The notes under the pieces were generated by a model. That model searched no databases. It saw only the letters and a list, made by a program, of their open reading frames with translations, and was not told the origin of the DNA. Below, piece after piece: positions 1 to 64,000 of a stretch of 64,000 nucleotides of DNA. Both the position numbers and the translations under genes were made by a program. This DNA is from Phallusia mammillata (Eukaryota). How positions within the stretch are numbered: position 1 is the first letter of the stretch; the number at the start of each line of letters is the position of its first letter. The stretch lies in NCBI GenBank assembly GCA_965637545.1, contig OZ281496.1, positions 12,834,001 to 12,898,000 of the forward strand, read 5' to 3'.

Positions 1-1290
1 TCTGAGGGTGCTGTAGATGCAGGTGGACCTACCAGAGAATTTTTAAGATTAGTAATGCAAGCTGTGGCAAACAGCATAATATTTGAAGGAAATGAAACAG
101 CAAAAATTCTCACAAGAAATGAAACAGGTACATAATAGTACATTAGATATACCTTAGTTCTACAGTTTGTTGATTAGCAAACAACTTTGTAAAATGTGTA
201 CTTTTGTTACGGTATATTGAAGCAAATTAAGAATGAAAAATACTACCAAATTAATAGTTGTGTTTATTTTATAGCAATTGCCAAGGACCTGTATTATGTG
301 TATGGGTGTATTATCTCCCTTTCAATCATTCATGGTGGGCCTGCTCCACGCTTTTTTTCCCAGTTATTGTATGATCAAGTTCTTGATAGATCAAGAAATT
401 TTTTGGACGCTCTTGCAACTATAAATGACCCTGTCTTGTTTTCCAAGTTAACAAAAGTAAGCGCTAATTCAATTGTATAGTATTTGTATGTTAAACTGTC
501 AACTTTGTAAGATAAATTCAACTTGTCAACAGATCAAAAATACTGATACAGTAGAGGAATTAAATGTGGCATTGTCAGATATGGATGATTTCTTGTCTAT
601 TTGTGGTTCCATTACATTTGTGAAGGACCTGTCATGCAAAAATGACATTGTTGAAAAAGCAATTAAATTTTATACAGAGGATCGCCTTACCGAGTTATTG
701 GCCAGGTATGGCTTAAAAGCAATGATTTATATTACTGAGACAGTAAGAGGTTTTTGTTTATTTCAAGGTTTAGACTTGGTCTAATGACACATAATTTGCT
801 ACATAAGGCAAAATTGGCACCAAATGGATTTGAGGATATTTTTCTGTGGCAAAACAATAAACCATTGAGTGGCATAGAAATTGTTGACTCAATTTTCATC
901 AATTTAAATCTATCAGAACCTGGAAGCAACGAAAGATGCCAGGAAAATCGGGCGGTTTCCTTCTGGAGGGATTACATACTGGATGTTGAAGGTATTCACA
1001 TTCAGCACATTAGCATACAACACATGACTTGTGTTTTGACTTTCATTTCAGATGGGGAATCCTTATGTTCAATAAAAGAAATTTTAATATTTGCAACTGG
1101 GGCAGATCAAGTGCCTCCTCTTGGTTTTTCTCCAACTCCATCCATTGAGTTCTCGAACGAGTCTATGTACCCTTTGGCAAACACTTGTGCGAACATATTG
1201 ACTGTACCCACAAGATACAGCAAGTATGAAAACTTCAAAGAAGCAATGGATTTTGCAATCCTGAATTCCCCCGGATTTGGTGTTGCTTAA
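1..1290 (+). CDS. HECT-domain E3 ubiquitin ligase (G2E3-like), 3' part; 5' end outside window
   Basis: Spliced exons about 1-127, 275-456, 533-705, 768-991 and 1052-1290 (GT-AG) join in frame. Motifs: EGAVDAGGPTREF, YG..ISLSIIHGGPAPRFF, RFRLGL, ILIFATGADQVPPLGFSPTPSIEF, catalytic YPLANTCANILTVP and terminal GFGVA*. Confidence 0.9.
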
Positions 1291-1499
1291 CTGAAATATA
1301 ACACAAATCTACCCTGATATTTTGGATCCTTTGAAATGGCTAGTTGGGTGTTCTTTTGTTTTTGATCTTTTTTAGCCAGTGCTTTTCTGGTCACTACCTG
1401 GATTTAAACCCGAAATAAATGACATCTTGCTGGCACATTTTTGTATTGTTTTCAAAACATGCAAATCAAAAAACTGTTACATTAGTTCATGCATCAAAT

Positions 1500-2853
1500 T
1501 TACACTACCAAAGCATTGTGTTGTGTCCGGATTAAATATTCCAACGTTTTATTGACTGCATTTTTATACAAAATAATTCCATCTAGATTAGAGTTTTGCT
1601 GCAATAGGTCCTGTAGCTCACTCACACATTCATGTGGTAAATGGGGAATAGCGTCTACTTCAACAGAACTTGTACCTGGGCATACAATATCCTCACTATC
1701 TATTTTACCAGTATCGTTTAAAGTTTGCAGTTGAAGTAAATGTAAGTTAAGATGAAACAACTGTTCAGGAGTGCAATTTTTTTCAGTGGAAAGACTGTGC
1801 TTGTTCCAAGCATTAACAAACTCCTGGATTCGCTTATTAATGATGTGGCAAAACACAAAATGTAAACAAAACAAATCTGTATCATTTGTTGGGTCAAGCA
1901 AATTACTTTCTTCAAGAAAGAAAAAGTCATTGTAAAATTTATTTACAACTTGTGTGTTTATATCACGGTTGAACCTTTCAATGCGCTGGTTATGGACAGA
2001 GCTTCCAGTAATAACTGCATGATAGTTCTGATGCTTTTCTAGCATGTAATTCCACACTTGCACATTTTCTCCTCCATAGTCGGATCGAACATGTAATGGT
2101 AAACCATATTTTGCTTCAGCTTCCTTAAACAATTTTAACACTACAGATGATCTGTTATTGGTTGAACAGTGGCAGAATGTAATGAGACGACTAAAGCCAT
2201 CCATAGCTGCATGTATGACAAATTTCCATCTTATGAGCTTATGTGTTCCATCTATGTGCCAAATATAATTAGGACACGGAACAGTGTAGGTCCTTCTGCT
2301 TATTGTAGTCAGCTGTCTTGCATGGATCCCCTCGCCATCAACTCGGTGAAGACTCTGACGCAATCTTTTTCTTTGGATACGTATACCCTGTGATTGAAGA
2401 TGACCCTTCATCATTGCCTCTCCAGCTGCTGGGTGGTTTTGTTTTATGTTGCGGACTACATCATCCAACTCATTATTGGTCAACGAACTGCAAAATAAAT
2501 ACCCGACCTTGAGAAAATGTACTTTTTGAACCTGTGTATACACATTGATCAGATACAGTATACTCATTTAGAACCAAAACAAAGTTCATGATATACCTGT
2601 ACTGATTAATATCCACATCGTTTTCTCTCATAACCCTTTTTAGGGTTGGTCGCGAAATTTCCAAGATTTTTGCAATTTTTGTAATTGAGACTTTAAGTTG
2701 CAAAAGTTCCAACAACCTGTCCATCGGAACTTGCTTTTTTGGCCTTCCCTTGAAGTAGAATAAAGAAAATAAAAAAATGCTCTTGCATGGATGTTACCAA
2801 ACTAACCATAATAAAACACATGCAGGTCCGCCTCTACGACGTCCACGTTCCAT
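1500..2853 (-). CDS. DDE integrase-core transposase (IS3EU-like) with N-terminal HTH
   Basis: Exons about 2853-2824 (MERGRRRGGP, probable GC donor), 2748-2597 (GRPKK..ITKIAKILEISRPTL) and 2487-1500. Catalytic motifs WHIDGTHKL, VRSDYGGEN and SVHNQRIERF are present with no stops. Confidence 0.88.
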
Positions 2854-3096
2854 ATTTCTGGTTTTGGAACCGAGATTATCCACACCGTTCGTTCATTGCA
2901 TTGCTAATGTTTAACTGTATTTACCTCTCCTAACCTAATTGATTGCAATTAAATAATATGTTACAGTTGTCAACTAACAGCAGATTTCTGACCGGTTGCG
3001 AATTAGACAAACCCCGAAACGTTGCATGTAATTTAAGTCCTTACACCCCGTTGGTTATTATGGTCCGGTCCATCACTCAGTTCGTCATGGTTCAGT

Positions 3097-3397
3097 GCTA
3101 AATCGGAATGGCATTCCCGTTCTGATTTAGCTAAATCGGAATGGCATTCCCGTTCTGATTTAGCTAAATCGGAACGGAAATTTTATTCCTCTTCTGATTT
3201 AGCTAAATCGGAATGGCATTCCCGTTCTGAAATAGCTAAAACGGAACGGAAATGTTATTCCCGTTCTGATTTAACTAAATCGAAATGAAAATGACATTCC
3301 CGTTCTGATATAGCTAAATCGGAATGGAACTGTTATTCCCGTTCTGATATAGCTAAATCGGAATGGCATTGCCCATTCTGATATAGCTAAATCAAAA
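3097..3397. repeat. Subterminal tandem array, 33-39 bp unit, about 8 copies
   Basis: Unit gctaaatcggaatggcattcccgttctgattta, with variants carrying a 6-bp insert. Confidence 0.9.
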
Positions 3398-3617
3398 TGA
3401 CGTGGTTCTTTACACATGCATATTTTTACAAAGGGCTTCATTATTTGGGCAAAAAAGGCTTTTTAGAAATGTCATTGATATTTTTACAAACGGCGCCCCA
3501 TAGCTGGCAACGAAGGCTGAGTTGGTAAAGGCTGCTGGTAGAGGGCTACTAGTCTAGCTGTTGCTAGCACGTGTTGTCATATACCTTTAAAAACACTACT
3601 TTTAACTACAGTTTAGA

Positions 3618-5120
3618 ATGGATAATAAAAGACTTAGGCGGGGTTCTTGGAGCATCTCAGAATGTTCCCTTTTGGTCCAGCTAATTAATGAAAAAACAAA
3701 TATTAGAAAAAATAGACGGAAAAACACAACGAAATCAGCAGATCTTTTTACAGTTGGAAAAGGAATTTCGGGAACGTGGAATGAGTTATGATTGGTATAT
3801 ATTTTGCACTCATTGTAATAGTTTGTAGTGACCAGTTAGACTTACTTTTCGTGTGCAGGAAACAAATCAGAAACAAGTGGAAAAACCTGAAGGCTCAATA
3901 CTTTCAGGTGTATAAAGAGAGTTTGAAGTCAGGCGCAGGTGCCATTAATTGGCCCTTATACCAAGATATGTATAACCTTTTGAAAAGTCGTCCACGTACA
4001 CAGGTACAAGCTTTTGTATGGTCCATGCCTGTCAGACTGTCTTGCCACCAAACAAATATGAGGATGTGAAAAGCTATTTTTAAATCTCTTGTATTATGTA
4101 TTAAACTCTTTTAGCTGCTTGCTTTTGAAAAATTATTATGCAGGCAATGGAAGGAGAGGGCATAGATACTTTTTCGCAGCAATTTCAGAAAGGTCAGTGA
4201 TAAGGTTGTTTTACTTTGAAGATGAAATACAAATCAAAACATTAAGTCAAAAATAGTTAGGAATGATAAGTCAAGAAGTGATAGTAGTCGAATGGTATGC
4301 AGTAGTATAAATGTATACAGTTATTTTTAGATGACATACAAGACACCAGCAACAGCAGCATTTCTGAAGATGGTATTGGTAAGTTCTAAAAACTGGTGAT
4401 ACACAACTATGTTGAGTAGGTGCAGCTAAATGTTATGCAGTCTTATATGTGTTTTTTTATTTCTTAACCTTTTAGAAACTCCAGGCAGTACAGCTGACAC
4501 CAGTCATAATGGTAAGCAACCGCCAAATAACTAGAAATGTTTATTGCATTCATTATTTACTATTTTACAGAGGGAAATGAAAATTTGGAAAATGAAGAAG
4601 GAGAGTTAGGTAAGTTTCTATGTATTACTTAAATACTGCCATTGGTACATAACGAAAGCATCTTTGTTGGTTTTTCTGTTCTGTTGCAGATAATCCTGAC
4701 CATGGCCGAAAACGTAAAGCAAAAGGTATGGTGAAAAGTCTTGTAGAACTTAACACAAGAATATGTTAGTTTGTATGAGTGTTGTTTTATCTGTGCATGA
4801 GAATGCAACCCTTAGATGTAATAATTTTGATGTCACTTAGATTCTGAAACTACAAGCAAGAAGAGGAGAGGTATAAATACTGCTAGGACTTAGTGAAATG
4901 TCATTACTTTTAGTGCATTTTTAACCAGATTGGGAAAATGGAATTCAAATTCTTGCAAACGTTTTCGAGACCCAGTGTGAAAAGGACCGACAATCTCGTC
5001 GTGAAATTATGAGAGATGGCCCAAACATTTACCAGCGGTTTGCAGATGCTTTTACAGCACCAACAGGCAGAACCCATTGTATTTCAAATGGAAAGTGGTT
5101 CCTTTCAACCCAATCATGAA
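3618..5120 (+). pseudogene. Myb/SANT-like (trihelix) DNA-binding gene, Harbinger ORF1, multi-exon
   Basis: MDNKRLRRGSWS... then KQIRNKWKNLKAQYFQVYKESLKSGAGAINWPLYQDM, followed by many small exons. Probable frameshifts in exon 1. Convergent with the Harbinger transposase. Confidence 0.75.
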
Positions 5121-5181
5121 TAAAAGTATACTCCAACGTTTATTTGTATCCTTTATTTTCGTATGTTTGGTACAAGTTAAA

Positions 5182-6785
5182 CTACAAAAATCGCGAAGAG
5201 GTTCGTCGCGGCTGTGTGGAGGAGAGATGTCTCATAATTGCCAGTCGAACTTCGGCACCGTGGCCTAATGACATGTCACATGGGCGTGTGGATGGTTCAG
5301 AGAACGTAGTATGATTTTGGGCACTAAACAACTGCTCTGGCACTTGTGTGTTGTGCAATTCGCAGAAGTTGTGTAATGCACAGCAAGTTGAAATAATGTA
5401 AGGTGCAAAGTCGATGTCAGCCTCGATCTTTTTCGAAAGAATCCGCCAACGTGCCTTCAAACGACCGAATGCATTTTCGACGAAAATGCGAACGCCACTA
5501 TGATAACAATTAAAAGATTCCTGGTCGGACGTTAGCCCAGAGCCAATAAATGGTTTGATTATCCAGGGCAAAAGGGGGTATGCTGGATCGCCAAGTAGTA
5601 AAAGTGGTATTTCTGTTTCTTCCAGAAATATTGAACCCTGCAAAGTAACGGGCGGTGATTAGGTTAACCAGTATCTTTAACAAAACAAGCTAAGCTACCT
5701 TCGGCAAGTATTGTGAGTAGCCTATCTGTAAATTCCGGATTGCTTAAGACTGTGGCATCGTGGACACATCCGGGCTGGCGTATGTTAATATCGCGAAACC
5801 TGTGCGTTATTTAAAAAAATATTAAGCAAAATCACTTCTAACTAGCGCTTTGAAACAACTGTTTAAGCTTACATATATTTGTCGTCTACTATAGCCTGCA
5901 AAACCAAAGAATCCCAACCCTTGCGGTTTGTATAGTCTTTTTTTCCATCTTTTGGTGCAGTTATAGGAATATGGCTACCATCTATACACCCGTACACCTT
6001 AAGATACCAATAATTTGTAGTCAACGTAACAAAAAAGAAACCAACCAAAAATTACATACCTGTTGAAAATGAAGTTTTGTTTCTATTCTATGTGCAATTT
6101 CTGTCGCTTCACTATCCGATGGCATGTGTATAAAAATGTGCAATCTTTTGTTGATTGCTTTGCAAAAACTGAATGAGTGATTAACTTTAGAAAAAGTTAA
6201 TAAATCCCACTATACATGCAGCTTACCGATGCAGACAGTTGCAGACTGTAGGCTTACTTACTCCAAAAAGGTTGGCCACCGACCTGTATTCGGCGGAGGA
6301 TGCCAATTTGTATAACGCTATGGCCACGCGCTTGTCCGAAGGTATGGAAGGTCTCACTACAATATCATCTAACGAACGAATATAGTCTTAAGTGCTTTAT
6401 TGTTTAACGAGAACGAAAAATCTTACCTGGCTTCATGTCTGTGTCTACTGTTTCGCATAATTTTTTGAAGGTATTTTTGTTTATTCTAAAATTTTCCACC
6501 CACTTGGCATCATTGTACTTCAGAACGTCCTGTTCCCAGTACTGGCCAAATCTACGAAAGTTTGTTTTTCAAACACATAACAAGCAGTTTCTAAACTATT
6601 TTTAATGTTGGTATACCTTGCATACATCCAAATCCGTCCACTTCGGCCATCAGGCTTGCATTTAATGAATTGCAGTTACAGAGCAGTTGAATTCGCCTAC
6701 TTTGTGCGCGAGTTTCAAATTCCAGCATTTGGAAACATGCTTCCATAACAAATTTCATTAACAGATAAATAGCTGCTTCATACAT
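5182..6785 (-). CDS. PIF/Harbinger DDE transposase (HARBI1-like), intron-containing; possible exon-1 frameshift
   Basis: DKRVAIALYKLASSAEYRSVANLFGV, YGCIDGSHIPI, PGCVHDATVL, LLGDPAYPL, VENAFGRLKARWRIL, CCALHNFC. Confidence 0.9.
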
Positions 6786-6929
6786 TTTTTTGCTACCTAA
6801 CGTACTATGCCACTTGCGCAAAGAAACACCATGTAAACACAATGCTTTAGCGCATTGAAGTACAATTCGCATGTGACGTCATAGAATGCGCATTGAAGAT
6901 ATATTTGGATTCGATCATGTAAACGGGGT

Positions 6930-9311
6930 TATTGCAATGCTAAGAGTCAAAAAATGATTGTACAATTTTTTGGGCAAAACTTTATGAAGCACAATTTTTC
7001 CAGTATATAACAAAAACTGTCGGAACTCAGTTGCTTTCCAGTGTTCTATTTCCTTTAATGTTCTTGGTTTTCTTGCAAATACAGAGGGTACAAAAGATTT
7101 GAGGTGGATCAGTTTCTCAGAAATTAAATTTATTTGTTGTACCCCTAGTCTAACATTTTTAGGGCCTCTAACCCATGTTACTAAAAGTTTTTTCATGACA
7201 CCCAAGCACACTTGGTGCATGTAATCAATAGGAAACTGTTTTACCATGTTGATAGGCAGGCCACAAAATGGAGATAAACTGTTGTGATGCTGTTCGTTTA
7301 CTTGGCTACGAAAAGACTCATCAGTTCGTTCAACATAATTACATGTTTCTTGGTATGTCATGCGACCCACCCAAGTACCCTGTTGAGCACATTTGTCACA
7401 TCCATAATACCCAGAAAAAAGTTTTGTTCCTTTAACCATTGATCGCGCAGGAGCATCACAAACCACACTGTGGATCTTGCATGCAAAAGTAATACCCTTG
7501 CAAAAAATTCCATGTGTCAAAATATTATTCAGTTCTTGTATGAAATCTTCTAAAAAGTCCAAGTTTGATGGTTTAGATCAGGGGTGGGCAAACTTTTCAG
7601 TGCAAGGGCCGCATTCAAAAGTTTATAATCTTACCGGGCCGCATAGTATTTCACCAACGACCGCCAATTGCTTATTGTTGTTTTGTTTTAAAACAACTGA
7701 TGCAAAGAATAAGGTTTGTATCATATATATACCATTTAAAGTCGCCTAATATGCTCTGATTAACAATTTCTAACTTGTGCATAAATTTAGCTGAACGGAG
7801 CTAACTGTTTATGACGTCATAAACTGTATTGTGACGATTCCAGTGCCTGTTTTTTCGCATTGTTTGCACATAATAAGCGGATAAAAAGCCTGGCACATAT
7901 GGTTACTAGACTGCTAATCTTTTTTCCAGTCCCACGAAATCTGTTTTAGCAGTTTAAAAATCAAAATATTTAGCAAAATAGATTGCGGCCGCAGGTTGTG
8001 CACCCCTGCGCAAAATTATTACATAGTATATTTTCAGCTTTATGCAAATACGTTTGTTCATGACTGCACAAACATTGGTTGAAACGCTACAATTGTAATT
8101 GTTTCAAAAAAACAAGCGTTTGTTGCAACAAAGGCTGAACCACGTATTTTGTTAATAAAGTCCGAGTGCCAACATTAAACAAAAAGTACTGCAACGACCT
8201 AACCATGATCCAAAGTGACCAAAGTTTGGGCGTCAACAGTGCAAAGTTGGCTGTTTTTGAAAACGTGAATCGCTTTTACTTTTATCGAACGAAGAAATTG
8301 TGTCAAGTGACGATTTGCATAATAACGTGGCAGAAAAAACAGGCTAAAGCACGTGAAAAGTATCTGTGTTTAGTTCCAAAGTATCGAACGGGTACAGATA
8401 CTGCATATGGCATTGGTATCGGCAAGTCGCACCCCCGGTATTTTTAAAACTCTGCGCCTGTGCTCATAGTACTATTCAGCGTTACTCGGAAACATTTGGC
8501 GGGCCGCATAAACTCCTTTGGCGGGCCGCATGCGGCCCGCGGGCCGTAGTTTGCCCACCCCTGGTTTAGATAATCCATATGTAAGACACACACAAAATAC
8601 ACATTTTAAGTTTACTATGCAACCAACTACAGGCCAGAAACAAGATTTGGAACTTTTGAACAAAGGCAAACCATCAATATTAAAAGCAAGTTCCAAGTGC
8701 TTAGGCAACATTTCTTTTTCTTCAAACACATCTAGTTGGGCAATAATCTGTTTTTGCAAGCCAAAATTGTAGTACTGCATTCCAGACTTGTTAGTAATGG
8801 AAATATTTGTTTGTGTCTGAAGAAGTGTCCGTGAACAGGATGGAACATCTTTAACCTCTATTTGTGGACCATGCTTTTCAAATAACTTTAAAAGTTGGTC
8901 AACAGCATTATGTTTAACTTGATACTCAATAACCCACTGTTTTAGGTCATCCTCAAAATTAACTGAAAAATCACTGAAACACAAGGCAAGTGTTTCACTG
9001 CTATCAATAACTTTATCAATACCTAAAGGACTATGAAGTATCTTACAAGTAGAAGTGGATGCTATGCCTTTACAGGAATGCTCAGCACACAGTTGTGAAC
9101 CAGTTAGGGCATCACATACAAAATTTCGCTGCTGGTTTGCAAACAGTTCACTAGAAATATCTTCCACATTTTTAACACAAAGCTCTTCACAGTCCGTATT
9201 TTCGTCACTTTCAGAGGACAACATTTGCAAATCAACAGTTTTGCGCCGTTTTATCTCAGCACGCCTGCGTCTCATCCATAAACGCTTGTACGTTTTCCTA
9301 CTCTCATTCAT
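6930..9311 (-). pseudogene. EnSpm/CACTA-type transposase split by insertions
   Basis: FNIDGLPLFKSSKSCFWP, VCDAPARS, GYYGCDKC, FPIDYMHQVCLGVMKKLL, HWKATEFRQFLLYTG. Removing the 7579-8563 MITE and one TSD restores the frame (LTYGLSKPSNLDFL). Confidence 0.9.
7579..8563. mobile_element. Non-autonomous hAT (Charlie/SPIN-like)
   Basis: TIRs caggggtgggcaaact / agtttgcccacccctg; perfect 8-bp TSD GTTTAGAT at 7571-7578 and 8564-8571. Confidence 0.95.
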
Positions 9312-9646
9312 TTTTGTTTATAGGCCCTTATTATATGTTTTAATGTTGGTTACATCTAATAAAATATTAAAAAGACAGCGATTGAAAAAGATAAAAAAAC
9401 ACGACCCACCTGTAGCCTTCTAGATCCAAAAGACTAGCCTCGTGATATTTTTTGTTAAAGTTGCCGGCGATGGCGCTAGACCTACCGTTTTAAAGGAGAA
9501 TATCATCTTGCTAAAAAGTTTGATTGAGTTAAATCTATAATTTATTTATATATACCCAAATGGCAGTGACTCAAAAATTGCTTATTTCTCGAAGTGCTTA
9601 TAACAACTGACTGACTATGAATCAGGCTGCACTAACAAGTAACAAC

Positions 9647-10183
9647 TATAGGCGCCGAATACGGTAGGCGGTGGCGGCAAGGACGTTGGCGGCCATCGTG
9701 GATATTTTTGTTTGTTTGTAATGGTATGGTTCAAAACATCGTAAAATCTGAACGAAAATCAGGAACGATTTTGCTTTTAAACATGCGTGCGTCGTAAAAG
9801 CAACAAAACTTGACTTAAAACTTTAACCCGTTTTGGCTAGTAACCTTGTTTATGACGTGATTAACACGATTGTTGCCAGTCCATGTTTAGCCATTATTGC
9901 GTAGAAATCGATTGTTCTGCAACAAATGGTTAATTTAGGTGATACAAAGAAACAACGTGACGAAACATTTTTAAGCGTTGCTAAACTAATGCTTTAGCAA
10001 AACGTTACAAATAAATATTATTTAAAAAAATTCCTTTCCTATGATTTTGACAAACGTTGCATTTTATTGGATGTAGTTGGGCGTTGAGTTGATCTTGTGG
10101 TTTCCTGCATTAGTGACGTCACATCAAGTGACGTCATATTTTACGTCCGCCACCTTTCATTTTTATGAAACTCGGCGCCTATG
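9647..10183. mobile_element. hAT-type MITE inside the EnSpm element
   Basis: TIRs tataggcgccga / tcggcgcctatg; near-perfect 8-bp TSD gtaacaac / gtaaaaac. Confidence 0.7.
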
Positions 10184-10290
10184 GTAAAAACTATCGGATA
10201 AAATACAACATGCAATACTTGCCGTCAACTTCAGAAAATGTAATGCGCAATTGTAACGTCATGAAATATATTTTTTATTGTCGAGTCTTG

Positions 10291-10722
10291 TTTATAAATA
10301 CAAAATTTGGTGACGATTGGGCACATAATAAGAAAATGACGGACGTGCATCGTCATGAAACCCAAAGGCACGACCGCTTAAACGTTAACGGTCAAACTGA
10401 GTTTGGTGCGAAAACTTTTTTAAATAAAAATCTATAGCAGTTTACCAAAAACGATTTCGATAGGCCGTCTCCGTGTTGTATCTAGTTTATAAATACAAAA
10501 TTTGGTGACGATTGGGCAAATAATAAGAAAATAACGGACGTGCATCGTCATAAAACGCAAGGTCACGACCGCTTAAACGTTAACGGTCAAACTGAGTTTG
10601 GTGCGAAAACTTTTTTAAATAAAAATCTATAGCAGTTTACCAAAAACGATTTCGATAGGCCGTCTCCGTGTTGTATCTAGTTTATAAATACAAAATTTGG
10701 TGACGATTGGGCAAATAATAAG
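10291..10722. repeat. 195-bp tandem duplication, about 2.2 copies
   Basis: tttataaatacaaaatttggtgacgattggg recurs at 10291, 10486 and 10681. Confidence 0.95.
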
Positions 10723-12150
10723 GAGTGCAAAAATGGTCAAATTTGTGTTTTTTTTGAAGACCGTTTGAATTAACTTCATTTTTACGTTAATATTGACGTC
10801 TTAAAATTGTCGAATTTGAGTTTGGTAATACGTTTAAAATTAACGTCATTTTTACGTTAACATCAACATGTTAAAATGGCCTAATTTGAGTTTTAAACAA
10901 AGTTTTAAATTAACGTCATTTTTACGTTAATATTGACGTGTTAAAATGGTCGAATTTGAGTTTAATAAAACGTTTTTAATTGACGTCATTTTTACGTTAA
11001 TATTGACGTGCAAAAATTGTCGAATTTGAGTTTTTGTGAAGTGTTTAAAATTAACGTCATTTTTACGTTAATATTAACGTGCAAAAATGGTCGAATTTGA
11101 GTATAATAAAACGTTAAAAATTAACGTCATTTTAACTTTAATATTGACTTTCAAAAATGGTCGAATTTGAGTTTTGTACAACGTTTAAAATTAACGTCAT
11201 TTTTACGTTAATATTGACGTCTTAAAATTGTCGAATTTGAGTTTGGTAATACGTTTAAAATTAACGTCATTTTTACGTTAACATCAACATGTTAAAATGG
11301 CCTAATTTGAGTTTTAAACAAAGTTTTAAATTAACGTCATTTTTACGTTAATATTGACGTGTTAAAATGGTCGAATTTGAGTTTAATAAAACGTTTTTAA
11401 TTGACGTCATTTTTACGTTAATATTGACGTGCAAAAATTGTCGAATTTGAGTTTTTGTGAAGTGTTTAAAATTAACGTCATTTTTACGTTAATATTAACG
11501 TGCAAAAATGGTCGAATTTGAGTATAATAAAACGTTAAAAATTAACGTCATTTTAACTTTAATATTGACTTTCAAAAATGGTCGAATTTGAGTTTTGTAC
11601 AACGTTTAAAATTAACGTCATTTTTACGTTAATATTGACGTGCAAAAATGGTCGAATTTGAGTTTGATAAAACGTTTTTAATTAACGTCATTTTTACGTT
11701 AATTTTGGACGTACTAAAATGGTCGAATTTGAGTTTTGTAAAAGGTTTAAAATTAACGTAATTTTTACGCTGATATTAACGTAATAAAATGGTCGAATTT
11801 GAGTTTTGAAAAACGTTTAAAATTAACGTCATTTTTACGTTTATATTGACTTTCAAAAATGGTCGAATTTGAGTTTTGTACAACGTTTAAAATTAACGTC
11901 ATTTTTACGTTAATTTTGGACGTATTTAAATGGTCGAATTTGAGTTTTGTGAAAGGTTTAAAATTAACGTCATTTTTACGTTAATTTTGACGTATTGAAA
12001 TGGTCGAATTTGAGTATAATAAAACGTTTACAATTAACGTCATTTTTACGTTAATATTGACGTGCAAAAATGGTCGAATTTGAGTTTAATATAACGTTTA
12101 AAATTAACGTCATTTTTACGTTAATATTAAGGTGTTAAAATGGTCTGATT
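10723..12150. repeat. About 70-bp minisatellite (about 20 copies), EnSpm subterminal region
   Basis: tttacgttaa recurs at 10781, 10851, 10921, 10991 and 11062 onward; a 421-bp six-monomer block is duplicated. Confidence 0.95.
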
Positions 12151-13754
12151 AAGGTTTTTGTCTAACATTCATAGTAAACGTCTTACTTACGTTACTTACT
12201 ACGTAGTTTTCTGGAGATAACAACGTACATTGTCAACGTCAGTTTTCAAAACTTTTTTGCGACGTTTACTTTGAAAATACACAAGCATGTAACCATTTTT
12301 CGACTTTCTAGCGACGTTGGGAATGTCGAAACTACGTTGTTTGTTAGCTGGGATGTCAGTTAGACTGTTTGGACTGTATTATAATTGTGACGTTCTTGAT
12401 TGTATTTGGTTTAGGTGGTCAAAAATCCGTTTTAAATCAGTGGATAAATACGCGATTAATGTATCGATTCAGGAATCCGGCCCGCCGACTGGAGAAGTTG
12501 CCCGCCCCTGCTATAGGCAAACCATTTTCTGTGTGTCATTTTTGCTTTAAGTGCTCTCTTGAAAACTACGGGGGTAGGGAGAGGTCGTTTTAATAATTTG
12601 GAAAAAACTGGTGGAACTGCTCGACTGTGAAGAAATAATACTTACCACACAAATGAGACAAAATGTACCCAAACGTTTTATGCGCATTTCGAAACAGATT
12701 TTATTGGCTTTCGTTTTCAAAAGGGCATTCGTTTTTTAACCTGTATTTGCGTAGTGTGACGTCATTACGCTTTTAACATTTGCTATGACGACATCAAATT
12801 GTACAAGTTAAAAATCTCCAACATTTGCAATTGCGACCCTGCTTTCACCTCGCTAAAAAAGCATAACTACAAACAAACAAAAAAAACTTCCACAACCTTT
12901 TGTCACATGGTCGTTAATTGGACGTCAGAAAATTATTGTTGTGTTAGTAGCAAGCTGGACGACACGGCAGGCATGCGACCACGCGTACATATGATGATAT
13001 GACCTATCCACAAAAGACGAAAGTATGTTGTAATGTCCAAATCCTGCAGTACCAGGTTCGTACTTGTTTACACATTACAGCAGGATACTTTTTCTTTTGT
13101 TAGTTCTTTGCTAACTAACAACAATCCAGCCCAACCACGCAGTAAGGCAAGCAAACATACACACAATAATTTTGTCTTGTGCAATTATTATTAAAAAATT
13201 CGTTGGTACAAAACTTGGATTCAACGCATTAATTGCAGCCGCCTGATCAACACAATACGAATTGTTAGTGACGCTCAAAATTTGCGAGCGGCCACGGGCG
13301 GTAGGTTGCCCAGCCTTGAATAAGACCCATTAAAAGCCACTTTCTTTTTACTTTATTCCCTAATTTAATCGACTATTTCACATAATATTTGTCTATATTG
13401 AGGTGTATCATGATTACGGATTCTTGTTTTCTCTATTCGCCTGTTTAAAGCCGAAATTATTACCGAATTCCAACACGAGATTGCCATGTACATATTTTAA
13501 GGGGGCCACAGGTCCTACAGCAGTCCATGGTAATAAAACTTTTTTAGATAGTCGATTCTGCAAACTAGTGTTTGTCGTTGTAGGACTCTGCGACATGTAG
13601 TTTGTAACACATTGTTCATTAGCAACTTATATCTCATTTACCAAATAAAAAAGTTACATAAAAAGGTCTGGTGTGTATTAGGATTTTTTTTATAAATGAC
13701 GCTGGTTTGCAAGTTGGTGATATTCCAAGATGTTCCAAGAAGTTCAGAACATTA

Positions 13755-14347
13755 CCTTTGGTGTGTAGTCTTCTGAAAAACAGGGGACAAGCAATCGCAC
13801 ATATGCCCCTAATCATCCAAGAGTTTAGGAAGCGTCTTTATTACTTGTAGCGAGTTTATGAGGCGATCAAGTACATTGCTTATCTCTACACAACTGAAGG
13901 TTCCAATGTCGGGAGGCAAGTTTTAAGCATCTCCCACTGAAAAAATGCACCTGCTCCGATCCTAATTTCATTAGAAAAATACGTGTTTTACTTAAATATG
14001 TGTTCACAAAAATACACACCTAATCAGATTGCTTGTTAAAAATATTTATTTTGTACAAAAAGACAGGTCCTTTTCAATTTTATAGCATAACATTTTTGTT
14101 TCAAAACTAACTAATCGGCATAGTTTTGAAAGGATACTTACAATTGAGTCCGGTATCTCGGCCATCATTTCCGTTTGCAGATCGCCTTCGTCACACGAAT
14201 AAATTGTCGCTTTCCCGTTTTGCTTCAGCTTTTCACAAAACTCTATTAAGCTTTGGAACAGTCGAGGCCGACAACGATTTCAAATTTTGGAACGTCACAC
14301 CACAAACACAACATCCAAGATCGAGAGTCATAAATCCTTTCGCTCAT
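13755..14347 (-). pseudogene. SAM-dependent methyltransferase resembling the OvoA C-terminal (mercaptohistidine N-methyltransferase) domain
   Basis: Pieces across frames and introns: MSERIY, TLDLGC, FEIVVGLDCS, LIEFCEKLKQNGKATIYSCDEGDLQTEMMAEIPDSI|, KRTCLFVQ, GDA*NLPPDIGTFSCVEISNVLDRL, GICAIACP..FSEDYTPK|. Stops and frameshifts are present. Confidence 0.7.
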
Positions 14348-15275
14348 TTTCTTTTTGGCAATGACGTAATTGTGAGTTAAGCGCACTGTTTAAAACGACT
14401 TTAACTCTTAATTGCTGTGTAGAAGTCAACCACCATAGGTAACAACAGTCATTACAGTTGCCAGTCAAATAAATAGCAGATCTCTTCCTCTTGTGCATTT
14501 AGTAACAGGAAATCATTTCAGAGTGAGGCTAAACTATGTGCATCCTGCATAAATGCTACTGCTTCTCACTGTAAAGCTCGTCACAATTAGTCCGTTTGAC
14601 TTAAGGTGCAGCCTAAAAGCGTACATAAAGTACATGTGGTATTGCGTAAAAAACATTTAAAATGACTTAAATTTAGACCTGCATTGGTATGATTATGTTG
14701 TCAAAGTAATATAAAGTTAAAAGTGGGTTGGTTGCATGATGACATCATGTCTGCACAACATTTGTGCTGCGAGACGGTTCTAATTCTACCAGTGTTGTAT
14801 TGTTTCCACAAAAATGAGTGTCTGGTCTAATCATAGCATAAATATTAATTTAAAAAATATTTGTTTTTCTGTTGCGGAACCGGTACATCAAACTTTGTCC
14901 TATGTTTAAGATTACACACACACGAGTGGTTATGGGGCTGTCGTACTAAGCAAATAAAATATAGCGACGAAAGAAATCACGACTGCACTGGCCGCCCGTA
15001 ACTGACACAAAATAGCAGTTCAACTTTCTGAAAGTGCAAAAAGCTCGGTTGTTTTGACTAAATACCTTGTTGTGTGCGTCAAAATCGCGTGTTGCTTTCA
15101 TTACTTGATTTTGTTTTTCAGCCCACGCCTGAAGAACTGTTGTTGTTCACTGACGTAGTGCATTGATAACTCTATAGCAGGGGTATCCAACTCTTACACA
15201 CCGCCGTACCAATTTTGTTTTCAAAAAATATACTCTTGTGCCAACGTTGGTACTTTTTCCAAACCATGCCGTAAC

Positions 15276-15806
15276 CAGGGGTCCGCAAATACTTTTTGGC
15301 GCGACCCTAAAAAATAGCTCGAAATTCTCGCGACCCAAGCATTTTGTTAGCATGTAAGTTTGTGGAAAATCCAAGCAACTAAATATCAATATTAAGACTG
15401 CTTTTATGCTATTGTCAGTTGCTATTATCACATAAAACAGTAGGTAAATGAACGTATTTATTCTACAAATGATAACGGTGGGCTCTGTGTTTAGCACACA
15501 GGAAATCAATTCGAGGTATTTTTTGTGAGACGGCAACCCTAGTCTTGATATGTATTTGCTTTTAATATAAGATAGTGCAGGAAACGCATGACTGCTTGCA
15601 CAGGTTCGCTCAACTTATTGCATTGTTACGTAGACTGTATTTAACAGTTACTTAATCATATGTAACAAAGCAATAATAATAATTAAAAGGCTAAAAAAGC
15701 CGAAGTTCATTAATACTGTAGATGCGCACTTGTATTGATGGGAAATTTTGAAATATTTCGCGACCCAGACTGGAAGGTCTCGCGACCCACTATTTGCGGA
15801 CCCCTG
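15276..15806. mobile_element. hAT-type MITE (left-arm copy)
   Basis: TIRs caggggtccgcaaata / tatttgcggacccctg and cgcgaccc subterminal motifs; no clean TSD. Confidence 0.8.
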
Positions 15807-16599
15807 ATCTATGAGAGGCCACACCAGTTACATCCGTTTATAACAATTAAATTACATAAAATATTGAAAAAAAGGTGCGAAACAAGCGTCGCGATTGATT
15901 ATTAAAGCATGTCGCTTTTTAAGTATAAGTTATGAGTGCCATTTTTTCGTCGATAAAAATATGTTTATTGCATTGTGACCGTAAACTTGTAATCACCATA
16001 GTCAAGGCTTTTAATTTAATTCTAGACTAACAAGCAAAGAGCGAATGCTATTATTGTGAACGAGTAACTGAATTGCTTCCGGTATGACGGGAACCCTTAG
16101 ACGTCTGCAATCACGTAACAAGTTGGTAGTTTGGTAAGAGAAGGCAAAACAAACACATGAACTTAGCAGGGTGATAAAACTCGTCTGTAAAAGGTGGATT
16201 GTGATTATCTGAACTTTGATAACGTAACTTTGACCAAAGACCAGTAACACGCCAGTGGTCTACCTAGCTGTACACGTGGCCAACAGAAATGCAAACCTTT
16301 GCAATTCTAAACTACTGCAATGTGTAGACTAATTGCAAAAAAATTCCAACATCAGTTCTTTAATTTGTTTTGGCAAACATCGCACGCACACAGTTTTTTT
16401 AGCAAAGTCAATTAAAAATCCTCGGTTGTCACGAAAACGCAATTTCCATTTTACAAAAATGTCTGCTGCAAATTGTCTTATTCCTTATTTGTGTCAGGTT
16501 TTACCGCATCATTAAATATTACACGAAAACAAATGTCAACCGTGATGGCGGTGTCAAATTTCTGGTGGTCGCATCATCAGTTGTACACGTTTATCAAGC

Positions 16600-16606
16600 T
16601 ATAAAA
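16600..16606 (+). promoter_or_regulatory. Candidate TATA box of intelectin (mirrored at 24854-24860)
   Basis: TATAAAA about 135 bp upstream of the ATG at 16736. Confidence 0.45.
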
Positions 16607-16735
16607 AGCTGAAAGCTTTGCTGGCAAATGCACTTACCTTGTTACAAACAAGAGCTACGATTGTTGTTTATCCGTTTGGATGAAAAAGGGCGAGACAATA
16701 TAGCTTTTAAAACATTTCTCATTTACTGTCAAAAC

Positions 16736-17789
16736 ATGAAAGCTGCAAAATTGGTCGTGATATTTGTCACTTTGGTGCAAGTTTCCCTCTGCCAAAGATG
16801 CAAACTCGTCACAGAAAAAAACGTACTGTGAGAATGAAATTGGAGCAAATGTACAAGGTAAGTTATTTTGTTCATTTGTTTACGTGTAATTACTGGTCCC
16901 CGTCATCTCTAAAGGAAAACCACGAAGCTGCCAAATCATCAAGTCAGCTTCACCATACGCTACCAGTGGCATATATTCACTTCAAGATTCAAGTGGATTT
17001 GAATACCAGACATATTGTGACATGGAGACTGATGGTGGCGGGTGGAACCTGGTTGCTTCCGTTCACGAAAACAACGCACAACCAAATGGAGCGTGTACAA
17101 CCGGTGACAGATGGTCCAGTGAACACGGAAACTCGGCATATCAGCCGAAAAGTGAATCTTGGGAAAACTTGAATATATTTGGAAACGTCGTTGAGGCTAC
17201 CGATGATGATTTTAAAAACCCGGGATATTTTGATATTGAGGGCAAAAACGTAATGATTTGGCAGGTATGTGCGTACCAGTACCTTTATATTACACTGATT
17301 TATACTCTAAAACATTTTAAGGTTCCAAATAGCACACCTCTAAAGGATTGGAAAGCTACAGAACCTATTATCCAGTTGTGTCACGTCAATATACCTGGCC
17401 AGGAGATAATGGTCCAGCAGAACCTGTTGTGTTTGACAAAGGCAACGACACAGTTCTGGTTAATCAGTTTGGACCAAACGTTTTACCTCATTTAATATCA
17501 GGATACATTCAGGTAAGAAGTTAATCGTTTAGGCAACAAATACAAAATATTTACGTTTTGTTGCCTATGACCAGTTTCGTGTGTTGAATGGAGAAGGAGA
17601 CGCCTATGCTTTGTGTCCTGGGATTAAAGTTCGTCCAACCTCAACTGTCTTGGATCAACAGGATACAACATTGCTGACAAGTACTGCGGTGATTTCGCAG
17701 CATGGTCCTACAATGGATATGGCACTCATACAGAATGGAGTGTAAGCAAACAGCTAATTGAAAGTTCGTTTCTTATTTTCTACAAGTAA
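16736..17789 (+). pseudogene. ITLN: Intelectin (X-type lectin) pseudogene, copy A
   Basis: Signal peptide MKAAKLVVIFVTLVQVSLC; PRSC, YQTYCDMETDGGGWNLVASVHENN, CTTGDRWSS, ATDDDFKNPGYFDI, DNGPAEPVVFDKG, GYIQFRV, ALCPGIKV, YCGDFAAWSYNGYGTH, LIFYK*. Disabled by a +1 in an A7 run, a deletion of about 70 bp near 17357 and a last-exon frameshift. Confidence 0.93.
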
Positions 17790-19574
17790 TAAGAATCCAT
17801 TTTCCATTTTCTTCTGTAATATTTTTTCAGTCGAATCTTTCACAATATTTTGTCACTTCAGAAGACACTCTCTCGTTACAACCCCCTACTAATATCGTTT
17901 TTTTTTTTTACAAAAGGACATAGTAAATCTATCTGACAATACTACACGTCAATGCGTACTCTTGATCCTGTAGTTTAGACTAACTCTAAACTTTAGAGAA
18001 ATGTGTTGCGGCTATTTTGTCTTTCATTTAATATTATTTCTCTCATTTTGTCCACCCATTTCGGTGTTTACGTTTCATTCATTATTACAAACATGACCCT
18101 AAAGTTAAGTGAGAAAAGGTATTATTGTCAACTTCATCACAAAAATACTTCTGTTTCACAATATCTTTCGTTTTTTTTCGGAACAATAAACGAAAACACG
18201 AAACAAAATATGACGCGGTATGCATCGTTGATTTGTGCCGTTACCACAAAGGATTGGCGACAGTGCCCAGACTGCCGTAACTCACCTAATCGCTCAATAC
18301 TTTCCAAACGAACTCCTTATTTACACACAAATTAGGTTCCAAATCGGAATATTCCGTTACTAGGGTGGTTATCGAAAATCTCCCCGCGACCAAACAGCAA
18401 TTTTGAACCAGACTTACCGTATTATCCTATGTTGGAGCTGTTTTGTTCCTAGCCCTGTTAAACCGCCTACTTCAAAAAAAACTTAAATGTGTAAAATTTA
18501 CTACCAGTTGCGTATGAGGCGCACATCGCAATTTACAGTTTAGCGAAACATTACATTAAGTTGGTAACACTGACATAATAAACAAAGCAAAAATCCCCTA
18601 AATGGTAAGTTTATCACCAAAACAGCCCAATACACAGCTTAATTAGCGTCATCTAAACTTTGGAAGAAAAACACACGGAACAAACGATCGTCTGTTGTTT
18701 AATCATGTCTAAACTTTTCAATATTTAGAGCGAACTCTTAATACTGTTGTATTATTGTTTGTACGTTATGTTCTATTTCCATAGTTGCGCCATATATCAA
18801 GAACTCGCGTGATCTCTAAACGGCATGCAACTAAAGACTTCTAGACAATGAGTGCTTGCCTACGCCAGAATGCCACAATTACTATTAGGCTGAATATGCT
18901 TATAGGTATACATATTCTGAAAACCACATGCAAACAATTGAAATCTTTAAAGTTGTGTTGTTCATAGAACGGTATCGATACTGAACTATGGTAGTTAGGG
19001 AATGGAAGTAACTTTTCTGGAATTCAGCTAAAGTGAATGAATGGATGAGTGACAGATAAAAGATTAGTTTGAGTAGCCCCTCCGCACTGTGTGTAAAATA
19101 GTTACTCTACCTAGAAACTCTGCATGTAATTCAGCACGACAAACCTGCGTCGGCCACTTGTGTTTCCCTGAGCAAGAAACTGAGGCGGCATAGTTCTAAC
19201 CTGTGAAAACCACAGGTTGAATTAACCTGAGTTTTCCCGACCAATCGATGTGAGAGCAAAATGAAGTGCAAAAATATCTTTCCTAGCATCGTACATTAAA
19301 CCGTTTTACATGGTCATGTTCGCAAGTGGGTTCTAACCCGTATAGTTGACCAATCGTCCGCTTGTTTCCGTGACGAACGCGGTAACGGCATATTTACACG
19401 CGGCGTGTTGCTGTTAATTTGTCTTATAAATCAAACATGAACGGTTCTGAAGCGGAAATGCTATTGCTACTGCAGCCATTTAGCAATTGTCGCAGTGGGC
19501 AGAGATTGAGACTTACTTGGATGTTTTGTAGAACACCTACAATTAAATTGTAGAATTGTAGAATAGGCCGTCCA

Positions 19575-20262
19575 TGGATGTTGCCAAGGTTTGTTTTTAT
19601 AAACTGTATGCATTTTTTGTTGTTGTAATAATTTGGTACATCTTTTTAGTTGATCCTACAAAACCAGTGAGATACTTACATAGCACAGTTTGGTAGCAAT
19701 AGCATGATGTTGTTGTGCTTGGACAAATAATTTGAATTGTATCCTATATTCTTTAGATCTAATCATTGGTGGAACACTATTGTTCCTGGTTTTAATGATG
19801 CCAAATGGGTGACCACTTTCATTTGCAGCACAATGATTTCAGGAAACTTGCTTTAAAGTTGTGGATCGACATGAAGCCAGGTTTCCTTAACTTCCCATTA
19901 TAAGCGAGACGCTTTGAAATAAAACTAACTTGTTTTGTGTTCAGAAAAACTATGTGGAAAGAAAGGCTATATCTATTGATAAGCGAGTTGCAATTTGAAT
20001 TTTCAAACTAGCTTCAGCTAGAATACAGGCTGTTGAACAGTTATTTGGAGTTGGTGATGCATCAGTGCACAATTGCTTAATATGGTAAAACATTGTTGGT
20101 TTTTCATTAAGTCCACAAGTACTAAAGAGATGCAATTTTGTTACCAAATTAGGTTGTGTGATGTATTGTGCAAACATATTTCCAAATGTATAAAATGCCT
20201 GGACTGGAAGAAGCAGTTTCGATTGCCAATCAGATTATAACAGAAAGCCATTTCCCGCAGGT
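19575..20262 (+). pseudogene. Decayed Harbinger transposase fragment
   Basis: WWNTIVPGFNDAKWVDHF, KAISIDKRVAI*IFKLASA, QLFGVGDASVHNC and HFPQ| parallel the N-terminal half of 5182-6785. Confidence 0.7.
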
Positions 20263-20517
20263 ATGGTTGACTACTAAAATGGCAAACTTGTATAAAAGAC
20301 ATGTTTTTTAGAACCCTTGCACTAATTACACAAATATATTGGTACTATTTAACATGCATTTGCCACGTTTTAATATTTATGTGTAAAGTTTTTTTGAAAC
20401 ACAGTAATAGTAGGCGTTATGGTTGGGTACATTACGCGGGAATTAATTTCGTTTGGCCAGTTTTTCTGTAGCCTATTTGTATTTACCGTCTGTCTTACCG
20501 AAAACAAATTTTACAAA

Positions 20518-21180
20518 ATGGCTGAGGCATGGGGCAAATTAAAAAATGAAATGAAACTTAAGCGTTCAAAGGATCCAGAAAATAAAAAAACAAAGTCAAT
20601 TTTTTTAAAGATTGGAGCTCGTCAATTTGTTCCAAACTTGTTTGAAGAGATCACCATTAAAAATAATAAAGAGCCGTGTAACAATCACTTCTCATTTGAC
20701 GACCAAGGTTTGACTTGTGATGTTCTGGCTGAAGAGCAAGGTCCATCCTGTTTTATTAAATCAGCAACCTAATTTCAGTGTACTCCATATGGGAGCTATT
20801 TGCAAACAAAGTCAGTCATCTTGCAGTGAAGTATTAACATTGGCTTCTCCAGTAAAAGCATCCAATCGTCAAGCATTAAGAGAAGAAAAACAAATAGTAC
20901 AATTAAACCTGAATTCAGTGTGGAAAGTGAACAATGTGTGCTGAGAGAAGATGTAATTACAAAAAGTCTCTCAGTTTTAGATATGATGCAATTGGGATGT
21001 GCAATGAAAGCTACAACCACCAGAATAAAACTTTCAGAATGTCATATTTCCAATTTGCTTTGGGGTACTGAAACAGAAGTTGACATTCAGGTCGAGAAAG
21101 ATAGTTTCAGTGAAGGTGGATTTAGGAAAGCATTTCCAGGAACCTAGGTTTTGAAAAAGTATCTTCCTTCCACTCTGACT
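20518..21180 (+). pseudogene. Alpha-kinase-like (eEF2K/TRPM6-type) gene fragment, intronless, truncated
   Basis: KIGARQFVP..CDVLAEEQGPSC..KSLSVLDMMQLG..VEKDSFSEGGFRKAF..VLKKYL resembles the alpha-kinase N-lobe (F.xGxFRxAF..VxKxY). Frameshifts and stops are present. Confidence 0.55.
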
Positions 21181-21184
21181 TTTA

Positions 21185-22270
21185 CTGCCGAAAACAAAGC
21201 AGTTTTTGCAGGAATCGCAAAAAAAAACTGTTTCTTCTGGATCGTACATGAGCTTAGGGTTGTGCAAAAGTTTAAGAAGTTCTATCATTTCAGCATTACG
21301 GCGTTGAGAAATCCTGTTTTTGACTGCATTTAGCATTTGTGTACAAATCGGCGTGGCTTCTCTTTCCAATTGACAAAAAATAAACCGAAATGTAGCATCT
21401 GCCGTCAAACGTGGGGCGTTTCGCGAAGATATTGTCTTTAATGACGCTTTGACAAGTTCTTGTAGTTGGGTAATTTCATCCACACCAATAGAAATACTGA
21501 GGTTGAAATGAATTTGCGCCTTAGCGACTTCGTTTTTCACCTCTAAATAGGCACGAAGCATTTGCAAGAACTGTTCCACCTTGTTTTGCTGTCTAATTTT
21601 AATTGCAGTTCTTTGCCCTTACCTTCTTCTTTTATGTAAGACTGCAGCTTGTCGTTTTTCAGCGGGGATTTTCATTTGTGCCAGTTTTCTTACCTTTTCT
21701 ATCACAGCTGATAGTTCCTGGCGCGAAATGGGCAAAGGTTTGCTGACAACAGGTCAAAGCTGTCCCAGTCCGTCGTCAGAAAACTCATCATTGGACTCTT
21801 TCACAAAATTTGGATAATCTTTCAATATTTCGATGTGTCATCAGCTACTAACGAGGATTTGTGTTATTGTGTACATCACATTACACACAGCTAGATGGAG
21901 GGCATGAGCAAAACACTGCTGGTGCTCGTCCAAGCCAACCTTTCAAATTTCACCATTGTCGCGACACCGTCGGTTACACAGCCAAATACTTGCTTCAAAA
22001 ATCCAAGCCGAAGTCATTTAGATGTTTGGTAACAAGTTGGCAACTCTTTTCTGCAGATAAACTTCCCTTGATTCGTACCATACCCAGACTTATCTTTTTC
22101 TTGAAAAGGGAATCAATCAAAGATTGTTTTTTGGGGTGCCGGTGGTTGAATGGCACAAACGGAGAAATAACGGTTCTAAATCATTTTCCATGCTTAGGGT
22201 GACACATCTCCTTTGACTTGATGTCTGCTGCATGTGAAGCAAATCCATTGTTGACCACCAACAACAAAAT
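21185..22270 (-). pseudogene. Decayed hAT transposase
   Basis: MVKFERL, EHQQCFAHALHLAVCNVMY (CxxH), and later RISQRRNAEMIELLKLLHNP. Confidence 0.65.
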
Positions 22271-22785
22271 CTACAGCAAACGATTTTAAAGAATCGGTGT
22301 AATTGTGACAGTGGTATATTTTAACTTGCTTGGACGGCACAAATCAACGATGCATATCGCGTCATATTTTGTTTCGTGTTTCCGTTTATTGTTCCGAAAA
22401 AAAACGAAAGATATTGTGAAACAGAAGTATTTTTGTGATGAAGTTGACAATAATACCAAGTTTCTCACTTAACTTTAGGGTCATGTTTGTAATAATGAAT
22501 GAAACGCAAACACCGAAATGGGTGGACAAAATGAGAGAAATAATATTAAATGAAAGACAAAATAGCCGCAACACATTTCTCTAAAGTTTAGAGTTAGTCT
22601 AAACTACAGGATCAAGAGTACGCATTGACGTGTAGTATTGTCAGATAGATTTACTATGTCCTTTTGTAAAAAAAAAACGATATTAGTAGGGGGTTGTAAC
22701 GAGAGAGTGTCTTCTGAAGTGACAAAATATTGTGAAAGATTCGACTGAAAAAATATTACAGAAGAAAATGGAAAATGGATTCTTA

Positions 22786-24724
22786 TTACTTGTAGAAAAT
22801 AAGAAACGAACTTTCAATTACCGTAATTTTTCATGCATAATATGCACCCTAAAAATGGCATGTCGATGCTGGAAAAAAGCCTGTACGCACCCAAACTTTG
22901 ACTCTTACTTAAGTCCGTGAACGTAAAATTATTTCAGAAAAAAGAGCATCTTTGGGAATAACCGGATGTTATTCTGCCGGTCGGTATCACTGCGCATGCG
23001 CTAGCAAACTCGATAGCGAAGAAATGTTTCGGATTTGTGTAGGGTACATTGTGACAGCAAACGAGCAGGTGATCGAGTAAGCGTCTGATACAAGAGCATT
23101 GTGTTCGTATGGAGCGTGTTTGAAGTGAACAGCAGCCATCTTGATGAAACTGCTAATTAAACTGTGAATTGAAACTAATAGGTAGAGAACTGAACTCTCG
23201 CTCTTTGTATAGCTGACGTGTCTTGCGCATCCGTTCTGCGCATCGGATCCGAATTTCCGCCGCCGAGTTCGAATATCAAGCGCCATATAGGTGTTGATTT
23301 TTAAACTAGTACTGTATTGGCGGCCTCCACATGATATCCGGTCTGCGATGGAGATTAAAAAACAAACAATATTTGACAATAACACACCATCAAGGATTGC
23401 ACCATCGCATCAAACGAAGTGTCATCAATTATGAATTTTACTGACTAAGTGTGTTTGGCAGGATGGCTGAATGTGATGCGCGATTGACAACAAACAAGAA
23501 GAAAGGTGTGATTTCAAGTTTTATTTCGAGGGAGATTTTCTTCAAAAATTGTTGTACCCATGCATAATGCGCACCCCAGATTTTAGGACAATAAATTAAT
23601 TAAATTTTGCGCATTATACACGGAAAATTACGGTAGCTGTTTGCTTACACTCCATTCTGTATGAGTGCCATATCCATTGTAGGACCATGCTGCGAAATCA
23701 CCGCAGTACTTGTCAGCAATGTTGTATCCTGTTGATCCAAGACAGTTGAGGTTGGACGAACTTTAATCCCAGGACACAAAGCATAGGCGCCTCCTTCTCC
23801 ATTCAACACACGAAACTGGTCATAGGCAACAAAACGTAAATATTTTGTATTTGTTGCCTAAACGATTAACTTCTAACCTGAATGTATCCTGATATTAAAT
23901 GAGGTAAAACGTTTGGTCCAAACTGATTAACCAGAACTGTGTCGTTGCCTTTGTCAAACACAACAGGTTCTGCTGGACCATTATCTCCTGGCCAGGTATA
24001 TTGACGTGACACAACTGGATAATAGGTTTTGTACAAGTTGTAGAGGTTTCCATTGAAGTTGTTCAGAAAGTTGGACGTTGTTCAGTACCGAAAGTGCGAT
24101 GAAGCTTTCCAATCCTTTAGAGGTGTGCTATTTGGAACCTTAAAATCTTTTAGAGTATAAATCAGTGTAATATAAAGGTACTGGTACGCACATACCTGCC
24201 AAATCATTACGTTTTTGCCCTCAATATCAAAATATCCCGGGTTTTTAAAATCATCATCGGTAGCCTCAACGACGTTTCCAAATATATTCAAGTTTTCCCA
24301 AGATTCACTTTTCGGCTGATATGCCGAGTTTCCGTGTTCGCTGGACCATCTGTCACCGGTTGTACACGCTCCATTTGGTTGTGCGTTGTTTTCGTGAACA
24401 GAAGCAACCAGGTTCCACCCGCCACCATCAGTCTCCATGTCACAATATGTCTGGTATTCAAATCCACTTGAATCTTGAAGTGAATATATGCCACTGGTAG
24501 CGTATGGTGAAGCTGACTTGATGATTTGGCAGCTTCGTGGTTTTCCTTTAGAGATGACGGGGACCAGTAATTACACGTAAACAAATGAACAAAATAACTT
24601 ACCTTATACATTTGCTCCAATTTCATTCTCACAGTACGTTTTTTTCTGTGACGAGTTTGCATCTTTGGCAGAGGGAAACTTGCACCAAAGTGACAAATAT
24701 CACGACCAATTTTGCAGCTTTCAT
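22786..24724 (-). pseudogene. ITLN: Intelectin pseudogene, copy B
   Basis: Same motifs and the same two frameshifts as copy A. It retains the segment deleted in A but has TGA at 24082 and a transposon in the last exon. Confidence 0.93.
22821..23633. mobile_element. Non-autonomous Tc1/mariner (pogo/Tigger-like) element
   Basis: TIRs ccgtaatttt / aaaattacgg with TA TSD. The empty site (cagcTAattg) is visible in the left arm. Confidence 0.93.
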
Positions 24725-25652
24725 GTTTTGACAGTAAATGAGAAATGTTTTAAAAGCTATATTGTCTCGCCCTTTTTCATCCAAACGGATAAACAACAAT
24801 CGTAGCTCTTGTTTGTAACAAGGTAAGTGCATTTACCAGCAAAGCTTTTAGCTTTTTATAGCTTGATAAACGTGTACAACTGATGATGCGACCACCAGAA
24901 ATTTGACACCGCCATCACGGTTGACATTTGTTTTCGTGTAATATTTAATGATGCGGTAAAACCTGACACAAATAAGGAATAAGACAATTTGCAGCAGACA
25001 ATTTTGTAAAATGGAAATTGCGTTTTCGTGACAACCGAGGGTTTTTAATTGACTTTGCTAAAAAACTGTGTGCGTGCGATGTTTGCCAAAACAAATTAAA
25101 GAACTGATGTTGGAATTTTTTGCAATTAGTCTACACATTGCAGTAGTTTGGAATTGCAAAGGTTTGCATTTCTGTTGGCCACGTGTACAGCTAGGTAGAC
25201 CACTGGCGTGTTACTAGTCTTTGGTCAAAGTTACGTTATCAAAGTTCAGATAATCACAATCCACCTTTTAAAGACGAGTTTTATCACCCTACTAAGTTCA
25301 TGTGTTTGTTTTGCCTTCTCTTACCAAACTACCAACTTGTTACGTGATTGCAGACGTCTAAGGGTTCCCGTCATACCGGAAGCAATTCAGTTACTCGTTC
25401 ACAATAATAGCATTCGCTCTTTGCTTGTTAGTCTAGAATTAAATTAAAAGCCTTGACTATGGTGATTACAAGTTTACGGTCACAATGCAATAAACATATT
25501 TTTACCGAGGAAAATAATGGCACTCATAACTTATACTTAAAAAGCGACATGCTTTAATAATCAATCGCGACGCTTGTTTCACACCTTTTTTTCAATATTT
25601 TATGTAATTTAATTGTTATAAACGGATGTAACTGGTGTGGCCTCTCATAGAT

Positions 25653-26173
25653 CAGGGGTCCGCAAATAGTGGGTCGCGAGACCTTCCAGTCTGGGTCGCG
25701 AAATATTTCAAAATTTCCCATCAATACAAGTGCGCATCTACAGTATTAATGAACTTCGGCTTTTTTAGCCTTTTAATTATTATTATTGCTTTGTTACATA
25801 TGATTAAGTAACTGTTAAATACAGTCTACGTAACAATGCAATAAGTTGAGCGAACCTGTGCAAGCAGTCATGCGTTTCCTGCACTATCTTATATTAAAAG
25901 CAAATACATATCAAGACTAGGGTTGCCGTCTCACAAAAAAATACCTCGAATTGATTTCCTGTGTGCTAAACACAGAGCCCACCGTTATCATTTGTAGAAT
26001 AAATACGTTCATTTACCTACTGTTTTATGTGATAATAGCGCATAAAAGCAGTCTCAATATTGATATTTGGTTGCTTGGATTTTCCACAAACTTACATGCT
26101 AACAAAATGCTTGGGTCGCGAGAATTTCAAACTATTTTTTAGGGTCGCGCCAAAAAGTATTTGCGGACCCCTG
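25653..26173. mobile_element. hAT-type MITE (right-arm copy)
   Basis: Same TIRs as 15276-15806; duplicated together with the arm. Confidence 0.8.
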
Positions 26174-27496
26174 GTTAAAGCATGGTTTGGAAAAAGTACC
26201 AACGTTGGCACAAGAGTATATTTTTTGAAAACAAAATTGGCACGGCGGTGTGTAAGAGTTGGATACCCCTGCTATAGAGTTACCAATGCACTACGTCAGT
26301 TAACAACAACAGTTCTTCAGGCGTGGGCTGAAAAACAAAATCAAGTAATGAAACCAACACGCGATTTTGACGCACACAACAAGGTATTTAGTCAAAACAA
26401 CCGAGCTTTTTTTGCTTAGTACGACAGCCCCATAACCACTCGTGTGTGTGTAATCTTAAACATAGGACAAAGTTTGATGTACCGGTTCCGCAACAGAAAA
26501 ACAAATATTTTTTAAATTAATATTTATGCTATGATTAGACCAGACACTCATTTTTGTGGAAACAATACAACACTGGTAGAATTAGAACCGTCTCGCAGCA
26601 CAAATGTTGTGCAGACATGATGTCATCATGCAACCAACCCACTTTTAACTTTATATTACTTTGACAACATAATCATACCAATGCAGGTCTAAATTTAAGT
26701 CATTTTAAATGTTTTTTACGCAATACCACATGTACTTTATGTACGCTTTTAGGCTGCACCTTAAGTCAAACGGACTAATTGTGACGAGCTTTACAGTGAG
26801 AAGCAGTAGCATTTATGCAGGATGCACATAGTTTAGCCTCACTCTGAAATGATTTCCTGTTACTAAATGCACAAGAGGAAGAGATCTGCTATTTACTTGA
26901 CTGGCAACTGTAATGACTGTTGTTACCTATGGTGGTTGACTTCTACACAGCAATTAAGAGTTAAAGTCGTTTTAAACAGTGCGCTTAACTCACAATTACG
27001 TCTATGCCAAAAAGAAAATGAGCGAAAGGATTTATGACTCTCGATCTTGGATGTTGTGTTTGTGGTGTGACGTTCCAAAATTTGAAAATGTCAGTATAGC
27101 TTGGAAAATCGTGCGATCTTAACAAAGAGATTACTTAGAGAAATGGCGATCTACTCAATTACAAGAGAGGACGAGGCGATGCCCAGCAACCGGAAATGCA
27201 GCGAAGAGAATGGCGGCAAAGCGTACAGCGCCGGACCAATACCAAATAAGGTCTTGTCCAGGATTGAAAAAGCGTATGTAAAATTCCATTACGATACCGT
27301 TAGCGAACATCGCGTGCGAGTAAACGACCGTGCTTTCAAAATACGAGGTTGAATAGACCGCGATGTAAGACCGTTATGGTATCCATGGCTAAAACATTCT
27401 GATTGCAATGACGCAAGTGACTAAATGTGAACCCAAATGTTATGACGTCATCAAACTGTCATTTTGGCATAAATGCCTTGTTACGAACCGTAACAC

Positions 27497-28440
27497 TGGG
27501 TTAACCTTCAAACCATCGAAATGCGACCTCTTTAAAGATGAAGTGCGATTCCTCGGTCACATTGTCTCAAAGCAAGGTATTTTATGTGATCCCGATAAAG
27601 TTCGTGCTGTAAAAGAATGGCCGATCCCGAGGAGTTTCAAACGTGCGTCAATTTGTAGGCTTAACATCTTACTATCGCAAGTTTGTAAAAGGCTATGCAT
27701 CTATTGCTGCTCCCTTACATAAATTAACTGAAAAATGCTGCCGTTTTATATGGACCGATCAATGTCAACAAGCGTTTTCATCATTAAAACTGGCGCTTAC
27801 CACAGCTCCTGTGCTGCGTTATCCAGATTTTACAAAGCGATTTGTATTAGATACCGATGCCTCCGATAACGCTGTTGGTTGTGTCCTTGGACAGGTAATC
27901 GATGGAAAGGAGCACGTGGTAGCATACGGAAGTCGAACTCTGAGTAAAGCGGAAAGACGTTTTACTCCACAACCCATAAAGAGCTATTAGCAGTAATTTT
28001 TGCGACCAAACTTTTTCATTATTACTTGTTGGGCAAAAACTTTCTTCCTCGAACAGATCACTCGCCGCTACGATGGCTTTGGCGATCTCGCGAATTGTAT
28101 AGTCAGTGCGCACGTTGGGTAGAACACTTGGCCGCCTGCCACTTTGAAATGTCTCACCGACCGGGAGCCAAACATTCGAATGCCGACGCATTGAGCCGTG
28201 TTCCTGAAGATGATGGGTTTCCGTATGTGGTCGTGGATGGTGAAGCACAGACCGAGGTATTTTCAGTCGATTTAAGAGATGAGTGTTTTTAGCAAGTTAA
28301 CATGTCGTGATAATATGCTGTTCATTAACGATGACTGTGCTACTCAGGCTTCTGAAGAAGTAATCAAACTCGTCGTACCCTTCTCCACGCGGGAAGACGT
28401 GTTAGCCGCTTGCCATGACTTGGCGCTTGGTGGAGGGCAA
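27497..28440 (+). pseudogene. Ty3/Gypsy pol remnant (RT thumb, RNase H, integrase zinc-binding start)
   Basis: KPSKCDLFKDEVRFLGHIVS, VRQFVGLTSYYRKFV, LDTDASDNAVGCVL, RTDHSPLRWL, HRPGAKHSNADALSR, LVVP..REDVLAACHD; frameshifted. Confidence 0.93.
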
Positions 28441-29149
28441 CATGTGTGATATGAACAAAAAAAAACAGCACGACCATACGAGCACATCTGGTACCTTCAC
28501 AAAGTCACAAAACATAGGCCTAATACTAAAATGTTCTCTTTTCGCAAAAAGTCTTTATTGAAACTAATGTGAAACTTACTTCCAAGCTTTAACCTCTTTC
28601 TGGGGTCGTCGTCCAAGGTCCAAGCCACCCAGAACAATTTGGGTAAAATCAGTCCAACTGTGAATGCCTCAATCAACAGTCGCACTACTGTCTAATTCCG
28701 TCACTTCAACTAAGCTCGCCGAAGTATTAATCTCTTTAGGCTAGGGCTAGGCACAGGTACCGGTAAAAGAAAAAGCCCCACCCAAGGGAGTTTAGATTCC
28801 CGCACTTTTTGTTTGGCAGTTGAGCGCAGGCGGTCAGCCAAGCATGACGCAATTTAAAACCATCGGGCGACTGAGCGTGAAATTAGTTAAAAGCAAGTTT
28901 TGTTTGTTTGTTTTTTTCAGTGGGTTTTGGATTGTATATTAAAGTTTTTTTAAAATAGTATTATTTCCCTCCAATCATTTGAAGTTTCGATTGAAACTTT
29001 AATGCGATTGTTTATGGTGAGTAAACGTAAGTTAAAGTGTTTGGTGTCAGTAAATGTTTCATTTGAAAACAAAAAAAACAATGCAAGCGTTAAAAATACA
29101 TGGTGAGAAGAGGTTAAAAATCCTACATTGTTTGGCTACAGTACCAACC

Positions 29150-29243
29150 AATACTATTTACACCAGCAACCCAATTTGTTTGGGTAGAGTACAACTCTAT
29201 TTTACCCAAACGATTTTGGGTAAAGATTTCTTTACCCATAGTG
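29150..29243 (-). mobile_element. Possible CACTA terminus remnant
   Basis: acccaa/ttgggt repeats ending in ...cccatagtg (CACTATGGG on the minus strand). Confidence 0.35.
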
Positions 29244-29365
29244 AACAACTCAATCTATAATTTGGAACAAAATTTGATTTTAACTAACCAATTTTATACA
29301 GAATACTGCCCAAAAGGCTTTGTGTTACAGTTTGGTTGTCAGTAACGTGGGTTTTGCCTGTACAG

Positions 29366-29482
29366 AGACACGAGACGACAGTGGAAATAGTGCTTGGTGG
29401 CGAGAAATTTACCGCGCACGGCCTGATGATCAATAAACAAAACTACCTGGAGGTTTACATTTATGAGAAGTGGTACGCCAAG
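29366..29482 (+). CDS. TOP3A: Isolated exon of DNA topoisomerase III alpha
   Basis: AG|RHETTVEIVLGGEKFTAHGLMINKQNYLEVYIYEKWYAK|GT, 117 nt. It resembles, from memory, the TOP3A segment [36 protein letters not shown]. Confidence 0.8.
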
Positions 29483-29959
29483 GTAAAAGAAATTAAATTT
29501 GACTGCTTTTTTAGTCCTGCTAGGTTACTATTATTATGCGTCTCCTTTCTTAAGGGTCCAAAAATCGGTTTATCAGCATTCTTTTTGACATTTAACGGTG
29601 GTTTATTCTACCCACTTGGTCACAATAAAGTGCTTTAAACTTTACACACATGTTGTCTAGTTGTCCAAGCCCAACAGGCCCCCAAAAGTTACCTTTTTTG
29701 AACGGCTATATCTATCTAATTTACATGTTTTAGCAGTTTTATTCTGTTAGTTGATGCATTTTTATAGTATTTTGTGTAACTTTTTTAAGTGACTACATCC
29801 CAAATGTTCGTTTTTAATTTTACTATTCCTTAGGTCCGAAAATACAATTTTAGGAAGTTTTTGTAGCGTGTGCCTTGTTTTTCGTTTACTAATGAATTAA
29901 CCTGTGATAAAAAAAAAACTGTACATAAATTGTGTGTCACAGAGGGAATCCCAGGCAAC

Positions 29960-30185
29960 ACCGTGTTTGGTGAAGCGCCGTGGTGTGAACAATCACCACA
30001 GCCCTTGCTTGGTGTGCTCCCAAATTCTCTCAAATACGCTATGAGATCTTCCAAACTTGCTCGCAACTTGCATTCAAAGCACAGCAATCTTGAAGGTAAG
30101 CCACTTGAATACTTTGAACGACTACTCTCTGATATGAACGATAAAAAAAATGAAAAAGATGACATCTACCGAAAAATCCTTCCTG
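29960..30185 (+). pseudogene. hAT Charlie/Buster (ZBED5/SCAND3-like) transposase N-terminal remnant
   Basis: CLVCSQILSN..MRSSKLARNLHSKHSNLEGKPLEYFERL. Confidence 0.75.
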
Positions 30186-30899
30186 AACAGAAACTTTTGT
30201 ATCTGTACGCAATTGTGATGATTTCAAATGTGACCCTCTCGTTTTAGTTTCCGATCACGTAATGAAACAAGCAGCAACCGGTCATCTCCTGACGGGGGCG
30301 CCCCAAAACGGCAAGTTGAATTCTTTTACACTACCGGTGTGCAATAGACATGAAAAAGTGAAAAATGTGTGTTGAAAGTCTAAATTTTGGCGGTGGTCAG
30401 TCCGATAGCGCGCAAGTGAAACCGGCTTGTAAGGGGAATATTTAATCTCTCTCTGTGTGTGTTCGTATGTATGTTTTATTTTTGTTTGTTATTGGGCACC
30501 AATAAACAGAAGCGTGAGTTTCAAAAAGGCGTGAGAAATAACACAAGCACTAAATACTGTTACATAGAAATCTAGCACGTTTTGAAAGATCACGTGTGTG
30601 TATGTTCACGCATACGCGTGTAGGGGAATATATCCGCAGACACTTGCTGTGATTCTAAGTTTAGATCCCGAACAAGTGATGGAAAAGGCGGTTCTCCTGC
30701 TCCTAATTATGGCGACCCAAAACGGTTAGTTTGTTTCTTGTACACACATCCACCGCGCAATAGACATCTATCAGTGAACGTTGGGTATTTACAGACTTGA
30801 TTATTGTTCACAGAAAACGATTAAAGAAGATCATGCCAGGTGTTGGTGAAAAACGTGCAAAACCCAACCCTGCCGCCCCATCAGGTGCGACATGTCGCC

Positions 30900-31800
30900 C
30901 GGGTTCGTACTTCGCAACACAGCGAGCGGGGAGATTTGAGGAGTTGATGGCCGCGGCCATAGACTCGAGTTGGTCCGGAAGGAGCGCCCTGACAGTGGTT
31001 GGGTTGTGGTGCAAATCACAAACATAAAATTTTTTATTTTCGTTCTACACGGATCGCTGACCGTTAACAGAGGCCTTCTACATCGTGACACCAACAAAAG
31101 GCTTTTTACTGACATTTTGTGCCATTTCCGCTGTTTGGCCCTCCCAATTTCATGATATGGAAAAGGACGCAGCTAAATACTGTGAACGGTACGCGAACAG
31201 CGTCGGGGTTATATATCAACATTTCCCGGGGTTAAAACGGCGGATCTCCCGTCCCTGGAGGTGTGGTTTGGCATGAACATTAACGTGTTTCCGTTATTCG
31301 GCTACGAGGTTGTGGTGTGGCGCAGTGTCAGGCGAAAGTCCGTGAAAGTCCTACACCTCTACAAGCGGCACTTTAGTTACTTTAAGAATGTGAAAAAAAT
31401 TGCCACTATTTATCCATGCCGTGCTTGCTCCCATCCTTTTAGTGAATGGTGGGAAGTGTAGGAAGCATGGGAGTGGTTAGGGAGGGAGGGCGGTTAAATA
31501 ATTCACCAATGGAGTTGGAAGGACTTGCGGCTGTGTGTATTAACGTACCCACTGCATTAAAGTTCTTCCCATTTCGCGCCACGTGAGATTTCGAAGCGTA
31601 CTTTTCTACTGACCACCTTCCAAATGACGCGCCCAAAAGCAAATATCAGGCCTACCATTTGCCTTTGAGTGTATCGATTTGTTCCAATGTTCCGATTTTT
31701 GAAGTTCCACAGTGTTTCGTGACTTCTGGTGACGCGGGTTCACGAACAGGATGGTCGGTTACCTCGGGCGCGTACAAGAGTCTTTTTTGCAACTTTAATG
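30900..31800 (+). pseudogene. Polinton/Maverick-like DNA polymerase B N-terminal remnant
   Basis: DILCHFRCLAL, MNINVF, LHLYKRHFSYFKNV..YPCRAC, FPFRAT*DFEAYF, HLPLSVSICSNVP..PQCFV; multiple frameshifts. Confidence 0.55.
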
Positions 31801-32310
31801 GAGCCTTTCGGTGGTGTCTTGCCATTTGGAGGTTTGTGAGAATATTTCAAAACATCCTCTCAGTCGCCTGCAGCGGGCTCCGGTTAAACACCTGACCGCC
31901 CTGCCAGCAATCTCATTCAAGTTTATGACATCATTTTTATTGTAAAAAGAGTCGGCCCTTTCCAATCACGCCATATAACAAGGCCACCGTATTGATTTCG
32001 ATGCGGCTTCTGTTGTGGCCCGGGAGTCTGACTACAGGAAGACTATTTATTTTTACTATTTATTCACCATCGGGGCAACACAATGAACATCAAAACAGAC
32101 GTGATGCTTTCAGCTTGCTACAGGCACTTGCTCAAAAACTAGAGGCCCAATCATTCGTTATCCCGCATTGGTTATGTTGCGCTGCTAGTGCTTGCGTTTA
32201 ATTCTTTTTGTCCTTTGTTTATCGGGCACTATACTACGCACATTCAGTGTCATTTACCCTGATGAAGGCAACTTGTATAGTTTTGCCAATGCGACACGGA
32301 CAGTTTATAT

Positions 32311-32859
32311 CAGTGGTTCTTAAAGTATGGGTCGCGACCCAAATATGGGTCGCGCAGTGTCAAATAATGGGTCGCGCTACGGTAATTCAATTCAGCCCAA
32401 ACGAACTATTACTGAATTAAGTAAACACAAACGAATTTACTTAATGCAGTAATAAAGTCACCTCACCCAACCACATTCATACAATGACAAATTTTTAGAT
32501 TTGGGATTCACTTTTATCAATGATCATGGTGCTGTAAAGCTGCAATGTGTGCTGTGTTATGCAGTGTTGTCGAACAAATCAAGCTCGTTCAGCCTGCAGC
32601 CATTTTTACATGGCCAGACCCCTATGCGGCGACGACGTGGCCTCGAAATTGCTGTACGTCTCGTTATTGAACAGCACAGTTAAATATATAAATCATTTGT
32701 TTGTAATCACCACTCATTGTTTCATAGAACTGTGTACTACAAATGGTTGTCTGCGTCTTTTTCTATTTCATGCATATCAGAAATTTTTTAAGGTTTGGGT
32801 CGTGAGGTGTTCATAAAACTCAGATTTGGGTCGCGGTCAAAAAAGTTTGAGAACCACTG
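32311..32859 (+). mobile_element. Internally deleted hAT Charlie-like element
   Basis: TIRs cagtggttcttaaa / tttgagaaccactg; TSD GTTTATAT at 32303-32310 and 32860-32867; residual LGFTFINDHGAVKLQCVLC. Confidence 0.93.
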
Positions 32860-32867
32860 GTTTATAT

Positions 32868-33700
32868 GAAGTGCAGTGTCGATAAGATACCTATTCGTCT
32901 GCTACAATCCGCAGGGAACACTTTTTGTTCACCTTACACAGCATTGCTGGAACACATCCTGAAGCCCATCAGCCAAAGATACTGCTCGTGCAAAGTAAAG
33001 GAGTTCTGCCAAGACAGCCAGCATTGTTTAAAGGAATTGATCAAATGGCAAAAATGCAATGCACAATCTGATTCAAATCAGATTAGTATGTTGTAGCAGC
33101 CGATGTGGTTGCATTGTACCCAAGCGTCGGCAAAGATCTTATCCAGCGTTCAATTACCGATGCATTACAGCGACAATCTGATTTTGACGACAACGGTCGC
33201 AAGTGCCTGGTCGATTTCATAACACTCTCGATGCTGTTGTTGTCCAATATGGCAATGTACTTTACCGTCAGCAAAAGGGCATCATTACAAGTGACAACCA
33301 CTCAGTCTCCATTGCCAATATCGCAATGCATTTTGTCATTAAGTCCATCGCGGCTACCTTGAAGGGGGCTGAGGTGTTAAAACGTATATCGACGTTATAC
33401 CTCATCCGGGCTCAAAACCACATCCCCCCCTTTTTTCTCTTTGATTTTGTCCACGGTGTAGGTCTTGTCAGGTTTTCACAGGTGTTACCTTAAGGTTTCC
33501 CAGGCGTTGCTGGGTTTGCAAGGTTTTCAACGTTTTTTGTGTTTCACGACACTCGCATTGTTGACTTTTCCCATACTTGAACTTTGCTTAGAACATTGTG
33601 TTTGTTTTACATTCTTGATATTCTTGGTGTTGATTTATTGCGTTTTTCAGGAACTGATGATGCCATTATTAGGCGAAATATATATTCCTACTTTTTAATT
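32868..33700 (+). mobile_element. Penelope-like element remnant (RT fragment plus 3' end)
   Basis: IPIRLLQS, LEHILKPIS, AADVVALYPS and KGIITSDNHSVSIANI are homologous to 55630-56583. Confidence 0.85.
33649..33689 (+). ncRNA. Minimal type I hammerhead ribozyme
   Basis: aggaa-CTGATGA-t-gcc(attatta)ggc-GAAA-tatata-ttcct, located at the 3' end of the Penelope remnant. Confidence 0.8.
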
Positions 33701-33809
33701 TACTGACTGATTCTGTTAGCAATTGAGAAAGTTCATTCAAATTTCGAGTTATTTACAAAAAGGTTTACACTAAAGTCAAAAAATAAACATAGTTTCCAAA
33801 AAAAATTAG

Positions 33810-34960
33810 GTATAGGTGAGAAACAGCTTCCACATAGCTTCGCCCTTATTTAAATTAGTAGATCCAGATCCAGAACACCCAAAGGCGCAATGTTTGCTAT
33901 GTGTGAGAAAAGGAACAAAAAACTTAACAAGTATAAGGGTTTCCAAAATTCCTTGTCCAACTGGCTAGCGCATTTGTCGTGCATGCACCCGAAGTAAAAC
34001 CGAAAATACCAGGATGCGAAAGCTGAGGAAGCTTCTCAAAAAGCAAAGGGACTACATGATGGCAGTTGTCCGTGTCCGTCAAAAAGTCAAGCCTCGCAAA
34101 AATCTCTAGTAAAAATAACAGACCATTTTTGCAACGATGTTGCGAAAACATATTTCAAACATCACCCGAAACAGAGGCAAATAACCCAGCTGTTGCTGAA
34201 AGCATCCCTTGTGACACATTGCCAATCTCAATTGTTGACGAACCAAACTTTCGGGGACTGATAGGCGAAGTTAATGAGTACTATGCGATACCTCATCGAC
34301 AAACGATTAAAGAAACCCACCCACCCTTCACACAGAAGCTAGTCATGAACAGAATCAAAGCTGAAATGGAAGACGACGAAACTTCTATGTTGTGAACATT
34401 TCGCCGAAAGACACACTGCTGTCAATAGAGCCAACATATATAAAGTTGTTGTCATGCGATACCAAATCGATGGCAAGTTCGACGTGTCATAAGCGACAAC
34501 GCTTGCTCAATGAAAAAAGTCGTTGACTTTTCGCTCGTAAATATGAAGGCTTCCTTATGAGCGATAAGGAAGAATTTCAAGAACCTAATGTAGACCTTGA
34601 TTCACTTTTAGTGCTGCCGAAGGGTATGCAACTGTGTATCGTGCACGCACTGGAAAACATAAATACCAAGCTACTCTATGATGCAAAAAATCATGTATCT
34701 AAGCGGGTTGTGGTTCATTCTACGATTAAAAAAGTGGCGAAGGTTGCCCGGACACTACGAGCCAGTTCAACGGCAAGCGATTTTACACAAAAAGAATGTC
34801 TACTCGTTCATGAAAAACCAGACGAGATGAAATTCGTCTCTTAAAAGATGTTTCGGTGTTGTAAAGTTCGACAAAGATGTGTTAAATGCAGCTATCTACG
34901 AATTGACTCCAGAGCTTATTGTGATCACGGAACTTGTCGTGCTAAGCCCATTTGAATTTC
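33810..34960 (+). pseudogene. Decayed hAT (Ac/ZBED1-like) transposase
   Basis: BED-like KAQCLLC, DTLPISIVDEPNFRGLI..YAIPHRQTI, CIVHAL (CxxH), TR*NS. Confidence 0.65.
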
Positions 34961-35698
34961 GCTGTTGTCAAATCACTGGAAAAGCCACGCCGACCAATTA
35001 TACCATGTTAATCGTGCCAATCCTGGTGTTAAAATCTTCGCTATTCTTGTGCTTATGAGAATAAATTCCGATTTTGTGTAAACTAAAGTGCCTTGGTTTC
35101 AATCTAATTTGTAAAAACTGAAATACTTTGATTTTAATTAAAAAAAAACGAAAAAAAATTAGTTGTCCAAGTCTGCTTTAGTGAAATGTCTATCATATAG
35201 CAAAAGAAGCCGTCCTACGAGAACATGCACAACAACTTTCTTTCTTGAAGGCGAGAGTGATGCTATTTAGGAGCTCTTTTATCAGATGCTCACAAAATAT
35301 CTGTTATAAGTGCCGATTAACGAGATAACCAAGAAAGACCTCTAATATTGTCCACACAGGGGCTCGAAGGCGGTTTAAAATCACAATTCATGTTTAGTTG
35401 ACTACAAGACTAAGATTTTTTTGTAACAAGTTGCCAAAACATCAATATTCGTAAATGTCCAATTGCAATTATGCCCAGAAGACACGAAGCATAATGCTAT
35501 AGAAGCGGTTACGATAAATGGTCTTCCTCTTTCATTGTTGAAATGGTCTGGCGTGAAAAAATAAATAAATCCTCTTTTAAGTCAGCAGTTCTTACCCTTG
35601 GCCGCAACAAGATAATCAACCCTTTTTTACGTTAAGACGCAAATAAGTCATATGCCATGTCCAAGCTTGTCTTATATTTACCAATTTTACTCTCTTAG

Positions 35699-36129
35699 GA
35701 TTTTCTACTTCCGAAGTTTTACGAACTTTCTTGAAGTATCGCTTTACATTCTCGCTATGCTTACTGTTTGCAGACGCTGGGTCAGATTTGGTCGGTGTCA
35801 GAAAGGTGAGTTATTTACCTCGGGAACGTTTACTTTTTTCCATTTGTTTCTGTTGTTGCTCTCAATTGGAGCAGTTAGCATTTTTCTGTCGTGGGTGGTT
35901 TGGATTATGTTTATACGAAATCTGTGAACTTTTGGAACATATGTTTTAATGTTTAAAATTACGTATTTATTAGCGTCCGTGTTTAGGTTATAATAACAGT
36001 AGTACGCGTATCGAGAATGCTGATCAAGATTTCACTGATAATGATAAGGGACAGTTCAAAGACATTTTTGCGGCAGAAGTTTCTGTTATTAATACTGGAG
36101 CTGACAATCATCCAATCACAATTTCTACT
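35699..36129 (+). pseudogene. TRPA-like ion-channel transmembrane exons (fragment)
   Basis: YFRSFTNFLEVSLYILAMLTV, IGAVSIFLSWVVWIMFIRNL and a pore-like MLIKISLIMI..QFKDIF. Splice sites are present, with frameshifts. Confidence 0.6.
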
Positions 36130-36962
36130 GTAAGTTAAAACATACTGAACAATCAAATGATTGTTTACTAGCGAAATGGCAAAATAGCCAAAAAAATCAA
36201 TTCGATAATTTTATACAGTGCTATTGTTTCAAAGGGTGCAAAGTTTCGTTATGGTACTCCTTATTCATTTTGGAAGAATAAGGTTGAATGTGTTGGAGTT
36301 AAAACATTTCAATGATGAACTTTCATTTCATGATATGCATCTTAGCTATTAAACTACAAGATAGCGAAAATGAGCGCCAGCTGACTTTGACACTTGCAAG
36401 CGACTTATATGATAACATGAAGTCTTGGTGGTTCCAAATGTGTGAAGAAAAAAAGAATTAACAAAAGAAACCCTAAACAAAATTTACCTAGAAGACATAG
36501 GATATGTGAAGTCTACAATGCATTGTGCACCTAAGTGTCCTCATAGAAACAACGCACGTTGTGGGGAGGAAGTAGGCTGTTACTGGAGATGTTGATCAGT
36601 ATGAGGGGGTTGAGTTAACATTGGCTACCAGCCTATCTTTTAATGATTTTTTCGTTATTAAATCTTCTTATTTGATGATACAGCTTGTATCAGAACTGTG
36701 TGTGGAGGTATGGTTCTCTTAAGCGGGATTCACACCAGACGCGTTAAGCGACAAGCGTCGCGTTTTTGCGTTAGGCGACAAGCGAAGTACCATTCACACA
36801 CGACGACGCGCTTGTCGTCACGGCACGATTTTCTCAGTTGAAGCGTCAGAGTTAAATCAGATTTAACTTTTCCGCTTGACACTTCACATTTAAAGTATCT
36901 TGTAACAGCAGAAACCTTGTTATAAGCAGTATACTGTATTTGATTGCATGTAGTCAATGGCA

Positions 36963-38628
36963 ATGGAGTTTTAACGAAATGCTCATTCAAATGGTACACG
37001 ATTCTCCTTGTATGTACGATGCTCAGCATTGTAACTATAAGGACAGCAAGCGAAAGGAAAACGTTTGGAAGAACATCAGTCAATGTACTGGTCAATCAAG
37101 TAAGTTAGTTTAATTATTCTTAGCAGAGCATGCACATAACTCTACGAATTCACTATACATACATATGTTACAGTGGATGTTTGTATGAAACGGTGGAAGG
37201 GTCTAAGAGACCGATTTTTGAAAGAAAAAAAGAAACAAGAGAGTTCCAAAAAAAGTGGTGCAGGAGCTTCAGCCACATCAACTTGGGAACATTACGATGC
37301 ACTCACCTTTTTGAATGACCATTTAAGGCACAAGTTGTATGTCAATCAATGACAATGTTACATTATTCACTTGCTACTGTTTAATACTGTACACTGCTAA
37401 AAAAAATTGCATACTTTGTAGGACAGTTGGTAATGTTCCATCAAGCCCTGCAGTTCTTGATTTTACACAAGATGATGCAGACACAACCGATGGTATGAAT
37501 AATCATTAAACATGTACTTTTTATGATTTATGTGTGTTTTTTGATTTTATGTTTAGAAATGATTACTCTTGAAGTTGTAGATGATCCCTCTGTCCCTAAC
37601 ATATCTACCTCTACACCAAGTACTTCATCTAGACCAGCTAAGAAACGAAAATGTTCAGATCGCATAGAGTTTGAGGTTAGCAAAATTAGGCCACTGATAT
37701 ATGCTGTATTGTTGTCATTAATGATCTTCCCATATTATGTTGTAGGAAGGCATTTTAAAAATGTTACATGAAAATAGATTCAATTCAATTCAATGGTTTA
37801 TTTGTCACGATTTCGTGTAACAGTAACAAAGAAAATTGCACAACAAGTAACTACGTGACAGGTCAACAAAAGGCCAATCATTGGCCGCCAAGTCATTGAC
37901 CCATTATCGTCTATTTGGAATAACGATAAAAAAAACGAAGATCGGCAATTAGCAGTTAGCAGTCACCTGGAAAAGTGATTGCTGGGGCAAAATTACGAGG
38001 TAATGCAGTAGGACGGTAAAAAAACAAACAGTAATAATACAATACAATGTTTACAATGTAATTCAGTACGTAAAATAAGAAGAAGCAGAAACGCAGTAAC
38101 AACACAATTATACAATAAGCGAAAATGCAAGGATATTTTTGAACGAATCGTTGTGTGCGCACGATCGAACAACTAGCTGGAGGGCAAATTAGCGACAAGA
38201 AAAGAAGGCCAGCAGCAGTGCGTAGGTTGATTGTGTGATTGGGCACAGTTAATCAATGCAAAAACAACGTAAGGCATGTTTACAACAGCACGTGGGCGGG
38301 GGCAGCATGTAATGACGGAACCATTTTTTTTTTAAATGGAGCATATCTGCTAACAAGAAACTGTTTTACTTTCTTTTTGAAAGTGTGTAAGCCCACATGT
38401 TTAATGTTTTCTGGCAGAATGTCCCACATTTTAGAACTGGCAAAGAATATGGTATCAGTAGAAGAAATTAAAGGCTTGAAACCAAACCCATCAGAAGATG
38501 ATCAATTCATCAACTTTGGAAATGTTGTTGCTAACACTTTGAAAAGCATGACAACAGACATAGCATATGAAGCTATGAGTGATATAATGCAGTATTTGTC
38601 AAAGAAATTTAAACCTTCCAATGACTAA
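36963..38628 (+). pseudogene. MADF (Myb/SANT-like) plus BESS-like gene, disrupted
   Basis: LIQMVHDSPCMYD..KENVWKNIS|, CMKRWKGLRDRFLKE, WEHYDALTFL, DDQFINFGNVVANTL. Early frameshift and a LINE insertion in the last exon. Confidence 0.8.
37779..38458 (-). mobile_element. 5'-truncated CR1/L2-type LINE
   Basis: ORF2 C-terminus TIFFASSKMWDILPENIKHVGLHTFKKKVKQFL, then 3'UTR, AATAAA and an (ATTGA)n tail. Confidence 0.75.
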
Positions 38629-38778
38629 TTTGCTGTTTTTTATTTTTTTTTTCATTATAATTTCTTTCTGTGCAAACTTACATTCCATAATTGGTCATGT
38701 AGCATACATGAAAATGGTGTATTGAAGAACATAAAAACTCCATACACATGAAGCTAAAAAGTACAAGCATGCATCCAC

Positions 38779-40187
38779 TTACATTCGATTAACTACATTA
38801 TTTTGCCATGGAAGTTTGCCATTTTCTGACAAGAAATAATCCTTAAATGTGTCCCTAATTAGAGCAGCTTCATGAGCATACATATTTGTAGCCATTCTAC
38901 CTATGGGTTGGAAGTTTGAGGAGTTTTGAATTTCAGATCGCCATTCTCCAAATATCATATTTCCCATTCTGTCTTCCCGGTCAACATATGTTGGTGCACA
39001 ATACATTCTTTCATTTACCAAAGATTGTCTACTTTTTATCTGTAAAAAGTTATGTAAACAACAGGCAGCTTTTGTTATGGCAATTGCTTTTTGGGGCTCT
39101 GCTATAATAGGTCTTCTGAATATTCGCCAGCGAGTGGCTAAAATACCAAAGGTATTTTCAATGACCCTTCTGGCACGTGATAAACGGTAGTTAAAAACAC
39201 TTTTATCAAAAGGAAGTCTCTTTCCTGGGTAGGGTCTCATTAGGTTGGGTCTTAGAGGAAAGGCAGCATCACCCACAATACAGTAAGGGACAGTTATATT
39301 GGTTTTTGGAATACATTCAGCAGCAGGCATATTTAGATCATCATTCATAAATTTTTTACCGTATTCAGAATTGGCAAAAACACCCCCATCACTGTGTCTG
39401 CCTGAATCACCAATATCTAACAAGGTAAAGCAATAATGTGCATCGCATACAGCCAATAATACAATGCTATGTGTTCCCTTGTAGTTAAAGTATTCAGACC
39501 CAGCATTTTTGGGGGCCTGAATGACCACATGCTTGCCATCTAAGCACATTGGAAAATTCCATAAATCATCAAATTCCTTTGCAATTATTTTCCATTCTTC
39601 TGAACTTTGTGGGGGTTTAAGGTATTCTGGCTGCAATACAGACCATATTGCTTCACAAGTTTCATTGATGATTTGGCACACAGTTGAATGGCCAACTCTG
39701 TAACTCAAGGAAATGGTTGCTTGAGAGTCCCCGGTGGCTAAAAACCTGTTATAAATGTTGTCATAATAAAATAATGGACTTGCACATTAATCAACAAACA
39801 AGTAAAACCCACCTTAGCGTAATTGCGAGTCTTTGTGCAGATGAAATTGATTTTCTCCAGTGGGTATCCTTTTTGCTGATCAAAGGTTCTACTTTCTGCA
39901 GTAGTTCATAGAAAGTTTGCACATCCATTCTAAAGTACTTGTGAAAGCTTTCAGGATCATCCTGCATGTTTTTCACCAAGTTGAACTCACCCATTTCTTC
40001 TCTGTCCTGAAAGATTGGACGAACCCATACTCTGCACATAAACAAAAATCCTTAACAAACTGATTTAGGTACTTTGATAGTACAATATGTCTTACCTTCT
40101 TGGGTAAATAATGTTGCGAACAAGTATCATGATAAGAATTAATTGCTGTTCCAGCAATAACAAAAGCAGTAGGTCAATTCTATCCAT
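38779..40187 (-). CDS. Harbinger DDE transposase, 3 exons
   Basis: VWVRP, YFRM, QRLAITLR|FLATGDS, LDGKHV, SDGGVF, VGDAAFPL, RRVIENTFGIL. The frame is open but lacks the usual GA-containing tripeptide before the first Asp. Confidence 0.92.
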
Positions 40188-40715
40188 TTTAACTGCTGTC
40201 AGTGTAAATAAAGCAGATTTTGCATCACGACAATACCCCTTTGCAGCATATACCGTCGTCCGCTTTGACGCCTACCGCGTAGCGTGTGTGTAACCCTTTA
40301 TCGCTAGACGCGACGTTTCTCGCTTGTGTCACATCGCCAACGCCAGACGCTTGACGTTTAACGCGTATGTCTGCATAGCCCTTTACTGTAACAATCTTGC
40401 AGCTAAACTTAGGAAAAGGTGAAAGTGTATTAAAAGCGATCAGTATTTAAGTAAGAAGATGGATAATGTTGGCATCACAGATTCCAATTTCAATTAAAAA
40501 AGGCATCAACACAATTTGACTTGTCACAGGGTGAAATTACGATATTTGGGAAGCCTGTTAAAGTTTATTTGGCCGGTAGAAAATCAAGTCCGTTTGTTAA
40601 AAAAACAATTGCGTTGCAAAGTCACGTGTTTTACGGTGTCAGTTTTCCATAGAAACGCAATACACAGTCTCGGAGCAGCACCCCCAGTAATTTTAGGCAC
40701 GAGCCGCCACTGTTA

Positions 40716-41545
40716 ATGACAAACAATAACTAAAATAATAATAATTTTGATTTTGTAAAAGGAAAAAGTCACACTACAGCCGCAGAGTCTCAACCTCTGC
40801 AAGTCGATCACCATCAACCCACCACTAAAACTGTTTAGAAATAATTAACTCACGACAAACAATAACTAAAATAATAATAATTTTGATTTTTGAAGGGAAA
40901 AAGTCAAGCTACAGCAGCAGAGCTCTTCAAAGAAGAGTCTCAACCTCTGCAAGTCAGTCGCCATCAACCCACCGGTAATACTGTTTAGAAATAACCAAAT
41001 GATGACAAACAATAACTAAAATAAATTTGATTTTTTAAAAGGAAAAACTCACACTACAGCCGCTAAGCTCTTCAAAGCAGAGTCTCAACCTCTGCAAGTC
41101 GATCGCCATCACCCCATAGGTAATACTGTTTAGAAACAACTAAATGATGACAAACAATAACTAAATTCATGATAATTTTGATTTTTTTAAAGCAAAAAGT
41201 CACACTACAGCCGCAGAGCTCTTCAAAGCAGAGTCTCAACCTCTGCAAGTCGATCGCCATCAACCCATAAGTACTGTTCAGAAATAATAATAATAATTTT
41301 GATTTTTTGAAATCAAAAAGTCACACTACAGCCGCAGAGCTCTTTAAAGCAGAGTCTCAACCTCTGCAAGTCGATCGCCATCAACCCATAGGTAATACTG
41401 TTTAGAAATAACTAACTGATGCCAAACAATAACTAAATTAATAATAATTTTAATTTTTGAAATGGAGAAAGCCACACTACAGCCCCAGAGCTGTGCAAAG
41501 CAGAGTCCCAACCTCTACAAGTCGATCGCCATTAACCTATAGGTA
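40716..41545. repeat. Tandem repeat, about 135-150 bp unit, about 6 copies
   Basis: gacaaacaataactaaa...cacactacagccgcagag...tctcaacctctgcaagtcgatcgccatcaaccc is repeated. Confidence 0.92.
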
Positions 41546-41776
41546 AATTGTGAAATGTTTAACAATGTTTTTGTGGACTTATTTTAAAAAAAATTAACTT
41601 TTTTAAGGTAGATATCAGCAATCGCATTCTTCCAGCCTCCAGCTTTCCTCTGTAGGGTTAGTATTTATTGTTTTGAAACAATCTTCTACTTTGTATTCCT
41701 TGAGATTTGTTACAAATATCCCTTTCGTATTAAAGCAAGTAAATGGTTAGTGCAATATACTTATTTTCACTTTTAG

Positions 41777-42412
41777 GTCCGTTTCATCCAGAAAAAGAAG
41801 GCTATGTCCACTCTGCCATGAAACGTGCACAAATATGACGCACCATAGAAAAAACATAAGGATTTTCCAAAGGAAGATTTTTATTCTGATAGTTTTGCAA
41901 AACGGAGAAGGTTGGATAGTTACAAAAACTTTTCAGGCTACCAATGCTGTTTTTGCAAGTTGATAGTTTCGGGCATAAAAAGCCACATTGCTCACAAACA
42001 CAAGGAGATACAAAAAGGCTCCAAAAGGCTCAACAATGTTGTAAATAGAAGCATTGAATGACATTATGGATACATATCAAAATGCTTTGATAACTATGGG
42101 AAGTAGAAACAGGAATAAAACAACAACTACCCAGGCACAAACATATGTGAATCAAATTAAATCTGTGATCACATGTTTAGACCACAAATTTCCCAAAACT
42201 ATATATTTAAATTTATCCAAAAAAGTTTGTAAAGATGGAAGTGCAAAAAAAAATGGAGGCACTGCGACGTAAAAAATATGGTTCACTTTCATGTGTTGAA
42301 CTCAAATTGCTCTCTGGTGATTTGTTTGCCAGGCTGATCTGTCACCAAGGGTGCAGATCATCTCTTCTCACTGGGATGTTAAAAACTGAATTCCAAAATC
42401 GAGAAATTACAT
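41777..42412 (+). pseudogene. Tandem zinc-finger plus tyrosine-recombinase-like gene remnant, copy 1
   Basis: RKRRLCPLCHETCTNMTHHRK.H, YKNFSGYQCCFCKLIVSGIKSHIAHKH, IMDTYQNALITMG, ARLICHQGCRSSLLTGMLKTEF. Cut by the Harbinger insertion. Confidence 0.5.
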
Positions 42413-42601
42413 CTGGGGCGGCATTACGAACACATCTCGCTAAGTTTAGCGAGCTCGGTATTGACGCACGACCTCGTTAAGTAAAGATTTGATATTACGA
42501 ACCCCCGCCTCGCTAAACTCCTCGCTAACTAACGAGGACCTCAGACCACTCGCTAACGCCGAATTATCCCGGACAAAGCCGTACAGCTGCGTCAGCAAGT
42601 A

Positions 42602-43747
42602 ATGGCTGTCTATTTTGCCACTAAACGCTCATACAAACGAAAAAAGGTAAGACAAAATCCCCTGGAAATGTCGGATTTAGAATTAATTTCAGAATATCGA
42701 ATGCCCAAGCTGTGATAATGGATTTGTGCAGCCACTTGCACGAAGATTTAAAACCAAAGAGTGCCAGTAAAAGATGTCTTACAGTTGATGATCAAGTTTT
42801 GATAGCATTAAAACTTTTGGCATCGGGAAACTTTCAAAATTCAGCCAAGGACAATATTAACGTTTCACAACCAACTGTCAGTGTAGTACTAAGTCGATTT
42901 ATAGATAGTTTGATTTCAAAACGACATCAATTCATCCACATGCCAAACAGGGTGTCTTCAACAATGATAAAGCAACAATTTTATTCAATTGCACGGTTTC
43001 CTGGCGTCATAGGTGCCATTTATGGAACACATATTTCCATAATTGCACCAAGTGAGGAATAACATCTCTTTGTCAACAGAAAGGGTTATCATTCCATTAA
43101 TGTGCAGGCAAGTTGTATACTTTTCCCTTGCCATAAATTGGTTTTGACTTCAAATTATTTTTGCAGGCTATATGTGACGCCAATATGGTATTTTTGGATG
43201 TGGTATGCAAGTGGCCTGACTCATGTGATGATTCATTCATTCTTCGACAATCAAATGTGTATCAGGATTTTGAGGATGGAAAATATCACGATGACATTTT
43301 GCTGGGTGACAGTGGTTATCCATAAAAACTTGGGTTAATGACAACTCTTAGCCATCAAAGTATCCCTTCACAACAGAAGTATAAATAAGGCTCACAAACA
43401 AACACGGCCAACTATAAAGAAGTAAGTTACACTTGTCTTGCATCTCATAACATTAACATAATGATAATGAAGCTTTGTTGTTTAGGGCATTTGGTGTTTT
43501 GAAACACAGATGGAAAGTTATTGATCACAGAGGAGGAAGGTTATGTTATTCACCTCTACAAGTTTGTAAAATTACAATGTGTTGTTTCATTCTGCACAAT
43601 ATTTGTTGCCTTTACAATATGCCATTGCCTCAACCACTGCCAGCAAATTCTGACATATATTCACTTTTAGACACCACCACAACAAATGAAATTCATGACT
43701 TGCAAGGTAGTACTGTGAGAGACTCGATTGTTTCTACATCCCAATAA
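42602..43747 (+). pseudogene. HARBI1-like transposase pseudogene
   Basis: QVLIALKLLASGNFQ, FPGVIGAIYGTHI (catalytic D replaced by Y), NRKGYHSINVQ, LLGDSGYP*, AFGVLKHRWK; stops present. Confidence 0.9.
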
Positions 43748-44031
43748 AGTGATGTTTGTAAAATGTTTTTTGTGTTTGTTTATTGGAAAAGTGGCAGCAT
43801 AGCAACACAGAAATGAACTGGAAAAAATAGGTAACAGAACACTGAACATATATGAAAGTAAGAATGTAGGTAAAAAGAACACTGAAGAAATATGGAATTA
43901 TTGAATTAGGGAATGAAAAACAGTGATCAAGAATGAACAAAAATCCTAAAAGACTTGCGCAGAACGAGACCTCTAAACCAACAGTGAAAGTAGTAAATAA
44001 TATAAAATTGAAAAAAAATGCAAATTAGTTC

Positions 44032-44949
44032 CTAATCATCAAGTGTAAAGGGTTGACTACAGGTTAATTCAACTTTACTCGTTTCAGCCGACTGCAACTT
44101 TTGTCGCTTCAAATCATTTGCTATTATCATTTGTTCCAACTGTTGCTGTTGAATTATAGCAATGTTTGAAATTTGGACATAAATTTCTTTTTGTATGTCA
44201 ACTATGTCCTTTTCTGGATCACGACGCCGGCGTTTTGCTTTGGGTTGTAATGATGCTTCAGAGTGTGATGATGCAGGGCTCACTGGTTCTTCAATTATTT
44301 AAAAAAGGCTGTCATCCATAGTTGAACAAATGCAACCGGTTCTTCAACATCTTGAGGTGGTTGGCTTGTAGTGGCAGACTGGGAAACACTTTCTACAAAA
44401 AAAAAAAAAACAATTTGGTGATATAACTGCACAAACCATTTGTAACATAACAAAGGGTACTTAACTATGACTGCTTTCAAGTGATGATGCATCTTTTATT
44501 CCATAGACTGCCTGTTGTCCAATTATGTTAATGATTTGGTAATGAACATCTGAAGGTGGTGTAGCTTTGTTCACACCACCACCAGTTTTAGTTGATTCTT
44601 TTTTCCATTCCGACACTGATTTTTTTGCAACACTTCTTAAATCCCACCACTTATGTTCCACTTGCTCAATTGTGCGATTAACACCACTGATATTGACTGA
44701 ATTGACCTGTAAAATAACATAATCTATCTACAGCAGTAATAAAAAATATTGTGCACAAATCTTACCATAGTTGTCACTATTTTCCAAGCTTGTTGTTTTG
44801 AAGCAACTGTAATTTCTGGTGAAAATGAACCCAGAATGCATTTTGCATGTTTTTCCACTGCATTAACTAATGCTTCTACTTCAACCGCTGTCCATCTTGG
44901 AGATCGCTTTTTTACAATTTTACTGCTTTTTGTATCCATAATATCCATA
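44032..44949 (-). CDS. Myb/SANT-like DNA-binding protein (Harbinger ORF1)
   Basis: KRSPRWTAVEVEALV..KQQAWKIV|VNSV..RTIEQVEHKWWDLRS..KTGGG, with a coiled-coil tail; multi-exon. Confidence 0.85.
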
Positions 44950-45404
44950 ATCAATTTACTTTTCAAACAAAAACTTAAGCTTACACAAACACTGAACAGA
45001 AGAAATAAAATAATTCGGCGTAAAACTTCCAAAACAATGCCACTGATGTCCACGTGAAGCTCAACTGCCAACAAAAATGGCCTTCCACAAGATGTCGCAT
45101 AGCGCGACTTCCTGATTTTGCTGAGTCAGACGTCTTTTTTCTCACGATTTTGACGCATTTTCTCGATTTTGCGTCAGGCTTTAGCGAGGCGTTTGCGAGG
45201 ACACTTCGTAATACCAAATAAGTTAGCGAGTTTCTCGCTCGTTAAGTCCTCGCTAAAAAATATTTTAGCGAGCGAGGAAGTGTTCATAATGCCGCCCCAG
45301 ATGAAACAAAATTGGCAACACATATTCTTGGTAATGAATCTAACTTGTTTAAAATGCAGTGCTTGATAAAATTACTGCATTTCGACAGTTTTTTTTATGT
45401 TCGC

Positions 45405-45925
45405 ACCATCAAAAGGGAAATTTCATGTCCAATTGCTTGGTTTCCTACCAGTTCAACACCAGCAACTAAGCTAGCACGAATGTTCTGAAAGGTTGTATTT
45501 GAACTGAAAAAATGGGGTTGAAATTTATGCACTTGTGGCGGATGGTGACTCCATAAACAGAAAATGCTTTTTGTTGCTAAGTGGTCTAAAAAGCCTACGA
45601 CTGGACCAACCTTTTGTCGCACCCAATCCATTTTTGGCGAATCGGCAAATATTTTTATGCTCTGATCCTCCACATCTATTAAAAGTAAGGATTTTTACAT
45701 TGTGTTGCAGTCGAGCCAACTAACAAAGGCATTTGTTTTGCAGACTGCTAGAAACTCTCTATTTCCAAACCAGGTGGCACTAGATATGTGAATATGGGCA
45801 CAGGAGATGGTGATATTCTGTGGAGCCATGTCTTACAACTTTACAAGAAAGAGCAAAAAAGTCCTATTCTAAGCAGAACCAAATTGTCAAAATCTCATAT
45901 TGCACTGAATCTTTTTAGTAAAGTA
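45405..45925 (+). pseudogene. P-element/THAP9-like transposase remnant
   Basis: CPIAWFPT, ADGDSINRK, IFLCSDPPHLLK|TARNSL, ILWSHVLQLY, KLSKSHIALNLFSK. Confidence 0.75.
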
Positions 45926-46220
45926 TGGAATTCTAACATTTTCGTTTACAAATTAAACCTAACAACTAGCTTCACGGGCAAAACAATTTTACCATAGTGT
46001 TAGAACAAATCATCTGCAAGGGGTTATAATTGGTTGTGTGCAATGAGAAGTAATTTCCATGCACTTATATCATGAATTCAACAAGAGTGTCTCTTTCCTT
46101 CAGACAAGAGGATGTATTGTGTCATGTGCATCATCTCGTTCTGATCCAAATTGCTGTCTTTGGCTCTCTTCAGCCTCTTAAAATTTATAAAAAATTTGTA
46201 ACTTCCAAAGTTGTTTGTAG

Positions 46221-46332
46221 TAGATGTAAGTTCAGAAAAAACAACTTAGTCGTTCACCCTTTGGTTTTAAAGATATATATATTTAAAACCAAAGGGTGAA
46301 CGACTAAGTTGTTTTTTCTGAACTTACATCTA
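46221..46332. repeat. Perfect hairpin with 51-bp arms and 10-nt loop
   Basis: 46221-46271 is the exact reverse complement of 46282-46332. Confidence 0.95.
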
Positions 46333-46670
46333 TTGCTATAAGGCTTTTTAGTCTTCATCTACCAAGCAACGGACTGGGTGATTCCAGCTTTAAGTTTCAA
46401 TTACGAGTATTGTTTGTAGTAGTTATAATAATTACAGCATGCTTAGTACTGATCACTGTGTTTACCTTACAACACCAAACTTTCTCATGTTTATCTCTTG
46501 AAATGCATTATTTTCAACTTTGCTTGTGTGGGGACCCATGTGTTATACTTAAAGTAAAAAAGACTATGGCTTATAAGGGACCCATCATAAAATATGTCTA
46601 GGGATTATATTAACGTTTTAAAATATGTTTTGTTTGATATGCGAAATCCGGAAAATAAAATTACATGTTA

Positions 46671-47342
46671 AGGCCCGTTTACACTGTGCTTAGCGGCGCC
46701 TAACCTAACCCAACCTTTGTTTGTTTACACTGCGATTTTCAGTGCGTACCTAAGTGTACTAAATAACATACTCGACGTCATTTTTAGCTCACAGTGACTA
46801 TCGATGGATGGTTACCTATTTTAGATTCGAAAAAGCTTTGTATGAATCTAAATTAAATGGTATTTTGTCAGTAAACATGATTTTGCATCTCGGTAATCAT
46901 ATAGGATTGTTCAGGATGTTGTTGTATAGATATTTGGCATGTTTATCTTACTTTTATGTTTTTATAGCATGTAGTCCCCTGTGCTGGTCAAAATGTACAT
47001 TTTAAATGCACATAATTACAATATGTAAACACAAACAACTTCACATACAATCATAACAATGTAATAAATAATTAAGATTGAGGCGAATAGCGTTCCATCA
47101 TTTATTTTGGACAAATGAACCAACTTTTTCAAATCCAAACCCGCACACAGCGATAACACAAACCGTTTGCGCAGGTTCAAGCTGCTTGATACGCAGAAAA
47201 ACGCTCGGTAGGCGATCGTTCGCTCATTTCTACGAGACTTGAGCGCCCGAAATCAGTCACGCGCGAAACCAGACAGAAAAAATGAAACAAACAAACTTAC
47301 GCAGGTTTGAGCGAGCGCGCTACGCATAGTGTAAACGGGCCT
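46671..47342. mobile_element. Harbinger/Tourist-like MITE
   Basis: TIRs aggcccgtttacact / agtgtaaacgggcct; TTA TSD on both sides. Confidence 0.93.
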
Positions 47343-48970
47343 TTAAGTTGATTGAAAAGAAGCAAGAATGTGTCCAACATCTGAAATTACTGACTTAAAG
47401 TTTAATGAAGTACACAACATCATGTTTCAAGTATGAGTCATTTTTGTTGGCACCAAAACATACGATATAATTCATATTGCACAACAACCATTTATTGCAA
47501 GATGTTTTCAAACCTATATCACTGAGCAGCTGCCATTGTGGTGCAGGATAATAATTACAATACAACAATCCAGGGTTCATAAAATGTTATTGTCAATTTA
47601 CATTGTATTTAGTTTTTCTCATGTAAAATTATTGCTGCTAATTTCCACAGATAAAAGTAGGACTTGCAACAGATACCTTAAGTTGGAAAGTGTTTGGAAT
47701 CCATGCCAGGTGCTTTGGGCACATCCAAGTTTGTGCTTTTATTTGCAGAGTATGATTTGTAATAAACCATTTATGACTGCATTTTAAAGTTTACATTACT
47801 TAGATGGTTTGATGTAATGAATTGTTCTGTCGAATGTCCAATTCAACATGCAAGTGATGCACGGATAGCTTTTTTGCAAAAGTTTGTTGACAAAATAATG
47901 TCATGGAAGTTACTATAGTAGCAGTTTTTTTCATACTTATGACAACTCAAGTATTCCAATCATGCACTAACAATCATTGGAACTTGGTAGAGGAGAAGCA
48001 TGCTGGAGAGTATAAGCGCCTACCTGCAGTGCCAACTCTCACTGGACTGATTTAAACCTAAATTGCTGTAACAGCACCATAAACGCCCATGCTCTGTTGC
48101 GCCACCTACCAGAAGTTCTAACACCGGGCCCAAGCCTATGCTCAGTGTTAGTAGCTCTACCGTGCTCTTGCACAACAATCTATCATATTCGGTATCCAAT
48201 CAGACCACAAAGTTTAATTTCGCAACCACAAGATCACAAAGTCATACTACATCCTAATTAACTGCAACAGGAAATATTTTAAAGTTCAATCACGAGTTTA
48301 GAACCCAGTGGAATAAAACTATTACACCATTTGACTTCATTGCGAGCTTTGTACTAGCAGGATAAAAGCAAGCTAATTACGTAGCTACTATTTCGAAATT
48401 TGCATAAATTATATCACAACCGCTGCATAACAATAGGAGGGTCTTGGTTGACAACATCAGATGTCAATTTCTAACAAACCTATTTAGTTACCGTTGCACA
48501 CATTACCACGAAATACTTTAATAAATGTTTGTAAGTTTAAAAGCAAAGTTTCAAGCATTGTAATTCGCAATCCCATTAAAAAGGTTTTTGGTTGTTTTAT
48601 ATTGTTGTTACATCTTGCATAATTTATAATTATTCCTAAAACAGCAGAATCCATGGTCGCAATGGCTAACTTTGCGAAATCGGCCATCTTTTAACAACTC
48701 TAATTCATTATAGGTCAAATACCAGATTATTTCGCCTTACCAAAATTGCCGTTTTTTGTTTTGTTTTCCTTCAAACAAACGAAACAAACTTACTCAACCG
48801 TGACAAAACATTGCAACAAATTTCAAATCCCAAGACCTAAAAATAATTGTACGGTTACATTGGAAAGCTTGTACGGCAAATTGATTTGTTGGATAACTGT
48901 TTGTGCACAATTTCATTGAGACATTACTCAGCCGAGAATAATTTTATTTCACAATACAAAAAGTGTTTTG

Positions 48971-49349
48971 GGGTGGCACTAAAACGCTGAATGGGCGGGA
49001 CGTCGCGACGTCGTGAAAACCGCTAAATATCGGGTTAAATTGCTGACGGTTAGAGCTATTAGGGTTGGGATAAGGTTTTATAATAGAAAATCATTAAAAT
49101 AAATTCCGCCGGACACTACATTCCGCGCCCGAAACGTCCCGCCATCTCCCGCGACGGCCCTCCATAGCATTTTTGCCTAATGTCAGGAAATAGTTGAATA
49201 AGTTTTAGGCAGGGACATTTTTTTATTCATATACTATGATAAAACCTCAACCCAACTCTAATAGCACTAACCGTCAGCAATTTACCCGATATTTAACGGT
49301 TTCCGCGACGTTCCGCCCGTCCCGCCCATTCAGCGTTTTAGTGTCACCC
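48971..49349. mobile_element. Mutator-like (MULE) MITE
   Basis: About 110-bp imperfect TIRs starting gggtggcactaaaacgctgaatgggcggg; 9-bp TSD AGTGTTTTG at 48962-48970 and 49350-49358. Confidence 0.9.
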
Positions 49350-50317
49350 AGTGTTTTGTGGTGTTCCTTTTTTTTCGATGACAAATTTATAACTACCATT
49401 TTTCAAGTTAACTTATTTGACAAAATCTGCAAATAACCTGCCTCCGCAGACGCGGTTTGATTATTTTCAATTTGATTTTTGAACATTGGAAGTTGGTAAC
49501 TGTAAAAAGGTTCAACTTCGGGTTTCGCTGGGTTGGAGCAATACAGCTTAAGTTTCCTTTTCAGAAAAACACAAGCAGGACCGGTCCATAACCTAATGTC
49601 ACTTTTGGTGACTATGTACATTTTTGCCAAAATTGCTGAATTGATTTTACAACCCAACTTAAACATTCAAACCAGAGTGCATAGATAACTGTGTGTATTG
49701 TTTTCACAATGAAAAGAAACATACCTATACGTGAAACATCAAGAGAAATGGGAATGATTGCACAAAATTACATTTCCTGCATGTAATAGCACTTCAAACT
49801 GAACTGAATACAAAAACTATGTGAACAAATATTTCAGTGCATTGGTAAAAAAAATAAAAACTCATAGAAAACTAGAGAAAGGTGTTCATCTGACAGTAAC
49901 GAAAGAGGTGCGTACATTGGATTTAATTATACAAAGTTTGTTGCATCTAAAAAGCTTGAAGAGTTATTTACACGAAAAGAAACATATTTTAGACTAAACG
50001 TTCTTGTGGGTAAATTTGTTTGTTTTTTCTTTGAATGTTCCTATGACGAAAAGTTTCCAGCTAGTCTAAGCAACTTTTGATTTGTAAGAGCATCTTATTT
50101 TTCTTCCTAAATCTTGGCTGTGCAGAAGACATTTTAACATTCCATATAGGAGCTGAATCAATTTTCGCTGTAATCAAAGATTTTATATTTGTAACCTTGT
50201 TTCAAAAATATGTCAATCAAAAGTGACATGTTGTTATTCTATCATGCAGAAGCATTTTTGGGTACACGATAAGAAATAAATTCGGTAAATTCTAGGAAGA
50301 TATATATTTGTTAGAAG

Positions 50318-50814
50318 CAGGGACCCGAACCCGCGAACCGGTTTGAGCGGTTAATTTCATTAAACGCGAACCGAACCCGAACCGCTAATTACGAATTTTC
50401 AAAAACCCGATCTGGAGTTGAACCCTATATTTTGTTTGGCGTTGGACCGGAACCGAACCACACTAAAAATGCGGTCTTTTTTAAATTTGTGATTTTTTTC
50501 AAAACAGCGCACTGAAAAATACGCGAGATAACACTTATAGGGCGTGTCAAAATTAACAGTGCTCGGGCAATTTTTTTTTGGAGTTTGATTAGGCCAGGGT
50601 GGTGATGGGTGGAATTGAATGAAAACGAATGAAAATTTGAACCGGTTTAAAAACCGCAAACCGGTTCGGACCGGATAATTTGCCCACACCGGAACAAAAC
50701 CCGAACCCGAAAATATACATTTTGAAAACCTGAACCGAACCCGAACCGTTAAAAATAAAACCAAGTGAACCTGAACCGAACCTAAACCCGTATGACAAGC
50801 GGTTCGACTCCCTG
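50318..50814. mobile_element. hAT MITE with AACCG subterminal repeats
   Basis: TIRs cagggacccgaacc / ggttcgactccctg; TSD GTTAGAAG at 50310-50317 and 50815-50822. Confidence 0.93.
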
Positions 50815-51655
50815 GTTAGAAGTACAAATTTGTGCAGGTGTCAAACGCTTTAAAAGCACTTGCACATACCGTTTTGGTACAAACTGATTTCTTGCCCAAT
50901 TTAGTCTTTCTTCTTTAGAATTTTCACTCTTTCCTGTGGACAAATAAAACAGTTAGTAACACAGATTAAACATGATACAACTGTAAAGGTGACTTCCTTT
51001 TTACTGATTTTTTTGCTGATTATCGTTTCCATGTTTCAATGTTAGTGGAGCTATAGGGCTGCTTTCCTGCCAAAACTGCGGGAAAAAAACAAGCAGTACC
51101 GACACCTAAAATAGTGCTGTTTTCAACAGCTCTGTCAGCATCCATTTCCTCAATTGTGACCCCTAAATGGCATCTGCTTAAAAATACGCTACGATTACAT
51201 TTAAGTATTTTTACAGTAAGCGACTAAGCGTAAGACAATCTTTAACACACCTGAGCATTTAAACGAATCGGACAGGATCTGGCTGCTTACTAATTCCTTT
51301 TCATTCTTGTCTGCAACAGAACACTTTAAATATAAAATGAGTGAACATATTTTGAATTACGTTCAATCACCTTTATCTGTGCCATCACAAACACTTTGCC
51401 TTAATTGTGGCATGGATCTTACTTCACAAATAAACCTGTTTGGTCTCTTCTGATCGTGGAACTTCATCAGCATCGTCAGCACTTTCCAAATTTGAGGTAT
51501 CTCCTGCCAACTTGCACATCTTGTCGCCCATTTTAAAATCACCTTAAGTTTTAAGTACATACTAAAAAATAGAAAGAAAATATTCTGATATCATGCAGAT
51601 CCTACGCTTGTTTGTTTGGAATTTCTCCTTTACGTGCACGTGAGCGGGCAAACTT

Positions 51656-52400
51656 CACTGTAAAAAAATTGGTCAACAGGGCCTAAAATTGTTGGGTTTT
51701 TGTCAAAGGGGAAATTGGGTTCGTTCGTGGGGTCACCCAACAAATATTGTTGGGTAATTACGATTTTTTGGGTAACTCTATTTTGAGTATTTTGTACCCT
51801 AATTTTAAATTGGGTACTAATATAATGTTGCCGTTACTCAGAAACTTCATTGCGGAAAGTAAACATGCAAACTTTTATTAAAACACCACAATCAAAGTGG
51901 TACAAACACATGTAAGTTGCATGCATGATGCAACAGCATACAGTACATGACTCATAACAATGACAATAGCCAAAAACAATGTGGCCAAAGAACTAAGCAA
52001 CTATAGAAAATGTTCAATTTCCGTTTGAAATATTTTCGGGATTGATCATGATTTTATAGTTATGTCCAGATCTTACAGTACTGATAGAGACATTGCGAAT
52101 TCCTTTGCACTACTGTAAACATTGGGACAATCTGTTTTTAGCCAGAATTGTTGCAAAAACTGCAGAGCTCGCAAGACATGTGGACATTATTCGTAATTAA
52201 TAATGTAATATTGAGCGAATATGGCTATAATTGCTTGATTTGCATTTTGCACTTCCGGAGCCGTTTTTTTTTCAAAAAAAAACAAGATACTTTTTAGGAC
52301 TTTTAAGTGATCTGTAGATCATTAAGAATGGTTGTAGGCGGTCAGTGACCTGATGATAGATATCAGCATGTGTGGTGTTTTCCTGTAAAACATATTAATG
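51656..52400 (-). mobile_element. EnSpm/CACTA end plus decayed accessory-ORF fragment
   Basis: CACTGTAAAAAA terminus, ttgggt repeats and a minus-strand fragment AIIAIFAQYYIINYE..ALQFLQQF. Confidence 0.5.
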
Positions 52401-52639
52401 TAAATAGTTGGTAAAACCATTAACTAGATGTTACAAAATTGTGTGTTTAAGCTCACTGCCACCTGGTAATGTCTAATCATTATATTTTGTCGTTGCAGGA
52501 AAACTTTTCCAGGGAGTAAATTAATTTTTGAATGTTGCAAAGTTTTAAGTACGATTTGGCAAAGCAAAAACACGGTGGCGGGCCGTACCAGGGCCACGTG
52601 CAGTAGTTTGATGACCCCTGGTTTAAGCGAACGCAATAC

Positions 52640-53240
52640 ATGTCAAAACCAAATGTATGCTTTTAAGCGTTTAATTTGCTGTACAAACGCTCTTCCAGCA
52701 CATATGATCTTGTTGTTTTAGCTGTTATTGCAAAATTGCTTTATATGACGTGTCGAGATCCTTGAGCTTTTTTCTGCCTTTTTCGTATTGTTCAGGTTTT
52801 TCTTTCTGCTTCTTTGTTTTGCAAGCCACCATTCAACATAATGCTGCGACTTCTTGACTTCTATGTCTGGATAGTCTGTTGTCAGAAATTCAATAAAACT
52901 TGACAGAGTTGCCAGATAGGGAAAATGTCCCAGCGGATGCAGAATCCGTCCCTACTTTCTTTTGTTGTGGTGTTGAACTCCCATGGAAACCAGGACCTTT
53001 TCATAATTACAGAGAATCTCTGCAAATTGCTTCTGTCGATAATGTTCTTTGAAGCCTTAAATAGTTTCACCGCCAAAGCAGCACTCGTATCCGTGGTATT
53101 TTTTGTAGCGACCCCCTTTTTTCTTTCGCTCTGTTGTCAAAGAATTTGGAACATCGGGATGCTTCTTTCGGTGGTTAGTGACATTAACATAAGTTTGATT
53201 GCATTCCGGCACAGGGCACAATCTCTTACGTCGTTTACCT
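52640..53240 (-). pseudogene. Tandem zinc-finger plus tyrosine-recombinase-like gene remnant, copy 2
   Basis: KRRKRLCPVPECNQTYVNVTNHRKKH, YKKYHGYECCFGGETI*GFKEHYRQK, ILCNYEKVLVSMG, SAGT..YLATLSSFIEFL; homologous to 41777-42412. Confidence 0.5.
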
Positions 53241-54214
53241 GCTACGTGCTTTTGTTTTGCTGCAAAACAAGTTAAGATTTGAAATTATTGAAGTACGAAT
53301 GAACATGTTTTCATGTAAGTGATACAATCATAATCATGACACCAAAAACAAATATATTTAATTTCATGTGGAGTGAATGGAATTCGACGACTAATATTAA
53401 ATTGTGTATTTGGTAGATAAAACTAATGTGAGTAAAACCATAATCTAGTCTACCTTGTAAGATTATTTAAAGCTGAGTACTGCTAAAGTTACGATGAAAG
53501 TGATTGAACCACATTCTGACCGACAATTCATCAATGTTTGCAGTACTCAGTGACGAACATTTGGGACTTGTTCGTCAAAAATTTTTAAACATGTTACTAT
53601 GAACTTGACAGTGTAACATTGTAAAACAACCAGGTAACCAGCAGCCTGTTTACATGGTCGGATTGGATTTAAGTCGAGCAGACTCATAATGAAGTCATAT
53701 GCACTTTTTAAATCCGCTAAAACATGGTATTTATACAGATGTCTTCTTGTGTCTTGCAAATTTGTGCAGATTTCTTGCAGTTCCAGTTAAACATTATTTA
53801 ATACACTTATTATCTTATTCAAATAGAATTTTTTCGCCCTATTTTTTATTAAAAAGGGAAAAATGCCGTTTAGGGCGGAAATTATACTTATTATATATTG
53901 CTAAAGAATAAAAAATAAGTATACTAAAACTTATCTGTAAGATTGTGGTAGGAATTTTAAGTAAAAATATCCAGGGGGTGCTGCAGCACCCTAGCACGAG
54001 TCCGCCCCAGTCTTATCATCAACAAAACTTATCTTGAATGTGTCTAATTCCTGCAAAGCGTTTTCTGCATTGGTGAAAAGCAAGATTTGGCCACAAGGAA
54101 GACGCCGCTGGTTTCATTTTGTGATTCTTCCACAAGAACCGCAAATGTTAGTTAATTGAGTTTAATAATTAAGTATTTTTGTGAAAAAACTGCAGTGTAG
54201 CATTTAGGACTAGA

Positions 54215-54450
54215 TCGTTTTTAGGGGTCCGGGTTCGTTTAGTTTTTTAAAAATGTGTATTTTTGGGTTGATGTTTTGTTCCGGTTCGGTCAAATTATTA
54301 TCCGGTCCAAATCGGTTTGCGGTTTTTAAACCGGTAAAGATTTTAATTTGTTTAATTTTAATTTTTTCCATGATCTAACTGGCCTTATTAAACTTCAAAA
54401 GATTTTTCACCGTGTATTGTTATTTTTGATACGCCCCATAACTGTTAGAT
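54215..54450 (-). mobile_element. Fragment of the 50318-50814 MITE family
   Basis: ttatccggtcc..cggtttgcggtttttaaaccggt is the reverse complement of sequence near 50640-50680. Confidence 0.7.
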
Positions 54451-54968
54451 GCAAGAAGAGATCTTCTTATTTTTTCCAATATCTAGGGTAGACTTTCCAG
54501 TCTGTAATTTATTGGTTTGTTTATCTTCTTCCGCCTTAAAACGGGTTTTCACTCATCGGCACTGTGATTATTCGCTCCGACTTTTTACCTTCCACATCCT
54601 TGTAACAAATTGATTTTACTTTATCCTGCTTGGTGCTGGCTGTTTCGCCACTGGTTATAACGCGGTGAATAATTTTACTTGCCACACGAATTGGTTTATT
54701 TTCGGCTTGTGCGTTATTAGCACCAAGCATTCCACAAACTTTTGAAATATCTGTGCAGTGCATGAAAACTTTAACGTACATTTCTGGTTGTTTAACTGGA
54801 TTTCCTGTATATAAAACGACTTGTTTCGGAGCAAGACGATAAACCGGGAGTCCGTTGGTTGGGTAATCAACCGACATTGATAATTTAATTTTCGTATGAT
54901 TAAAATTTCGTGCAGAAGTTTTCTTTTGCTTTTTACAGCATAGGAGCCTAAATACCTTCACAATTGCA

Positions 54969-56952
54969 TTGCTTAGTTACGGTCTCAATTTCGCTCCTAC
55001 ACCACGGTGGACGGAAACAATTGAAAATCGCGAGTGGTTAAATGCCTACCAACATGTCCGGAGGCTCGAGTGGAGTTCACTGTTCGAAGAAAATCACGAA
55101 GAACCAGCGATACCCGAAAAAACTAAAGTACAAAAATGCTCCAGACCACATAAAGACCTTCTTGGTGACGCCATTAAAGTTTATGGTGATATTGCCTTCG
55201 CCAAGCTGCGTCAATTAGGAACAAAGGTAATGCAACGGTATCACCAACGATGCAACCTTAATACAAGGATGAAGTGGAGTCTACGCAAGCTGATTCACCT
55301 GACATCAAGCCACACAATTGTCATTTGCAAATCGGACAAGGGTGGCAAAATCATAATCATTGACTATGAAGACTACCAACAGGTTATGGAAAAACCGCTC
55401 GAAACACACGTCAAGCTGGAATATTCCTCTGAAGTATACTTAGTAAACCTTTCTCGCGCCAAAAATAAGTGTGAAGAAAAAAATCATAAACCTTCACAGA
55501 GATAACGTTTTAAGCGACATAATGCTATGGCACACACTCGGAATAAAATGCTAGGGAAATAGCTATCAACATGTTCCTGGTCCCTCGGCTAAGCACTTTT
55601 CATGTTGTACACCTTCATACGCCTATCCCTTGTTCAAAACGCACAAGGTAGGTTTGAAGCAACTGGTAGAGATGGGCGTCGGTGAAATGCCTGTTCGGTT
55701 GCTGCAGTCGCTGAGTCACACACCCATGTCCAGAATTACAGCGTTCTTAGAATATCTGTTAAAGCCAATAAGTGTCTCATATAACCAAGCCGTTGTTCCT
55801 GAGTACTGCCGGGACAGGGACAGCTGTCATTATTTACGTGAACTTTTAAATTGGAAGGACAAGACAACATCAACAATTGAAAAACAACTTGCGGATACGC
55901 CTCTGTTTATCGTAACAGCAGATGTCAAATCACTTTACAACAACATGGACCGGTCGCACCTCAGTGCGGCGCTTAAAGACGCGCTTGAAACGGAGAGCAA
56001 CTTCAGCAAACACAGTATAGAAAACCTTATCGAACTAACATTCTTATGTTTGGAAAATGCCATCCTCAAACACGGAGACAATTTTTACACTAAGAATAAG
56101 GGCATCGTAACTGGTGACAACCATTCTGTCTCGCTCGCCAACATTGGCGTTCATTATATTACGGTGCAGGCAGAGTGCTTTATACAAAAGACAGAACTGT
56201 TCAGGAGGTTCATTGACGATATGATTTATCTCTGTTTTGGCTACAATATGTTCAGAACAACTATTAGGGGTATCGAGAGCGTGTTTGCCACTCACGGTTT
56301 GGAAATAACACACAACTACATAACAACCGCCCAAACCGAGGGGCATATTCCATTTCTGGATGTGAACCACGTCATAAGCCGACAGAATAAATTTAAATTC
56401 AAAACAACAGACTACGTCAAAGACACCGCAACCGGCCGACGATTTTTAAACGGATGGTCCCACCACCCTCCTTCCGTTTTTAAGTCCATTGTACATGGGG
56501 AGTCAAAACGACTACGGCGCTTAAGCGAACGGGACGATGATTTCAGAGCCAGTCTTTGCAAATTGCGTATCAAAAGGCTCTGAATGTTTGGGCAACGAGC
56601 TTCCAATCACTACTCCAACCTACCGCAATAGACCGAAGTTTGGTAAAAAATATCACAACAACATGCAAACGACCACCAACACTCGGAAACCTTCTTACCT
56701 GCTACAGGCGGCTAGCGCAAGTGGGGGAAAACAGTTCCATGCCTGGGGGTTCATCTGCACCTTGTGGACACTTTGGAAATCACAAAGTAATGGTTGACTA
56801 TACCACTAACATACAAAGCAAAAAGGGTGTAACAAACTTACGGCAAACACTCACATGCCGCAACTATGGCATATATGCTGCCACCTGCACAATATGCCAT
56901 AAGCAGTATGTCGGTCAAACGAAAATTAAGTTTTCAGTACGTTGGACGGGAC
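54969..56952 (+). pseudogene. Penelope RT and N-terminal half of the GIY-YIG endonuclease (frameshifted)
   Basis: ORFs 54969-55505, 55630-56583 and 56556 onward. Confidence 0.9.
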
Positions 56953-57915
56953 CAGGGGCGGATCTAGAAAAAAAATTAGGGGGGACGTCGGTCGGTTACT
57001 ATTTTGCCATGCTTTTACATGCCATCCTGTCGTCACGCCAAACTGCTCCACTGTCTTATTGTTGTTCACCGTTACCCTTGCCCTAATAAACAATGCAGGT
57101 GGCAGAAACGTGCAACCGCTAGCCGAAGCGTCGCAGTACCGGTTCCGTTTGCCGCAGTGTGACCTAATTTTTTCAACAAATCACAAACATTTTCCAACGA
57201 AAATCTTTAAAGTACACAACTGGTACAATAAATAGTGTAAATCATATTTCTGTGTTTAATACTACTGAGACTTCATTCGGCTTGATTTTTTAGTTTATGT
57301 GTGGCAAGTTTGTTACTTACATTTACGTGATTGTTAAATATTGACTTGAATAAAATTTCAAATTCTATGTATTTTCGATGGAAAATGTAAACACGCAAAT
57401 GTAAAATCTTAACTCAGTAACGCCTAAAATGCCGTGTCAAACTTGAACACCTCAAGAAATGTGCATTTGGAACTCTGAGATGATACGCCATTACTTTCAG
57501 CAGATTTATAATTTTATAATTAATTATAATTATTCCATCACAGTGATATTGAAAGAAAACAATAAGCTTTATGACGCAACAGTTACAATAAGGTGGGGAA
57601 AAGTCATTGTAGCTTGGCAGATTTTGTGGCCAGAATAAGTATTTATTGGAAAAATGTATGCTATATTGATAAAGTTAGAAGAGTGCAGCTATAAATTTAA
57701 ATAACGTAATGACATAGTTTTTCCAGCACATTTAGCATCTGCTACTAGATTATTGTGTAATAGCTGATTTAGCAGTTTTTGTTTTTTTACTAAGCACAGT
57801 GTTTAATACAGAAACTTGCAATTACGTCGGCGAATACAATAGTAAAACCAGTTGTCACATAGAAAGAATTTGTACATGTTGTTTTACAGAGTTACAGTAG
57901 GCATAAAAAAGAAAC

Positions 57916-60900
57916 ATGAGGCAGTCAAGTTTACAGTCTTTTTTCAAGAGTAATCAGGCCTCTTCCACCCCACAGCATACACCATCAGACAGCGAGCCAG
58001 TCGACCGTAATGAGGCAGTATCGTCTTCATCTAGCCACAGCACTCAAAAAGCTTCTGTCTCTTCCACAGCGACCGAGTCTCACTTCTCATTAAATCTATT
58101 GGATCCGACATTGGCCAACTACCGTAATTTTCCGTGTATAATGCGCAAAATTTAATTAATTTATTGTCCTAAAATCTAGGGTGCGCATTATGCATGGGTA
58201 CAACAGTTTTTGAAGAAAATCTGCCTCGAAATAAAACTTGAAATCAGACCTTTCTTCTTGTTTGTTGTCTATCGCGCATCACATTTAGCCATCCTGCCCA
58301 ACACACTTGGTCAGTAAATTTCATAATCGACGACACATCGTTTGATGCGATGGTGCAATCTTTGATGGTGTGTTATTGTCAAATACTGCACACTGCCCAT
58401 TTAGCGACAACGTGAATGGGATGATATCATTGGCGATATGCAACGGATGGAACTAAAATTTTGTATATATGTTTCAATTTAATTATTCTGATTTTTAGGT
58501 ATTTTAATCTAAAACATATTAAACTTCATTTGTGTTTTAAAAATAAAAATGTTCTCTGCAAGTATTAAGATCGGTTCCGCTTGAACGCGACCAGTAAGAT
58601 CTCGTTTGTTGTCACGATGTACCCTGCACAAATCCTAAACATTTTTCGCTATCGAGTTTGCGAGCGCATGCGCAGTGATACTGACCGGCAGAATAACACC
58701 CGGTTGTTTCAAAAGATTATCTTTTTTCTGAAATAATTTTACGTAAAACTTTGGATGCGTATTATACATGGGTACAAGCTTTTTTCCAGCATCGACATGC
58801 CATTTTTAGGGTGCGTATTATGCACGGGGGCGCACTATACTTGGAAAATTACGGTAGCCACAGCTCCACACCCGCCTCATGCTGAGATAAAGCTTCAGGT
58901 ACTTAGTAACCCGTGGGTCCCCCCTGAAGGCTACACGTTTCCAACATTTACTCGTGTCGTGAACGGAAAGATGCGCAAACAAAGCATTGTTCGTGAATGG
59001 TTCCAAAAGTTTCCGTGGCTGTCATACAGTGCAGCAAAACAAGGCCTGTTTTGTCGACAATGTGTCCTTTTTGCCCCAGTCAGCGTGCGTGGATCAAGGC
59101 TTGGCAATCTTGATCGTGACCCATATGGCGTGTAAGCAACGCAGATAACAAAACGAATTGTAAATCTTGAAAAGCATTCGCTGGAGTCGTATCATATTGA
59201 CGCGGACGGAAAAGCTTGCGACTTCATTCGAATGTATACCTCAAACCGTGGAGATGTGGTCAACCAAATGACTGCTCACTCTAGTGAACTTGAAGCGTTA
59301 CGCAATCAATTCTCAAAGTCTGTCGTTGCCACTATTAAGCTGTGCGGAAGACGGGGCTTACCGTTACGTGGACATCGGGATGATGGTCGTTTGAATTCGT
59401 CTGATTGCTGGGTTCCATGCTGACGCTGGTGATTTTGCTGTAAAGCAATATCCAAAAAGGGATCCATCTAATGCAACGTACACCAGCAAAACGATTCAAA
59501 ATCAACTGATTGGACTATGTGGCAACTACATACGAGCTACTTTAGTTAGCGACATAAATCAATCCTTTTATTTTCCCTCCTTGCTGACGAAACTACAGAT
59601 GTCGCAGGTAATGAGCAGTTGTCTATCACTGTACGATATCCCCAAAACAAGTCCGTTAATCCGCTTCGACCTGATTGGTGCATTAAAGAGGTTTTCCTTG
59701 GTTTTGTTCAAGTAGAGGATCTGTCAGGGGAGAGTTTAGCGCGAACTCTTATCGAATCACTTGTTCGCTGGGGTATTCAGATCAGCGGTTTGCGCGGTCA
59801 GGGGCACGACGGCGCTGCCAACATGTCGGGACGATTTCGTGGCGTCCAGTCGTACATTCTGCAAAATCATCCGCTTGCTTTTTACACCCATTGTGCATCA
59901 CATTGTCTGAATCTGGTTTTAATGCACTCTTGTGAAGTGAAAGATATTCGGAGAGCCTTGAAGGTTCTATCCGACGTGATCAACTTCTTTCGTTCCTCAC
60001 CTAAACGGCAAACTATTTTAGAAGCTGCCGTTAAAAATCATTTTCGTGGTGATACTACAACCAATGCCACCAAATTAACAAAGTTGTGCCAAACCAGATG
60101 GGTGGAGTTTTGAAGTTTTTGTTGTTGTACCCGTGTATTTTGCAAGCGCTTCTGCAAGTAGAAGAATTCCTCAATAACAGTGTGTCGTCACAAGCCGAAA
60201 CGCTTCGACGACAGATCACTTCATTTTCATTTTTGGTCACAATACAAACACTAAAGTTAGCCACCGAAACTCTGCTTGCCTTGACAAAGGCTTTGCAGAA
60301 AGAAAAAATGGATGTGGTCTCAGCAAGCGAAGAACTGCGTGAAGTGAAATCAGTTTTGCAGAATTTACATCTCGGGCAATTTGAGCAAGTGTTTGAAAAA
60401 GCAAAGTATCTAGCCCACCAGCACAATGTTCCCGTCCGTTCCCATCGTTTCGGTGCTAGCGAGAATGAAGAAGATATATAATCCAGCACTTTTACAACAA
60501 TATGTTTGTACCCTTTGTATCTTCGTTAATAGAAGGCGTGGATGCACGTTTTAGTACGATGTTTCGAACTGCTGCAAAAATTAACCAATTATTGCCGATA
60601 TTATTACGTAAGTGTAATTAAGTAAGAGTATAATAGCCTACCAGTTAAGATGGCAGGTATAAACGTAAGATATTTGTTAAGCACTTACCCGTTTGTTTCT
60701 GTGTACTTTTTAAGTTTTGTTATTCTTTCCATCTAGATGGGACAGATTGCGATGTCGAAAAATTTCAAGAGGTTGCCAGGCTGTATGCCAATGACATAAA
60801 GCCTGAAGACTTTTTGCTTGAGTTGCCCAGGTGGTATCGCAAATGGAACTCAGTGGAAATGACATCAATTGCTGAATTGCCATCTAATTTTCTGACGACG

Positions 60901-61300
60901 CTTAACAGGTGCAGTCCACTCCTTTTCCCCAACATCTTTAAGTTACTGAAGGTTGGTTTGTAAAAGAGTTTATGTCCAAATATTGAAGAAGTATTATTTG
61001 TTATATAAAACAAAACGTCTTTTGCAGATATTTTGGACACTTCCTGTGACTACAGCCACGGTTGAAAGATCCTTTTCAAATCTTCGTCGCCTTAAAATCT
61101 ATCTAAGAAATACGTTGGTCCAGGATCGTTTAAATGGACTTGCGCTGTTGAACATCCATAATGACATCCACATTCCTGATGAAGCCATTGTGGACGAATT
61201 TCTGAGAAAAAAACGTCGAAAACTAAAAGCCTTACTTAATCAAACCGAAGCATACTATAAACTTGTGTTGTGTATAAAGTTTGCGTTTCTTTTTCTGTAA
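57916..61300 (+). pseudogene. hAT transposase (TTF zinc finger, DUF4371-like region, dimerization domain) with introns
   Basis: WLSYS..GLFCRQC, LPLRGHRDDG, YTSKTIQNQLI, LADETTDV, RGQGHDGAANMSG, HCASHCLNL, TRWVE, LPVTTATVERSFS..RLNGLALLNIH; frameshifts present. Confidence 0.92.
58122..58854. mobile_element. Non-autonomous pogo/Tigger-like element (same family as 22821-23633, opposite orientation)
   Basis: TIRs ccgtaattttcc / ggaaaattacgg; TA TSD. Confidence 0.93.
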
Positions 61301-61701
61301 CGTTTTCCTGTTTACCTGCTGCAAATAAACAACGAACCATTCTTACTCTTTTTACTTTCTTAAATAGACAGATTGTTCAAGTAGTTCCATGCGTCTGGGC
61401 ACCAACTGAACTAAAACTGCTTGAACGCAGTTGCATCATGCAATCACGCTTTGACACGTAACAACAAGATAATTGTTGTGGTCAACAAAGCATTATGTGA
61501 CAGATCTGTGAGTTCTTGTGGGGGCGTCAAAATAGCTATTTGTGGCTTGAAAGCAATTTCAAGGTCGTTATCACGTAAAAATACACAGGTAAAATTCTTC
61601 GAACGACGTATATCGATTGGGATTAGTGCGCACAAGCTACTTATTTTTTTTCCTGAGTGGGGTGTCCAAACACCAAACACCCCCGTCTGGATCCGCCCAT
61701 G

Positions 61702-61945
61702 GACGGGACACAGATCTATGTGGAATTCATTCAAACCGGGTGATTATAATGAAAAGGCAGCCCTTTGTCAGCACTATGCCACAGAGCATAGCACCAATGC
61801 CCGTGACCCTATCAGCACGTGTTTTCGGGTGCAGTTTTTGGAGCAGCCACCTATCCATCTACTGGACATCTATGAAAGTAAGTGGGCAAGCAAGAATGGA
61901 GCTGAAATAAACACACAAAAAATGTTTTTACCCTACATTAAATAA
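61702..61945 (+). pseudogene. C-terminal half of the Penelope GIY-YIG domain
   Basis: GHRSMWN..KAALCQHY..FRVQFLEQ..LDIYESKW..INTQ. Confidence 0.85.
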
Positions 61946-62238
61946 CATTTCATTCTTTTATTCCTACGCGCATTTTGTCCGTTCATTTTTTACCAGTGTT
62001 TCCGCCATTGTTGTTTACAACGCTTCTGCAGTCCTTATCTACCTTCTTTTGCCCCGCGCCACAGATTGAGCGTTTTTCATTTTCTTTACGTCTTTACTAC
62101 TGCGTGTGTGCGTATTTGGCCGCGCCATCAGCAGGTCCCAGTTCTACCTTACTGTCAGCAGGTTTTAACGCAGGTTTTTACGTTTGTTGTGCTTTGCAGT
62201 TTAACTTGCATACGATTTTTAGCGCTGTTTTGTTTTTA

Positions 62239-62279
62239 GATACTGACGATGCCTATTACTTAGGTGAAATATATATGTC
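62239..62279 (+). ncRNA. Minimal type I hammerhead ribozyme
   Basis: gata-CTGACGA-t-gccta(ttact)taggt-GAAA-tatata-tgtc in the Penelope 3' region. Confidence 0.8.
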
Positions 62280-63383
62280 CAATAAAACGGTGGACGACTT
62301 CAGACTTGTCAGTTTTCAGTCTGCCAGTGTCAATTTCTTGCGTTTTTTTTTTATTACAGAATTAGAGATCGTTGTTTTCCCAAAGTGTAATTTGCAGTAA
62401 TAACATTTAATCGGTTATTTATTTTTACCATTAGGTCGTTTTGAGAAGTAATAACCCTTATTTGTATTTCCTGCAAGTTTCATTGAAATCCGTTGGGATT
62501 TGACCCCAAAATTTGGGCGTCAAACGTAAACTGCGACATTTTTACGTAATTTTATAAAATAAGTTGCATTTTTTGGCGCATATCATCAGATTTTCAGAAC
62601 CATAAGGCTTTTCGGACGTTTATTGAAGCATACAAGTAATACTTAGAAACAGAAATCTGTCACATCAACCAAAACTAGAGTAATTCTGTAAACCTTTTTT
62701 CAGTTTAACAACTTACTCTGTGTTGATTGCGAACTAACATTTTCACCCACCACTATTTTACAAAATCACAACAAAAACTGGCATCAGTTTTTTAACCTAG
62801 GTCTAAACTTACAAGAATTATTTTTGGAAAGCGACAAAAAACGCGTCTATCCCACCTAGCTAACCTTGCGACCATCAGTATAGAATAGATGTATCGCTAC
62901 CAAAGAAGAAGCTCGAAGACCCTTGCGAGTGGGAGTATAGTAACAAAGAAGAAGATCGAAGCTTATTAGAGGACCTAGTAATGCCAGCACAGTGGCAAAG
63001 CGATGCGCGAAGATGTATACATAGGGGTTGTAACGCTCAATGCCTGTGTGAAATAGATAATATCACAGAGACTGATGATTCAACCAACGCCCCGACGATC
63101 TCCTAATGAAAATCATAAACGAGACCGGCATAAATTTGGACGAAGTGGCACAGCAACACTAAAATATATACTCTGCGGTGTTGGTGCCACAACTTGTAAA
63201 TATGTTATCGTTGGATTTTGAGTTATTGTTTATTTTACACTACTAACAAATAAAAAAGAAAAACATTCAAAAGAGAATATGGTAGAAACAATAAAAATAA
63301 ATTTAAGGTACAATAACAAATAAATGCAGTCACGAGTAGAGCATGGACACGAGCTTCCAGGCTGGTCATGTAATGACCTAGCC

Positions 63384-64000
63384 CAGACATGGGCAAACTA
63401 CGGCCCGCGATGTCTTAAATCTGGCCCGCGAGATGTTTGTGTAAACTAGTGCATCATAAACTAATCAATTAATTTCTTTTAACGTTTATAATGCTACAAT
63501 AAGACAAACTTCAACCCACACGCATTAATACGTATTGTTAGAGCTTCTTTTATTGTTTCGTCACAGCACATGCATTGTGAATGATTTGTTTGTTCCAACA
63601 CCTAACAGGACCTCTGTTCTAGTCTAGCAAGGTTGCTTAACTTTAAAAGAATTCAGCTAGAGCACAACCTGCAGTCGTAGGGCCGCGGACGCTCTTTTAC
63701 GAGGCCGCGCAAATGTTTGTTAAAATGTAGTTAAAGGCGGCAGTACACGCGCACCGTGGATTTTTAGCTCTGTTTGAAGCAAATATGGAATTAGTGCAAA
63801 AAAGTATTGTAATCACATTGTAATTTTGTAACTCGTAGTTGCAGAACTGAGCTAAATCATATTAGAAAAACGAAAAATGAGTGTATCAAAAATACGAAAA
63901 GTCGATACAGAGAGCAGGGCATTCAAATCAGAATGGACGGCGAAATATTTTTTTACAGATGTTGGATCAACTGCTGTTTGTCTGATATGCCAAAAAAACG
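63384..64000 (+). mobile_element. 5' end of a hAT Charlie/SPIN-like element
   Basis: TIR cagacatgggcaaactacggcccgcg; transposase start at 63877, MSVSKIRKVDTESRAFKSEWTAKYFF..AVCLIC (GTF2IRD2/EPM2AIP1-like). Confidence 0.85.

Follow-up and report, generated by a model that had tools for sequence, protein, structure and literature searches.

The window, a 64,000-nucleotide stretch of contig OZ281496.1 of the ascidian Phallusia mammillata, opens on a gene for a HECT ubiquitin ligase that lies tail-to-tail with a gene for an integrase-like transposase. We asked whether the two genes belong to one mobile element, whether the ligase is a recent passenger in it or a lasting component, and on what the ligase might act.

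The window begins inside a young, intact IS3EU transposon

A preliminary description of the window had proposed one young two-gene IS3EU element with a spliced HECT gene, an intact transposase gene 209 bp away, a catalytic cysteine in an ANTC motif, a subterminal repeat array, and a CCATA end. All of these features held up on closer analysis. The stop codons lie at 1288-1290 (+) and 1500-1502 (-), the array was recovered, and the CCATA end closes the element at 3502. The same description had advised extending the sequence leftward, and there we found the left terminal inverted repeat (TIR), which starts 2,605 bp upstream of the window (L019:7396), with GCTGGC flanking both ends. Positions 1..3502 are the right 3,502 bp of a 6,107-bp IS3EU element, and the other 2,605 bp lie before the window start (G000:C3:12831396-12834000, which is L019:7396-10000). 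The features are as follows.

1..3502: right part of the IS3EU element (genome DNA search, TIRs, copy comparison)
1..127, + strand: HECT gene exon 7, 3' part; the preceding sequence, from exon 1 to the beginning of exon 7, lies in L019:8121-10000 (splice joints, gene model)
275..456, + strand: HECT gene exon 8; Pfam HECT E=4.6e-5, just short of the cut-off
533..705, + strand: HECT gene exon 9 (splice joints, gene model)
768..991, + strand: HECT gene exon 10 (splice joints, gene model)
1052..1290, + strand: HECT gene exon 11, with the C-lobe, the Cys674 codon at 1186-1188, Phe at -4, and the stop at 1288-1290
1291..1499: gap of 209 bp between the two stops, with the ends of the public contigs of both genes near 1435 and 1486
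1500..2487, - strand: transposase exon 3, with the integrase core, D131-D188-E222, and the stop at 1500-1502 (Pfam rva_4, splice joints)
2597..2748, - strand: transposase exon 2, with the HTH_7 helix-turn-helix (Pfam, splice joints, gene model)
2807..3068, - strand: transposase exon 1, with the ATG at 2809-2807 and a 5' UTR reaching at least to 3068 (splice joints, gene model)
2853..3109: segment outside the array, about 80% alike to an inverted segment just upstream of the HECT gene (end alignment)
3097..3399 (about): subterminal array of 33/39-nt units, with a mirrored counterpart at the left end (repeat search, end alignment)
3478..3502, - strand: right TIR, 25 bp, identical to the left TIR (end pattern search, end alignment)
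3503..3508, + strand: target site duplication (TSD) GCTGGC; the empty paralogous site, L147, has it only once
3503 to about 6930, plus L019:7228-7395: Harbinger-type host element with a Myb gene (+) and a DDE_Tnp_4 transposase (-)

IS3EU/GingerRoot elements have TA..TA termini (TAYGG..CCRTA), TIRs, and 6-bp TSDs, according to the parts of PMC10045372 and PMC12730594 available to us. A DNA search of the genome gave 16 matches, 7 of which are near-identical places of the element. All seven copies are 6,067-6,127 bp long and carry TATGG..CCATA ends, the window copy has a perfect 25-bp TIR, and each copy is flanked by its own, different 6-bp TSD. A single-copy HECT gene, syntenic in relatives without the transposase, had been named as evidence against a single element; the gene instead occurs in multiple copies and travels with the transposase. 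Because the copies differ from one another by just 4-20 substitutions, we conclude that the element spread recently. The transposase frame is open in 7/7 copies and the ligase frame in 5/7, the other two being frameshifted. The window copy interrupts a Harbinger-type element, recognized by Myb and DDE_Tnp_4 Pfam matches, 168 bp from its left end, and a paralogue of that element (L147, 98.9% identical) lacks the IS3EU insertion and contains GCTGGC once. A TIR between the two genes had been named as evidence that would speak against a single element; there is no second TIR match within the window at ≤3 mismatches and hence none between the HECT and transposase genes. We therefore rejected the possibility of two separate adjacent elements. 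Segmental duplication as the source of the copies was also rejected, since their flanks and TSDs differ. We are practically certain of the structural part of our reading: this is an IS3EU transposon of the cut-and-paste kind, young and intact, whose two genes are both spliced. Farther along the window, 6915-7577 (-) holds a 220-aa transposase-like frame with a weak Plavaka match (Pfam E 0.063).

Both genes are spliced

All 12 introns of the two genes appear spliced in public contigs. We compared 4 of the 21 listed public runs, taking contigs to be RNA from their GT..AG joints; these contigs give neither expression level nor start site. Such joints were present in three runs, from three studies, and the fourth run, X13, was unspliced. 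The HECT introns were spliced at 10/10 positions in X1, 7/10 in X15, 5/10 in X5, and none in X13, and both transposase introns were spliced in X1 and X15. At the two sites private to the window copy (2653 and L019:8519), the contigs carry the majority allele, and therefore this evidence speaks for expression of the family rather than of the window copy. One X1 contig skips HECT exons 6-7, which shifts the frame.

The models built from the splice joints give a DDE transposase of 3 exons and 380 aa and, convergent with it, a HECT ligase of 11 exons and 707 aa. Pfam places rva_4 at 1503-2564(-) (E=7e-72) and HTH_7 at 2476-2793(-). The transposase has an IS3/IS481-like DDE core (rva_4 and rve) with an N-terminal HTH_7 and no N-terminal HHCC motif, as in IS3EU/GingerRoot. 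It is 100% identical to a UniRef record listed for P. mammillata, and the spliced junction of exon 2 is also present in database protein P0008.

The ligase combines a predicted ubiquitin-like domain with a full HECT domain

From its N-terminus, the ligase consists of a short helix, an acidic SIM-like patch, a basic patch, a domain encoded by exon 3 that matches no Pfam family, a SIM-like and UIM-like pair, and a full HECT domain (Pfam E=4e-12 at 739-1287(+)). Residues 296-707 align at 40% identity, with 10 gap positions, to P0004, covering the full N-lobe and C-lobe, and P0004 itself matches Rsp5/NEDD4 over its residues 85-431; an Atlas search with P0004 returned HECT clusters alone. A homologue search with exon 1 by itself gave no match, a result of little weight. 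Both the catalytic motif ANTC674 and the C-terminus ...GFGVA-stop are present, the latter placing a Phe at -4 as the HECT -4 Phe rule has it. The element's HECT protein is very probably an active ubiquitin ligase.

The profile of the exon-3 domain matched 884 clusters, and its structure was modeled with a pLDDT of 93 from 111 sequences. Against known structures, the best match had a Z of 5.5 and an rmsd of 3.2 over 84 aligned residues (Ufm1), each match being weak, and Foldseek gave a best E of 0.034, with none at 0.001 or better. Nearly all matches listed in both structure searches are ubiquitin-like domains. We predict from the model that exon 3 encodes a ubiquitin-like (beta-grasp) domain. 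HECT does not always accompany this domain: a protein with two copies of it is common to two Octopus species (P0146, P0314, and P0315), P0145 contains 12 copies, and in Xenopus, Ranitomeya, Engystomops, and Pristimantis the domain is fused ahead of a PAICS/ADE2 paralogue (P0240, P0263, P0221, and P0245). The frog fusion is possibly a domestication of the ligase's ubiquitin-like domain.

The SIM and UIM calls rest on patterns of our own. The UIM-like pattern was found in 6/17 sequences tested (several of them partial or isoforms), and for these six it also matched 5-14 of 500 shuffled versions; Pfam UIM was not detected in the ligase. The SIM pattern is weak: it is absent in family 2, a sister family described below, and is often reached by shuffles in other proteins. 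The SIM-like and UIM-like motifs also stand in tandem ahead of the HECT domain in bichir and loach relatives. This arrangement raises the possibility of a counter-defense, in which the ligase would ubiquitinate host silencing factors of the piRNA or chromatin pathway that bear SUMO or ubiquitin marks, leading to their degradation and to continued expression of the element. SUMO takes part in the silencing of transposons, and transcription of both genes in three studies is consistent with such a role. There is also a precedent, in the portion of PMC12730594 available, in TET/JBP genes carried by fungal transposons, including IS3EU. However, the same portion describes TET cargo as often swapped between superfamilies, whereas the ligase tends to stay with its transposase. 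Together with the weakness of the SIM pattern and the matched domains on both proteins in families 3-5, which point to a direct partnership, this leaves the counter-defense as the main rival, in our view somewhat less probable than the action on the transposition complex discussed below.

The two ends of the element are mirrored

The two ends are inverted homologues over about 630-650 bp, of which about 250 bp, roughly 80% identical, lie outside the array; a DNA comparison of the ends gave 81.7% over 553 nt. The mirrored segment stops short of both start codons, by about 100 bp on the ligase side and about 45 bp on the transposase side, and the 5' UTR of the transposase falls within it. The segment at 2853..3109 is likely a mirrored promoter/5' UTR. 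We infer homologous promoters at both ends, from which the two genes would be expressed jointly.

The ligase recurs with the transposase across IS3EU families

The preliminary description had seen the ligase as the second protein of the element, and as cargo. The first part stood. The second did not, as far as recent cargo is meant: the comparisons below indicate that the ligase is a long-standing partner gene of the IS3EU lineage. A convergent HECT gene or its remnant is present in five divergent IS3EU families of P. mammillata, even where transposase identity falls to about 30%. Family 2, whose transposase is 67% identical, has the same layout, with a TIR and TSD in 7/10 loci fetched, and the model of its ligase has the five intron positions of the HECT region in common with that of the window element. 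Families 3, 4, and 5 (about 30% identity) have TACGG ends, 6-bp TSDs, and a convergent HECT gene or remnant. Pfam confirmed HECT in families 3 and 4. In these two families both proteins start with matching zinc ribbons (8/18 and 7/19 identical), and matching ribbons are visible in family 5 too. The ribbons of families 3 and 4 may serve to dock the two proteins on each other, or they may be left over from the duplication behind the mirrored ends. Compared with family 2, pS was saturated at 0.80, whereas the HECT domain had a dN of 0.42 and the transposase one of 0.35; both the ligase and the transposase are under purifying selection.

The pairing extends beyond this genome. In a metagenome search, we kept the best 80 of the 560 relatives encoded among 601 pattern matches. 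Among these 80 loci, 32 had a convergent HECT match; among those with at least 1.5 kb of downstream flank, 27/42 did. After clustering at 90%, convergent HECT was present in 18/29 transposase clusters with enough flank and absent in 11/29. Of 14 frames picked for a Pfam check, 9 were confirmed as HECT. As a control, 160 kb of flank from the P. mammillata genome contained no convergent HECT match. Two of the best 80 loci (L087:132-3054 and L092:1116-8296) have HECT upstream of the transposase, in divergent orientation. A search of viral contigs for relatives found none.

We then compared ligase and transposase distances over 23 dereplicated pairs, drawn from 32 with both genes scored, with loci lacking a C-lobe match left out. 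The distances were correlated (rho 0.40, 4 of 5,000 permutations), also when families 3-5 were omitted (rho 0.36, 20 of 5,000 permutations); the HECT segment compared is about 80 aa long, and kinship of the hosts could add to this correlation. The window element's ligase groups with metagenome ligase L067, not with those of families 3-5 from the same genome. The two gene trees are partly congruent, with mismatches such as L080, and because the congruence is only partial, some swapping of ligases is likely.

These comparisons also bear on two other accounts of the ligase. If it were a chance capture, a host gene riding along without benefit like Pack-type cargo, its breakage in 2/7 copies would be expected, and GingerRoot elements do capture host gene fragments, according to the part of PMC6839031 consulted. 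However, the ligase is a whole 11-exon gene under purifying selection, and the same layout recurs in the five families and the 18 metagenome clusters. The 8 further loci of its HECT type that were fetched are derivatives of families 4-5 or members of a multi-copy group. We consider chance capture highly improbable. Recent capture of a host gene was likewise rejected, on the purifying selection, the recurrence of the pair with correlated distances, and the derivative or multi-copy nature of the further loci. Alternatively, the HECT protein might be a scaffold or sensor in which catalysis is secondary, a second-protein partner like the Harbinger Myb protein. In one lineage (L095/L097) Arg replaces the catalytic Cys, and the ubiquitin-like domain of Octopus and the frog PAICS fusions occurs without HECT. 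But the Cys is kept in 22/23 dereplicated elements, and over its full length the domain can be aligned, with no large gaps, to relatives matching solved HECT domains. A scaffold or sensor thus seems improbable.

The further loci came from a HECT family search, from which 12 additional stretches were fetched, 8 of the window element's HECT type and 4 that did not match our profile. Four of the 8 are derivatives of families 4-5, and the other 4 form a 99% identical group. No single-copy parent of the ligase was found among these 8 fetched loci. The group (L151, L152, L157, and L158) is related to family 3, and three of its members have TACGGTGG end-like motifs; no transposase was detected in the stretches read, and it is perhaps a non-autonomous family that retained the ligase. 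Three other observations concern this genome. In a family-3 copy (L039/L049, G000:C5 near 3343001) the 34-bp subterminal array has grown to more than 4 kb and is satellite-like. A family-5 copy (L054/L043/L055, G000:C5 near 17339000) contains a 6.3-kb inverted duplication, 98% identical. An intronless 1,030-aa open frame at L046 (G000:C3:21475672-21478761) has a canonical HECT domain (E 7e-93) and is possibly a retrocopy.

The transposition complex as a possible target of the ligase

Our tentative preference, held with somewhat less than even confidence, is that the ligase acts mainly on the element's own transposition complex. The mirrored ends would supply homologous promoters, so that both genes would be expressed together, and the basic patch would take the ligase to the nucleus. 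There, the predicted ubiquitin-like domain and the SIM/UIM-like motifs may dock it on DNA-bound or modified transposase; in the sister families, a zinc ribbon on the ligase matching one on the transposase may serve instead. Ubiquitin transfer through Cys674 would then strip the transposase from the finished insertion, and host repair would fill the 6-bp gaps. Alternatively, transfer through Cys674 may cap transposase levels. A parallel is known from phage Mu, where ClpX acts on the transposase after strand transfer.

We favor the transposition complex because the partner is widespread, tends to stay with the transposase, and shares N-terminal domains with it in the sister families, and also because fungal IS3EU elements carry a kinase in the partner slot. 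Several findings count against it. The window element itself lacks matching N-terminal domains (the transposase has the HTH, the ligase a short helix), 11/29 clusters are without convergent HECT, and one of 23 elements has Arg for Cys. In addition, the gene trees agree only in part, 2/7 ligases are frameshifted and no transposase is broken, and the 4-copy, 99% identical group keeps its HECT gene with no transposase detected in the stretches read.

If a ubiquitin ligase is the standing second gene of these transposons, it would represent a type of accessory protein that we have not seen described, and many genes annotated as "G2E3-like" would have to be reinterpreted. A still broader reading, which we regard as rather unlikely, is a two-enzyme superfamily: IS3EU transposition would be controlled by the element's own ubiquitin ligase, most "G2E3-like" genes of aquatic animals would be transposon genes, and parts of the ligase would have been domesticated by hosts (the HECT domain of vertebrate G2E3 and the PAICS-fused ubiquitin-like domain of four frog genera). 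The structure and function of IS3EU are described as largely unexplored in the part of PMC11934779 available. This locus contributes splice evidence for every intron, a predicted ubiquitin-like domain, mirrored ends, the zinc ribbons of the sister families, and a within-genome census. The family is a good test case, being compact, recently mobile, spliced, and intact in 5/7 copies, and P. mammillata is used for embryo work.

Comparison with known systems

The nearest named proteins to the ligase are "G2/M phase-specific E3 ligase-like" (G2E3-like) proteins of fish, hemichordates, and beetles, with 38-40% identity over the HECT domain. Those of Betta and Misgurnus have the same layout of ubiquitin-like domain and HECT. 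Unlike the element's ligase, they are annotated as host genes. Erpetoichthys has a cluster of 8 members at 90% identity on five contigs, and Misgurnus has 17 members across several loci; such a distribution over many loci would fit transposon copies. Human G2E3 has a RING domain, and the G2E3 subfamily is said to have arisen only after the chordate/echinoderm split (available parts of PMC13061254 and PMC2837046, respectively). Such a late origin would allow for its HECT domain having come from an element of this kind. No Pfam RING match was found in the scanned parts of the ligase, nor can a finger motif be seen in its 707-aa model. We rejected a host G2E3 orthologue, since the gene is multi-copy inside TIRs, the N-terminal half of its product is a predicted beta-grasp, and no PHD/RING fingers are visible.

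The termini, TSD, and integrase-like DDE core of the element are like those of IS3EU/GingerRoot elements in the parts consulted of Kojima and Bao (2023, PMC10045372) and Cerbin et al. (2019, PMC6839031). By eye, its core motifs match the WHID..HKLIRW group of IS3EU-1_CVi, IS3EU-1_SK, IS3EU-3_CGi, and IS3EU-4_DR in the portion of the PMC10045372 supplement at hand. The difference is the partner: those parts of PMC10045372 and PMC6839031 name no HECT partner for IS3EU. Our literature search for HECT with IS3EU or GingerRoot returned no paper linking them, and Repbase or supplements beyond those consulted could hold such a note. Names such as IS3EU-1_CGi_2p indicate that a second protein is annotated in Repbase, where it may be described as HECT. 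Fungal IS3EU elements carry an alpha-kinase opposite the transposase, and fungal TET+ IS3EU elements resemble ours in their TAYGG..CCRTA ends, 6-bp TSD, and opposite-strand protein-modifying enzyme (Kojima 2025, PMC12730594, in the part available). In contrast to these, the present element has no TET or kinase gene, and its partner is a HECT ligase with a predicted ubiquitin-like domain.
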